The notes under the pieces were generated by a model. It worked only from the letters and a program-made list of their open reading frames with translations, was not told where the DNA came from and ran no database searches. A stretch of 62,184 bases of DNA, counting the filler, from Choristocarpus tenellus KU-1152 (lineage: Eukaryota > Protista > Phaeophyceae): the NCBI GenBank assembly GCA_964200185.2. It is 10 parts of 10 records of this genome, joined end to end, with 100 filler letters (N's around TTAATTAATTAA, not from the genome) between each part and the next. Parts side by side here need not be neighbours in the genome. Positions count along the whole stretch, not along the records: positions 51,987 to 58,361 come from CAXNAD020008274.1; 9 more parts are not named here. One strand, 5' to 3'. Shown piece after piece: positions 1 to 62,184 of the stretch. The position numbers and the translations under genes were made by a program. The stretch's first letter is position 1, and each line of letters opens with the position of its first letter.

Positions 1-27
1 GCTCTACCCTCTAAGATACTTTGGCTC
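1..27 (+). mobile_element. Right terminal inverted repeat of MITE family A (truncated by window start)
   Basis: gctctaccctctaagatactttggctc matches the 3' end of complete copies at 41500-41757 and 59839-60099. Confidence 0.8.
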
Positions 28-117
28 ATCACATCTGCACACCCAGCACATCCAGCACACTCATATCACATGCTACAAGTAAGGAGGCGGTTGGCATGAG
101 GGGGTAGTGGTGCTCAC

Positions 118-3100
118 CTTACAGGGTAAGCGAGCCTCCATGGCTCTTACCCTCTGCTGGCGCTGGGTCATGGAGGTAGTAAACATCTCCAGGTTGAAGA
201 ATTTTGGTACCTCTTTGTCTGCCCTCCTCCCAGCAGCCCCATCCATGCCTGAGACCCCGTTGTACCACGTACCTGTTGACAGAGCAACTTTTCTCTTCTC
301 CACCCGGTCCAGTATAGCAGCCATGTTTGGGTGTAGCCCAGGAAGTGCCCTCAAAGCAGCTGCCCCAGAGCCCCTGCAACTCCCCACACCATCTTCATCA
401 CCCTTGACATGCACATCACTGCCTTCTGTTGTGGGGACAACTGTAGGCTCGACACCCACTGCCCCTGTAGACGAGGTAACAACAGAGCTGGAGTTCGCCT
501 TGCTCCATCCTTTGTCAGTGGCCCCTCTCTCATCACTATTGCCTCTCCCCTGGCCCGTTTGATGTGCATTGGGACTGAGGACAGGGGATGTGCTTCCAAC
601 ACCTGACTCGGCCCCATTGGAAATGCCTGCCATTGATGGGTGGGGTGAACAAAGGATGAGGTATTGGGAGAGCACAAAGTGGAAAAACACTGGAATGGGG
701 GTGTGAAGGAAGGAGATTTTTCAATGGTGGGGCAAGGAGGAACGCTAGGTGACCCCCCCTTGAACTGGTTCACACCGGAGAATATTATAGCTCAAGCAGT
801 ATAGTGAATTAGGGAACATTTGATCCCCTAGTTGTTTCCTCGTCGACTCAACACATTGGCTACCTCAAGGGGTGCTGGCAGTGAGTAAAATAAAAAATGG
901 AAGCAGATCCTGCTCACAACCCAAAATGAAATCGAAGCAAACTTGAAAAATAACCTCTATAGTGCAATCAATCTATATTGTGATTCTGATTAATTTTGGC
1001 TATCGTGCTTGTTTGCAAGTGTCAATATCCTTACTCTGGATACACCTTTCATAGTTGTACATATTTTAGGTAACTGTGTTCACACCGTAAACCGAAAAGG
1101 GGCACAAAAAACCCGTGGGAAGCCAAGCCCCAAACGGGCAAAGAGGGCAAGACTCCAACCCTCTTAAGTGCTTTTGGTCAGAATGTCAGCCCGTGAGGAA
1201 ACTGCTGTCTAATGTTCAGTGTAAGGTCCCTAAAACAACACGCAATACCCCAAAAGAAGTTGTACTGGAGTGATTTAGTTTTAAGCCCAGGTTGTACTCC
1301 GCCTATACCCAGGCACAACACACTTTCATATAAAAGGTGGTTGGAGTTGTGAATCAGTAAGTTCTGTGACTCTAGGACGGGCAGTGAACGACTAATCATG
1401 ATCATATCATAAACAGATAGGCACCAAACAATTCATTGTGCCCTGTATCAATAGGATCCGGGCAAATAACTCTTGTCTTAGAGTGTGTGGTTGACTGAGC
1501 ACACCAAGGCAAGCGGACCTCCTGACAGATGAGAGGCCTCACCGGAGGCAGGGGATTTATGAGATAGCTCCCCTTCAGCCTCATTTTCATTACAAACATG
1601 ACTTAAGGCTGTGGGTAAAGATACTAGGATTATCAACTATCGCACCTTGATATCTCCACGGAGATACCAACCATTAAATGTTTAAGTGCGGCGTTGTTAG
1701 TCGTCTGTCTGTGGAATAATATGACAAGTAGATTCCCAATATCCAACTAATAATTACTCGCGACAAATCAAATGCAAAATCTTACAACTGGTGCTAACAA
1801 ACACTTTGACATCATTTTTTCTTTGTAACACATCATTATGTTTGAGAAGTAAGGACCACAGAATTGTCAAAATCTATCCCTTGGAGAGCATGTAGTAGAG
1901 CCCAACCTTTGGCAACTTTAATGGCATGAGTATGTACAACTGGGCACAAAGTCGTAAACTAAAGTAGAGTAGAGAGGTGGTGGTGGTGGTGGTTCAGAAG
2001 TCTCAACCTAAAATATGTCCAAGGCTTGTTTACAGTACCTGGGGGCACTAAAATAGAAGAGAACGCATCACAGGTTCCAAATTACGCATTAGTAGCCAGA
2101 GTTAAGTACTGCACACTCAATAGTAGTCAACATTAGCTTTTCTGTTTGGAACTGGTGCATTTTTGAAGTCTGAAATGGGTCATCATCGGAGGTGCATTCC
2201 CCCTAAACGGTCATAGAAGAAAAATAATGACAATTTTTTTGCTGGGTGTCGTTTGCCTCGGTCAATTGCTCTGGCATAGAGAACTACAGCAAAAATGCTT
2301 AGGTTAACTCTCAGGTCATGATGTTAGATTTTGACAACTGTTTTATTTGTATGTCAGCATGACTCACTCAAGGTCACCCACAGACAAATGCAAACACTAG
2401 CGCAATGCCCCCCCCCTCCTCACCATCCTACATCCACAGTTGCAGGAACATTTAGGACTGAATACTGTCGCCTCCCATCCACTTTATAAGGAGAGCCCAA
2501 TGTACTTCCAACCAACACATGTGTCCTCCCTAACTTACCAATTGATGTACTGTCATCCTCATTATCCACCCCACTGCTGGTCCCCTCAAACACAGGTGTT
2601 GCAACTGGCGCTTTGTTGTTGAGACCCCCTTGAACAGGCAGAAACATGGCCTGGTCTTTGACCCTGACCCGTTTCTTTGCAACTGTTCGATTGCACAGAT
2701 TGCTCGTCTCCCTTGAGCACCGAGATATTCGCCCAGGTTCTTTTGCTTGTGTTGCCTTCTGACTCAAGATCTGCAAAGGCCATCGTGCCATTACAGGGTT
2801 AGATACAGAGTACAGAGTCTGCGTGCAAGTGGTGTATATTGGTTCTGAGACGGCAAACGGAAAAACAAAGAATAAGGCATCAGTATAAATTGGTCTCAGC
2901 ATGGAAGAGCTTCTTGTTGCATTGAAAACATACGTTCATAATAAGACCCACACACCAAAGAACAAAAGGGCATGTTGGGCAGGAGGAGAAGGAACTAAGG
3001 GGGAGCGCAAGGCACTGGGGGTGACTGGAAGCAATATCCTTGTATACAATAGTAGAAAAATCCCTTGGCAGCAAGAGAGTTCGGTACTCTGAGAGCAGGG

Positions 3101-4009
3101 TCTGACAAAAGTCTACATTTCCACCATTGCCTGAGACAACAAGGGATGGGCGTGAAGAGGGGATTGGGCGGTATGCATGTGACAGGGCATTCCAAAATGT
3201 TTCAATACACCATGCTACCTTATCACACCTGGAGACTCAACAGTCTACCATCAAAATATTTATTGCTTGACACATGAAATTTGACAACAGCACTGGGAGA
3301 GTGAGGACGGAGAGGCTTGTACAGCTTTGTGCTGGTATTGGTGTATAGAAGTCTTCCCAGGCACAACTATATCGAGTGTTCAATGGGGGAGGAAGAAGGG
3401 TTCAGCAGCTCAACTTGGTATCGCGTCAACACATTGTTGCTTGCTCCAAAAAACGATTGATGGACCAATGCCGTACTACAGTAGCAAGAGTTCTTCAGTA
3501 TAAGGAAAAATAACTCATTAACATCAACATACAAAACTTTGGTGCTTGCATGAAAAACCTTCACCAACAACAAATACAAAAGGCTAGAAAATGCACAACA
3601 AGATTGCCAAATGACATGTGTACTGTCTGTCCTGCTGTAAAACAGGATGTGGGGGGAGAGGAGCCACAGGAGGTGTAGTATTAAGGCAAGGCTTCATCTT
3701 CTTATTTCCTTTGTGCAAAAAAGTATAAAAAAGGGACAAACACCAAATATGGAAAACTGAACCCACATTATGATGTAGATAAGGTGGGAAAATAGCACAG
3801 GAAGTTCCATTTGAGGAAACATTGACTTGTTGTCAACTAAAATCAGAAGAGAGAGTAGGAAAAAGGAAAAGGAGGGACCAAGAAAGAAGAGGGAAGCAGA
3901 CTATAAACAAAGGTGAAAGCTTACTGAGTGTGCAATCTTGAGGGCATCTGCCTCAGAGGCTTCACGGGCCTTTCCCTCAAGGCGTTGAGGAGTCGTCCTG
4001 ACCTTCACC
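118..4009 (-). CDS. Partial multi-exon gene, hypothetical protein (candidate exons 4009-3925, 3366-3229, 2770-~2430, 626-118)
   Basis: Open, AG/GT-bounded segments. The first three join in phase (VKVRTTPQRLEGKAREASEADALKIAHS / LCLGRLLYTNTSTKLYKPLRPHSPSAVVKFHVSSNKYFDGRLLSLQ / ILSQKATQAKEPG...). The 626-118 exon ends AAG|gtgagc. The link between 2430 and 626 is unresolved and no family was recognised. Confidence 0.5.
975..1179 (-). mobile_element. Degenerate MITE family A copy
   Basis: aattttggctatcgtg...gtgtcaatatcc...gggaagccaagccccaaacgg...accctct matches the reverse complement of the family A body; the left TIR is eroded. Confidence 0.7.
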
Positions 4010-4147
4010 CTGCCAAGAACACAACGGATTCAATGCACAGGTTTGTTGGTTTGTGGAACTTGATATGTGTGTGTGTGGTATATGTGTGTGTGTAGGGGGG
4101 GGGGGCGAGTGTGATCAAATTAATTGAATTGTATGAATGGAGCAATA

Positions 4148-4247
4148 NNNNNNNNNNNNNNNNNNNNNNNNNNNNNNNNNNNNNNNNNNNNTTAATTAAT
4201 TAANNNNNNNNNNNNNNNNNNNNNNNNNNNNNNNNNNNNNNNNNNNN
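4148..4247. other. Artificial contig-joining linker
   Basis: 44 N + TTAATTAATTAA (stops in all six frames) + 44 N. Identical linkers at 12591-12690, 17170-17269, 20113-20212, 28011-28110, 38563-38662, 42827-42926, 51887-51986 and 58342-58441. A separate 9-N gap lies at 14095-14103. Confidence 0.97.
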
Positions 4248-4307
4248 CGCAACACCCCCCCGCCCCGTCCCGCCCCCCCCCCCCCCCCCCCCCAGATACT
4301 TTGAGTC
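4248..4307. mobile_element. MITE family B terminus at contig edge
   Basis: Poly-C followed by cagatactttgagtc, the family B TIR. Confidence 0.7.
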
Positions 4308-4899
4308 GTACTATCCTGCTTCATGTGTGGCATCAAGTGGAAGGAAATCAAGTACCCCCAAGCAATGCTTCCAGATTATATGGTAAAATGGCAATGATAA
4401 TACAACTCGCTATTGTGTGATACAGGCAGCGACAACGACACCATGACCTGCCCAGCCGGGTAGCCAGCCAGCCCTGACAAGTTAAATGCGTATGGAAGCA
4501 CATACGACGTATAAAGTTGCTTGCAGGTGTGCAGAAATCTCACTTATAAAATACCTTTTTAATGCCCCACAGGGTGTGTAAATTTCTGTTTTTGACTCTT
4601 TTCGTTATGATACTGATTCTTTTTGGTCTATTAATACCAAGTGGGGGTAAATCGCGTGTGCCCGGAATGCTTGCTGCTCACCCAGGTGGAAGTTTATACG
4701 TACAAGTATGACCAAAACCCTATACAACGTATATTGTGTAGATATGGATGGTGACCATGCATATCTAACATCTGAGAACCACCAACAGCAATTTCGTTTG
4801 AGGTCCTCCCCATAATCTCGCGTTGATATTTCGCGCCCAACAAGATCGGGACTCCCTATACCACTCCGAAGTAACGCTCCTTGTTCTACCCTCCTAACC

Positions 4900-6700
4900 A
4901 ACAAAAATAGAAGTGGTTATTAGCCCACTTGCTTGGAATGTCTAAACATATCACTGATCACAAGGACTCGGGCTTGTGAATGCCGCATGATTGGGCTTCA
5001 AGAGGCAAGGAGAGGTGGAAAATATGGCCTTGAGTTTCCAAGCCTACTATACAGTGCTTCAGTAGACGTGAAGATGGCAGAGGTACCCATGGAGTGGGAA
5101 AGGCAAGCGAAGGAGTCAATCCTGAAATAGGCTGCCTATGAAGTAGAGTTATTTGGCAGGTGGGGTGACGAAGGTCTTGTTAATGATGGCAGTCAGTTCA
5201 ACTAGGGTAACATCAATTCTGGGATATGACCTAGCAGACAAAGCCTCAGAGACAGTCATGGACGTCTTCTGGGAGAAGCTACACCCCATGATCCAGCAGT
5301 CCCTGCCTACGACAAACTCTTAAAAGCCACATGATGGACGTGAACGCCCGCAGTGAAACAAGAGGTGAGGTGAGAGGGGAATGGATTGGCAACAGTAGGT
5401 TACTTGGCCCATATGGTTAAAATGTCTTCATAAACAGTGGCTTGTGAAATGAACATACTGCTCTTATCAACATGTTCTTCAGGTTAACCAAGGAGGGGGG
5501 AAATCTCCCACACGTATTTGGCAAACCAGGAGAGAGAAGGTGTACATCCATCATGATTGCGTTCTCACCTGTCAGGTTGATCATTGTCTCGTACACAATA
5601 TATGGGTGTAATCAGTCTTACCAACGGAATTGGATCAAAATATCGTATTCATTATCGGTCTGCCTCCTTGGTCGGTTTGCTCCCTATCATTGTAAGACGT
5701 GCAAAATGGTGGCAAGAGATAACTTTTGCCCAGTCGATAAGTTCTGATTTCTAGTGACCGTTGAGGATTGGATTGGCGGAGTGTGGTTGGGAGTTAAATT
5801 CTTGTCAGGTGAAGCAGTGACAACCAACTGATACAGGAGGTGCAGCAAAAGTGATGAACAGTATGGCAACCTTACACGTACCCCATTTGTTAGGATCCGT
5901 TTCGAAATTACCGTCACCTCCACGATCAAACGTGTTGTTACCAGGAAGGTTAGGGTGGCATGCCAGCAACCAAGCTCAAATAAGCTTATTGGAGACATGG
6001 GAGGAGCAGGAACGAGCATGGCAGCAACAATGCAGAGACCACCAAAACACTCACCTTCAAACAGGTGTTGAGGGTGACTGGTAGACAGATCAAGTTGACG
6101 AGGGGGGATCTGCCTTGCAGGTATCCCTTGACATATACAAGGATAGTGGAAGACAGCTTTTGCTATGAGGATAAAGGTGGTTTCTATCATCACCTGAAAG
6201 GGTGCAACATAGACAGGACCGGACAGATAGTCTCCCAAACACTGAGAGATGGTGCTCTCTTGCCAGGCGGAACATGATTCCATCCTGAAAGAAGTATTGT
6301 TTTTATCCATAGAAGAGGTCAAACAGACGGTGTCTCATTGCCTCGAAGATCCAGAAAAGCTCTGGACTTTTGCGGGGACAGCTCAGCAACAGTAACAAAA
6401 TACAATCAGTTTATGCATTGAAGCACGTGAGGTTGAATTAATTCCTAGAAGATGAGGTTGTAAGAGTGAGATACATGTGAGGGTGTAGGTGGGGTTAGGC
6501 CTGCTTCAACTAGTGCATCAATGACAAAGCTAATTGAAGGGGGTGAAGCGGTACTAAGACCGTGGTGCTGGTCAGTCATCCTTTCGTATGCAGTTTATGC
6601 CCTCTTGAGTATCTAGAACTATATTGACCTTCGACTTGACACCCCATTTACATACCTGACATGCAATTTACCCCCTTTGTATAAGGATGTGGTTGCCAAA
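4900..6700 (-). mobile_element. Possible heavily decayed LTR retrotransposon (Copia-like) coding relic
   Basis: Stop- and frameshift-ridden, coding-like sequence with faint resemblance to protease/integrase segments; no intact motif. Confidence 0.25.
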
Positions 6701-7229
6701 GAGAGGAATGTTTGTCCACATAGCATGAGGTCACCCTACACAGTGCTAAAAGCATGTGTACTACAAGGCAGTCACAATGACACCAACCACTCAATGATAC
6801 CTCCATCTAAGATAGGACAGCTTTGGTGCAAAAAGAAACGATTTGTACTACCAAGTATGAGAATGCAGGTGATGCTTTCATCTGCTGCCCTTATGCTACA
6901 ATTGTTGGACTACTTAGAGTCAATGCATCTAGGAGGGGATACCACTTGCAACATTGGACAACTCTGCCACACATTTCACTCGTCCATGGCTTGTTTGTGT
7001 ATCACTTGGAGTACTAGTACTAATGTGTGTTTTGTGGGTGTTTTTTGGTACACAATTGTATCCTTTTCTAATTCCTCCTCCTCCCTCAGCTCTCAACTAA
7101 ATACTCAAAACTCTTGTCTGGAGGTGTGCCGGACAAATTATGAACATGGAAACAATGTATCTTTGATAAAAGTTGCTGTTAACTTTCAAAATAGAAGTTT
7201 TTCAGGGGTTGTTCTGATATTTGATTGGC

Positions 7230-7290
7230 TTTTCATTGGTTTTCCCCTAACACATCTGGAAAATATTAGAGGGCATAATATAAAAATAGA
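7230..7290 (+). repeat. Dispersed repeat D (copies also at ~23009-23070 and ~38663-38710)
   Basis: ttttcattggttttcccc(t)(g/a)acacatctggaaaat(a/g)t(t/c)agaggg(c/t)ataat occurs three times on different contigs. Confidence 0.75.
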
Positions 7291-7429
7291 AGTATATTAC
7301 CCCGCAATCTGCCAACGAAAAGTGTAGATTATTTCTTACTAGCCAATGTTCACATTTTCATGCTTCCAACCTACCACTACAACGGTGGGCAAGTACCTAC
7401 GGAAGTATCCCAATAATCTGCGAGGCCCT

Positions 7430-7850
7430 TTCTTGCTCACTTGCCAAGTGCATCTAACTTGAAACGTGTTGACATGTCTCGAAAGAGCCACTTCAGATAA
7501 TTAGAGGCCATCTGTCTCAAATGAGAATTGGCAGCCCCTTTTCCATAATAACCCCCAGCCCCACTTCCCCCATACCACATGGATGACCAACTCTTCAAGG
7601 GAACTCTCTGCTTGTTTACCAAGGCGCCCAAAACTTTCCAATGCAGAATTGTTGAGCTGAAAACTGTGAGGCTCATAAGATGCCTCATGGTTGGTGCACT
7701 TTCGCACCTCAGCTGCAGTAGCAGCAATACCATTGTTGATGGATGAGTGGGTCAAGTGACAGGCTGCCTTGACCTCTGCAAAAGCGACATCCAGAGGCAA
7801 GCCTTTGTCACTGTAGGGGGGCTGAGCAAGCCTCCGGTAGTCCCCCAACC
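7430..7850 (-). mobile_element. 3' relic of a non-LTR retrotransposon, restriction-like endonuclease (RLE) region
   Basis: LPLDVAFAEV...AATAAEVRKCTNH...FQLNNSALESFGRLGKQAESSLEELVIHVV resembles the 'LDVT...A...E..K..HY...LAVESFGRLG' C-terminus of RLE-type (CRE-like) elements. Confidence 0.6.
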
Positions 7851-8096
7851 CTAGCGCGGGTGAAAACGGAGACCCCTTCTATACGGTAGTTGATACAAAT
7901 CTCGTAAGAGAACACAACTTGCCAAAACGCATTGACAACTGCGTCATCAACACGATTTTATCCCTCCGTAATTTCGTTAACTGTTGTAGTGAGTGTTCGT
8001 ACCTGTCACTGTTGCTGGTAATACCTTTTTCAAAAACATGTAGATCAGATTCTTTTGTATGCATGATAGTCTGTCACACTTGCTAAAATTACAATC

Positions 8097-8122
8097 TTAG
8101 GGTTAGGGTTAGGGTTAGGTTA
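8097..8122 (+). repeat. Interstitial telomere-type (TTAGGG)n
   Basis: ttagggttagggttagggttagg. Similar short tracts at ~18728-18743, ~57240-57285, ~57562-57587 and ~58210-58228. Confidence 0.75.
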
Positions 8123-8399
8123 CTGTCTGGTCAAGATTGTTGTGCCCACTCACTAATTTCGTGTTCTGAATAAGATAGTGATAAAATGCTGAACACGTTC
8201 TTCTAGGGGAGTAAAACGGAGCATTTTACGAGTAAACCAAAATAGGTAAACCATAACAACGTTCGCGTTTTCGTGGTGCCCCTTCTATGTATCTGCCAAT
8301 AAAAAAATTGCTGTCCATATAGAAGAGGTCTGACCACGTGAACTGACAACAAAACTAGAAACGAAAATACCTATTACGTGGCGGACAGGTCCGTTTGCG

Positions 8400-8620
8400 A
8401 ACTGATCTCAGTCCCATCCACATCCGCACGCACACACAAGTGTATTGCACGTACATTTCTTTGTCATTGGTGACTTTACCACCAACATCAAACAAAGAAA
8501 GCTTTTGAGGACCCTCGCACCACTTACTGTTGAACGTTCACAATGATGTGACACCAAATACCAGATCTGAGACCCCATAAAAGATTTCCTAAGATTTGAT
8601 GATCGAGAGAGTATTGGGTT
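8400..8620 (-). mobile_element. Decayed repeat with SWIM-like Cys motif; diverged second copy at ~47575-47780
   Basis: The two copies align (gatctcagtcc(c/a)atccacatccgc...cagatctgaga). Minus-strand translation across frameshifts gives FD(V/I)(G/D)G..(T/I)ND.E....C.CVCA.GCG.D, a CxC...H pattern seen in SWIM fingers of DNA transposons. Confidence 0.4.
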
Positions 8621-10045
8621 TCCTGGAATCACCCCACTATGACACAACTGGTGATTCTGAATGCCCCCACGACTGATTGGGCCCTGCCTCACGACACTTA
8701 GCAGCAAAACAAAAGGAAAAAATATGAGAGGATATGTTTCTAATAGGGTGAACTTAAGAAAGACAAGATAAGATCGCTGTATCCACCTAGTTTAGCTGAA
8801 TGGGTATGTGGCTTGATGGATCGGTGACACATTATTAGTTCGATGCATAATGCCGTTAAGCTCGAAAATATTGTAGATATCTTACTGAGTATGTGTTAAA
8901 CTGTAGAAGGACCTAACATACAACATACTCTCAGATCCCAGGTAAGTTCCCGGTCATTGTGCAACCTTGTGAAGTACTCTGCCACTTTGTGGTACCAATT
9001 AGAAGCCCAGTTAAATACCGTAATCGGTCTGCTGATCCTTCCTTTTGGAGGGATTTGATGACTGCATCCTCCGAAACCTGTGACACGACTCCCACAACCC
9101 ACACAGTCAACATAATCTTGTGGAAAACCTGGAAGGATAATCTCGTCCTTGTTGAGGTCAAGTTTTAGGACTTCAACAAGGAGATCATCTGGTCCTATTT
9201 CCCTCTTGTTTGCCATGACAAACAATTCTTCAGCCGCTTCTACCAGTTCAATGTTGGTACAGCAGCGAGTAGATTATGTTCGAGGGCTCCGGCACCTAAA
9301 TCACTAATGGGGAGTAGCCCCCTAGATTTGTTCGGTTACGGTTATGTTTAGGAAAGTATCCACGGTTAGCTTGGAACGAAACCATAATGTCCGAAATCTG
9401 TACCACACCGATGATAACTTTGGAGACTTTTGGAAAATTGCGCACTGTAGTAAGGAGGGGTGCTTTTCACCGTCCCGTCCAGTCACGTTCAGGTATATCC
9501 TTACAACACAACTGTACCGCACTAAAGAGAATTTACCTTAACATATCGCCGTCTAGTGGTATATTTACCGTAAAATACCAAGAACAGTCAAATGTGATAA
9601 ATCGTGGGATCGTGAAGGTTGTGTGCTACTTATGGGGGAAGTGACAAGCAGCGTCTCCTTAACGTCCAGGGTAGCAGCACTACTGGCTTACATCTTCTGT
9701 CCTCCTCTTTGTAGTCATATCTGGGAGTGCGTAACCTTGCACTACTCTAGGGAGACTTGACCTCCAGGAGGTGAATAAACGTCTCTTAGCAGCGTCTGGG
9801 CGGTTAACGAGGTCGAGTCAGCCTGGTCAACTAACTGGCAGACCAATTAACTGACGGTTTGGTTTAAAACCCTGGTATGAGATGTTTTTGTTTGTTGTGT
9901 TGGGAAGAGGCATGTTTTAGATTCCAGATATTATTATTGTTGTCCTAAATTGCATGACCGCCATCCCCGTATTACAAACCTTTCGAAGTATGGAATTGGG
10001 AATGGGTAGGTAAAAGGTAAACTATCTGTGTCCACCCCTACCAAT

Positions 10046-11748
10046 ATGCTGCTATTTCAGCACACCCACCCACGTTGGTGTTTTGGACTACTGAAATGGG
10101 TTTTGAAAGATTGGAGGATCCTATGTCTATTGATGATGATATGTGGGAGTTCGGTGTCTGTCAACGTAGAGAAGAGCAATGAATATGTGAACAAAGGAGA
10201 CAACAGTGGTGGAAGTTCGTCGAAGGGTTCTATTTCCTTGTTCGAGGCAGCAAAAGTTGCATATAACGTAACATCGTGGGGAATAAACTACACTTTGGAA
10301 TATATGGGCTATGGTAAGTACCAATGACTTCATCCCACAATGCACAATGCAGTCATCAACATTTCAGATGTGGGTACCAATACATTTACATTCTGTGCCT
10401 AGCTTCAGCACCAATCGCATTTCCCACTCTCTCGTCCAACCTCTTCCTTCGTAGATGTTTGTCCTTACGTAGCAGACCCCGTTGGCGCCGTGAAAGAGGC
10501 GTTGCAAACACGGATCAAGGCCCAACCCTTGGCGATTGAAACAACAATCAATGCATTCTCAGCGTGGCACTTCAGGTCAGGTCATGGGATTGATGGGCCT
10601 CCCGAGCTAGCACTCTTGCTTGCGCGTGGCACGGAGTGGGTAAGCTCGTTGCACGTAATCATTGGCAACGAAACTTATTTTACCCTTACTTCTATTCTGC
10701 TGTGTGGTTTGTCAAGATTGCAAGGTGTGATTACGATGGTACAAGGTGAAGCTCTCGTTTGGGCCCCTCTCATCAGACCCTTGAAGTCAATGCGGGTGTT
10801 ATACGGGATAGGTATAAAATCCTTTTTGTGTGCAGAAGGGGTGCCAAGTGGACGTTGAATTTAATCCTCCTTACATCTAGTCACCGCATCTCAACATGCA
10901 ACCGTGCAGGTCCTGGGTCGTTGTAATTTTGGCTGGAGGTCTTGCCCATATGATGGCACTTTTCTTTTTTAGTCCACAACAAAATATGGGCAATGCAATT
11001 GCATGACTGACAGACAAGCTCGATTTGTAAGGATTCCATTTGTCGAAGGTTGACAGATTGTCGAAGTGAAGTAAGGTTGACAAGAATTGTCCCAACCATC
11101 TTCAGGGGAATCCCGCGAGGACGGGGTCGTGGGAAATAGGAGGAGAGAGTAGGCCCTGAACTAAACTACCCATAGGGTATCCTCACGCCATAAAACTACT
11201 CTGAGGTACTTACATTTTCATACTGCGCAATAGGTGTCTGAAGCATGGTAATGATTGCAGGCGTTCGGTGATATGATGTGCAATAAAGATGTGAACCATA
11301 CCACCTTGTTTGTGGTGACTTGCTGAAGGCAACCGTGCTTTCGGAATGAGATCTCTCTGGAGTGCTGAATGCCAGCACTTTGATTTGTGCATCGTGTGCT
11401 TGCATTGAGGGTATAGCAAGAACATTTGCAAACAAACCCAGAATCCACCCTCCACGTCCCTGCTAGAATTGCACCATCAAATCCAACACTAGCAAAACTG
11501 TTTCCTGACTTGCTGTTGTGTGTGGTGTGTGTGTGTGTGTGTGTGGGTGTGTGTGTCCTTGTCAATTCTACTGCTCTTTTTGTCAGTTACCTTGCAGGGC
11601 GGCATCAGCCGCTAGTCTTGGCGCTCACGGGCTCCACTGGCACGGGAAAGACGGAGAGTGCTTGGGTTCTAGCTGAGGCGTTGCTAAGCAAGACATGTCG
11701 TATCACTGGGGGCATCCGCAACATACCCCGGGGTCTATTGACACTCAA
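10046..11748 (+). CDS. Torsin/ClpB-like AAA+ ATPase, partial (exons 10046-10313, 10455-10575, 11587-11748)
   Basis: Phase-consistent splicing (G|gtaagt...tag|AT; AG|gtcagg...cag|T; AA|gtgaga) gives a hydrophobic N-terminus, then DVCPYVADPVGAVKEALQTRIKAQPLAIETTINAFSAWHFSYLAGRHQPLVLALTGSTGTGKTESAWVLAEALL. This matches the torsin pattern 'L..RLFGQHLA...KPL.LSLHG.TGTGK'. The start codon is uncertain and the 3' end is lost at the contig break. Confidence 0.8.
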
Positions 11749-12882
11749 GTGAGATAATGATGGCCCCAAGAGAGGGTCTCTCAGTACGCAGTAGAGAGTA
11801 GTATAGAAATTTTAGTGTTGAGAGGGAGTGCTTGGGAGATAAGTACCCCTCAAGATCAAACAAGAGATGAATGCAGGCTACATGTAGAGTTCGAGTTGAA
11901 GGGTCTTGCATGTGTATGTTTATGTTATGTATGCATGTTTATATTCTTATGTGTTTCTGAAGGAGACAGAAAAGTGTATGTCTAAGATTTGTGCTGTGAA
12001 AGTGTGTGCGTTGAGGAGGGTGTCAAGGGAGAGATAGGACTATTGTTGTTGTTGAGGATTTGCCCTTGACCTATGTGGACCCCATTACAGCATGAGCAAG
12101 TTTTGCACGACTGTTTTCTGTCTCTGTCAGGTGGGATTCAGAGAAGTTGAGGAGTAGGGGGTGAGGAAACAACGCAGCGAACCCCAAGAAGGTTGCTTCC
12201 GCTGTGTTAATCTCATTACTGCAACTTTTGTTTTTCATTTTTATATGAGATCATGCAGATGGAAGTTCCCAGTTTAGTACAACAGTACTTGTAGATGTGT
12301 TTTGGTCTCCCTTCCCCCCCCCCCCCCCCAACGTCCTTTGTAAAGTTGCAGTTTTTCATCGCACCTACCCACTTCTCCCTTTCTGCCTAAGGCAGTGTAA
12401 GGTAAGGCGCTCTCCGTACAATTCGAAGATTTTGAGGAGTGAAACCGAAGCCTGCAGGATGAATCTGTCTTGTTGGGTTCGATGTGAATTTTTTGGGCTT
12501 TCTGTTGGAGTCACTGCTTCCCCCGCGCCTCTCCCCCTCCCCCATCCTTCCCCCCCCCCCTCCCCCCCCCCCCCCCCCCCCCCTTCCCTCNNNNNNNNNN
12601 NNNNNNNNNNNNNNNNNNNNNNNNNNNNNNNNNNTTAATTAATTAANNNNNNNNNNNNNNNNNNNNNNNNNNNNNNNNNNNNNNNNNNNNGTCTTGGGGT
12701 TGCATCACAGTATGATTACACCAGGAGAGTGACAATATGTTTTAGAAAGACTGAAGGGACTCTGAGGTAGAAGGTGGATACAGTATTCTCTTCCTTATGA
12801 CGAGGCGGGAGATGCGCATTAACACATAACATCATTTTTATAAAGCGCTCGTAATCGTTTCCATGCTATCCATGAAGCTTAT

Positions 12883-13063
12883 GATTCATTTCCCAGCTCA
12901 CCACGATTAATTAGTCGATTCCACGATTGATTTTCCAGCTCGCCACGATTAATTAGTAGCTTCGACTATTGATTTCCCAGCTCACCACGCATAATTCGTC
13001 GATTCCACGATTGATTTCCCAGGAATGCCACGCTTGTTGGTTGATTCGACGATTGATCTCCCG
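12883..13063. repeat. Degenerate 42-bp tandem repeat (~4 units)
   Basis: Unit approximately gattgatttcccagctcaccacgattaattagtcgattccac. Confidence 0.8.
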
Positions 13064-13266
13064 GTTTTGTACCAAGTGGTACAAAATGCGATTTTGTATC
13101 ACATAAATTTGTTCCGTTTTTTTCGAGCATGCCCATGGGTGAACAAAATCGGGTAACCTATTGTTGATGGAATGCAAACAGAGAATAATAATAATAATGC
13201 ACAATTCGTGAGCAAAACAAAACTCTATTAGATTTGATTTTTGTGTTTCCTGAAAAGATTTCTTCA

Positions 13267-13793
13267 GAGTGTAAGTGTAAGTATGTTAGAGGGTGTAAGT
13301 TTTGCCACGTTTGTCCATTTGGGGCTTGGCTTCCCGTGTTATTTTTCTTATGACGTTTTCCCACTCCAAAATGTTTCGGAGTAGTCGGTCAGAGACAAAG
13401 TATCTTAGAGGCTATAGCCGCGTCCATTTTGGGGCCACAATCCAATGTTGCGATTTTGATGTAATTTTGGCTATCGTGTTTGTTAGGAATTGTCCATATC
13501 CTTATTCCAGATACACCATTTCATAACGTATACATTTTACCTACGCCGATATATTTTCGATGAGGAAAGTGTCATAAGAAAACCCATTGGAAGTCAAGGC
13601 CCAAACGGACAAACAGGGCAAAACTCGTACCCTCTGAGATATTTTTACTCTCAAATGTATACGTTATGAAAAGGTGTGTCTGGAACAAGGATACTGACAT
13701 TATCTAACACAGTAACCAAAATTACATCAAAATCGCAACATTGGATTTTGGTCCATAAAGGTACGCATCCCTATCCTCTAAGATACTTTGCTC
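13267..13793 (+). mobile_element. MITE family A copy with a second A copy (13392-13650) nested in opposite orientation
   Basis: The outer element runs GAG...CTC and is flanked by the 4-bp TSD TTCA (13263-13266 / 13794-13797). The inner copy runs GAGACAAAGTATCTTAGAGG...CCCTCTGAGATATTTTTACTC. Confidence 0.85.
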
Positions 13794-14548
13794 TTCACCA
13801 ATAGTTTTGTTTGCAGTCAAGTGTGTTGAAACCTGAATCGAATGCACCGTACATGTAAGCAAAATGCATAGACTACAAGCAATGAGGAATCATAGTGTTG
13901 GAAAGCACCAATGAGTGATATGCATAGTCTATGTTATGGATAGGTGTCATTGTGTTGCAAACTACCAATATATTTATTCTGTTGTAACTGAGGTCAATGA
14001 TCTCTCAGTCAAGAATGATACGATGTGAATTCAGTATTCTTGGTTGCTCAATCCAGAATGATGTGATGTGAATTTAGTGTTCTTTCATGTGATANNNNNN
14101 NNNGTTACCTTGGCTGGCAAGGGTTTCCACAGATGGTTTTAACTCTGATTATATTACATCCATGTGTGTGTTTGGTAGACAGTTTGCAGAGTGAGTTTGG
14201 TGCAATTTGAGGGATCAACGGTAGTCACGAAAGAAATAATAATCAACCATCAACGTACAACTGTCATCTTCTTCTGATAAGAAAAAAGAGTGAAAGAGAA
14301 ACAAACAAGGGAACAACAGAACAAAATTGAACCAATATGTGATGCAACTCAAGTAACGTATACTATACTATTTGTGTGGAACGCAGAGCGAAAGTTCTGT
14401 ACTAAGGTGTTCTGATTGTAGTTGATGTGGTGATGACGAACTAGTAAAAGTAACATCCAGAACGTAACAGACCAATCAACAGTCAGTGTTGACTGGTGGA
14501 ACTGTATCGTATCAAGGAACAAACAGATGAGTAGCCTATGTTTTAACA

Positions 14549-16552
14549 CAGTGTACCTATATATGAGAGGTCGATATAAGAGAATATGGGGTATAAGAGA
14601 TGATTAATTGCATTGTCGCAACCTTTCGGGCTATAAGAGAGGTTTGGTCGTTTTCCTGCCATTTCCCTCTTATATCGAGCAAACTCTCATTTTTTTTCAC
14701 TACTTGATCGAGGGGCTTCCCAAAAAGTCATATTAGGCAAAATATAACAAAGGCACAAAGCTGCTCGAGACCACCAGTACACAACATAGCAGTCTCTTGT
14801 CTCTCAGTACTGTACCGTACAGTACGTACAGTATATCACATCAAGTTTAGATGACCACATTCTACAGATGTAACGATGCCATGTACAGCGGGATCTAGCT
14901 GCAACATAAAGGGCAATACGTTCTAGTCCACCACACTATACATAAGCCATAACTGTCGCGTTTTTAGCGGGGTTATCTTCATGGCATTTGTGCGGCGTTG
15001 TGGATCCATTTTGGCTCCAGCGAAATGAAACGCATGTGGAAATTGTGTGTGAGCCCCACCAACTTGCAAGGCTTTGAGTGAACGTATCTTAGAGGGTACG
15101 AGTATTGCCCTGTCTGTCCACTTGGGCTTGGCTTCGTATGGGATTTATTTTGACATTTTCCTACTCCAAAATGTTTCGGAGCAATTAAAATGTATACGCT
15201 ATGAAAAGGTGTCCCTGGAACAAGGATATTGACAGTTCCTAACAAACACGATAGCCAAGATTACATCAAAATCACAACATTGGATTTTAACCCACAAATG
15301 GACGCGGCCCTACTCTGAGTGAAGTATCTTGGAGGGTATGAGTTTTGCCCTGTTTGTCCATTATTTGGGGCTTGGCTTCCCATGTTTTATTTAATGATAT
15401 TTTCCTACTCCAAAATGTTTCGGAGTAGGTAAAATGCATACGTTATGAAAAGGTGTGTCTGGAACAAGGATATTGACACTTCCTAACAAAAATGACAGCC
15501 AAAAATACATAAAAATCGCAACATTGGAATTTGACCCCATATGGACGCGGCTCTACCCTCTAAGATACTTTGGTTCCTTTGAGTCCTCTAGCTGGTTACA
15601 ACACGGCGTCGAAGCGCCACAATAACAAGAACAAGGGCAAGGGGAAGGTGCTGCCAAATATATCTACGGAGAAAGTCTCTCCCTAAAAGCCTTCCGGTGC
15701 TGATAATCGTAAACATTTGAGCCTTGCAGAGAAGATAGAAGCGTTGAGACTCCTGAAAACCAAGATGGAAACTGCAGTTGCTCCAAAGTTTGGAATTGAT
15801 CACAATACCCTCTACAAGTTGAAGGAGGCAGCAACCATCATGGAGAAAGTGTAGACACTGAAGCCTGATACGAAGTCTACAAGGGGTGCCATATATGTCA
15901 AGATGCGTTGGCACGTGGATTGAAAGTCTGAAATTAGGTTGATTGTGATCGTGATTGAATTGTCTTTCTGCACTGTCTTTGCTGATGAGAATTATGATTG
16001 GATTTTTTGAAATTTTGTGCTCGTTTCTGTTGTACAGTATTGTCTATACTGTGTACTTGTAGTATCATGAGTGACCATTTTGCTCGTAGAGGTACGTCTC
16101 ACAAGGTGTCCCTATGTATTGATAAGGATTTCTCTATTGCTCTTGGCGCTCTGCACCTCAGACCTGGCGGAAAACCGTCTCAGGTTTCCATCAACGCAGC
16201 AAGAGCGTGGATCGGTGTGAAAGACAACGATGAAAGGACCGATGCGATACTAGAGGATATGAAAGACCAGCTGCTTGAGAAATTCTTGTACCAGTCAGAC
16301 AATTGAAAGCTCGGGTGATGAGGATGACAATGTGTTTATGGGAGGGGGCAGCACATCGGGGGCCGCGAGGAAAGGAGCAGCCTCTTTGTTGTTCTCGATT
16401 CCTCCACCGTCATATTCTCCAGAAGCTGACAAGTTTGCAAGCTTAAAAACAACCATCGAAGAGTGCAGCATGAACGATGTTTCGTAATATCTCCGGAAAG
16501 CAAAGCTGGCTTGGCTCAGCACAATCGGGGCAAGGGCATCAACCAAGTGGAT
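14549..16552 (+). mobile_element. Decayed pogo/Tigger-like DNA transposon (internally deleted, MITE-interrupted)
   Basis: CAGTGTACC..GATATAAGAG left end. ATG at 14876 begins MPCTAGSSC...GYLHGIC. At ~15700-15830, RKHLSLAEKIEALRLL...AVAPKFGIDHNTLYKLK is a CENP-B/HTH_psq-like motif. An acidic C-terminal-type region lies at 16100-16530. Stops and frameshifts are present and no DDE core was found. Confidence 0.65.
15076..15576 (+). mobile_element. Head-to-tail dimer of MITE family A inserted in the pogo ORF
   Basis: Two consecutive A bodies (junction ~15316). The whole dimer is flanked by the 4-bp TSD CTTT (15072-15075 / 15577-15580). Confidence 0.85.
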
Positions 16553-17169
16553 ACAGTAGGTTACCCGATTTTGGGACAAATGTTATGAACCAAATCAAAA
16601 TTAATCAATTTTGTATTGCTTTTTTTCGACATGCTCAAAAAAATAGGATTTGTACCGGAATTCTTGTATTCGGGTGATGTGGCACAAAATACCAGAGATA
16701 TTCACGCGAGTTTGGCGCGCGCGCAATAATTTCTCGCGAAAGGTGCCCCTTCTTCCTGGGTCATGCTACCATACAGCAGTACAGTACGTAAGGGGAATAA
16801 AGTGGAAGCCATGCCTTCTGCAGCGGGAAACCTCTGCAAGATGCCTTCAAACACACCGGGTCCGCCTTTCTACACAATCCGCAAGTGCCGTAAGTGCGGT
16901 GGGTACCTACATGGTATATGTGGTGTAAAGGACCTCGAACTTGACGATGACTGCAAACGTTTGTGTGAGGGGCAGTGCTTGGCACTGTAGCAAGTCGCGG
17001 GCGCTGACGGCAAGGGCGCATTGTTATCGACTTCATCGCTCGGCTCGCTGAACGGTAGCTCATCTGGTGCTGCAGCTGGCAGCTACGGGCAGAAATCTAG
17101 TGCCCCTTCCAGGTACGTTGGGGTTGGCGCAGGGCCACCAGCCGCATGTACTGGACGCCATTGAACTCG
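16552..17169 (+). mobile_element. 5' end of a second pogo-like element with a Cys-rich N-terminal ORF (truncated by contig end)
   Basis: TA|CAGTAGGTTACCCGATTTTGGGAC end. The ORF from ~16811 reads MPSAAGNLCKMP...KCRKCGGYLHGICGVKD...CKRLCEGQC, the same motif as at 14876-14995. Confidence 0.55.
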
Positions 17170-17269
17170 NNNNNNNNNNNNNNNNNNNNNNNNNNNNNNN
17201 NNNNNNNNNNNNNTTAATTAATTAANNNNNNNNNNNNNNNNNNNNNNNNNNNNNNNNNNNNNNNNNNNN

Positions 17270-17332
<63 letters not shown>

Positions 17333-20044
17333 CTTAGGCATGTACACGAAGGCAATGGAGACAGGAAAGGGAAGTGGTATGTGGACTTTGACAGGAAGTT
17401 AGTGGGTGCTCGTGATGATTGACTTACTGGTGTATGTGTCCCTACTGGTGATGTACACCCAATATGTGTGTGTGATCTGACTGGTTGTGACTTGTCATGT
17501 TAGCGCTGGATTGCAAACCCGCCTGTGGGTGTACTGCGTTGAGTAAGAGTGAAATATGAGTAGCATACACAAGCACCTGCAACAGGATCTGCTTGGAATG
17601 GGTTTTGTGTTTGTCAATACATGTGCTTCATTCAAGATGGGGGAGTGGAGGAATGAAGGAAGGCGTATGCTGGGCACTTGGTAGAGCGACCCCGGGTGCT
17701 TGTAGTCTGGGTAGGTTATTGTGGATCATTGCTGTGACAAGGCTCACTGTTTTTCTATGTATCAGTCAGGCGTTGGTGAGTATTGCTGGGAGTTGAAGGA
17801 GGATTTGTTGATGTAAGCCGCTTGTATCTACCCTTACACTCCTATGGGGAGAGGGGGCTATAATGCCATGGAGATCGGAGAGACTACATGATTCAAGACA
17901 GCAGAGTTGATGTTTGCGCGTTAATTTTGTGATATGGTGTACTTGGTACCACAGTTTTGTGCTTGTTTTGTGGTGTCAGATTTTGAACAGCTTTGTGGTT
18001 AAACTAACCCTTGCTAATCGATACTAACATTATTTGACATGATCTGGAATGGACGTGGTGATTTAGCTTGATGATTTTGATAATGTGTGTGTGTGTGTGT
18101 GTTCTGGTAGGGGTGGGGTGATCTGAAGATCTTTTTGCAACCCTGCCTGTGTACTAACAAAAAAAAAAAAATCTTCCTATCCCCTGCTGTTACAATTACA
18201 CATCTTTTTGTGCCGACAGCAGTAGAAAGTGTTGTTAGACTGGAGGGGGGGAGGTACAGGTGATGCCAGTTGATGTATACTTACTTTCCTGCCTAATTGT
18301 GTTTTCTCTTTTTGACGGCTTGCATTGCATACCCATTCATGCCTTTGGTGTCCATGGATGAACAGGTTGCACTGGCTGGTACTACGTGGTATGTTGTTTT
18401 TTGTGTTCTTGTCCTCTTTTGCTCTGTCCCCTGTACTGTTGTGACAGTAAGGTGGACTGCATGGTTATTTGAAGCTATGGGTGTTTGTAGTGCCGAGATG
18501 CAACTGCTGTTGTTTTGATCATTGCTGTTGAAAGCTACCTCACACACACACAGAGAGAGACACACACACACATACACAAATGGCAACAGCAATGTCAATA
18601 GTAAGGCATCAAGTTTGAAGGTTTTTGCCTTCGGTGGTTGCACTGTTTTTCTCACTGCAGTGCACAGGGAAACCCCCTATCTTCAGGAACCATCGCTGAT
18701 ACTTTTTTACCCACATTTTTGAAAAGCTAACCCTAACCCTAACTCATTTGTTCAAAATATCCCTAACCAGTCCAGGAAACCCTGTGGAAGAAGTGGCGCA
18801 GCAGTACAGTGTGCACTGGGGAACCACCGCCTGCCTCTTTAGGATTCACCACTTTTCACTTTTTCACACACATTTTCGATAATTTAACCCTAACCCTGAA
18901 CCTGACCTGTGTGTGAAAAATAATCCTCTTAACCTTAGTTTGAAGTGAACAAATATATGACATCAGCTGTTCCTCAAGGTGATCGATCCTCTGTTCAAAC
19001 TTCACCCACTTTTATTTCTATACTATTAACAGTAATAGTGCAACTTCAGGGTTAAGGTTAGGGTTTAGGATTTTTATGTTTATATTAAGTGCAATCCAAA
19101 GTACTCTCTCACCACGAGGTCATACTGTTTTTGTTGTTCTTCGACTATCTGAATGCAGTGGAGCAGGAGATGGCCTTTGTTTTACCTTTGTCTTCTTTTT
19201 TATGATCGGTTCCATCTCAGAAGTTTTTTTTTTCGATTCATTGTGAGTACGCTCTGTAACTGTCAAGTCAAGCAATAACGTTACAACTGCTGGATATATT
19301 CCAAAAACAGAAGTACAACCTAGTACTGAATTCTGCGGGTATGCATACATTATATTTGTATGTTGTACAAGATTCAATTCTAACTGAATTACACTGTATC
19401 TGGACTTTTGAAGGGACACTGCCTCCTGCTACTTCCCATACAATACATACGCACACACACTTATTTTAACTTAAAATTCATTTCACTGTTGAGGAAGTCA
19501 ATTGCTACGGATCCAAGATGCCGTTTTGTCAAAGTACTAACCTGGTCTCGATTCTCCAGATTGCACGTGACGAGCGTTGAAGGTCGTACAAAAACCTATA
19601 TTGTAGCTACACCTCAAAACACGGGACCAAGAATGAGATGTAAAGGCTTCATTGCTGAGCGACGCCAGCAGGAGATTTGGTAGAGGGGGAGCGACGAGTG
19701 GTGGGATGCCCAAAGTCAATGAGGGAGAAGCAAGGCATAATAAACACAGAGGAATTATAATCAGTCAATACATAATAGATCTCTATTAACATTATCTATT
19801 ACTAGCTAAGCATTTTAACAGTTTCATTTCTAATTAATGGTGGTGGTGTACACCTTGCTTTTCATTCACTACAATATACTGGGGCAGAGGGCACACAAGT
19901 AAGTGTAGTCCAGGGGTGTGGTGTGTTATGTATCAAGCACAATTAGTTGCTGCTTCTGTCTGGTTTGGCAATAGGACTCTACATTGGTCGACATGAAGAT
20001 TAAAAAAAACATGCTATCGTCCAGACAATATTCATTACTAATTA

Positions 20045-20090
20045 ACAGCCGATTTCAAAAATTGAGGATGGAGCTTTTCATTGAGGATAA
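20045..20090 (+). repeat. Terminus of a young high-copy repeat at contig ends (second copy 51842-51886)
   Basis: cagccgatttcaaaaattgaggatggagcttttcattgaggata is identical in both places, each close to a contig end. Confidence 0.8.
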
Positions 20091-20212
20091 GAAAGAAAAA
20101 AAATTGACTGGGNNNNNNNNNNNNNNNNNNNNNNNNNNNNNNNNNNNNNNNNNNNNTTAATTAATTAANNNNNNNNNNNNNNNNNNNNNNNNNNNNNNNN
20201 NNNNNNNNNNNN

Positions 20213-20260
20213 CCTGGTGTAGACCCTCCCTCCCACCCACCCCCCCAGATACTTTGAGTC
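20213..20260 (-). mobile_element. MITE family B left end at contig edge
   Basis: cctggtgtagaccctcc...ccccccagatactttgagtc is the reverse complement of the left end of the 43930-44103 copy. Confidence 0.75.
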
Positions 20261-20327
20261 CATTTTATATGTTTATGGACCATTCATTAACTAATCATGG
20301 AAGTAATCCTCTTTTTCATTGCTTTTT

Positions 20328-21981
20328 GATCCAAAACAATTGAGAAGTAAGCTGGCTTGGGCCCCTTTGCCTAGGTCACCTTTTTACCCTGTACACTAAA
20401 TTTCATTTCATTACTTCATGTGCACGATAGTGTACGCAAATATTATATTTCCCGCGCGTACTCCTGCAGTAGCACCACAATTTAGGAGAAGTTGTTTCTG
20501 CAATTGCACAAAATGACATAATTTTGCCATTTCTTGGGATCCTTAAAATGCAATTCTGCCACCCTCTTAGTTGGTTTGACTCAGTACGTCAATCTGCTCA
20601 AGACTGTTGTTACCATCAAGCCTACCACCATATGTATATGAGAATGACAACCGAAAGATACAAGCTTAGTGACGACAAGTGGGAGGTGTGCACAGGTGAG
20701 TCAAACCAAATGGGAGATAGGCAGGATTGAAGTTTCAGGATCCCGAGAAAGGGAAAAAAGACGCCATTTTGTAACTTGCTGAAAGAGCCTTTGCTGAATT
20801 GTGTTGTCACGCTGTGTGTGTAAAGGGGGAATGTCAATTGTGCGTACACCATTGTGCAGAAGAGAGTCAAACCAATTGAGAGGTAGGCAGGGTTACATTT
20901 TAAAGATCCCAAGAAGGGCATAAAGGCGCCATTCTGTACACCTGCAAAAACCCCTTGCTGAATTGTGGTGGCACTTTTCTATATGGAGATAGAGAATATC
21001 AATTTTGCTTGAGTCATTGTGCGCATGAAGCAATCAAATAGAGTGTGCTGCACAGGGTATGAAGGATGGCTTAGAATGCAAAAGGGTCCAAGCCTGCCTA
21101 CCTCTCAATTAGTTTGGTTCAAGAAGCAATGAAAGCTAGGATTATTTCACAGGGTAAAAAATATGGCTTAGAATGACAAAGGCCAAATTTGCCTGCCTCT
21201 CAATTGATTCGGTTCAGATATCAATGGACGAAGATGTAAGGATCATGGTCAGCGCCAAGTACATAGTAATAGTGGGACGCACTATCCATATCGTCTATAT
21301 ACTACTTAGAATTTACTTCGAAGTTTGTAGGGAATATGAGATTTATGTTAGACTTCTCCTTGATATGTAAACTTGTGCATTGCACGTTCAACAATAAATA
21401 TATAACCTCACCCAAACGTATCCCCCACCCCATTTGTTTGAAGCATTCTGGAGAGCATGCTTAAAGTCCTCGATTCCCGTGAGGTTCGATATTCTTGAGT
21501 GTGATGCACAGATTGGCGTGCAAGCCAAACTAATTGAGAGACAGGCAGGCTTAGACCCTTTTTGCATTCTAGGTCATCTTTCTTATCTTTTGCAATGCAC
21601 TCTACTACATTGCTTCATGTGTACAATAGTGTGCGCAAAATTGATGTTTCCCCTTTCCACATACAAAGTGGCACCACAATTTATCAAAGGCACTTTCTTC
21701 ACAATGCTATGAAAGGGCATCTTTTAAAGCCAAACTGATTGAGAGGTAGGAAAGTTTGGACCCTTTTTGCATTCTAAGCCATTATAATAACTCGTGCAAT
21801 GTACTCGATTCCATTGCTTTATGCCCTCAATATTGTCTGCAAAATTGATATTCCCTCTTTACACACACGAAGTGACACTACAATTAAGGGAAGACTCATT
21901 CTGCTTGTGAACAAAAAGTCTTCATTTTGCCCTTTCTTGGGATCCTTAAAAAGCAACCCTGCCGACCTCTCGGTTTGACTC
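20328..21981. mobile_element. Cluster of ~5 MITE family C copies, two of them nested
   Basis: TIR GAGTCAAACCAATTGAGAGGTAGGCAGG. Copy 20864-21120 has the 4-bp TSD AAGA and sits inside copy 20698-21215. Further copies at ~20328-20582 and ~21522-21981. Confidence 0.8.
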
Positions 21982-22216
21982 ATATCAAGCAGTGCAACAT
22001 AAATCTCACTTCTTCAATTTGTATTGAAGACGTAGATAACAGGAAATCATAGTGACAGCGGTGACAAATGCAGCACCTACCTGTGTATCGTTCTTGCCAA
22101 CTCTGACTGGAGATCTTCAATCTAGATGGGCTCCGTATAGTGAAGTACATGATGTGTTATTTTCTTTTGTCAGCTTAACTCCACCTTACTGGAGTCCCCC
22201 CAAACACTACACTAAT

Positions 22217-22450
22217 GAGTGAAGGTATCTTAGAGGATACGAGTTTTGCCCTATTTACGAGTTTTGGGACTCGGCTTCCCACAGGATTTTTATGACATTT
22301 TCCTACTCCAAACATTTTGGAGTAGGTAAAATGTGTACGCCATGAAAAGGTGTGTCCAGAACAAGGATATTGACACTTCCCAACATCACGATAGTCAAAT
22401 TACATCAAAATCGCAAGATTGGATTTTACCCTCTAAGATACTTGATTGTC
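22217..22450 (+). mobile_element. MITE family A copy (right part internally deleted)
   Basis: GAGTGAAGGTATCTTAGAGG...TACCCTCTAAGATACTT with the family body between. Confidence 0.8.
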
Positions 22451-24825
22451 AACCTGAGGTGAGTGACACAACTTCATATATATTGTGCGAGATACGTGGA
22501 GAGCAGGTTTGTCATCATACTGTTATTGCCGTATGTTATATACCGTCATACCGATTGAGGATCCTTGTCAGGAATCCGGGATTCGAGAGGAGGATCTTTT
22601 GAATAATAGAGGCGTGGAATCTTGTAAGGAGATCAATCGCATTAGTAGTGGACATTTCTTCAATCAGAGATGTCATGTGACACATCAAAGATTCTCTTTA
22701 TTGTGGTGTCTAGGCTTTTCTGATGATCCTCCTCTCATAAGATTATAATCACTCCTTGCAGTCTTCCACTTGTCCAACCTTAACCTCTTCCGCTCGGTTA
22801 CGGTTCGTCTTGGTCCATCTGGTCCGTCTTGCTTGGTAATTCTCTTCGCCACCTTTCCCTGACTGAACCACGCCTTCACACAAACATAACATAAATTGGA
22901 GACACAGGAAGGCAGTAGCACAGTATAGATAGTGAAGTAACAAATAGATTAGTGTCTTTCACATTAATGACATTTTATTTTTTTAGGGCATACACTGACA
23001 TGTGTATAGTTTTCATTGGTTTTCCCTCTGACACATCTGGAAAATGTCAGAGGGTATAATAATAAAAATACATAATATTACTAATAAGTCCTCCTCATCA
23101 CGCTTCCTACATATAATAGTGTTAGGAGGTTATTTAATGGAGAGACCAAAAGACATACCTTATTATACATCTACAATATGAAATTCCCCAAACATCAAAC
23201 ATAACAAATATTCCACATTTTACAATCAAAATATATATCGTATAAAATAATTTGATTTTTGGATTTGATATTCAGATCAACCTTGAAGTACACATTCTTC
23301 AAAACATGTCCAAGTAAGAAAAAAGAAATGAGATCGGTTGAAAGATAATCATGGATTTCAGACCTTCTCCAACACATCAAGAATATTATGATTCCTTGAT
23401 ACAACATGGGTACATGTTGGATGAGTGCGAGAGATACCAATTCATATCATACAGAGACCATACGTAGGAAGGACTACCAACCCCCCCCCAAAAAAGATGC
23501 ACGTTGTCCATTGGATGCGATGGATGGTAGGGGAGCTCTTGCCATGAAATGTATTGACATCCATTACCTTTCACACACAAACACAGACCCTACATATATT
23601 AACATTTTGCGAAAATTCTCTGTAGAAAATGTGAAATAGTAATGACAGGACACATACATACATACCTAATACATACATACATACATACATTGTTCTGGTA
23701 TGTGTATGTTTTCCTCGATACAACGTCCAGCACATTAATTCAAGTTTGAAATTCACCGAACAATTCACAACAAGTTATCAGTCAGGTGGAAATACCACAA
23801 TTTTTCCAGTGCGGCTATATATATATTCCTACTACTGTCAAAATGTATCTTCTTCAATGAGACACCAATCCCCGTCCTGTTTTAAAGTCGTTTTAATGGT
23901 TTGACCTAACAATCTAAATGAAAAATAGAGTAGGAGTATATATTTTCTTCCAAGTATGGAGTGAGGATGTATGGACTGGTTCAAATATTTAATCAGTTTT
24001 TTTTTAGGGTTGGGAAATTAGGTTGAAGTGTTTGGTACCATTTCATTGAAGGTAGAGGTACATTTTCATACATACATTCATGTTGTGGGAGTTGTGTGTG
24101 GTCGTATGCTGTTGATGTATGGTCGTTGGTGAATAATGGATCTTGTACCTACAATCTCCACCTACTCTTGGTTGTAGAATATATAGGTTGATTTGAAAAA
24201 GGGGAAAACGACACTTTAAAGTCCGACCTTTGACTATTGCTGTATTGTCAACATGTAGAAGACAAATCTAGAAATGGTTGGTCAGCCTTGTGGAAATGGA
24301 TACGTCATCTCTAAAGTCAAAAATTGAACACCAAGATATCCCTAGTCATAATTCAATCAAGAGTTAGTTGAACATTGAAGTTTAGGAATCGGTCTTTCCG
24401 TTTTGAATCAGAAAATATGTCAAATTATCCACAAATTAACGAACGTACACCTATCTATTTAATACCTACATATGAAAACATTGGTTGAAGACTGTTGGTG
24501 TTATGCCGACTTTCTGTTTAGAATATATTTTGCAATATTTGAATCTCTTATACAACTGTAACAGACAGTTGACAGACAGTCCAGCAAATACCAACATTAA
24601 CGTGACTGTCAATCCACAAATACAGGTTGTCGGTGATACAGGTCCTTGCGTTAGGGTGCCGTGATCGGCTGGTACTTTTGCTCGATTGGTGACCTCGTTT
24701 CTTTGCTCTTATCCGCTTGCCATTGTTATACCAATTCAGTCAGGTACGAAGGTACGCGAGTTGTACCTATTCTCCGAAGAGGATAATTTGAACCTCCTTA
24801 ACTTTTTTTTGGTTACATATTCACA

Positions 24826-27549
24826 ATGAGCGAATCCAGTGGCGGTGAAGGTGATAGCAAGGGTAGTGACTTGGAAGGGGGCCGCCGTCATGATAGTCCA
24901 AAGAAAGATCGTCGAAATGGGATGAGTTTTGGATCAAAAGGAGGCCGATCACCTTGGCATCGTCGAGAACCTGACCCTTTCACTCCGCCTTCTGAGCTGT
25001 CAGGTAAACGTTTTACAGCAATGGAACGGTCGCATATTTTCTAAGTTAAACTTATGTGAACTTCAGCACTTGCGCTGTGATTTATATCAAAGTAAGGTCT
25101 CCATCACCGTCCTGGTATTCTTACCCCTCACCGCTTGTGCGGTCTTTCAATCCAATTCAGTCACGTTATTTCCAATATCCTGTTGTTGAAAGAGATGTCA
25201 TGCCCGTTCACTTTGGCGAAGCTGTAGACCATTCTCAGGTGAACAATGGATTTGATACCTCCCAAATGCAAGGGTACTTCGCTGGGGAAGATATCGAGGA
25301 GCGATTCACAAGCGGCCCGTTCGAAGAAAAATACGACAGGGTGAGCGGCGAATAGTTGAACGAGGAAGTGAGACTGCAATTCCACTTGTAGGCAAGATAA
25401 TGAATTGTAGGACTTTAGTGGGAGTCTCGTGTATCACCGGTGTTACCACCGCCTGCAAGTTTAGGGCGGGTGCTGTGACACATGTCCTCGTCGGCCGGTG
25501 ACTACACAGAGCCATTGACTTGGTTACCTCCTCTTATTGCTAGAACGCCAACCTACTCGACTTCTGTTGCTTACGATGGATATGATTCCGAAGTAGACCC
25601 CTCTATTCGGGTAGAAGTCCAACCTAGTCCCAGACCTGCACCATGTAAAAAATCTTTAGATTTTTCCAGTTTTGCGCCCCCCTATCCTGATATACATAAT
25701 CGATCGCTATTTGATGGATTTTGAGACCAGACAGAATGGTTGTGATCTGCACATCTAGATCATAGCTGTAGTAGTTGTTGGAGAGTCCATACTCCTTTAC
25801 ATATACGAGGCTTCTGTTAATGTATGCATTTGTGAGGATGGTAACCCCATTGGTGCCTTCCCCCCCTTCCCTCATCTATATCTACAGTCATTCACTCACA
25901 ATTCTTTGTACCATGCCTTCTGCTTGGCAGCCATCGGTTCTGCTAATATACACTGGAGGCACCTTAGGGATGAAAAAGGACAAAGCAGGTCAGCTTGTCC
26001 CTGTGACGGGATATTTCACGGACCAGATGCTGCACATGGAAGACATTGCCAGCTCAGAGGAATTTCCCTCGTTTGACATTATTGAATATGGTGAGTAGTG
26101 CCATTTAGCCACCTGTTGACCTCATTACCAGAGTAGGCAATCAACGGGGTGCCTACGATGTTTCCTATTGTAGTTGTGGCATTGTACACCGGAGCAACAT
26201 CATACTTAGTTGTATCTAATCTTTTTGGATTGGTATGGTTTTAAGAATGCAAGAGAAGAAATAATTATATACCTTACTAAACCAATCGATCTTCATCTCC
26301 TTCATACCATCCAGCTGATTCACCTTTTTTGAAAGGCAACCGTCCATTGTGCCAAATGCTTCTGGGCCTCCCAGTCAGAGCCCCAAGCTTAACCCTAACC
26401 TCAAGATTTGATGCACCACTTCATAAAATTTCTTTGCTTGGTGCTATGTTTTTTTTCTTGGGTGCTGTGTATTGTTTGGGTAGGTGTGGATGTGCATGTC
26501 CCTTTTTGCCCAGCAACACTCATGGTCACACACCTCCACCATTCTCCTCCTCCTCCTCCTCCTCCTCAACCATCAGATCCCTTGCTGGATAGCTCGTGCT
26601 TTAGTCCTGCAGACTGGGGGCGTATTGCTGTGGACATTGGTCAGGGTTACCACGACTATGATGGTTTTGTGGTGTGTATGGGCACAGACACAATGGCCTA
26701 TGCAGCCAGTGCGTTAAGCTTCATGTTGGAGAACCTTGGCAAGACAGTGAGTGAATGCAACCGTGCCATCAACCTCGTCCTATAATGGTCATCTCAATAA
26801 ACGAGTTGACTGGAGGGACATCAATTATTGAGAGGATTGCTATAATGATGCAAAACTTGTGATGGGGCACGGGGAAGGGATGGTTGCCTTGCATCCTCTC
26901 CAGTTGGTTCGAGCACAGGGCATGTGGAAAAAGATTATTCCACAAGAAGTCACCCTTCATGGGGTGGTATTATGCCTCACTCTCTGTCAATATATATTTT
27001 TCGCTGGGACGACATCACTTACATTGCACAGAGGTTGTTTGTGTACCAATCTCTGCAAAATGTAGCACATGACAGCATTGCCTACAATGTATGACCAGAA
27101 ACTGCACATCTGAGTGCAGACACTTCCACGAACACACACATCCATTTGGTGCTTTCATTGTTCTGCACACTGATCTCTCGCTACTCCTGTTCCGCCTTCC
27201 ATGTCCTCCACATGGCTTGCGTTAGGTGCAACTATTGTTATTATTGGGCACAAAACTTTTTTTTTCTCAGTATTAGGTGTGAGAACAGGCAGGATGCGGG
27301 TTTCCACTTGGGTCCTTTTGTTCATTGTCTTTGCAAATAGTGACCCCCTTCTCAAGCACAATGCAACAAGCAAAGTTCACCGCTTTTTATGGTGCCGTAT
27401 TAAAAATGAATTTTTGACCACCTTACCCTGCCACCCTACCACCCTCCCCACCCTTGCTCTCTCTCTCCTCTCCAAACTTAATGGGATTCTATCATTGTAA
27501 ACGCCTGCCTCTTACGCTTGCTTCAAAGGTAGTCTTCACTGGTTCGCAG
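24826..27549 (+). CDS. ASPG: Type I (cytosolic) L-asparaginase / ASPG-like, partial. Firm exons 25931-26090, 26577-26746, 27529-27549; probable N-terminal exons 24826-25003, 25195-25340, ~25510-25610
   Basis: The spliced product PSVLLIYTGGTLGM...[68 protein letters not shown] contains the asparaginase TGGT, DSS, GTDT and TGSQ motifs in order with consistent intron phases. The 3' part is lost at the contig end. Confidence 0.92.
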
Positions 27550-28110
27550 GCAAGTCCATGATGTGCCTGATGTGTTACTACCTTTGACCTTGCTTTTTGC
27601 GTTGGTGTACTGCAATTGTACAGTAGGTCTCCATTTTTTGTTGTTGTTGCTTGTTGTATAGGGTTAGGGCTGGAGCTCATATTGCACATGTGTTTTTTGT
27701 ATTCAAGCAAAGATGAATACCAGGGAACTTCATGCCAACACAGCAGTTAGGATGGATTGAGAAGAAGGGGTGATTAGGTGGAACCCCTTGACTCTTCTGC
27801 TATGGATAGCTGAATTGGTCTTCCTTGCTGAAGAGAGTACAGGGACAATACTTGGAGTTTGGTTAGGGTTAGGCCTAAAGCTCTGTATCAATATTTCGTC
27901 CCCTCAGCCTCAGTGACTCAATCTCTAGTATACGCGACTCAGTATTCCCAATTCCCCTGTAGTCCACACTTGTCTCACACTTGACTTCTCTTTTTTTCTT
28001 CCCCCCCCCCNNNNNNNNNNNNNNNNNNNNNNNNNNNNNNNNNNNNNNNNNNNNTTAATTAATTAANNNNNNNNNNNNNNNNNNNNNNNNNNNNNNNNNN
28101 NNNNNNNNNN

Positions 28111-28164
28111 CCGAAACGGACGCCCCCTCACAAACCCCCCCCCCCCCCCAAGATACTTTGACCC
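28111..28164 (+). mobile_element. MITE family B right end at contig edge
   Basis: aacggacgcccc...poly-C...agatactttgaccc, similar to 44065-44103. Confidence 0.6.
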
Positions 28165-28819
28165 ATGTTGAGAAGTCGGTTTGGGGATTGATTGACCTAT
28201 CGGGTTGGGAATATCCTCGACGTGATGATGTCTACTGAAACAACATATTATCCCATGTGGTACTGGGAACTGTTGTAGAGTGCTCCATCGTCTCAGATTC
28301 ACACAGATCAAAGCCGTTCACGTGATTTCGCAATCGCACACAGGGGTATTACAATTGGGGTTCTGAGGACTTTGTGACAGGCTGGAAAACAGGAATTAAA
28401 ATCTCAGAAAGAATGTGGGAAGAGAGTTGAATGCGTGAAAGGGGAAGAATATAAAGGTCGAGTTACCAGCCTTAAGTGAAAGTGTCAAGAGTGCCCCGGA
28501 CGAAAAATTGAAGCTGAATATGACCGAAGAGAATGAAGAGAACGAGCTGAAGGAGGAAAGCATTATTGCTCCATCTGGGACTGAGGATCACGTTTTTGAG
28601 TGTTGGAGATTGAGGAGGTTGTAGAAGATAATGGTGAAGAGTAGGAGGAGTGTGTGGACAAAGATGTGGATGGAGAGATGGCAGCCTGTGTAGAGAATTT
28701 AAATACATACTGAGCCTGTATGAGCCCGAAAGGATGGTAACGGCTGCTGCTTTCGAGAATAATAGGATTCAAACTTCATACAACTTCCAAGAAACAGCTA
28801 TATAGACCCAATGCTAGTA

Positions 28820-30700
28820 TGTACAGGGAGACAGACAGACAGACGGATGGACAGGAATGACCCGATTTTACTTCACGGTACGTACGTGACAGGTCAAAAA
28901 CAGCTCTATACAGCTGGTGCTAGAATCGCTTTTAAAAAATAATTCAGGATACATATTGTTGAAGTAGGTTTGGAAGGGCAGGAATTGCTTAGGTTTAACA
29001 TGTACGTACACGTGTGGTAGGGACCCAAAGAACTGGTGCTGGTAAGATTTCATTTCTTTTCGGGAACAAGTATGCGCCAGCGTGAGGGTGACCATAGGTG
29101 GAAGGACGAGAGTCCGTAATGGTAACGTACAGACACAGACAGATCTTTCTTATTTTTTCACTTCGTGTCAGGATAACTTCTCCACTAACCTCCACCTATA
29201 TAGTCCATTCTAGCCCTTTGACCCCTGGTCAGATGACAGAAAGTGCATGCTGCACTATTTCTTCTTCCCTCCGAACTACCTGTTCCAATACAACTTATTA
29301 CACTACTCCTGTACACTGCACAAATTCTTCTTCCATCCGAACCATCTTTTCCACTACAACTTATTGCACTCCCCCTTGTGTATGCCTTGATTTTTTCGGG
29401 TGTGAGGTTCAGTAGTTTCACCATTCAACGCTCTGTCTCCTCCCTCAAAGCTGACCCATATTCCCCCCTGTCCGCAAGGAATCTTCCCCACCACGACCCA
29501 TGAAGACAGTAAGGTACAGTATATCTTTCCAATATACTTGACATTCGAAGTCAAATTTCCTAGGAAGAAAATCTGAACTCTGCAACCAGGGTTCGAACCC
29601 TGTAACTCCTTTGTTGGACTGAGGGTGGACAATCACCTGATGAAGGTTACATACAAATAGACAACCACAAATTACTTTATTTTATATAGTACGTACGTGA
29701 GAGGGGGATAAGTAGGTCCCTTTAAAATAACAAAGAGACGGATAGATTGACAGGAATTACTTGGATTTAGTGAGAAGGACCCAAAGAGGCAATGAGACTG
29801 ATTACTTCTACTATTTGAACAAATGAGGACAAGAGTCAGTAGTGATGGTAGCTACATACACATAATAAGAGAGACAGGCAGATGAGATGGACAAGAATTA
29901 CTTGGTTATAGTGCATGAGAGGGAATCCAAAAAGAGGTGGCGAGATGAAAAGTAGACTCATACTTCAAACAACTCAACAAAAAAAAGGTCTATAGATTTG
30001 GCGCTTCCATGTATATGCATACAGACAAACAGATGTCAGATGAACAGGAATTTTTTCTAGACATTAAGTACTTATGAGATCAAAAAACAGTTGTATAGTG
30101 TGAAACAGATGGAAAGAAGCCGACAGGGTCTCCGCAATGAAGGGGAGCGGGAACAGCAACAGGAGGCAAGGGCAAAGAGAGAGACAAGTCAAGAGGGAGA
30201 GCAATCCCTCAGAAGATCACTCAGGAAAGGAGTGCACAAGTGGTAACTGAATGAGGGGGGTTTGGTGCAAGGTCCCTTCAAACCACCCGATCTCACTTCA
30301 TCAAGCAGATGTTACCTTCAACATGCAAGAGCAAATGTCAAATGAATATCAGAATCTTCAAGATAGCTTACATTCAAGGAATATCTTCTTTGGATGATGG
30401 CTCTCACAATAGGCGTTTTTAGATTTTCGGGATTTTCATTTTTGGAATAAGTTTTGTAAGGGCAGGAACTCCTTGTTTTGTATGGTACTTAGTAAACCAA
30501 TCCAAGGATCTGGTCCTGGTTATAGATTTATAATTTTTAATGCTCATCCAATATATGATAAAGTTTGCGCGAGCGCGCGGCGAGCCTACCTGCAAGGATC
30601 GTATTGGTATGGTACAGAGAGAGCCAGACAAATAGACGGATGGACGGACGGAAATTACTACAATTTTATTAGAGTACGTATGTGAGAGAGTCCCAAAATA
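28820..30700 (+). repeat. Dispersed degenerate module with (CAGA)n core, ~6 copies, plus a 2-unit ~66-bp tandem at 29250-29375
   Basis: tacag..agacagac(a/g)gacggatggacaggaatta...gtacgtacgtga variants at ~28822, 29128, 29735, 29870, 30019 and 30613. Confidence 0.55.
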
Positions 30701-31149
30701 GGTTGATAAAGGCCCCTTCACATATTATAACTGCTTCACTACAATAAATTTTAAGCCAGTTACTTTGCACACTTCCCTGTTTCACTAGCTGTATCTGTGC
30801 AACCCATAGTTTGAGGTTTCGGTATCCAAAAAAAGCATCTACCAATACTACTACATGACAAAAATAATAGTACTGCTGTTGTTGTAGGTTTAACACAAGT
30901 TCAGATTTCAAGAAAAAAAGCATGGTGCTCCATGTACCCACTCTTGTGCAAGCAATATTCCAGACAGAGTATATGCATGTATTGACCACAAAAAAAAGAA
31001 TGCTTTCACAAATCACTCCCATCAAGCTTTCGCCTGACCGACTACATCTGCACAAAGAACCAGACAAGCATCCCGTGTTCACTAGAAGGCTTGACCCCTA
31101 ACTATTCCCTTTTGTGCCCCAGTTCCCTCAGTGTTTTTTTCAACCCAAA

Positions 31150-31700
31150 AGCTACGTAAATAACGGGGAATATCACTGCACAACATGCCACTAAACAGAG
31201 AAGATCTATCGAACTTTCCCATACATTTGACAGGAGTGCATGTGTCACTGAGTGGAATTGAGAAAGGAGAGGGAAACGACTAGCTGTGTTGTGGGGACTT
31301 GGTTCGTAGCAAGTAGTGTGTTCTAATACATTTTTTGGTGCTCAACGTCCTTCCAACGCCTGGGGAGCACTACAATTATTCCTGAATCATCTCGATCACC
31401 CATCGAACAGTCTTTTTTGCCTAATCTTGCAGGCATGTTGTGTTGTCCATTTCCTCTGTACGGTTAGCATTGGCAATGGTGAAAGAGTTTGTTCAAAGGT
31501 CTTGTGAGGATCTACCTCATGTATGTGTATAACATGTCTTGGTAGCTCAAGATAGGCGATTGACATGGACAACAGTATTTTTGGAGAAGAAGGCTAAGGA
31601 GTATCTCAAGGCTGAATTAGTTCACTGTTACAGACAAATGGTAGAGTTGTCATACAACATAACATAGCCATTATTGCTGAAGAGGGCAAGCTGTATGTGC
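31150..31700 (+). mobile_element. Decayed Ty1/Copia reverse-transcriptase relic
   Basis: Fragments FFGAQRPSNAW (cf. LYGLKQAPRAW), IYLMYVYNM (cf. LLYVDDM) and KEYLKAE.FTVTD.GELSY (cf. F.MTDLGEL.Y) occur in the correct order but are broken by frameshifts. Confidence 0.4.
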
Positions 31701-32852
31701 ATGATATCCTTCAATTTTCTAGAAGAGCCTTACCTTCCAGCAGACACCATATACTCTGCAAGCATGTATGACAGCAGTGGAACAAACACGTAGTACAGAG
31801 TATACTGGACAAAAGTAGAATATGGAATTGTGTGAATCAAAATTACAAATGAAAGCTACAGGAAAATAAAAATAAAGGTTTGTTGCCAGGTCTGAAATCT
31901 TCTGCCAAAAATTTGCATCTCTCATGATAATACTGCTACTTAGACTTGGACCAGGTGAACAGGGTATGTACAAATTGTAGCAATCCTTCACAAACTTGGA
32001 ACGTTTTGAAACTATGGCGATCACCTTTCATTTTTCATTCCAATTGAAGTGATAATACTATTGCTTACCCGTTAACATATCGGAACACTGTTCAACCTTC
32101 AAGCAGAGTGTCCATAGTGTTTAAATTGAGACAGTGTTGTGACAATGAATATTCATATACAACAGCAGTACTGGTCAGAAAATGAAGAGGAATTATATAT
32201 TTTCAACACAGGCTGTATTTTAGGCATGGAAACAGGGTGTCAGGCAGAAGGTTTGAAAAAACCAAAATACTCACAAGGGCTTGAGGAGACCCTTCTAAGA
32301 TAGAATGGCTCAAGACCAATTCATCACTTCCTTGTCTTATCAAGGCGTCCCCCAAACATGTAATTTCCACAGGCTGCAGGGAAGAGAGGTGTGGGTGAGC
32401 AGGTATAATACAATGCCTGTCTATGATAAGCTCCCCAGGTGTAGTTCACTAGATGAGGCCACAAATATTGTACAGGACTGGAATATTTAGTACCCTGCTA
32501 TTAACACTATTTACAGTATGCAAATTATCTCACCCCCTGCCAGAAGGCATTGCGATTGTATCTTACCCTTCTATACAGATCCCCAGACAGCACTGCAGGC
32601 AGTAAATTTCCTATGCATCCATGGGCACCTACTCCATAGTGGTTGCAAATTTGGAGAGGATGGACGTAAAAGCAACCAAGATGAACAACGCGTAACTATT
32701 TGCATAGAACACTCAACTCTGTGTTGGAGTGCCAAATGCAGTATTTTGATTCCAAGCACAACGCAGTTGTGGAGGTAATCATGAAGAGCCTGCTCAACAA
32801 ATGATCACCCACAGAAAAAGCATAACAAAACATATATTTTGCAGACATCAAA

Positions 32853-35800
32853 TTAGTCTGTTGCCCGCTTCACACTCCCTCGTCCCGTTGACGTCCACCC
32901 TGATCCGGACCCTTCCTCAGGGACCCTGCTAGCTGCAACTATCAGCATGACCACCACAATAGCCAAGACCAGCATGAAGAGGGCATGGATACCACCTTTT
33001 GCCTTCAATGTGTAACCTGTGATGAACCCATCGCCTGGCACAATAAGGTCAGCCAAGCCATCACTGTCAAAGTCGCCCACTATTGGAGGTCTGCATGGGG
33101 GGAAGAGGAGTGCAGATGACCCCATGAGGCGCCCCCCTTCAGAGAAGACAGCAACCTTGTCCTTGGAAGGGGGGAAAACATGGCAAAAGGGCAGATGTGT
33201 GTATTTTGTCAGGATCTTGAGGGGAAGATGGGTCACATTGCAGAGCAGTTGTTAACTCCCTAAGATCTCATACTACTCATGATGGACACAAACCTTGCCT
33301 CACTCCCCATGCACCCAACACATACCTGCCCCACCACCAGAATGTGCTGATCCTCTAGTATGGCACCATGATCATATCTCCCTGAAATATTTTTCGCTTG
33401 AGACAAGAGCAGGTATCCTTTGCTCCCTGTTGCCAGGAATGCAAACACAGGGATCACCCCAGGGTTGTGCAGTAGGAAATGGTGGGGAGGTGTTTACAGA
33501 AGGAGATACATACTACTCCAGGGTTCCATTATCACACAGAAAATTGAGGGCATTTAGGCTAACAAAAATAAGTTCAGACAAGGTTGGCAAAACAGATATT
33601 TATGCTGTCAAAATTATTCCACATCCCCAATGCAATTCCCCACCCCCCATCCCCATCTGTACTGATTCAAATCGTTTCTCCTAAACCTACTGCACAGTCT
33701 GCTTCTGCATCCATTTCCTCTACCCAGTCCAGGATCACTACAAATCTGTTCCCCTCCCTCAAGTCCACACATACAAAAGAAACCCTCACACACATATCCG
33801 ACACTCACCGTCCTTTTCCCATGTGGGTCCCCGCCGATCTTGCCAATTGACCTTCCCATCTGCTCCATAACTTGTCACCACCCCTGTGCTTACCGCAAAC
33901 ACTACATCAGTACTGCCCTTCCCCTCCCCCCTTCTCCTCCGCACTACTGCCAGCGGGGTCGCTGCTCCCACCTCTGTATCTGAACGCCCCCTTCGATACT
34001 CTGCTCGGTTGTGGAGGCGTTCCTAGTGGTGAACCAATTCAAGCAATGAGAGAGGGAGGGAGAGATGGAAGAAAAATAAACGTGCAGTCAGGGACAAACG
34101 ATGCTGGGATGGTGGATGGCGGATGGTAGTTGTTGAGCAAAGACACTACAACGGTATATAGTTCAAAGGTTCAGTCAATGAAAGTTTAGGAATCAGAAGT
34201 ACCATCTGTGTTCTCACATGACAGTAGGCTGTAGATGAAATCAAATCCTGGAAGCTGCATTGCTGCCTGGACTACGAGATTTTGATTGCCACTCCTCCAA
34301 GTTCTATTCTAAGGCATACTTCCAACACTCATAGAAACATAACCACGATTGATCTCTTTCAGCACTTGGGATCTGTTCTCAGGGATTAGGTGGTCGAGGA
34401 GTGTTGCATCTTGACACAAATGTGTATGTGGCAAGGCTGGGGCCTGGGTGTTGGGGAGAGAGGGAGCGCCATCAAATCGTGGGTGACTACATTGAGGCCA
34501 TGGACTGCCAAAAGGGGTATGCATCCAAGACAAACATGCACCAGTAACACAAACTACAAGATTGAATAGTAATTGCTCTAAAATAGGTAATCTCTTCACA
34601 CAGCTCACTTTGTCCGTCAATTGTTTCCATTTTCCTTCATCACTATTATTGATATTAATAGCATTAAGTTTCCTCTCTAACCCCTTCTTCACACCACACA
34701 CCTCACACCCCATCATCACTTGTCTTAGGTACAATGGAAACATGTATGAAGCTAATCAACCACACGCCTGCTGCTGCAAAAAAAACACTCAGGGTCATTC
34801 ATAGTAAAGGAAATTGCAGGTCCGTGACCAGGTGACCCCTTTGGAACTCCTCCATCCCCTCAACCCCACATTTTACGAAAAAACGATGGTCAACTTATTT
34901 ACCTAGAGTCACTCCCATGACAAGCACGGGGGGCTATATTTCCAATTAATTCCCATCCATATACTTGGCAAAGCTTGCAACGAGAGACTTATCATTTTTC
35001 CAAAAGAGCAGCATGTACTGTGTTACTGGGCTTACCTGAACGGCTCCAAGAGGACCCACTTCATTGCAGAGAGAGCCGTTGAATAGCTGCTCCCTTGGGG
35101 GAACGCCACTCACTACAATGGTGTAGCACGACGGCAGACGCCCAGCCCTCACTGCCTGCATAACATGCTCATGCTTAATTGTTTGTCCATTGTGGAATGT
35201 GGAACATACGGTGAATTTCTACCATGTCACTGTACTGCTTAGAACCTTCAACAAACCATTTGTGGATATGCAAGGGCGACTGTGTTGAATTAAAGGAGTC
35301 TAGAGCAGTTTGAAGGGCTGATGTGACTACATTGTGGATCAAAGTAGTCTGTTGCATCTCCTGTATGAGGAGTTTTGAGCTTTGTGATTGAAATAGTATG
35401 AGTGCATGAGCAGCAGTCGTCTGCACACTTTTTTCGCCCTCAGGTTCAAACTGGCTCTTTGAGGAGACAAAAGCAGAGGGAAATTCGAAAAGGTACGACC
35501 TAATGGCAATTCAATAAGTACATGACCAAGCCTGCACTTGCTACAGCAAGCAGACAGGATAGAAAAGGAAAGAGAGGAAAAGGTGTGTGCAATGATGCCT
35601 ATATATCCAATATAGCAACAAACATGACTAAGGGAGGACAGCATGCCTCTCTCCCCCATCTCCCCCAAAGACAATGCAAGCACTGTACTCTTTCACCAAA
35701 TACGATTGTACTCCTCAACGGAATCACTCCTAGTTAAGCTTGCTGCTTCAAAGCATATGGTGACGGATGCAACATAAAAACTTGAAGTAGATGGGGGGTG

Positions 35801-37158
35801 GAGGCAAAGTTCTGTGTACACTTTCAAGAATCAGCTGTGACAAGATTAAAGTAATTACTTCTGTAAGCACGCATCAAGGCACAACTTGCCAAGGTCCTGC
35901 ACAATTCATCCTCACCATGCTCACCTCTGATGGGGTAGAGTGCTCCAGTTGAACTCCCTCATCACGAAAAAGGCGACCAAGTGCCACACCCTGGTAAAGA
36001 CGACCCCAGTCATGTCCCCCAGTCCTTTCCACAACCTGGAGAGGGGTTCAAGGCACTGAAGAAGTCATTTTTTGTATTTTTAAATACTGCATCAGAGTAG
36101 TTCGGTAGCTAGATATTCTCGATGCAGCAATTGAACACAAAGCGAGGGCCAGCTCTTTCCACTTCCAAGTTTCAGACCACAAAAAATCTTTAAAAAATAA
36201 GAAAATGTAGACTGTTATTGATGGCACAAAAACTCCGTATGAAACAGTGGAAGGACCACTGAGTGCTTCAATTGTACCATTAACACCACCTACCAATAGT
36301 AAAAACTATTGAGAAAACAGAACACCCAGTGACAAACTGAAACTTTGTCCATACCACTATTCAGACCCTCCCACTAGGCAACACAAATCTCCCCATTGAG
36401 GATTCAGCACCAAGACATACAGGATTGAGGCAACCATAGCAAATGGAATTGCTGTGATGAAACCGAAAATGTATCAAAATGGTGTAACATCTACCAACTT
36501 CCTTCCTCCTCTTCCGCCACCTACAAGCCTCACCATCAATCGCATCTCTTGCCTGCGCCCAAAACAACAGACCAACCACAATGCATCACACACCCTGCTT
36601 GCTCATTTACCCTCGCACCTGTGCATGGTCCACCATCCCATCCCTATTCATGTCCAAGTAAAGCCCTGTCCCAAACGAAGGGAGAGCCATCACACAAACT
36701 GGTCTCCCCGTCTGCAGTGAAACTGCCTCCACACCATCGCGCGTGTGTGCCACAACAACTCTTGATCTCCTCCCCCACCCCCTGCCATTGTCCCTGCCCC
36801 TGCCTCCGCCCCCACTCCCACCCACATCAACACCTTCAACAGCACTCCCATCGAAGGCCCCTTTCCTCCTCTGTCCATGACTGGACCAGGACTGCCTCAT
36901 GTTGCCACCATGGTCAGACTGCCCAGCCGTTGAAGTCTCCTCCACTGGGCGACGTGCACCTTGCCTCCTTAGCCACGTTATCTCAAGATGAGTATTGGAA
37001 GGAGAGGACCAGGCATGGGGAAGATGGGCGAGGAGGGAGCACCCATTGCGCCGCCAATGACTGGGTGTGGTGGAATCTAGTCCATCGTGCTCAAGAACCT
37101 CAAGCTCATCCAGCTTGTAATGGTGGCGGGGGACAGGGCGCTCTTCTGGGTGCAATAC
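32853..37158 (-). CDS. FG-GAP repeat single-pass membrane protein (At3g51050/NERD1-like), 3' portion; exons 37158-36619, 36035-35925, 35155-35036, 34022-33809, 33426-33326, 33161-32853
   Basis: All six exons are AG/GT-bounded and phase-compatible, ending in TAA at 32853. Motifs HHYKLD, LPHAW, VVVAHTRDGVEAVSLQTGR, LYLDMNRDGMVDHAQ, SGVPPREQLFNGSLC, ATP...DVVF..STGVVTSY and GDFDSDGLADLIV, plus a C-terminal TM helix, follow the order recalled for the plant protein. Confidence 0.85.
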
Positions 37159-39249
37159 CTGTCGTTTTTTCCAAGTGTGCACGTGTGCGTTTGTGCGTGT
37201 ACGTGGGTATGTTGTATTTGAGTGCTAAATGTGACCTTCTGCTATCTGTAGTGGCATGTCATACTACCTACACTACTACTAATACTATTCCTTTGATGTC
37301 AAAGGTATGTTTAGCAGGTCCATCTTTGATGCCCAATTTCTTCCCAGTTTAACACGGGGTGTGGACCTAGAACAGTTGAAAAGGAACAGTTGCCGCCCAC
37401 CAAAGTTAACAAAATTTCCTACCTGCTCCTGCCAACGTTCACACTAGCATCAGTTGGCTTGAATAGGGTATTCACATCATCTCTCACACCTTGGAAGGCA
37501 GGATTGGTACAGCTCATGAGTACACAAGCGCACTACCCTCAGTACACTGCAAAAAAGGGAAGCAAATGTATGCCAAGACCCAGAACACAAGATGCCACAA
37601 CATTTCAAGATCACTTCATAAACACTAGCATATGTCCGCAAACATGTTCACAAGCTACCAAAGAGTGTACTGCTTCACCAAGAAGAAGATGACGATATAG
37701 AATACGCTTTATTAAGTTAGAGCAAAGAGTGAGCCCAATCCATAATGGGGGTAGTTCCTAGTCTCCAAAATAACACTTTCACACATTTCAGTAGATCACA
37801 AACTAATCCCGATCCATCACTAATCTACTGCGCTAGACACATTATTTTGCTACATATATAATTACTATTTCACGTATTTTAATAGCAACATTTAGAGTGT
37901 ACAGTACTTCAAACCTTCTTCTTATCCGAACAGTATATGTGCACAGAAACACCAGACATAGAACAGCTCTTGATGAGTCAGCCATAGAAGGGCAACAACA
38001 CAGGATAAGCACAATACTTCACTAGACAACATCATGATGAATAACAGACTGTTTGATTGGTCAAAGACATAGCCTCATTGTTCCAAACTTAACACCTGCA
38101 CACAACAGTACACACCAAATGAGAAATGTCAATCCACCACCTAACACCATTGTGCTCCACTTCTTATAGAGAAGTGTATCAGTGTCATCATTCAGAGGGA
38201 GAAGTCAAAGACAATTCTCAAGTAGTTCAAAACACTTCAAAAGGCCCACACTTTATACACCTGACCTACCATCACAGGGTATACTGACAAGCAGAACAAC
38301 ATAGTGCACCTCCCTGCACACGCAATTACGTCTCAAGAATACAGAGCCCAAATCCACTGTCGCTGCACTTGATTCACTATAGTTCAAAATTCTTCTACAT
38401 CAGAATCTATCTAGTTCCAGAACCCTGGTGGCTCCAACGCCAGTGGGCACTACCTGCGAAACCCATACCACTTCCTGGAGAAAACACGACAACTGCAATA
38501 CTCCAGTGCACGACTGGAAAATACTCAACTGTCTCTACACTACTACAAGCAGCCCTCCCCCCNNNNNNNNNNNNNNNNNNNNNNNNNNNNNNNNNNNNNN
38601 NNNNNNTTAATTAATTAANNNNNNNNNNNNNNNNNNNNNNNNNNNNNNNNNNNNNNNNNNNNGGTTTCCCCCCTGACACATCTGCAAAATGTCAGAGGGC
38701 ATAATAATATATATATATATATATATCAATTGTGTATTATCACATATCGATACAGGGCATCAAACATAGTAGGCTTGCTTAGGGTTATAACGTGGTGCAT
38801 CACCATCACCAACCATTCATGACACATGCCACACACACAATGTGAGTAGTATTGTAGTGCTTTGTATTACTCTCAGTACCTAGTACGTGCCCCTCTCTTT
38901 GTTGCCGGCTAATTATCGTGGTTGTGACAGTATTGATACAACTGCGGGGAAGCGGAGACTCTTGTTCGCAGGATTGGTTACACACATGAGAGATGGGATA
39001 CTTTCAAAGATGTTGATTTTGGGGATCTATCTAGCGAATGGAAAACGGAAGTGAGGAGGCTGGGAAAAACAGCAGTGATTAATAGATGCATAAATGAGAT
39101 GTTTGGGTTAATGCCTGACTGAGGAGTAGAAGACCATGACAGCAAATAAACACGACCGGTGGTATGCATGTGTGGTTGATGGAGTCGAGTACTTCATGAA
39201 TGAGTGGCATCACAGAGAGACAACACTAGGTGGCATACGCCATGATATA

Positions 39250-40500
39250 GTGAAAGATAAGGTGTTCTTTTGGCAATAAGAGCTTAGGGATGTTGATGTG
39301 TCACGGAAGATATGTCCCTCGAGTCAGGTCTTGGAGTTATTTGTTTTTTGTAGAATGTACCTTGAATACCTCTTTGCACTCTGGTATCCTATCTTATTAG
39401 GGGGGAGATTCCTTTAGGCCCTTTATATTAATCTAGTGTTTCTAAAATCTTTTGCCCAACACTCAATTTTCTATGCCTGGAATACAGCTAACCCCCACCA
39501 AGGGATTAAGAGGACACGGTTGTAGAAGCGGAGAACAACATTTATCCACGTAAGCGTGAGATCAACCTCCAGAGTGCCAAAAGCACTTGTGCCAGATGGT
39601 AGTCACAGGGGCCCCAAGCACTCATCGATACCCCCCTCTAAAAAAGGATGACTTACTTCTCCCTACTTCTCTTTTCTCGCTTCTCATGTATACTGTTGTG
39701 TTGTATTTGGGAGTATTTTATCGCCCTCTCACTTCCAATGACTACAGGTCTGGGACCCCTCACACTCATGTTAAGGAAATAGTGGCAACGAAGAAAAGAT
39801 ATATTATAATCAGAGAGAGGTCATGGATGGGTGGGCACACTAATCATGCATGTTGCTGGGAACTTCTTCAATTCGTTGTCACATTCCAGGATGTTCATCC
39901 TTATCGAGTGTTATCGCCATCACCATCAAACCCTGGACTACTACCTTCGCACTCATGGTATGCAGCAGCTCCTTGTCTCCACTCGCTCAATCTTTTGAAT
40001 TGTTCCTACAACATGTGCAACTAATTGATAGTGTTCTTAATTTCAGGTAGACAGTATTAAGTACACTACCGGAACTAAAAAAGACATGCGGCATACAAGA
40101 CAGGCTCTCCCTTGGACAGTCCAATGTACACTGCTTGCTCCAATAATCTCGGCAAGAGCACTGAACATATCTTCTCCGGAGTTGTATCCTCTACCCATGA
40201 TGCACAAAGTGCTACCCACATCCACCTACTACCCCATACAGCACCAATCACTACTGCAGGAGCTCAATGCCAGAGGTTTACTTGCAGGGCCAAGTTGCCA
40301 ACACCCCACCAAGCATGTGTAACTCCCTCCTCCCAGCAGGGTTGCATAGCTCTGGCCGCCAGCTCTGGGGCGAATGTTGGCCCCTTGGTGGCCGAACATT
40401 GGGCCAGGGGTGTGAATGTGGGCCGCAATCCTGGACTCCTGGGCAGAGGCATTTGTCTTCCTCCATCAGGGGGGAGAGTGACCCAGGATGTGCCAGCGGT
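39250..40500. mobile_element. Possible decayed non-LTR retroelement relic
   Basis: Coding-like, stop-ridden sequence without exon structure; no diagnostic motif was readable. Confidence 0.2.
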
Positions 40501-40996
40501 GGTCTCCACCGCTTGATTGGAGACAAAAAAAGAGTGGGACATCCATCACCAGCAACGTACACGAAAGGATCAGGGATGAAACAGGGAGAAGAGGGATCAA
40601 GACGCTCTTTTAATCCACAATAGGGTACAATAGGGCACGGTTTTTGTACCCCACAACAAAGAAAGAGTGACATAGAAAATGAAATTTTGAGTCACAAATA
40701 AACGAACAAAAGAGTGGCCTAGAAACCAAATTTTTATTCCTACTAGCCGTAACAATAGTTACTTCCATTTGATACCACTATTTTTAGTACTCTGCGTACG
40801 TACGTGGTGGTTGTGTGCAACGATACCTATTGTCTTGCTTCAACACTTTACTTGGTATATACTCCAAAAGTCTCTAACTATAGCAGCAGTAAAAGGTAAC
40901 GCTTTGTTTTACTGAAGAAGTCCGGATAATTAATTGTCGTTCTTGTTATCACACATACAACAAGGACAACAAAGGCTATGCTGCTTTGACCAGTAG

Positions 40997-41203
40997 CTAA
41001 CTAATACCACCGTCAATGAGTACAGTTGTTGTTGTTGTGGGTGAAACCCTTAACAATCTCTCTATGGAACTCTGTGTGAAATTGCCGCCTGATCCCTTCC
41101 TCCCTCTCTCTCCCTTAGGTGGGCGGGCGGGAAGATAGTCAATCCTCTCCTTGATGTCCTCGAAGCGATAACCCTTCTCGTAATGACTCTCCTGGCCCTT
41201 ATT
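40997..41203 (-). CDS. Probable terminal exon of an unidentified gene
   Basis: After tttcag, a 69-codon frame NKGQESHYEKGYRFEDIKERIDYLPARPPKGERGRKGSGG...GGIS ends in TAG. Upstream exons were not identified. Confidence 0.45.
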   Translation of the reverse strand, partial: NKGQESHYEKGYRFEDIKERIDYLPARPPKGERGRKGSGGNFTQSSIERLLRVSPTTTTTVLIDGGIS

Positions 41204-41499
41204 CTGAAACGTGTGAGCTATTTTTCTTTGATCTACACATAGTAGTAGCGATGATGATGTATCCTAGTTCCTATCTTTCAGCCATATTCTCTGGCTACGA
41301 GCACAGCAACCCTCCACCCTTCCTTTCTTGTCCTTTCTTTGCCGTCTCTCCTCTCGCTCCGTCCCTCTCCACATCTCACAGAAGGGTATAGATGCTGCAA
41401 AATTGTAGAACAGTAATTCGCCGAAACATGAGTACGCCAGAGTATTGAAGTATCATCTGGTGAGTGCATTCAATTGTTTCCTTCTTGTGCTACCGAGTT

Positions 41500-41757
41500 G
41501 AGTGAAAGTATCTTAGAGGGTACGAGTTTTGCCCAGTTTGTCCATTTGGGGCTTGGCTTCCCACGTTTTTTTATGACATTTCCTCCTACTCCAAACATTT
41601 CGGAGTAGGTAAAATGTGTGTGTTATGAAAAGGTGTGTCCGGAACAAGGATATTGACACTTCCTAACAAACACGATAGCCAAAATTACATTAAAATTGCA
41701 ACATTGGACTTTAGCCCCCAAACGGGCGCGGCTCTACCCTCAAAGATGCTTCGACTC
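41500..41757 (+). mobile_element. MITE family A, complete (258 bp)
   Basis: TIRs GAGTGAAAGTATCTTAGAGGGTA / TACCCTCAAAGATGCTTCGACTC; 4-bp TSD AGTT. Confidence 0.9.
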
Positions 41758-42049
41758 AGTTGCACATACATTCTCTGGAGTATAATATATGCATACAACA
41801 ATAGTGGGCGTGTTCCACATTGCGTTCTGGGTGTCTCTTTTTTTTGCGCACATGCATGCAGACCTGTGTGATGTGTGCATAGACTGGCTTCTTGGTACCT
41901 GTATGTGCTTTAATGGGCAGTTCTTGTGAAGAAGATACTTAGTTATAAGAGATTAGCAAGTGCTGTCCTTTATTTACCAGGCAGATTGATACTTCTACAT
42001 ACATATCACCACCCCATACGCTGAATATAGAAATTTCATTTTGACAATT

Positions 42050-42311
42050 GAGCCAAAGCATCTTAGAGGGTTAGAGCCGCGTCCATTTGAGGGTCAAAAC
42101 CCAATGTTGCGATTTTGATGTAATTTTGGCTATATCGTGTTTGTTAGGAAGTGTCAATATCTATGTTTTGGACATATCTTTTCATAACGTATTTATTTTA
42201 CCTACTCCTAAACTTTTTGGAGAAGGAAAATGTCATTAAGAAAAACATGGGAAGCCAAGTCCCAAATGGACAAACAGGTCAAAACTCGTACCCTCTAAGA
42301 TACTTTCACTC
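42050..42311 (-). mobile_element. MITE family A, complete, inverted relative to the 41500 copy
   Basis: GAGCCAAAGCATCTTAGAGGG...TACCCTCTAAGATACTTTCACTC; 4-bp TSD AATT. Confidence 0.9.
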
Positions 42312-43929
42312 AATTATTTAGGAAGTCTAACAATTTGAAGTATTCACTGTGGGCACCTCACCTTAGAATATGACATGTGTGGAGACATATGGTATTTTAT
42401 ACTTCAATACTAGTACCGGATCCAGCTCATATACTTTCCACCTCCAAAAAAAATTCTTCACCAGAAGGAAAAAAGGAATCATATAAATGAGGGAATGTCA
42501 GCTCCTCATAATATATATGCATGTATACATTTGTACTTTACATCAACATCACCGTCAACAGCAATCATGCAAACGCAAGATATTCAGGATCCTCTCATTT
42601 ATCATTACATTGCATGAAGACAGGCCGAAGTGAATTCGGTATGGATGTATTATCGGTTGGAGTAGAACTACCTAAGGTTAAGAGAAAGGAAGACGAGGAG
42701 CATGAACATTTGCTTCACGCACGTTACACACACACAGGAAAAAGAATTCCTTACCCTCTACACCTAGTGTTCATCCAGAGTAGGGTGATGCACTTGAGAT
42801 TCTGTTGAACAGATATGATAGGTTGGNNNNNNNNNNNNNNNNNNNNNNNNNNNNNNNNNNNNNNNNNNNNTTAATTAATTAANNNNNNNNNNNNNNNNNN
42901 NNNNNNNNNNNNNNNNNNNNNNNNNNGCAGAACAACCATCCTCATAGCCCCGCTCCATCCTCAATTTTGAAAATCCTCTGTTACATGAGAGGGACCCAAA
43001 AGATTGCAAATGCTCCTTTCAGGGAACAACGTAACAACAGCAGATAGAAGCGCTAACCAGAGTTGTAATGTATGCATTAGAAGAAAATAACAAAAAGCAA
43101 CTCCTAGACTAACACCGTGAAACCCTCCTACAGTGTAGAGCATAGTAATAGTTCGTGTGTAGGTCAGATTTGGTGCCAAGCCTTGACTTTACAACACAAC
43201 AATGTAGTAACCTCCCTCGCACACTACAAAAAAAGACTCAAGGAGTCACGTCATGCTCCTTCCTCTCCTCTCCTGTCTGACGCACAACCCTGAGGGTGAC
43301 TGCAGCCCAAAGGGGTCTATCTATAGTAATTGAATAAATCCCAACTCTACCAACTACAACAACAGCAGTAGTGCAGTACATAGTACAGATAGAGAAGTAT
43401 TTTTGTTTACATGAAAACAAAACTAGAAGTAGTTGCCCACATGCTCACGTTCCACATGGAACTGGTTACGTGATCTCTAAGAGGGTCACAAAATTAGACA
43501 CCGACACAAAACCATTCTTCAAGAGAGTAGAGTGAAGGAGTTGAAATTGAGAGATGATCAACAGTGTTTCGGTATTGAATCAGAGAAGGATGTGTCGAGT
43601 TCTACATAGATTAAGGAACATACATCCGTGCAATACGTTCTGCATGTGGAAACGGTAATTGATTGGGTTTATGTGATTGGATGTTTGGGATATCAGGTTA
43701 AAGTTGTGGTTAGGCTACGTAGTCGGGTGAAGGTATATTACATTGCCGAGGTATTAAGCTATGTTGCCTTCAATTCCCACATGCATTTGTTATTGATGTA
43801 GTAGGTTTGTTCACAACAGTCTAGAAGTTCAACATTGGATTCATTTGTTCACCTGATACTTAAGCAGGGGAAATCTCCAGCCAGTGCTATCAAGTTGTTG
43901 CCAAGGAAAGGGGAGGATATAAGCATAGA

Positions 43930-44103
43930 GACTCAAAGTATCTGGGGGGGAAGTCTACACCAGGGTGTCCATTTGGGCTATAACCAGGAAAAGCACACTT
44001 ACATTATCCATCCGATGTATGCATCAGAATCACACAAAAATCGCGACATGAAAAAATCGACCCCAAATGGACAGCCACCACACACACCCGGATACTTTGA
44101 GTC
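43930..44103 (+). mobile_element. MITE family B, complete (174 bp)
   Basis: TIRs GACTCAAAGTATC / GATACTTTGAGTC; 3-bp TSD AGA. Confidence 0.85.
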
Positions 44104-45782
44104 AGAGCAAACTTACTCACTGTAACTATTAAACCACTAATAACAATGGCTTGATCAGGGATAAAAGAAAAGGGAGTGGGAGAAATTCTCTTAAGGGTGC
44201 TCACAAGAGCGATAGAGGCTCAGCAATACATCCTCAATAGTAGTATTTATTGCTACTGTGTTGCGTGGCCAAATTATGGGCGATGGGGTTTTTTAATGAG
44301 AAGCACAAGAGATGAGGTTCAGGAAGGAAGTGAGATATGGGGCTGAGGCATACTGAGTGAGGGGTGGGAGCCTCGGAATAGCACGTCCCTCAATTCCCAC
44401 TTCAATTAGCTGCGATCAGTCAGAACAGAAAACAAAATCCCCAGCTTTGCTGGTTTGGATCCACTGTTCGTCTCCACTGTGACCCAATTGTGCGCCTAAC
44501 TCACGCCACATCACCTTGACTGGCCTCAATAGCAAAAGGTGGGCGTGGCATATTTGTGGATCATCAAAGATAGGGGTGATATCTTGCTGCTATGATAGAC
44601 GACAGATATGCTGCAGCAGGTTATGTCGGTGTGGTGACGGGAGGAGGAGATTGCATTACCCCTTCTGCTCCACCTAGTGTTGCAATAATATCGGGCTACC
44701 CCAGGAACTCCACCTGCTGAACCGTTTCGATCTACTCAATGGATACACCATCACATACATAGTCTGATGGTAGTAGTCCACTCTCAGACCAACCGTTCAA
44801 GACTTTAGTAAAGTAGGGTGTGGTGACTGGTTCAAGGACAATCAAAATAAAATCTTTGGGGAAGGGGACTTGGAGGATGAAATGTTCGTGAAAGGAACAG
44901 AAACGTCAGTTCCAAGGCAGATGGCTGGAATAACATTTACACAATTTAGTTGGACGTTACAGGGTAGATACTCATTGGTGACTCTCAAACTCTTTCCACG
45001 TACCTGATTGACACAAGGGTCATCAAAAGGGCACTTGCTTTGTTTGCAATAAGGTTCCTGTCTGAGGTTTTGAGGACGGGCGCAAACAGTGGGACCGGTT
45101 TGAGGGAGATGTCAAGGCCCGGAGTTCCAAGAGAATGCTCCTGGTCATAGACAGGGAGGCCCAGGAAAAGGTTGGAGCTGTACACCATATGCAAGCAGTG
45201 TCCATATTAGGGCGTCACCTATATCATCTCTCCACACCCCTTACGTGAGTCTATTCAAACACCTTCCCTAGGATAAACAACTGTGCAGTCACTAATCTTT
45301 GCATCCTTCAAGATCCATCAGGTCAGTACACCAGAGAACTAGCTCAGTTAAATACAAAAAAAAAAATTAACCTCACAGAATAGAATAATCAAACGCCAAA
45401 GATTCAAATGGAGCAAGATATGACTACACATAGCTAGTCCTGTCAGTTCAGCAAAAATTCATCATGCAACGCTAAATTTTCTAAGCCAGATCAGGCATGC
45501 ACCATCAAATTTGCCCTTGGCCATATAAATTCGACTAGAATAAGGTACCGCAAAAGATCCATAGCCTCAAAGCAAGTCAGCACAAATTCTGAAATGATCC
45601 CTCAGATTCAAAAATGATCAACTCTATTTTGCCTCACAAATGAAAGCTGATCATCATGAAACTGCACTACAACAAATAACACAACCTGTGAAAGGTCAAT
45701 CTGTGGGAGTGCCGATCACAAATACCTATTCATAAGTAGAACAAAAGGTAATCCTGATCTGAGCACACAGCAAACTGCGGGT

Positions 45783-45967
45783 GACCCAAACTATCTGGGG
45801 GGGGGTGGAGGGGTCTAGACCAGGGTGTCCATTTGGGCCATAACCAGGAAAAGAGCACTTACACTATCCATCCAACGTATGCAACCAAATCACCCAAAAA
45901 TTGCAACATAAAGAAATTGGACCCAAATGGACACCCACCACCCCCACCCCCCCAGATTCTTTTAGTC
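45783..45967 (+). mobile_element. MITE family B, complete
   Basis: GACCCAAACTATCTGGGG...CCCAGATTCTTTTAGTC; 3-bp TSD GGT; same body (cagggtgtccatttgggc.ataaccaggaaaag). Confidence 0.85.
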
Positions 45968-47876
45968 GGTAAGTACACATCTCATGGGACATAGTATAAG
46001 TGCATACAGACAATCTAGTGGCTACAAACTGTGCGAACTTGATCAGCACACAAACCAGAAAGCGTTGACAGGTACAAAATCAATCAGCAGTTGCACATAG
46101 AAGCCGGTGCTACCATCTTTGCAAGTCCTGCATATTCTGGCATTCATTTGTGCATTGTGCAATCCATACATGGAAATCCAAATAAAATACCATTCCAAAC
46201 ACTAAAAATAGATTCGAAGCAATTCCATTATCACCTGTTTATGAAAAATTCAAGAGCTGAGTGGTGCAGAAGCACGCCACAGTCTGACTGCAAAATTGTG
46301 CTATACAACCAGCAGCTTGCAAGCATTAAGGGTACCACAAAACACCCTCATATTAAAGTATTTCAAGGCTGGGACAGGTGCTTCCTCTGTGAAACCCTGC
46401 CAGGGGTTGCTGATATTTACCACGAAAACTAGCACAACTTACCACTTGGGTAACTGATTGTGCGATTGTGCATTCATATTACTATCTTGAGCATCTCTGC
46501 CTATAAAGAGTCAGCTGCAACGGGTTTACCCTTAAAAAGAGCTTGCTGTACTTGGGGAATGAAATCCCTTTGTCTGCAACTAAACAACCATCAACGGTTT
46601 GTCGTTGTGAACTTCAACATCATAAGAGTCACTAATGAGATACTTGACAAATCAGTCATATGCAGGCAATGCCAAATCCAAGTCTCCAGGCAAATATCAA
46701 TATCTTCCTCAGCACAATTAGGGAAACGAAAGCGGGGCGGGGAAATGTAATACTTAAAATAGAGGAGAAATTTCTTTATTGTGCACACACTATCCTGTCA
46801 AGACAGAGATTCAGCGAGTCTCTCCTTGGAGGGCTCATCAGTAGTGAGTGCTGTAAAGCCAAATGCCAAAAACAAAGAAGCATGCAACAAGATCAAATTG
46901 AATGCTTATTTAGTACCAAGATTTTATAGCCTTTAAGCATATCCAGAAGGGCTTAAGAGGCAAGGTTGGTTCATTGTAGGCACAATTCTCACCATATTTG
47001 TCGAAATCTCAAGCAGTTCGCTGCATCCCCCTTGTTATCTCCGCCCGGATGATCTCTACGATTAAATGTGCCGGGTTCTCACCATGTGCGTCATATTCCT
47101 CGGCTCCACCACGATCGACAGCGTCTTCCCCTCCACGCCTAAAGCAATAAAGAAGGGATCGAGATCCCCCTCAGAAAGTTGTACGTCTAAACAAGTCTCA
47201 AACACTCATCAATCATTTTACTCTTCCACATCACGCCTCACGCCTTTATTTTCTCGTCGGCACTCTCCTCCTTACACAGGCACATTCCTGACATTCCATC
47301 TGCTGCACCCATCTTGTATCTGCTGTGTGTCTCTGACTCTTGCTACGAACAATTTGACAGATCTCCTTCTTGACCTTGGCAAAGATGCAATAGTTGGCAT
47401 ATTAATGAATGGTACCCTCTAGCCAAACCAATACAAGGAAGCCGATGACAACTACCTCGCACCCTTATTCACTTTGTAGCAGGATATTCTCAGCACGAAC
47501 AATTTTGTAAGATGTCAGCCATGTATTGGAACGATTTTCGGTGTCAACTTGGTTCAAATCGACAAATTTGCGAGATGATCTCAGTCCAATCCACATCCGC
47601 GCGCGCATACACAAGTGCATAGCGCGCAGTTTTCTTGATCATTGATGATGTTCCCATCAATATCAAACACACAAAGCTCTTCAGAATTTTCAGAACACTT
47701 CCCGTTGACGGTCGTAATGTTATGACGTCATCATCAGATCTGAGATTCCATTCAAACTTCTCCCAAGATTAGATGGCTGAGGGAGGTCTGAAAGTACTCC
47801 ATCGTGATAATTAAAAAATATGAAGTTGGACACGTTTTTATTTATATTATGCCGTCTACTACATTTTGCAGATGTA

Positions 47877-50800
47877 TGCCTTACAGCACGCTCCAAAAGC
47901 TTATCGACACAGCATATAGCTCTGATCCAACGGCCTATAGATGGCGCTGATGCTTGTACAGGACTCCTGGGACACTCCAACAGTCAAAAGGTCCAACGAG
48001 GATGATGAATATCATGTCAGCAAGGATAAGGGAACTCTTATGAATCATTAAGCATGAATGTGAGAATTGGTATCAGTTAAGAGTGAGCCATGTGGGGGCT
48101 CCTGTCATCATTTAACGTTTTGTTTTTATTTTGGTTTACAGACGTTGACATACATCTGAGAACTGTTGCATACATTCCCAAGTTACAGATCTTACTCTGC
48201 AACTTTTAGCAAATCGGAGTTCCCCCTTTTGGAGTTCCACATACATTAACCTATACTGCTCGCGCGGGAAGAAATATTTGCGCTATTCGCCTGTAACATT
48301 TCCTTAGTGTGAACTAGGTATACACGTTACATGCTTACCACAGGCGATTGTCATGGGTTAAGACAAATGGTATCATCCGCCACCTCAGATCGTGCTGCAG
48401 CAGCATGTATGTGTTGGTTGCCATTTAATGACAGAAGGGCTCCAGCAGTACCAAATTTGCCAGTTGTTTCCAACACAGGGATTCCAGTTCCAAATTAACC
48501 AGTTGTTTCCAACAATGATCGACTTATCTCCTAGCTTCGTTTGGGAGTGGATCCCCAAAGCGTCGTAAGACACAGCCAGAATCAATAAAAAAAATGCCTG
48601 GACGAAATCAGAGTATATACTTTCATATATATATATATAACTCTGACTAGGTCCAAAATAGATCAACAAATATCCTTGTTTCCTTGGGATAATCTGTCCC
48701 AAGGGTCACTGAATACCATCAGAGTCAGTTTGCATCTGTCCTAATCTGAGTATAAACTTGGTCCTTCTGAAAGACCCAAAGTATCTAGGGGGGAGGGGGG
48801 GTCTGCACCAGGGTGTCCATTTGGCCCATAACCAGGAAAAACGTACTTGCATTCTCCATCTGACGCGGCTTCTTGGTTCCAACTTCTGCTATTCTACGAT
48901 AGTTGGGCGTGGTCTTGTGTTAGGATTGTAAAGGTCCCAGAAGTCATGATAAACATCCAACTGTAGTGAGGTAAAGCTGTTCATTGCTTCTATTGTTGCT
49001 ATCCAGTCTGACAACCATCCATTTTAGAACTTCTTGTTGTACTTCAGTGCCATTTGCTGAGGGCTGACAAAGGTACACTGCTACTACAGGATCTGGATGT
49101 TGGAACTCTGACAAAAGGTACCCATGATGACTGTGGGGATGTTCGGAAGTCTTGACCTTCTCGAAAAGACAGTATGCTCTGGTGTTGTCTACAAAATGCG
49201 GCTCCTAAAATAATTTCGTAAGGCAGCCCCACCATCCAAAATGTCACACTTCGCACTTTACCCTCTAGGGGAAACGTTATTGGAAGTCTACATGGCCCCA
49301 ATACCTGCATTGGGTGGAATATTGCAAGGTACCTTTACCTGCGATGTTGAGATGTGGTAAGTCGTTGCCACCCCCCCACCCCCCCAAAGAGCAGTGCTGC
49401 GCAAAAAACCGACGAAGCGTAAATCACACCTCCTACACCTGTGTCAAGGAGTACCTGGACAGGCATTCTCGAGTGGACTTTGTGTAGATGCTATAGCAGG
49501 GCAGATATCCATATTTGACTAATATGATGGGCAGGTGTCATGACGAATATTATAGAGTTGGGAATGGGAGTCTTACTGTCTATAGTTGGAATGACAGGGA
49601 TCCCTGGAGCCTCAGAGACTCCAGGGTGCAGCTTCTAACGACTCTGCAGTGTCCGAATCGGTTGGACTTCACGCGAATAGTGGAAGGAGTTCCAAGTCTT
49701 GTTTCGCTGCTAGGTATTGGAGGTGTGTATCTGTTCAGGCTACCATCATACACGACTCTTCAGTGGATGGAGCTCCTGGAGATCCCTGATAGGTTGTTTA
49801 AAGGTACGAGAAGTATCCCTTGGGAACTACCAAGTCGTCGTGTGTGTACCTGCACTTGCCGTTTGTGGACCTGAAGCAGCCTTGACCGTAGGCATGATGA
49901 CAGCAAGCACAGTGTGCTCTTAGCCATGTATCAACTTTATCCTGGGAGGCAGATGGTGGAAGTAGGTCTTTGTCCGAATGGTGTCGACTTGTATCGCTCA
50001 CCCTGTCTGTCGCTAAGGAAAGTAGGGACCAAAGCGCAGACTGGGGAACGGATGTGACTGGTTAAACGGATTTTGATGCATTGCTTTTTGGAACGCACGA
50101 GGTCCCTTGTTTCCCAGGAATGGAGGCAGGTTCGTTGTTTAAGGCAGCACAGACAACGAGCGAGGAGTTCTGGGTTAAAACAGTTGAAGCATTTTCACGA
50201 GGGCTGCAGTACATTGTTGACAACCTCTTGGTGTGGCAATGAAATTGGCTTGTTACCTCTTCGTGCATGGACGTTCTGTTCTGGCAAGAGAGTCCCAGTT
50301 CCTGCCTGCCGATCGGGGTTTTGGCTGAGTCGGTGAAAGGGTGTGACATGCTAGCAAACACAGCACGCACATCTCCCATGTTACTCAAATCAGTGTGAGT
50401 CTTATCCTTGTGTGATCCACGTTCTGCAGCATTTGGGTTTGCTGGGACAAATGTTTATTGGTCGCTTCGATTGGATAACTCCTCTATAAGATCATCAAAG
50501 ATCCGTTGTGCTTTGATTTGATGGTTCACCATTTCGTTCCCCAAGGATTATGCTTCGCAATTGCTAGTGGGTGAATTTGTTTTTTACTTTCTGTTCGAAA
50601 TAGAATGCCATGGTCTGGACTCTGTTTTGGTTAGGATATAATGGAGGAGAGCTGGGAGGGTTCGTTCACACAGATGAATGAATTGATCTTCACCTATGTA
50701 TCCCCCCCCCAAAAAGAGCTTCGTATATATGAGGCATCCACGAGTCCACGGTATACACTCGATAGTGCAAAACTAGGCAATTGGCTGCACCTTCGACGAC

Positions 50801-51838
50801 TCTCTTTCTCTGCCTTCAAACAACGCATGGCAACCTTAACTGCCATTTTCTACAGGCCATACGAAGGAGTGCATTACTTCACCAAAATATGGACCCACTC
50901 GGTTACTGTTATGTCGTCTTGAGGAACCAGTAAGAGCTGCCCTGTGATGCTCGGGTCGTCAATTGTCGATGAGTCACTCAGAAGGATCGCGGTGTGTCCT
51001 AGGATAGTCAGACAAGAGTTCTTCGAGGAGCTCGAGGAGGAAAGGGTTTAAGTTATCACTGCATGGACGCGATGCATGAACGTTTTGAGCCGTCATGGCT
51101 ACTGTGGGAATTCTTGCAAAGTGTGGCCCTGGGCTGGAACCTCTCTGAATCACTTATTCCCGATGGAACCTGTGCATCAGGCATGACTTCGATTTCCTGC
51201 ACACTCTGTGAGACCAGACATGTCTACCTACCTGGGAAATAAAAGAACATGACACAGAAATCGGGAGCGTGAAGTATATGAATGGCGAGAAATAGCTACC
51301 TAAGCAATGTCTATACCATGGCGGTCAGAGACCACTCATTTATGATTGGAGGTGTATGATGATGCCTCCCTTGGAGCCACAGATATATATCATCATGCCA
51401 GTCTCTTCCTCCAAGTTAAGAGGTGGTGAAAGCGCTTCAAGACCATCCAAGGAGACGACAAAACGAAGCAAAAGAAAATCCAGGCCATAGTAGGGAGCTA
51501 CCAAGAATCCTAAGTGCTGAGGTGAATACTGATTATTCTCTCGAGTTTGAAGAGACGAGGTAGGGCCTCCATGTTACAGAACGCAGAACGCTCCAAAAGC
51601 TTACCTTCACGGGATGTATAGCTCTGATCCAAAGGCCTATAGATGGCGCTGATGCTTGTACAGGACTCCTGGGATACTCCAACAATCAAAAGGTCCAACG
51701 AGGATGATGAATTTCAGGTCAGCAAGGATAAGGGTAGTCTTACGAGTGAATCATTAAGCATGAATATGAGAATTGGTATCAGTTAAGAGTGAGCCATGTG
51801 GGGGCTCTTGTCATCATTTACCGTTTCATTTTTACTTT
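47877..51838 (-). mobile_element. Internally deleted Ty3/gypsy-like LTR retrotransposon (LTRs ~47877-48150 and 51572-~51838)
   Basis: ~240-bp direct repeats flank the region. The minus strand has a retropepsin relic (PVQVLLDTG at ~49435-49465; YEIILGAAF at ~49195-49220) and a Cys/His gag-like segment at ~49830-49920. A PBS-like TGGAGGCCCTACC abuts the 5' LTR (51559-51571). No RT or integrase was seen. Confidence 0.75.
48773..48865 (+). mobile_element. MITE family B, 3'-truncated, inside the LTR element
   Basis: GACCCAAAGTATCTAGGGG...cagggtgtccatttggcccataaccaggaaaa. Confidence 0.75.
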
Positions 51839-52649
51839 GAACAGCCGATTTCAAAAATTGAGGATGGAGCTTTTCATTGAGGATAGNNNNNNNNNNNNNN
51901 NNNNNNNNNNNNNNNNNNNNNNNNNNNNNNTTAATTAATTAANNNNNNNNNNNNNNNNNNNNNNNNNNNNNNNNNNNNNNNNNNNNGTGGTTGGGTGGGG
52001 GGGGTATCATACCCACATGTGTTAGATCTTGCCTTGAGGCTTGAATATACACCAGAATGGAACAGATGGAAGCAGCGGGTTGAGAGGGGTGGGGGGAGGG
52101 GGATATAGTGATAAAGCACGAGGATAAAAGACACAAATTAAAAAAAACTTTACTGCTTGCATCTATACACTGTCTTTAAGCACTGCATTATATACAGAGG
52201 GGAACTACACACATATATATACACAAGTCTTTCAAAACTAGGGTCACAGTGGTCCTTTCCCCCCACCCACATTGCTCAGCCCCGTGCTCCGCCACTGTAG
52301 GCTGCATCCTAAGTACCATTGCCTTTTTCTCCCAGGCATCAGGCCACCCACAACAAGGAGGGCTGGCTACACATGCTACTATACAAGTGAAGAATCTGGG
52401 TCATACATTTCACGCCCAAACCTTTGTCCTATGATTCCATGGAATGCCCTGTGCAAAGGTTGAGTAAGCATAACCACCACAAAATCTCATCACCATTTCA
52501 ACCAAGTAATCTTAATGGTTGATGTAGTGCTGGGAGGGGTTTGGGGGGACGAGGGTCTCGACAATGGACATATGTTCACTTAAACATTTAGGTACTACTG
52601 AACAACATAGTTCACTCTGGAACACTGGACGAACAACCCATCAGCCCAC

Positions 52650-53882
52650 CTCCTCATAATTATCAAAAGAAGCAAGTACAGGCAGAATTTTCTTGAGTAC
52701 AGTGGCCTTGGCATCATTTTCAATAGACCCACGGTCATTCTTGCGGCTTTTCCGATAGTTATCCATCGTTGCTGCTGTCCGGAGGAAGCCAGTCTGACCC
52801 TTCTCCAATATCTCATCTTTTGCTGCCACAAGCTTGCGCTCCTCTGCTTTGAGTTCCTCCTCAAGGCCCTTGGATCATTGTCATATTTTTCAAGCGACAC
52901 GAGAGCAACATGAGGAGTACTTGGTGAACTGGTAAACCAACAGTGGTGAAATTTAGGGATAGTTGAGCTAAATGAGATAACCAAAGGGGCCATAGGTTAC
53001 GCAAATGCGCAGCATTGGGAGAAGTACACAGAACACCAGAAAGGGGTGATGGTGTTAGCCTGAACGGATAAGGGCTTGCCTGTGCTCGTATGATTCGCTA
53101 CGCATACCCCTGACGATCCTAGTAGGGGGTTAAGTACCATGTAAGTCCACGAAGTAGCATGCCAACTATTCCAGTCGTTTCGCTACTGTTTGAGCATAGA
53201 TGTCCTTCCTGTATGGAACAGCAATTACATAGCACCTCCAGTACGTGGGTTGACCTTGTACTCCTTGACATCATGTCCCAACAGCTGTTTGGGTTGAGAA
53301 GTCCTTCGATGGACAAGAAACAATGCACTTTCTGACCGAAAACGCTTGACGCCGCACCTTCTCCTCTAGTTAAGGAGTAAACTCAACTAAGTCTAGAGAC
53401 ACACCACAGTGTTGCACATTTCAACAAGGCAGTACCACTCCGCCACGTAGTTAACTCACCTTAATGATCCCCTTAACCTCTGCCAATGGATCCACTTCCT
53501 CCTCTTTCTCCTCCACGACCTCCTTTTCCTCACCCTCTCCACCCTCTACCGCCTCTTGTTCTTCACTCTCCTTGTCCTCATCCTCTCCACCATTAACTTC
53601 TTCACCGTCCCCATCCTCTCCCGTCTCCACAGTTTCCTCTTCCGTGGGCACTTCAACTTCAGCCCCATCAACTTCGGCTTGCTCTGTTGACTCTGTCACA
53701 TCTGGTTCCGCCATCAAAGGGAAACAAATATCCCGTCGCCTTGCCATGGACGGAAAAGATCGACGATTGGTCAACACATGGACCTTCGGGGCTACCCGCG
53801 GTCCTCGGAACAGAAAAGCAAAGCTCCTGACCGCAAAGCACAGGACAAGGGCGACTGCCAGCCGCATGCTCTGTGTGTTCAT
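52650..53882 (-). CDS. grpE: GrpE nucleotide-exchange factor, plastid-targeted, partial (exons 53882-53460, 52868-52650)
   Basis: Signal peptide MRLAVALVLCFAVRSFA-F, a basic transit peptide and an acidic N-terminal arm, then AAG|gtgagt...aag|GGC into GLEEELKAEERKL...FLRTAATMDNYRKSRKND...AKATVLKKILPVLASFD. This matches the GrpE 'LR..ADF.NYRKR..E...LLPV.D.F' helix. Confidence 0.85.
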
Positions 53883-54279
53883 ATTTTCAAGGTTATTTTG
53901 CTGGCTTAGCCCCTTTTGGGCAGGAGAGGACGCAATATATAGCAAGTACCAAACTCTCTATCTCAGTGTAGTCCTTCTCAACAGTTCTGTGCTCCTCTGC
54001 ACGTTCAAAGAGTGTACAGTCTGCGCGTGTATCGTTGTCAGATTTTCTGGATAAAACATGTAGGGGTTTCAACAACGAAGAGGGGAAACATGCAGTTTGA
54101 ACTGCCCACTCGGCTATTTTTTGTTTTTCCTATACAACAATATCGAATTAATATTTAAAATAGTATGGGAGTACAGTATTGTTACAAATTGAACAACATA
54201 ATAGGCTTAGTACAGGCAACGCATGTACTGTGTAATCAGTGCGAGAGGATCATCCAGGAATCGCCAAACCGCAGAGATC
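53883..54279. promoter_or_regulatory. Probable bidirectional promoter / 5' UTRs between divergent genes
   Basis: Only 397 bp separate the two divergent start codons within one contig; there is an AT-rich core at ~54115-54165. Confidence 0.5.
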
Positions 54280-55831
54280 ATGGGAATTTCGCTTGCGCTT
54301 GGGATATCTGTCTTCATCCTCGCGCTCTGCCCTGGGGTAGGCTTTGCACCTCATGTGACCACGGGTACAGTCATCACTGCAGCCAAGGCGAGTCAGAAAT
54401 TGCGAGCTGATCACTATGGTAGACAGCTTCTCAAGCATCAATGCCAGGAGTACACCGAGCGGTGGTTTCGCCTTCGAGCCCATCCATCCACCGAATTGCC
54501 CAAGTCAAACCCAGATATGGAAGCGAGTAAGGGGTTAAATGTCGATGGTGCCAGAACCATCTTGGAGGAGCTCCTAGATCGGTGTAAGGAAGCTACGCGA
54601 TCCAAGGGTGCCATGGAGTCTTCTCACACAGGTTCAAGCGAGTGGGCGGGGTTTCGAACCACTCCTGAACTCCTTCAGGTAACGTGATCTAACGCTGTAG
54701 ATAAGCTGTGCCACCTCTTGCGAAATTGTTGCGTACATAACCTAGGGTGTTCCTCACCCCCTACCACATCTTGTTGCAAAGTCTTGATCCGCACCAAAAG
54801 CGCAGTAGTATCCGCCTTATGTAGACAATTTGCTGGATATATCCCTTCTGCAATATCACTGAGATTCCTCTGCCTAACAACATCCTCACGAAGCAGGGAG
54901 TCAGTTCTACCTTGGCACGAATCTTCTCCCGATCTCGGCGTTCAGATGGAACCGCCTTGTGCTGGTCTTGGCTGACACTCGCCCCTCAACCTTCGCGCAT
55001 TGAGATCGCCAGTGACCCTCGGTTTTCTATCTTCGTCACTGTGTTACCAGCAGGAAATGGCAGTCCCCCTTCCCACCGCCCAATATTTGGATCTCAGATC
55101 ATGTCCCGTGTTCTGTCCGGGGAGGTGGAGCAGGTGGGGGGGAAAAAACTGCCATTTTTTCTTTAGTTTTTTCTAGATATATTCGCATTTTGCCCCAGTC
55201 TACTGCTGCTGCTACTTCTTGTGAGGTTGGACGCTAAATTCGCGGTAGCGCTGCAGTTGTCATGTGCTTACTACTCTTGAATCTGGTTCTTCCTGTCCAC
55301 CTTAAGTGAAGGGCCAATAACTTGTGAAAAATGCTCAACTTACCAGACAATCATCATCCCTCTGGCCATGGAACAGTAAATTTCAACCCTAGTGTGTTGC
55401 CTGCAGTACCCACATGCTCTAGGGTTCAACCCAATGCTGGCAACACTCTGATGTAACTAACTCCAGTAGATAGCACCATTTAGTGTGTCTGAAACCTATT
55501 CCCCTCCGCCACCCTCTGCACTTATTTCCCCCCCAACCATATCTCTGTGCTGAACGTCTGACCCCGTACCAGCTCAAGTCCTCTTCCCCTTCCCCTGTAC
55601 CCCTTTGGAGTGAAGGTGAAAGCCAATAGCCAGAGGATAATTGGTAGAAGTCATCACTCCACAGAGACTCCTGTATGGTCTAGCTACGGTGGTGGAGGTG
55701 AGAAAATCAAGCTCTACTTGCAAATACCATTTACCGCCAGGATTACGTATCGCTGTAACTGTTTTTTTGCAATACTCTTGAAGGATATCTCTCTGGTCCA
55801 CACCTTTTTTTTTTCAAATCAGCTTACCCCC

Positions 55832-55863
<32 letters not shown>

Positions 55864-56438
55864 ACCCCCCCCCCCCCACCCCCCTTTTTTTTTTCAAACC
55901 CCCTCCCCCCCCCCCCCCCCCCCCCCCCCACCACCAATTCCCTACACCCCTATCAGTACGTCGTTTGGTGAACGAAGGCTTTCAGCCTGCAGTGGTCCTA
56001 GAGGTTGTGTTCTATGACTGGTCACGGGGGTCAGGCTACATTGGAGGTTACGCAGCAATGCCCAGCGGGTCTGGGAATGCAGAACGCCTATTGGACGGTC
56101 AGAACGAAGCCAGCGGTGGTTCTACTGGTACTGGTGAAAGTGAGCAAGGGAGGCTCTTGATCCTCAGTACCAGCCCCTGTGACCCTCACCTTCTTCTTCG
56201 GGACGGGGATATCTATGAAGAGGAAGAGGAGGGGGAAGGCGGGGAGACAGGGGAGGATTTGATCCTCGTGAGGAGAGACGGAAAGGTTGTCCCGGGGCGG
56301 GGGGGGGAAGTGGGAGAGGGAGAAATGGGGGAGGATGTGCTTTCAGCGAAGGAGTTGGGAATGGAGGTTGGAGGACTGGATGAGCAGCTGGAGGACATTG
56401 TGAGAAGAGTGCTTGCTACACGTTCTTTGCCGATGGAG
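54280..56438 (+). CDS. Plastid-targeted protein: degenerate PCO/ADO-like cupin followed by the start of an NSF/Sec18-like AAA+ domain, partial (exons 54280-54678, 54897-55133, 55616-55697, 55957-56438)
   Basis: Four phase-compatible exons (phases 0, 0, 1, 0). The N-terminus is MGISLALGISVFILALCPGVG-FAP. The last exon ends LGMEVGGLDEQLEDIVRRVLATRSLPME|gtgagt, matching the NSF D1 lead-in '[25 protein letters not shown]'. The Walker A exon is not in this contig. Confidence 0.75.
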
Positions 56439-56841
56439 GTGAGTCCTGGGTCTCCTTGGGAATGGACAATTGTTGTAATTGCTCCGATAGTCCCCGAGAT
56501 AGAGCGTGAATTACTGTAGTGATTTGACCAGATGTGAGGGGCAATATATGTCTTGATTATGCAAGACTAGAGGATGTGGAGTATGGAACTCGTTCTGTTG
56601 GAGAATTGAATGTACTGGTTGTGTTGGGGTCTCTTGTGCAGTGAAACACGCTTCGCCAACTCCGGTGTATGATTGAGCAGCCCAGAGCTTGACCTTCATT
56701 GCACCCATAACCCTATCCTCTCATCCTTCAATGTATAGTACGTGGTTAGTAATATCCTGAGCTATAACCCTGATCATATCCTTAGTTCGCATCCCCGGCC
56801 TTAACTGGAGTAGTAGTAACAATGCCAAGAAATAAAAGAAA

Positions 56842-56917
56842 ATACATTGATATTGTATACATTGATATTGTATATATTGATATTGTATACATTGATATTG
56901 TATACATTGATATTGTA
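56842..56917. repeat. 15-bp minisatellite (ATACATTGATATTGT)x5
   Basis: Directly visible; it produces the spurious ILYTL repeat ORF. Confidence 0.9.
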
Positions 56918-57561
56918 CTCTGGAGTGTTATACTTAGGTCACAAACAGTTCCATTTATGCCGTTGTAATGCTGACAATCATAACAGTAGGCACAATGAAC
57001 CTACTACAGAGCGTGTATTCTTTTTTCGTGGCAGTTACACTGATGATATTGGCCGATCTTTTTGGCAGACCAGTGCCTACCTGCCCTGGTTACCAACAAC
57101 GCTTGCTTGTATCGTTTGTAACGGCTACACCGGGGTATCAAACAGGTTATTTGTGGTAGTCACCTGGACACGGACCTGTGGGTACTGCAACAGTTGTTGT
57201 CAGGCACCGCCAACACACCTCCTACCCCTTACTGGCACCTACCCTAACCCTACCCTGACCCTACCCTAAACCTACCCTAACCCTGACCTTGTTCTGGGAA
57301 GAGTCGCCTGACGTTGAAGAAGAGTTGTGTGGTGTGTCTTTGTTGAAGTTGAAGGAGCTATCGGCAGGCGCTAAAGAGGTGTTACGGGATGATGGTGGGT
57401 GGATGCATATGGACAAAAACACCGATACCTCGTTGTCTACGGTGATGTTAAGTCTGTTGTTTTCATTGTAGTGCACTATTCGTAGGTCAGACCTGTCCGC
57501 CGATCGATTATTATTCTGTTCAACCCTACTTTAACAGCTGTATCCCTCCTCCACTACAGGA

Positions 57562-57760
57562 GTTAGGGTTAGGGTTAGGGTTAGGGTCGAGTTCAGTGAA
57601 AGGAAGTCCTGCACCGCTTGTAGTTAGTTCTCTTGTTGAGAGGGAGCTCCTTGTGATAGCGCAGGCGTTGGCAAGTAGTTGGAATGCGTTCCGGCGGTGC
57701 TTTTCTGCAGCAGATTCAATCGTGTTCCCATAGAATGGCGATCACCTTGACCTATACCGT
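57562..57760 (-). mobile_element. Possible 3' end of a non-LTR element abutting telomeric repeats
   Basis: Minus-strand ...SAAEKHRRNAFQLLANACAITRSSL... is followed by (CCCTAA)n. The resemblance to RLE-element C-termini is weak. Confidence 0.3.
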
Positions 57761-58285
57761 GGAGACTCCGTTGGGGAATTTTCTTTGGGGTGTCTTTGTG
57801 GACTGCAAATAAAGTGAGACCATTTTTTTTTGGGGGGGGGGGAAGAGTAGCGGGCTATGCACAGGGCATGGATTGGGAAAGGTAGGTGGGTAAAGTTTCA
57901 ATGGAGGGGGAGTGTGTACATGAGCATGGAGGGCAGTAAGAAGGGGGATCTGGTAAGACTTCCTATGCTGGAGTTGCTTAGTTCCCTCAACTCAGCTTTG
58001 TTGAGTTAGGGTTGGGGTTAGGTATTGGACAACCAGACTACGGAGGTACCTAACCCTAACTCTAACCCCTTCCCCTAACATTGGGAAAGTGCTTTCCTAG
58101 TGCATCTGAATTAGTTGAAGTAGCTGCGGCGAGAGAGGGATGTGCGTCTCTGATGTCAAAAGATGTAACCAGAATCCTATGAAAGGGTGCTATGGACGGA
58201 AGGCGTATGGGTAGGGTTAGGGTTAGGGTGGAGTTCAATTTCACGGTGGAGGGAGAAGTTTTGCAACCTTGGCAATGAAGAGAGG

Positions 58286-58318
<33 letters not shown>

Positions 58319-59838
58319 GGGGGGGGGGAAAGAGCACCGAGTCTAAAGTGCATTGTTGGTGNNNNNNNNNNNNNNNNNNNNNNNNNNNNNNNNNNNNNNN
58401 NNNNNTTAATTAATTAANNNNNNNNNNNNNNNNNNNNNNNNNNNNNNNNNNNNNNNNNNNNGGTCCGGGGGGGAGAGGGGTGGGAGGGGTCGGGGGGGGG
58501 GGAGATCTTCAGGTCTCAATAGTGGGTAAAAATCAGATAAGATGGTACGGCATGAATGTCTCCTACAGTTCGAGTTGCACAAGGAGTGGAAATGAATGTG
58601 TTCAATTAAAAAGAAGATATATGAATAATATGCTGCATTTCCCTCATTGTTAATTATAAAAGATAAATATATATATATATATATATAATTTTTTTATGGA
58701 CATATAGTTGTCTAGGGAGATGCCGATTGTATAGATGAGCCCTGAACCATATCAGAAAAATGTGCACTTTGCTGAACCTAAGTACATAATGTAACGATGA
58801 ACGCATCACGTCCTAGTCAACTCACCGGCAGCTACGACTGTTCTAGACTACTACATGCACGTTACACATTCTAGCCCTTATAGAACCCATCCAGACTAGT
58901 CTCTGCCAGATTGCACAAGGCAATGTTGAGAATGGTGCATGAACAATGTTTGAGCAACGGGTTGATCCCTGACAAGGGGTGGGAATGTCGACTTGAGAAT
59001 ACAGGTACGCCACAGACATTGGATAGAGGTGATCTTCAACAACCTTCCAAGGTAAGAGAAGTTCAAGAACGCACAGAGGGGGGAGGATAGACCCAAGGCT
59101 GGACGCCTCAACGGACTCCAGGATTTATAGCATCCCCAAAGGGACTTACTTATCTATGGTAATATCAACCAAGGCATCTTCGATCGTTCTGAATCCCGTC
59201 GCAAATTTTGTTTGTTTTCTTGAATGAAACGTTTTTTAATGAGTAGATCACCAAATCAGAAAATTAGATAGTCCGATATATCGTTTTGATCTGCCATCAC
59301 AATGGAACCAAAACAGAATAAGCTTTTGGTCATTTTCTCCCACTCCATTACATGACGGACGGGTAGTCACGCGCGATCTATCCTCTTTTACACCGTCCTA
59401 TCCACTGTTCAATGTTTTCTGACATTTCTCTTTGCTTGCACTCAATTCCATGCAAGGAACAGACACGAGTATTGTGCTGTGGACCTATTGGTAATCAATC
59501 ATCCTCTCAGGTCTTCTTGTTTCTCACTTCCCAACATCCCTAATAACAAATGACCCTTTCGGAACCTTGTACAATAATCACCATGCCCGTACCCGAAATG
59601 TACCTCACCCCCCCCATAGTATGGCAAGGCAATACCTCTAGAAGAAGATTGACTATGTACACATATCTAATTGAAAGTATCTTCCACAGTAGTAGGGCTC
59701 AATACACGTACGAACAATCAAGGTGAATATATTTGAACCCTTCATTCTCTACAGCACTGCCTTCCTAGATTATATCATCACTCTCTACCAATTTCTTTCT
59801 AAACCTGAGAGTAGACACAAATGCCTGCACACACTTCG

Positions 59839-60099
59839 GATTGAAAATATCTTAGAGGGTACGAATTTTGACCCTTTTGTCTATATTTGGTGCTTGGCTT
59901 CCCACAAGTTTTTAATGACATTTTTCCTTCTCCAAAATATTTCGGAGTAGGTAAAATGAGTAAGTTATGAAAAGGAGTATCCAGAACAAGGATGTTGATA
60001 TCTCCTAACAAACACGATAGCCAAAATTGCATCAAAATTGCAACATTGGATTTCAGTCCCCAAATGGACGTGGCTCTACCCTCTAAGATACTTTGACTC
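59839..60099 (+). mobile_element. MITE family A, complete
   Basis: GATTGAAAATATCTTAGAGGGTA...TACCCTCTAAGATACTTTGACTC; 4-bp TSD TTCG. Confidence 0.9.
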
Positions 60100-62184
60100 T
60101 TCGCACAAACACAGAAACTAATTGTTCTTCAATGACACCCAAGTACTGCATGGGCGACCAAGTACTCTATTATGGTGTGGCATTCGCACTACAGAGCGCG
60201 AGTCGGCTGATAGAGGAAGGTATACGCTTCTGAAGGAACTCTTGAGATCTAAAATGCATCATTCTGCACGGTATGTTGAATGTGTCAGTTGGTTGAGCAG
60301 TTCTGTGCGTTTTTTGTCGTGTCTACAATTTGTAGGTATGTACATCACTTCCGTATCATCCCTTGCATGGAAAGTCCAGAACTGTGGATCAGATATTTTG
60401 TATTTCATATCTCCACACTACATCATACGTATAGTTCGTACTACAGCATTCAATGCTGCTATATGCTAGAGACTACATGCGCACAGAGTCATTCAGAGAG
60501 GCCAGTAGATGCATCCTTCAAGCAGGATCTATGGTGATTGATACTCCTCCTATTGTGACTTACAATGGTTGAATGTTTGACACTTGAAACTACTAGAAGA
60601 GAACGATCCGTGAGTGTACAAATGTATCGAAGTGCTCATCAACACTCACGACTACTACCAAAACTATTGGTGTGTGTGCATGAAACTAGACAACTTGCTA
60701 CTATACAATTTCGCCCCAGAATAGTTCTACCTATCATCCACTTTGCTATTGAATGGCCTCATTTTGAAGTGCTAGTAGTAAGTAGCTCAGAGCAGGTTCA
60801 ACCATCCTTGCATTCCACAACTGGAATCAAGAATCACTCTGTCCGTTGATGCACACAGACACACAAACTACGGTGCCTTATTCACCATGTCACATCACGG
60901 AACACAGATCGAACTAAGGAGAATTCGCCTGGTCTATCCACCAAGATCCTCCACCTTGATTTCTTACACTCATTTAACCCCACCAGGTTACCCCATAAGT
61001 ACAACCTTCCACCAGGGATAGCCCACATATCTCTCTGACTTGCAGTGTTCTAAATCAAGTCATTACTCTAGTATCACAAGGTTTACCATTGACAGAGTAG
61101 ATGCACAAAAATGTCACCATCGATACTTCTTAGTCATAATATATGTATGGTAACAATGAGGGCTCTTTATGCACAGGCCTTGGACAGGAATATCCAAGAA
61201 TATTTGTACTGTACAGAAAAAAAAAGCAGATGCAAAGGAGTGCCACACACAGAATAGTATAATGCAGAGATCAAAATCTACTACTATGAAACAAACAAAA
61301 CCACTACCATCTCTTCTACTAATAGTACAAGTACTGCATCTGGACCACAACTACATGGACATCTTACAATAATATCAAGTACAAGTCAAATACTTCAAAT
61401 CCATTTCCTTCAGTCACAAAATAGAGTACTCAGGATTACGTGCCAATTTCAATGTCAATATTTATCGAGTACATATCTCACCATGCACGCCCTTCTGTTG
61501 CTCATCTCTACATCTTCTTCTTCTCCCCCTCCTCCTTCACCTCACCCACATTCTCTCACCTACCCTGTATTTCGCCTTCTTACATACATAAACACATATA
61601 CATATTATGCATGTGAGGACCAGGAATGGTATGCGATTTATTCATAACCAGTTGTCGCTGTACCTATTCCAACTTCCATTCCTGAACAGGTGTGTATCAT
61701 TGCAGCCAACACTGTCACATTGATTCCACTCTCCCCCACCAACCACCCTGCTAATGAGATCATGACTTTCTCACACCACTGCTAGACCAGCAAGGAACTA
61801 TCAATCTCCCACTGAGCTCTTCACCCCGTTTCCCATCATCAATTACAAGCATCCTATCCATTTAGACCAGGTTCATAACATGGAAACAATGGATAGGGGT
61901 AGAGAGGTCTAGGAACAGGAATTCTTTTTCAATTTCTATATTGTTGAGGTAGTAGATAACACTAAATGGTAAAATGGTATCCCGACTTCCATCCATTTCA
62001 TGTTGATTTTAACTTTCTATATTTTCCCTCAATGTTTTTCATTTAAAAAAAAAATCAAATATGAAACATTGGTTTATGATTTACAGATTGGCTCAAAGTA
62101 TCTGGGAGTCCCACCTTCCGGTAGACATTGTTTTCATTGTTGGGATCCCTTGGATTCATTACCAAGTCCCCAGGTTCCACCATA

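Follow-up and report, generated by a model that had tools for sequence, protein, structure and literature searches.

A contig of 6.4 kb from the brown alga Choristocarpus tenellus (CAXNAD020008274.1, ending at position 58361 of the window, by which we mean the whole stretch of 62,184 nucleotides that was analysed) very probably carries the 5′ half of a genuine nuclear gene, one that is expressed and whose product combines a plastid-type presequence, an N-domain predicted to be a thiol-dioxygenase-like cupin, and the beginning of an NSF-type AAA+ module. When gene, fold, function and location are weighed together, our preferred reading, held with moderate confidence, is that of a plastid-addressed NSF paralogue carrying a dead cupin head.

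From the splice signals and frames, one reading frame can be assembled on the plus strand from exons 54223/54280-54678, 54897-55133, 55616-55697 and 55957-56438. Exon 1 (54223..54678; open frame, spliced contig of run X3 and public model P0001) encodes the presequence and the first N-domain helices, while exon 2 (54897..55133) encodes the central cupin-like barrel strands, including VLPAGNGSPPSHRP, the remnant of cupin motif 1 (alignments A2-A4). Exon 3 (55616..55697) encodes VKANSQRIIGRSHHSTETPVWSSYGGG and ends in phase 1, and exon 4 (55957..56438) encodes the last barrel strands (GVRRLVNEGFQPAVVLEVVFYD), an acidic, Gly-rich linker and the opening residues of the AAA module, with GTGAGT following at 56439. 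The peptide strings quoted in the earlier note are all present in the sequence where it had placed them. The three complete introns (54679..54896, 55134..55615 and 55698..55956, on the same strand) measure 218, 482 and 259 nt, and these are the lengths skipped by a 1155-nt contig from the RNA-like run X3, which joins exactly 54678/54897, 55133/55616 and 55697/55957 at GT..AG borders. This spliced contig starts at 54170 and ends at 56283, covering the part 55955-56283 of exon 4; the X3 depth is 52 over the four open, spliced exons and zero at 55226-55557 within intron 2.

For Choristocarpus tenellus there is a partial public protein model of 367 aa, P0001, whose junctions are identical to those of our exon model; it was used as the spliced protein throughout, the alignment rows of other loci being given exon by exon. 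It starts at the ATG at 54223; position 54280, from which the protein had first been taken to start, is an alternative in-frame ATG, and the hydrophobic core and the GVG↓FAP site are kept with either choice. The end first given for exon 4 has to be corrected, however, since the exon really ends in ...SLPME and the extra Val comes from intron read-through. Searching with the Ectocarpus orthologue by tblastn revealed the same exon borders in the two brown-algal loci L004 and L005, and their identical exon end is the one piece of support for the exon 4 donor at 56438/56439. A GrpE neighbour is not conserved beside the orthologues among the loci compared. Intron 3 contains two long poly-C tracts, at 55827-55884 and 55899-55929 in a tandem-repeat scan, and the X1 and X2 DNA contigs break there.

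The N-domain (54550..56060, plus strand, corresponding to P0001:110-293 and spliced over exons 1-4) is predicted to comprise about 180 residues, arranged as three N-terminal helices followed by seven strands. Its AF2 model, built on a 19-row alignment, has a pLDDT of 57 and a pTM of 0.62, with 62 residues under 50 (the whole-protein model has a pLDDT of 31). The nearest Foldseek neighbours of this model are PCO4/PCO5/PCO2/ADO/CDO (E 2.8e-7, TM 0.57-0.60), the outcome anticipated when this comparison was proposed. VIA-align, which is independent of Foldseek and was run over 48,161 chains, placed PCO4, ADO, MDO, B. subtilis CDO, mercaptosuccinate dioxygenase and rat CDO at the top; these six thiol dioxygenases scored Z 11.9-13.0 over 143-158 aligned residues, whereas other cupins reached a Z of 10.0 or less over ~100 residues, leaving a Z gap of 2-3. 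A shape search of the ESM Atlas with the N-domain pointed to CDO_I and PCO_ADO (TM 0.57-0.63), and two ESM sequence-feature searches, made with 40%-diverged family members, pointed to CDO_I; a score of 0.91, as obtained in the first of them, is reached also by 4-10% of shuffled proteins. The predicted fold is therefore likely to be of the thiol dioxygenase (PCO/ADO/CDO/MDO) type. The description of the domain as a cysteine-oxidase-like cupin holds as far as the fold is concerned, by Foldseek, VIA-align and Atlas; the tied Z values do not separate PCO/ADO from CDO/MDO.

Comparisons at the sequence level did not connect the N-domain with cupins. With Pfam, the exons, P0001 and P0017:95-250 had no N-domain match at a cutoff of E 10, nor had the N-part of L012 and exon 1 of L002 at a cutoff of E 1; in the positive control, CDO_I was found in 22 of 24 bacterial thiol dioxygenases. 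Against PDB sequences, phmmer and hmmsearch found nothing at E up to 10 for exon 4, A3, A6 or P0001:180-300. A word-based protein search had no match with exon 2 alone, and returned brown algae only with residues 1-300 of P0003 and residues 88-245 of P0017. When aligned with the thiol dioxygenases as a profile by hhalign, the N-domain runs collinear with them and covers both cupin motifs, though weakly (E 0.013-0.17, probability 2-3%); in global mode the end-to-end alignments were meaningless. The domain could accordingly be imagined as a generic or convergent beta-barrel whose PCO/ADO/CDO matches stem from a low-confidence model, and the pLDDT value with its 62 poorly predicted residues, the empty Pfam and PDB searches even at E 10, the low hhalign probability and the performance of shuffled proteins in the feature search are all consistent with such a barrel. 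We regard it as rather unlikely, since two independent aligners rank six thiol dioxygenases first, with ~150 against ~100 aligned residues and the Z gap given above, the Atlas shape search and both feature searches lead to the same families, and even the weak hhalign alignment is collinear over both motifs.

After the predicted cupin, exon 4 continues into a variable Gly/Ser/Glu-rich linker (56061..56357, plus strand) with a conserved block, SPCDPHLLLRDGDIYEEEEE...LILVRRDG, in which every lineage compared keeps P, C, P, L, R and 'L.R..G' unchanged (alignments A1 and A5). The next 27 residues (GMEVGGLDEQLEDIVRRVLATRSLPME, 56358..56438, plus strand) are the first of an NSF-type D1 AAA+ domain and align with the start of D1 in the orthologue P0017. 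In orthologues that share the exon structure D1 is complete, with an intact Walker A motif, GPPGCGKT, the Walker B motif FDEID, an aromatic pore loop (K-W/F-VGE) and the arginine fingers RPGR. Residues 366-607 of P0017 match NSF D1 residues 222-456 in one stretch with 254 bits, whereas two stretches are needed to gather about 250 bits against Cdc48; L012 is collinear with NSF residues 183-640, from D1 into D2, as a single HMMER domain. Identity with the SELMA Cdc48 was considered and rejected, because the collinear best match is NSF, and Cdc48 scores lower per domain and in two separate stretches. The brown-algal proteins and L002 (of a second lineage) have no D2 and end after D1 and its lid with a short basic tail, while L011 and L012 have a D2 that is collinear with NSF but without GxxGxGKT at the aligned position, that is, with a decayed Walker A. 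Pfam found none of the NSF/Cdc48 N-domain families, and alignment with NSF in the PDB begins no earlier than residue 183, in the N-D1 linker. The proposal that an NSF-derived motor shares a transcript with the cupin is thus borne out by the orthologues, some of which are single uninterrupted ORFs, the window itself holding 27 D1 residues. The earlier note had also expected a Walker A motif in the next exon; GPPGCGKT is present in the orthologues, but no AAA exon lies between 56439 and the contig end at 58361.

The same architecture was found in Ectocarpus and Laminaria proteins and in the brown-algal loci L004 and L005, in the second lineage (L001/L002, 38-48% identical), and in the intron-poor, probably diatom contigs L011 and L012, where it forms single uninterrupted ORFs of about 950 aa. 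It hence recurs in at least two further groups of algal contigs besides the brown algae. A gene-fusion artefact was rejected on the strength of the spliced X3 contig and the single ORFs of L011 and L012. The N-domains of the intron-poor and brown-algal forms align weakly by hhalign (E 0.027), and their homology is argued mainly from position, collinearity and a common D1. A first metagenome scan with N-domain motifs gave no confirmed locus. In the literature we found no paper on a plastid NSF, on an NSF-like plastid protein, or on a cupin or thiol-dioxygenase pseudo-enzyme joined to an AAA+ module, and the proteins present in public databases are named only 'vesicle-fusing ATPase', in agreement with the suggestion that the system is undescribed.

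Direct reading of the presequence shows a signal-peptide core, MGISLALGISVFILALCPGVG, followed by Phe (FAP) at 54280..54345 on the plus strand, a plastid-targeting motif of the ochrophyte type. As read by eye, the Choristocarpus product has a hydrophobic signal peptide, small residues at -3/-1 and Phe at +1 (GVG↓FAP), and the same layout can be seen in P0016, P0018, P0021, L002, L010, L012, L014 and L015. The cleavage motifs, again by eye, are AAA↓FVT in Ectocarpus and AHA↓W in L002 of the second lineage, and VHG↓F, VHG↓FSS and ASA↓FNF in the intron-poor relatives L012, L010 and L015, respectively. All the marks of an ochrophyte bipartite presequence (an ASAFAP-type motif, an aromatic +1 residue and a transit-peptide-like stretch) were seen in this reading, and the bipartite presequence first suggested for the window, with signal peptide and aromatic +1, extends to all lineages compared. 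The signal peptide together with the Phe motif argues against a cytosolic location. In diatom and cryptophyte targeting, an aromatic +1 residue marks onward import and not periplastidial retention; Phe at +1 would accordingly take the protein beyond the periplastidial compartment and into the plastid itself.

The presequence also bears on whether the protein may have kept an NSF-type job, as a membrane-fusion or SNARE-like disassembly factor of the periplastidial compartment or the chloroplast ER, in the vesicular network around complex plastids. Such a role would suit a D1 that is very close to NSF D1 and an intron-poor form that is collinear with NSF into D2, and a signal peptide alone would deliver the protein to the ER lumen or the outermost plastid compartment. 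We nevertheless think it quite improbable, as the SNAP/SNARE-binding N-domain has gone and a cupin stands in its place, and as the aromatic +1 residue, kept in all lineages, speaks for import beyond the periplastidial compartment.

To map the metal site of the cupin, the N-domain was compared by hhalign with 24 bacterial thiol dioxygenases, 22 of which are confirmed as CDO_I. These profile-profile alignments have little statistical strength, which makes the assignment of residues provisional: it puts a gap or Pro in place of His1, an invariant Arg in place of His3, and a His in the position of His2 in the brown-algal and second-lineage forms only, the HxH positions of the intron-poor form being Lys and Asn. 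In the same weak mapping the Ser-His-Tyr triad is not kept, Glu and Val standing where the catalytic His and Tyr would be. Across the brown-algal and intron-poor alignments there is not a single conserved His. The claim that the metal ligands are mostly lost, with one His left and the third replaced by Arg, is in keeping with both the weak collinear alignment and the lack of a family-wide conserved His, and we infer from the sequences that the cupin is probably a pseudo-enzyme that has lost its three-His iron site.

The brown-algal and second-lineage sequences share two invariant His residues, in PPxHR and RxxH, one of which aligns with the second His of motif 1. These His residues might be taken to mean that the cupin has remained an enzyme, its metal site being non-canonical (built, for example, from the His residues of PPSHRP and RSHHS), and that it couples thiol oxidation or oxygen sensing directly to unfolding. 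This is very improbable, since the intron-poor relatives keep neither the PPxHR nor the RxxH His (ARYQFKW), Arg occupies the third ligand position throughout, and Glu and Val are found at the triad positions.

Downstream of exon 4, the start of intron 4 is filled with repeats to the contig end (56439..58361, plus strand; tblastn, repeat scan and contig breaks), including a 15-mer tandem array at 56842-56917, TTAGGG-like blocks and high-copy repeats. The DNA contigs break at these repeats, and depth is 150-480 beyond 57716. A tblastn search of 56439-58361 with P0017 found no AAA exon, with nothing after 56441. That the locus might be a truncated or decaying copy, with N-domain exons running into repeats and no AAA part, is hardly credible: it would fit the absence of an AAA exon within 1.9 kb after exon 4 (as against ~330-420 bp in L004 and L005), the X3 reads that cross the exon 4 donor unspliced at depth 10, about one fifth of the exon depth, and the partial status of the public model, but the four exons are open, spliced and covered to depth 52, the sequence is 56-69% identical to its orthologues with the D1 start included, and the contig simply ends in high-copy repeats of the kind where assemblies break.

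As to what the intact gene product might do, function and location taken jointly permit a tentative proposal, which we hold at somewhat less than an even chance: the NSF paralogue would be addressed to the plastid and serve there as an unfoldase, its pseudo-enzyme domain selecting the substrates. The cupin would replace the SNAP-binding N-domain of NSF as a module for recognizing substrates or adaptors, and the protein would form a ring in which ATP use in D1 pulls apart or unfolds plastid proteins or complexes. D2 of NSF binds ATP and holds the hexamer together; with D2 lost, ring assembly of the brown-algal proteins is left unexplained by this proposal. A more specific idea, and a long shot, is that the dead PCO/ADO-like barrel still reads the kind of ligand bound by its enzymatic relatives, a free N-terminal Cys or another thiol or carboxylate terminus exposed after transit-peptide removal, and hands the protein to the NSF-derived motor. 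If true, this would amount to a plastid unfoldase that reads N-termini, on a route separate from ClpS/Clp that might depend on how oxidised or oxygenated the plastid is, and the invariant Arg at the position of the third iron ligand would bind the acidic or oxidised group of the ligand.

In eukaryotes, NSF is regarded as the cytosolic machine dedicated to SNARE recycling. No plastid paralogue was reported in a broad survey of the Cdc48/NSF family (PMC5070193). The sequences described here would place an NSF copy behind the plastid signal-peptide barrier in at least three sequence groups, namely the brown algae, the second lineage and probably diatom contigs, and offer a candidate chaperone or unfoldase for complex plastids, whose machinery for proteostasis and biogenesis is poorly known. 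A cupin joined to an AAA+ module is a domain combination for which no description was found, and thiol dioxygenases that have become pseudo-enzymes, as this one would be, are rare.

Compared with NSF/Sec18, the algal protein shares the D1 start GGLD..I.RR...R..P, GPPGCGKT, DEID, the aromatic pore loop and RPGR. It differs in having a predicted thiol-dioxygenase-like cupin in place of the double-psi/alpha-beta N-domain, in its plastid-type presequence (NSF being cytosolic), and in a D2 that is either absent (brown algae and second lineage) or without Walker A (intron-poor form). With the thiol dioxygenases PCO1-5, ADO, CDO and 3-mercaptopropionate dioxygenase (PF07847, PF05995), the N-domain has in common the predicted fold, N-terminal helices included, and a collinear motif layout; unlike them, it has no Pfam match and, by the weak profile mapping, neither the three-His site nor the Ser-His-Tyr triad, and an AAA+ motor is attached to it, the matched solved enzymes being chains of 154-246 residues. 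To our knowledge, the members of the thiol dioxygenase family are stand-alone enzymes. The cupins of CENP-C/Mif2/Cnp3, which are dimerisation domains of kinetochore proteins and are not known to have a catalytic metal site, occur as barrels in the same structural match list (Z 8.8-9.2), but are shorter and without the N-terminal helices of the thiol dioxygenases, and no kinship is implied. The SELMA Cdc48, which complex red plastids owe to their symbiont, likewise belongs to the Cdc48/NSF family of AAA+ proteins and is sent behind the ochrophyte plastid signal-peptide barrier, and the survey of the Cdc48 family does not mention an NSF paralogue such as this one (PMC5070193). Unlike it, the algal protein has NSF as its best and only collinear match and carries another N-domain, and its Phe at +1 suggests a destination deeper than the periplastidial compartment.

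The contig that carries the gene (51987–58361) is eukaryotic with GT-AG introns, and the plus-strand reading frame described in the earlier note is present in the sequence. From reading frame and splice signals, exon 1 extends from 54280 (or from an in-frame upstream ATG at 54223) to 54678. Exons 2 (54897–55133) and 3 (55616–55697, ending in phase 1) are defined by reading frame and by the joints of an RNA-like public run, X3, and exon 4 (55957–56438, followed by GTGAGT) by its reading frame, with the 5′ joint taken from X3. Three public runs of one study containing this stretch supplied the expression and splicing data, two being DNA-like (X1 and X2) and the third X3. In X3, intron 2 has zero depth, and a 1155-nt contig of depth 52 joins 54678 to 54897, 55133 to 55616 and 55697 to 55957. 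Since this contig spans all three joints, exons 1–4 are spliced on one transcript, and the gene is expressed in Choristocarpus. With exon 4 as query, a full HMMER scan returned 14 proteins, the first being P0001, the public model for this contig, recorded under the brown alga Choristocarpus tenellus; it is 100% identical, its splice junctions match our exons exactly, and it served as the spliced protein in our analyses. Within intron 3, a pair of long poly-C tracts, of 58 and 31 nt, lies at 55827–55929, where every X1 and X2 DNA contig breaks.

Orthologues with 56–73% identity are found in Laminaria digitata and several Ectocarpus species, including a 673-aa Ectocarpus siliculosus protein (P0017) named 'vesicle-fusing ATPase' at its source. 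A second lineage from a JGI metagenome (L001/L002) is 38–48% identical and has the same order of parts, with a presequence ending in AHA/W (slash, cleavage). Searching metagenome contigs for the pattern QL[ED][DE]I[VTA]RRV, which is specific to the family, gave 11 more loci with few or no introns, and on account of this scarcity these relatives are likely diatoms. Two of them, L011 and L012, encode the entire protein in a single uninterrupted ORF of ~950 aa, ruling out a fusion artefact. The architecture that the earlier note had read from one locus thus recurs, and as judged from sequence is conserved, in three groups (brown algae, the second lineage and the intron-poor relatives). Among the intron-poor relatives, those with an N-domain intron (L008, L009, L010 and L015) have it directly after LPKG(A), within cupin motif 1; the brown-algal introns sit elsewhere. 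On its contig in the second lineage, the gene has a WD40-repeat gene and a CGLD27-like gene (PF06799) nearby (L001 6710–7243 and L002 6869–7357).

Residues 366–607 of P0017 align in one stretch with residues 222–456 of the first AAA domain (D1) of NSF, at 254 bits; Cdc48/p97 reaches a similar total score, but only in two stretches, and the Cdc48 of SELMA was rejected on this ground. The NSF alignment includes the NSF-type start (GGLD..DI.RR...R..P), GPPGCGKT, FDEIDA, GMTNR and RPGR, with a pore loop of K-W-VGE (K-F-VGE in L002), and D1 in the orthologues is of NSF type and predicted to be ATPase-competent. L012 is collinear with NSF residues 183–640, through D1 into D2, as one HMMER domain. 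The single-stretch match and this collinearity argue that the motor is, as had been proposed, an NSF paralogue and not a Cdc48.

In all full-length members, read by eye, the N-terminus is a hydrophobic signal peptide and the next residue is aromatic; the cleavage motifs across the family are GVG/FAP, AAA/FVT, AHA/W, VHG/F and ASA/FNF. In diatoms and cryptophytes, this arrangement marks proteins encoded in the nucleus and carried across all the plastid membranes, and the protein may be destined for the plastid interior. A periplastidial or ER fusion factor would suit the NSF-derived motor; the aromatic residue favours the interior. P0017 and P0015 (from EukProt) lack the signal peptide that is present in the sister-species proteins P0016, P0018 and P0021 (MAPSFVSVAAAVSVLSHCMGHAAA, cleaved before F). 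Probable mis-annotation of their 5′ ends would conceal the plastid address in database records. Head-to-head with this gene, with ATGs at 53882 and 54223 (~340 bp apart), lies a minus-strand gene (52641–53882) whose second exon matches Pfam GrpE at E 1e-4. Its product has a signal peptide with AVRS/FAF and a long acidic stretch, and is probably a plastid-targeted GrpE; in X3 it is spliced (~53459 joined to ~52867) at a depth of 475, versus 52 for the NSF-like gene.

Pfam gave nothing for the N-domain with any exon or orthologue tried, nor did searches of PDB sequences, run with profiles as well as single sequences, match it at E up to 10. AlphaFold on the whole protein reached a pLDDT of 31, and the N-domain (P0001 residues 110–293) was modelled alone, from 19 alignment rows, among them the second lineage and parts of exons from two further brown-algal loci, L004 and L005. 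The resulting model, of modest confidence (pLDDT 57, pTM 0.62), has three helices and seven strands. Foldseek against the PDB placed PCO4, PCO5, PCO2, ADO and CDO at the top (E 2.8e-7, TM 0.57–0.60). A second comparison, independent of Foldseek and covering 48,161 representative chains, agreed, with Z values of 13.0 for PCO4, 12.8 for ADO, 12.8 for 3-mercaptopropionate dioxygenase, 12.3 for B. subtilis CDO, 12.1 for mercaptosuccinate dioxygenase and 11.9 for rat CDO. These six align over 143–158 residues, versus ~100 residues and Z ≤10.0 for ordinary cupins. An ESM Atlas shape search led to CDO_I and PCO_ADO clusters, and language-model feature searches, as leads only, to CDO_I clusters (0.91 for the Ectocarpus domain, 0.86 for the diverged L012 domain). 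It is thus likely that the N-domain has a thiol-dioxygenase-like cupin fold, in line with the cysteine-oxidase-like cupin of the earlier note; PCO/ADO and CDO/MDO are inseparable because their Z values are tied. A barrel without true dioxygenase kinship would fit the blank sequence searches; the lower Z of ordinary cupins speaks for kinship. Between brown-algal and intron-poor N-domains, the hhalign match is weak (E 0.027), and their homology is suggested by collinear motifs (EW.G[FW], R[IV].[IV], [IV]L..LP.G, G[SC]...L.G..E, GG..R and LEVV) and by their position before an orthologous D1.

For residue mapping, bacterial thiol dioxygenases were retrieved through a degenerate nucleotide pattern encoding G-Q-x-[TS]-P-[IV]-H-D-H, and 24 were aligned (22 match CDO_I in Pfam). 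The profile–profile match of the N-domain to this set is weak (E 0.013–0.024, probability 2–3%), and is collinear across 150–174 columns and reaches both cupin motifs. In this provisional alignment, VLPAGNGSPP-SHRP lies against W.PGQ.TPIHDH, placing the first His opposite a gap or Pro and the second opposite the His of PPxHR; GGGVRRLVN lies against ..DIH.V.N, the third His becoming the first Arg. The earlier description of one remaining His and a third replaced by Arg is provisionally borne out. AVVLEVV likewise provisionally aligns to IsLHvY, so that a His and a Tyr invariant in the bacterial set, which we take to be those of the Ser-His-Tyr triad of CDO, become Glu and Val. By the same method, the intron-poor relatives have Lys and Asn at the HxH positions. 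An enzyme still active with an odd metal site could draw on the His of PPxHR. Family-wide, however, the Arg of GG..R is conserved and no His is, and the barrel would rather be a dead thiol dioxygenase.

No AAA-coding exon was found by tblastn from 56438 to the contig end, so of the AAA module the window carries just the 27 initial residues. L004 and L005 share the exon borders of the window, and their next exon, ~330–420 bp beyond exon 4, encodes ..ALGV.HVRGLLL(H/Y)GPPGCGKT..; the Walker A expected there exists in these loci and is absent from the window. Exon 4 is followed by a 15-mer tandem array (56842–56917), TTAGGG-like blocks and, from ~57716, high-copy repeats; across this stretch DNA contigs are broken, many with loose ends. 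The assembly stops at the contig end because of the telomere-like blocks and high-copy repeats. Truncation of the locus in Choristocarpus would suit the exon 4 donor, which has no spliced-transcript support there and is crossed by unspliced X3 reads at ~1/5 of exon depth; the open, spliced and expressed exons 1–4 and the high-copy repeats at the contig end weigh against it. An X3 contig of depth 10 (56412–56829) runs unspliced through this donor; a protein translated from it would stop at 56517–56519, after SLPMEVSPGSPWEW, and would have the cupin part alone and lack the motor. The contig may represent either a genuine short isoform or pre-mRNA from a long intron full of repeats. Short TTAGGG/CCCTAA-type blocks at 57238–57284, 57562–57587, 58049–58068 and 58212–58229 edge the high-copy repeats; the loose ends of dozens of Logan contigs fall precisely at 58212 and 58229, and depth climbs to 150–480. 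These blocks resemble telomere-like interstitial repeats on the flanks of a dispersed element.

A survey across the Cdc48/NSF family describes SELMA Cdc48 copies, states that NSF is almost never lost and makes no mention of a plastid NSF paralogue (PMC5070193). The main text of the ochrophyte ancestral plastid proteome paper mentions neither NSF, AAA nor cupin (PMC5462543), and further literature searches found no relevant paper. The gene itself is not new, since its proteins are already in databases under generic names; what appears to be new is how its N-domain and its destination are read here.

Taken together, the protein may be a ring-forming unfoldase or disassembly machine within the plastid. 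In NSF the N-domain recognises the substrate, whereas here the apparently dead thiol-dioxygenase barrel would assume that role. NSF also has both D1 and D2, whereas the brown-algal form and L002 lack D2, ending past the D1 lid with a short basic tail, and the D2 of L012 has no Walker A at the aligned position. The motor of SELMA is a Cdc48, in contrast to the NSF paralogue studied here.
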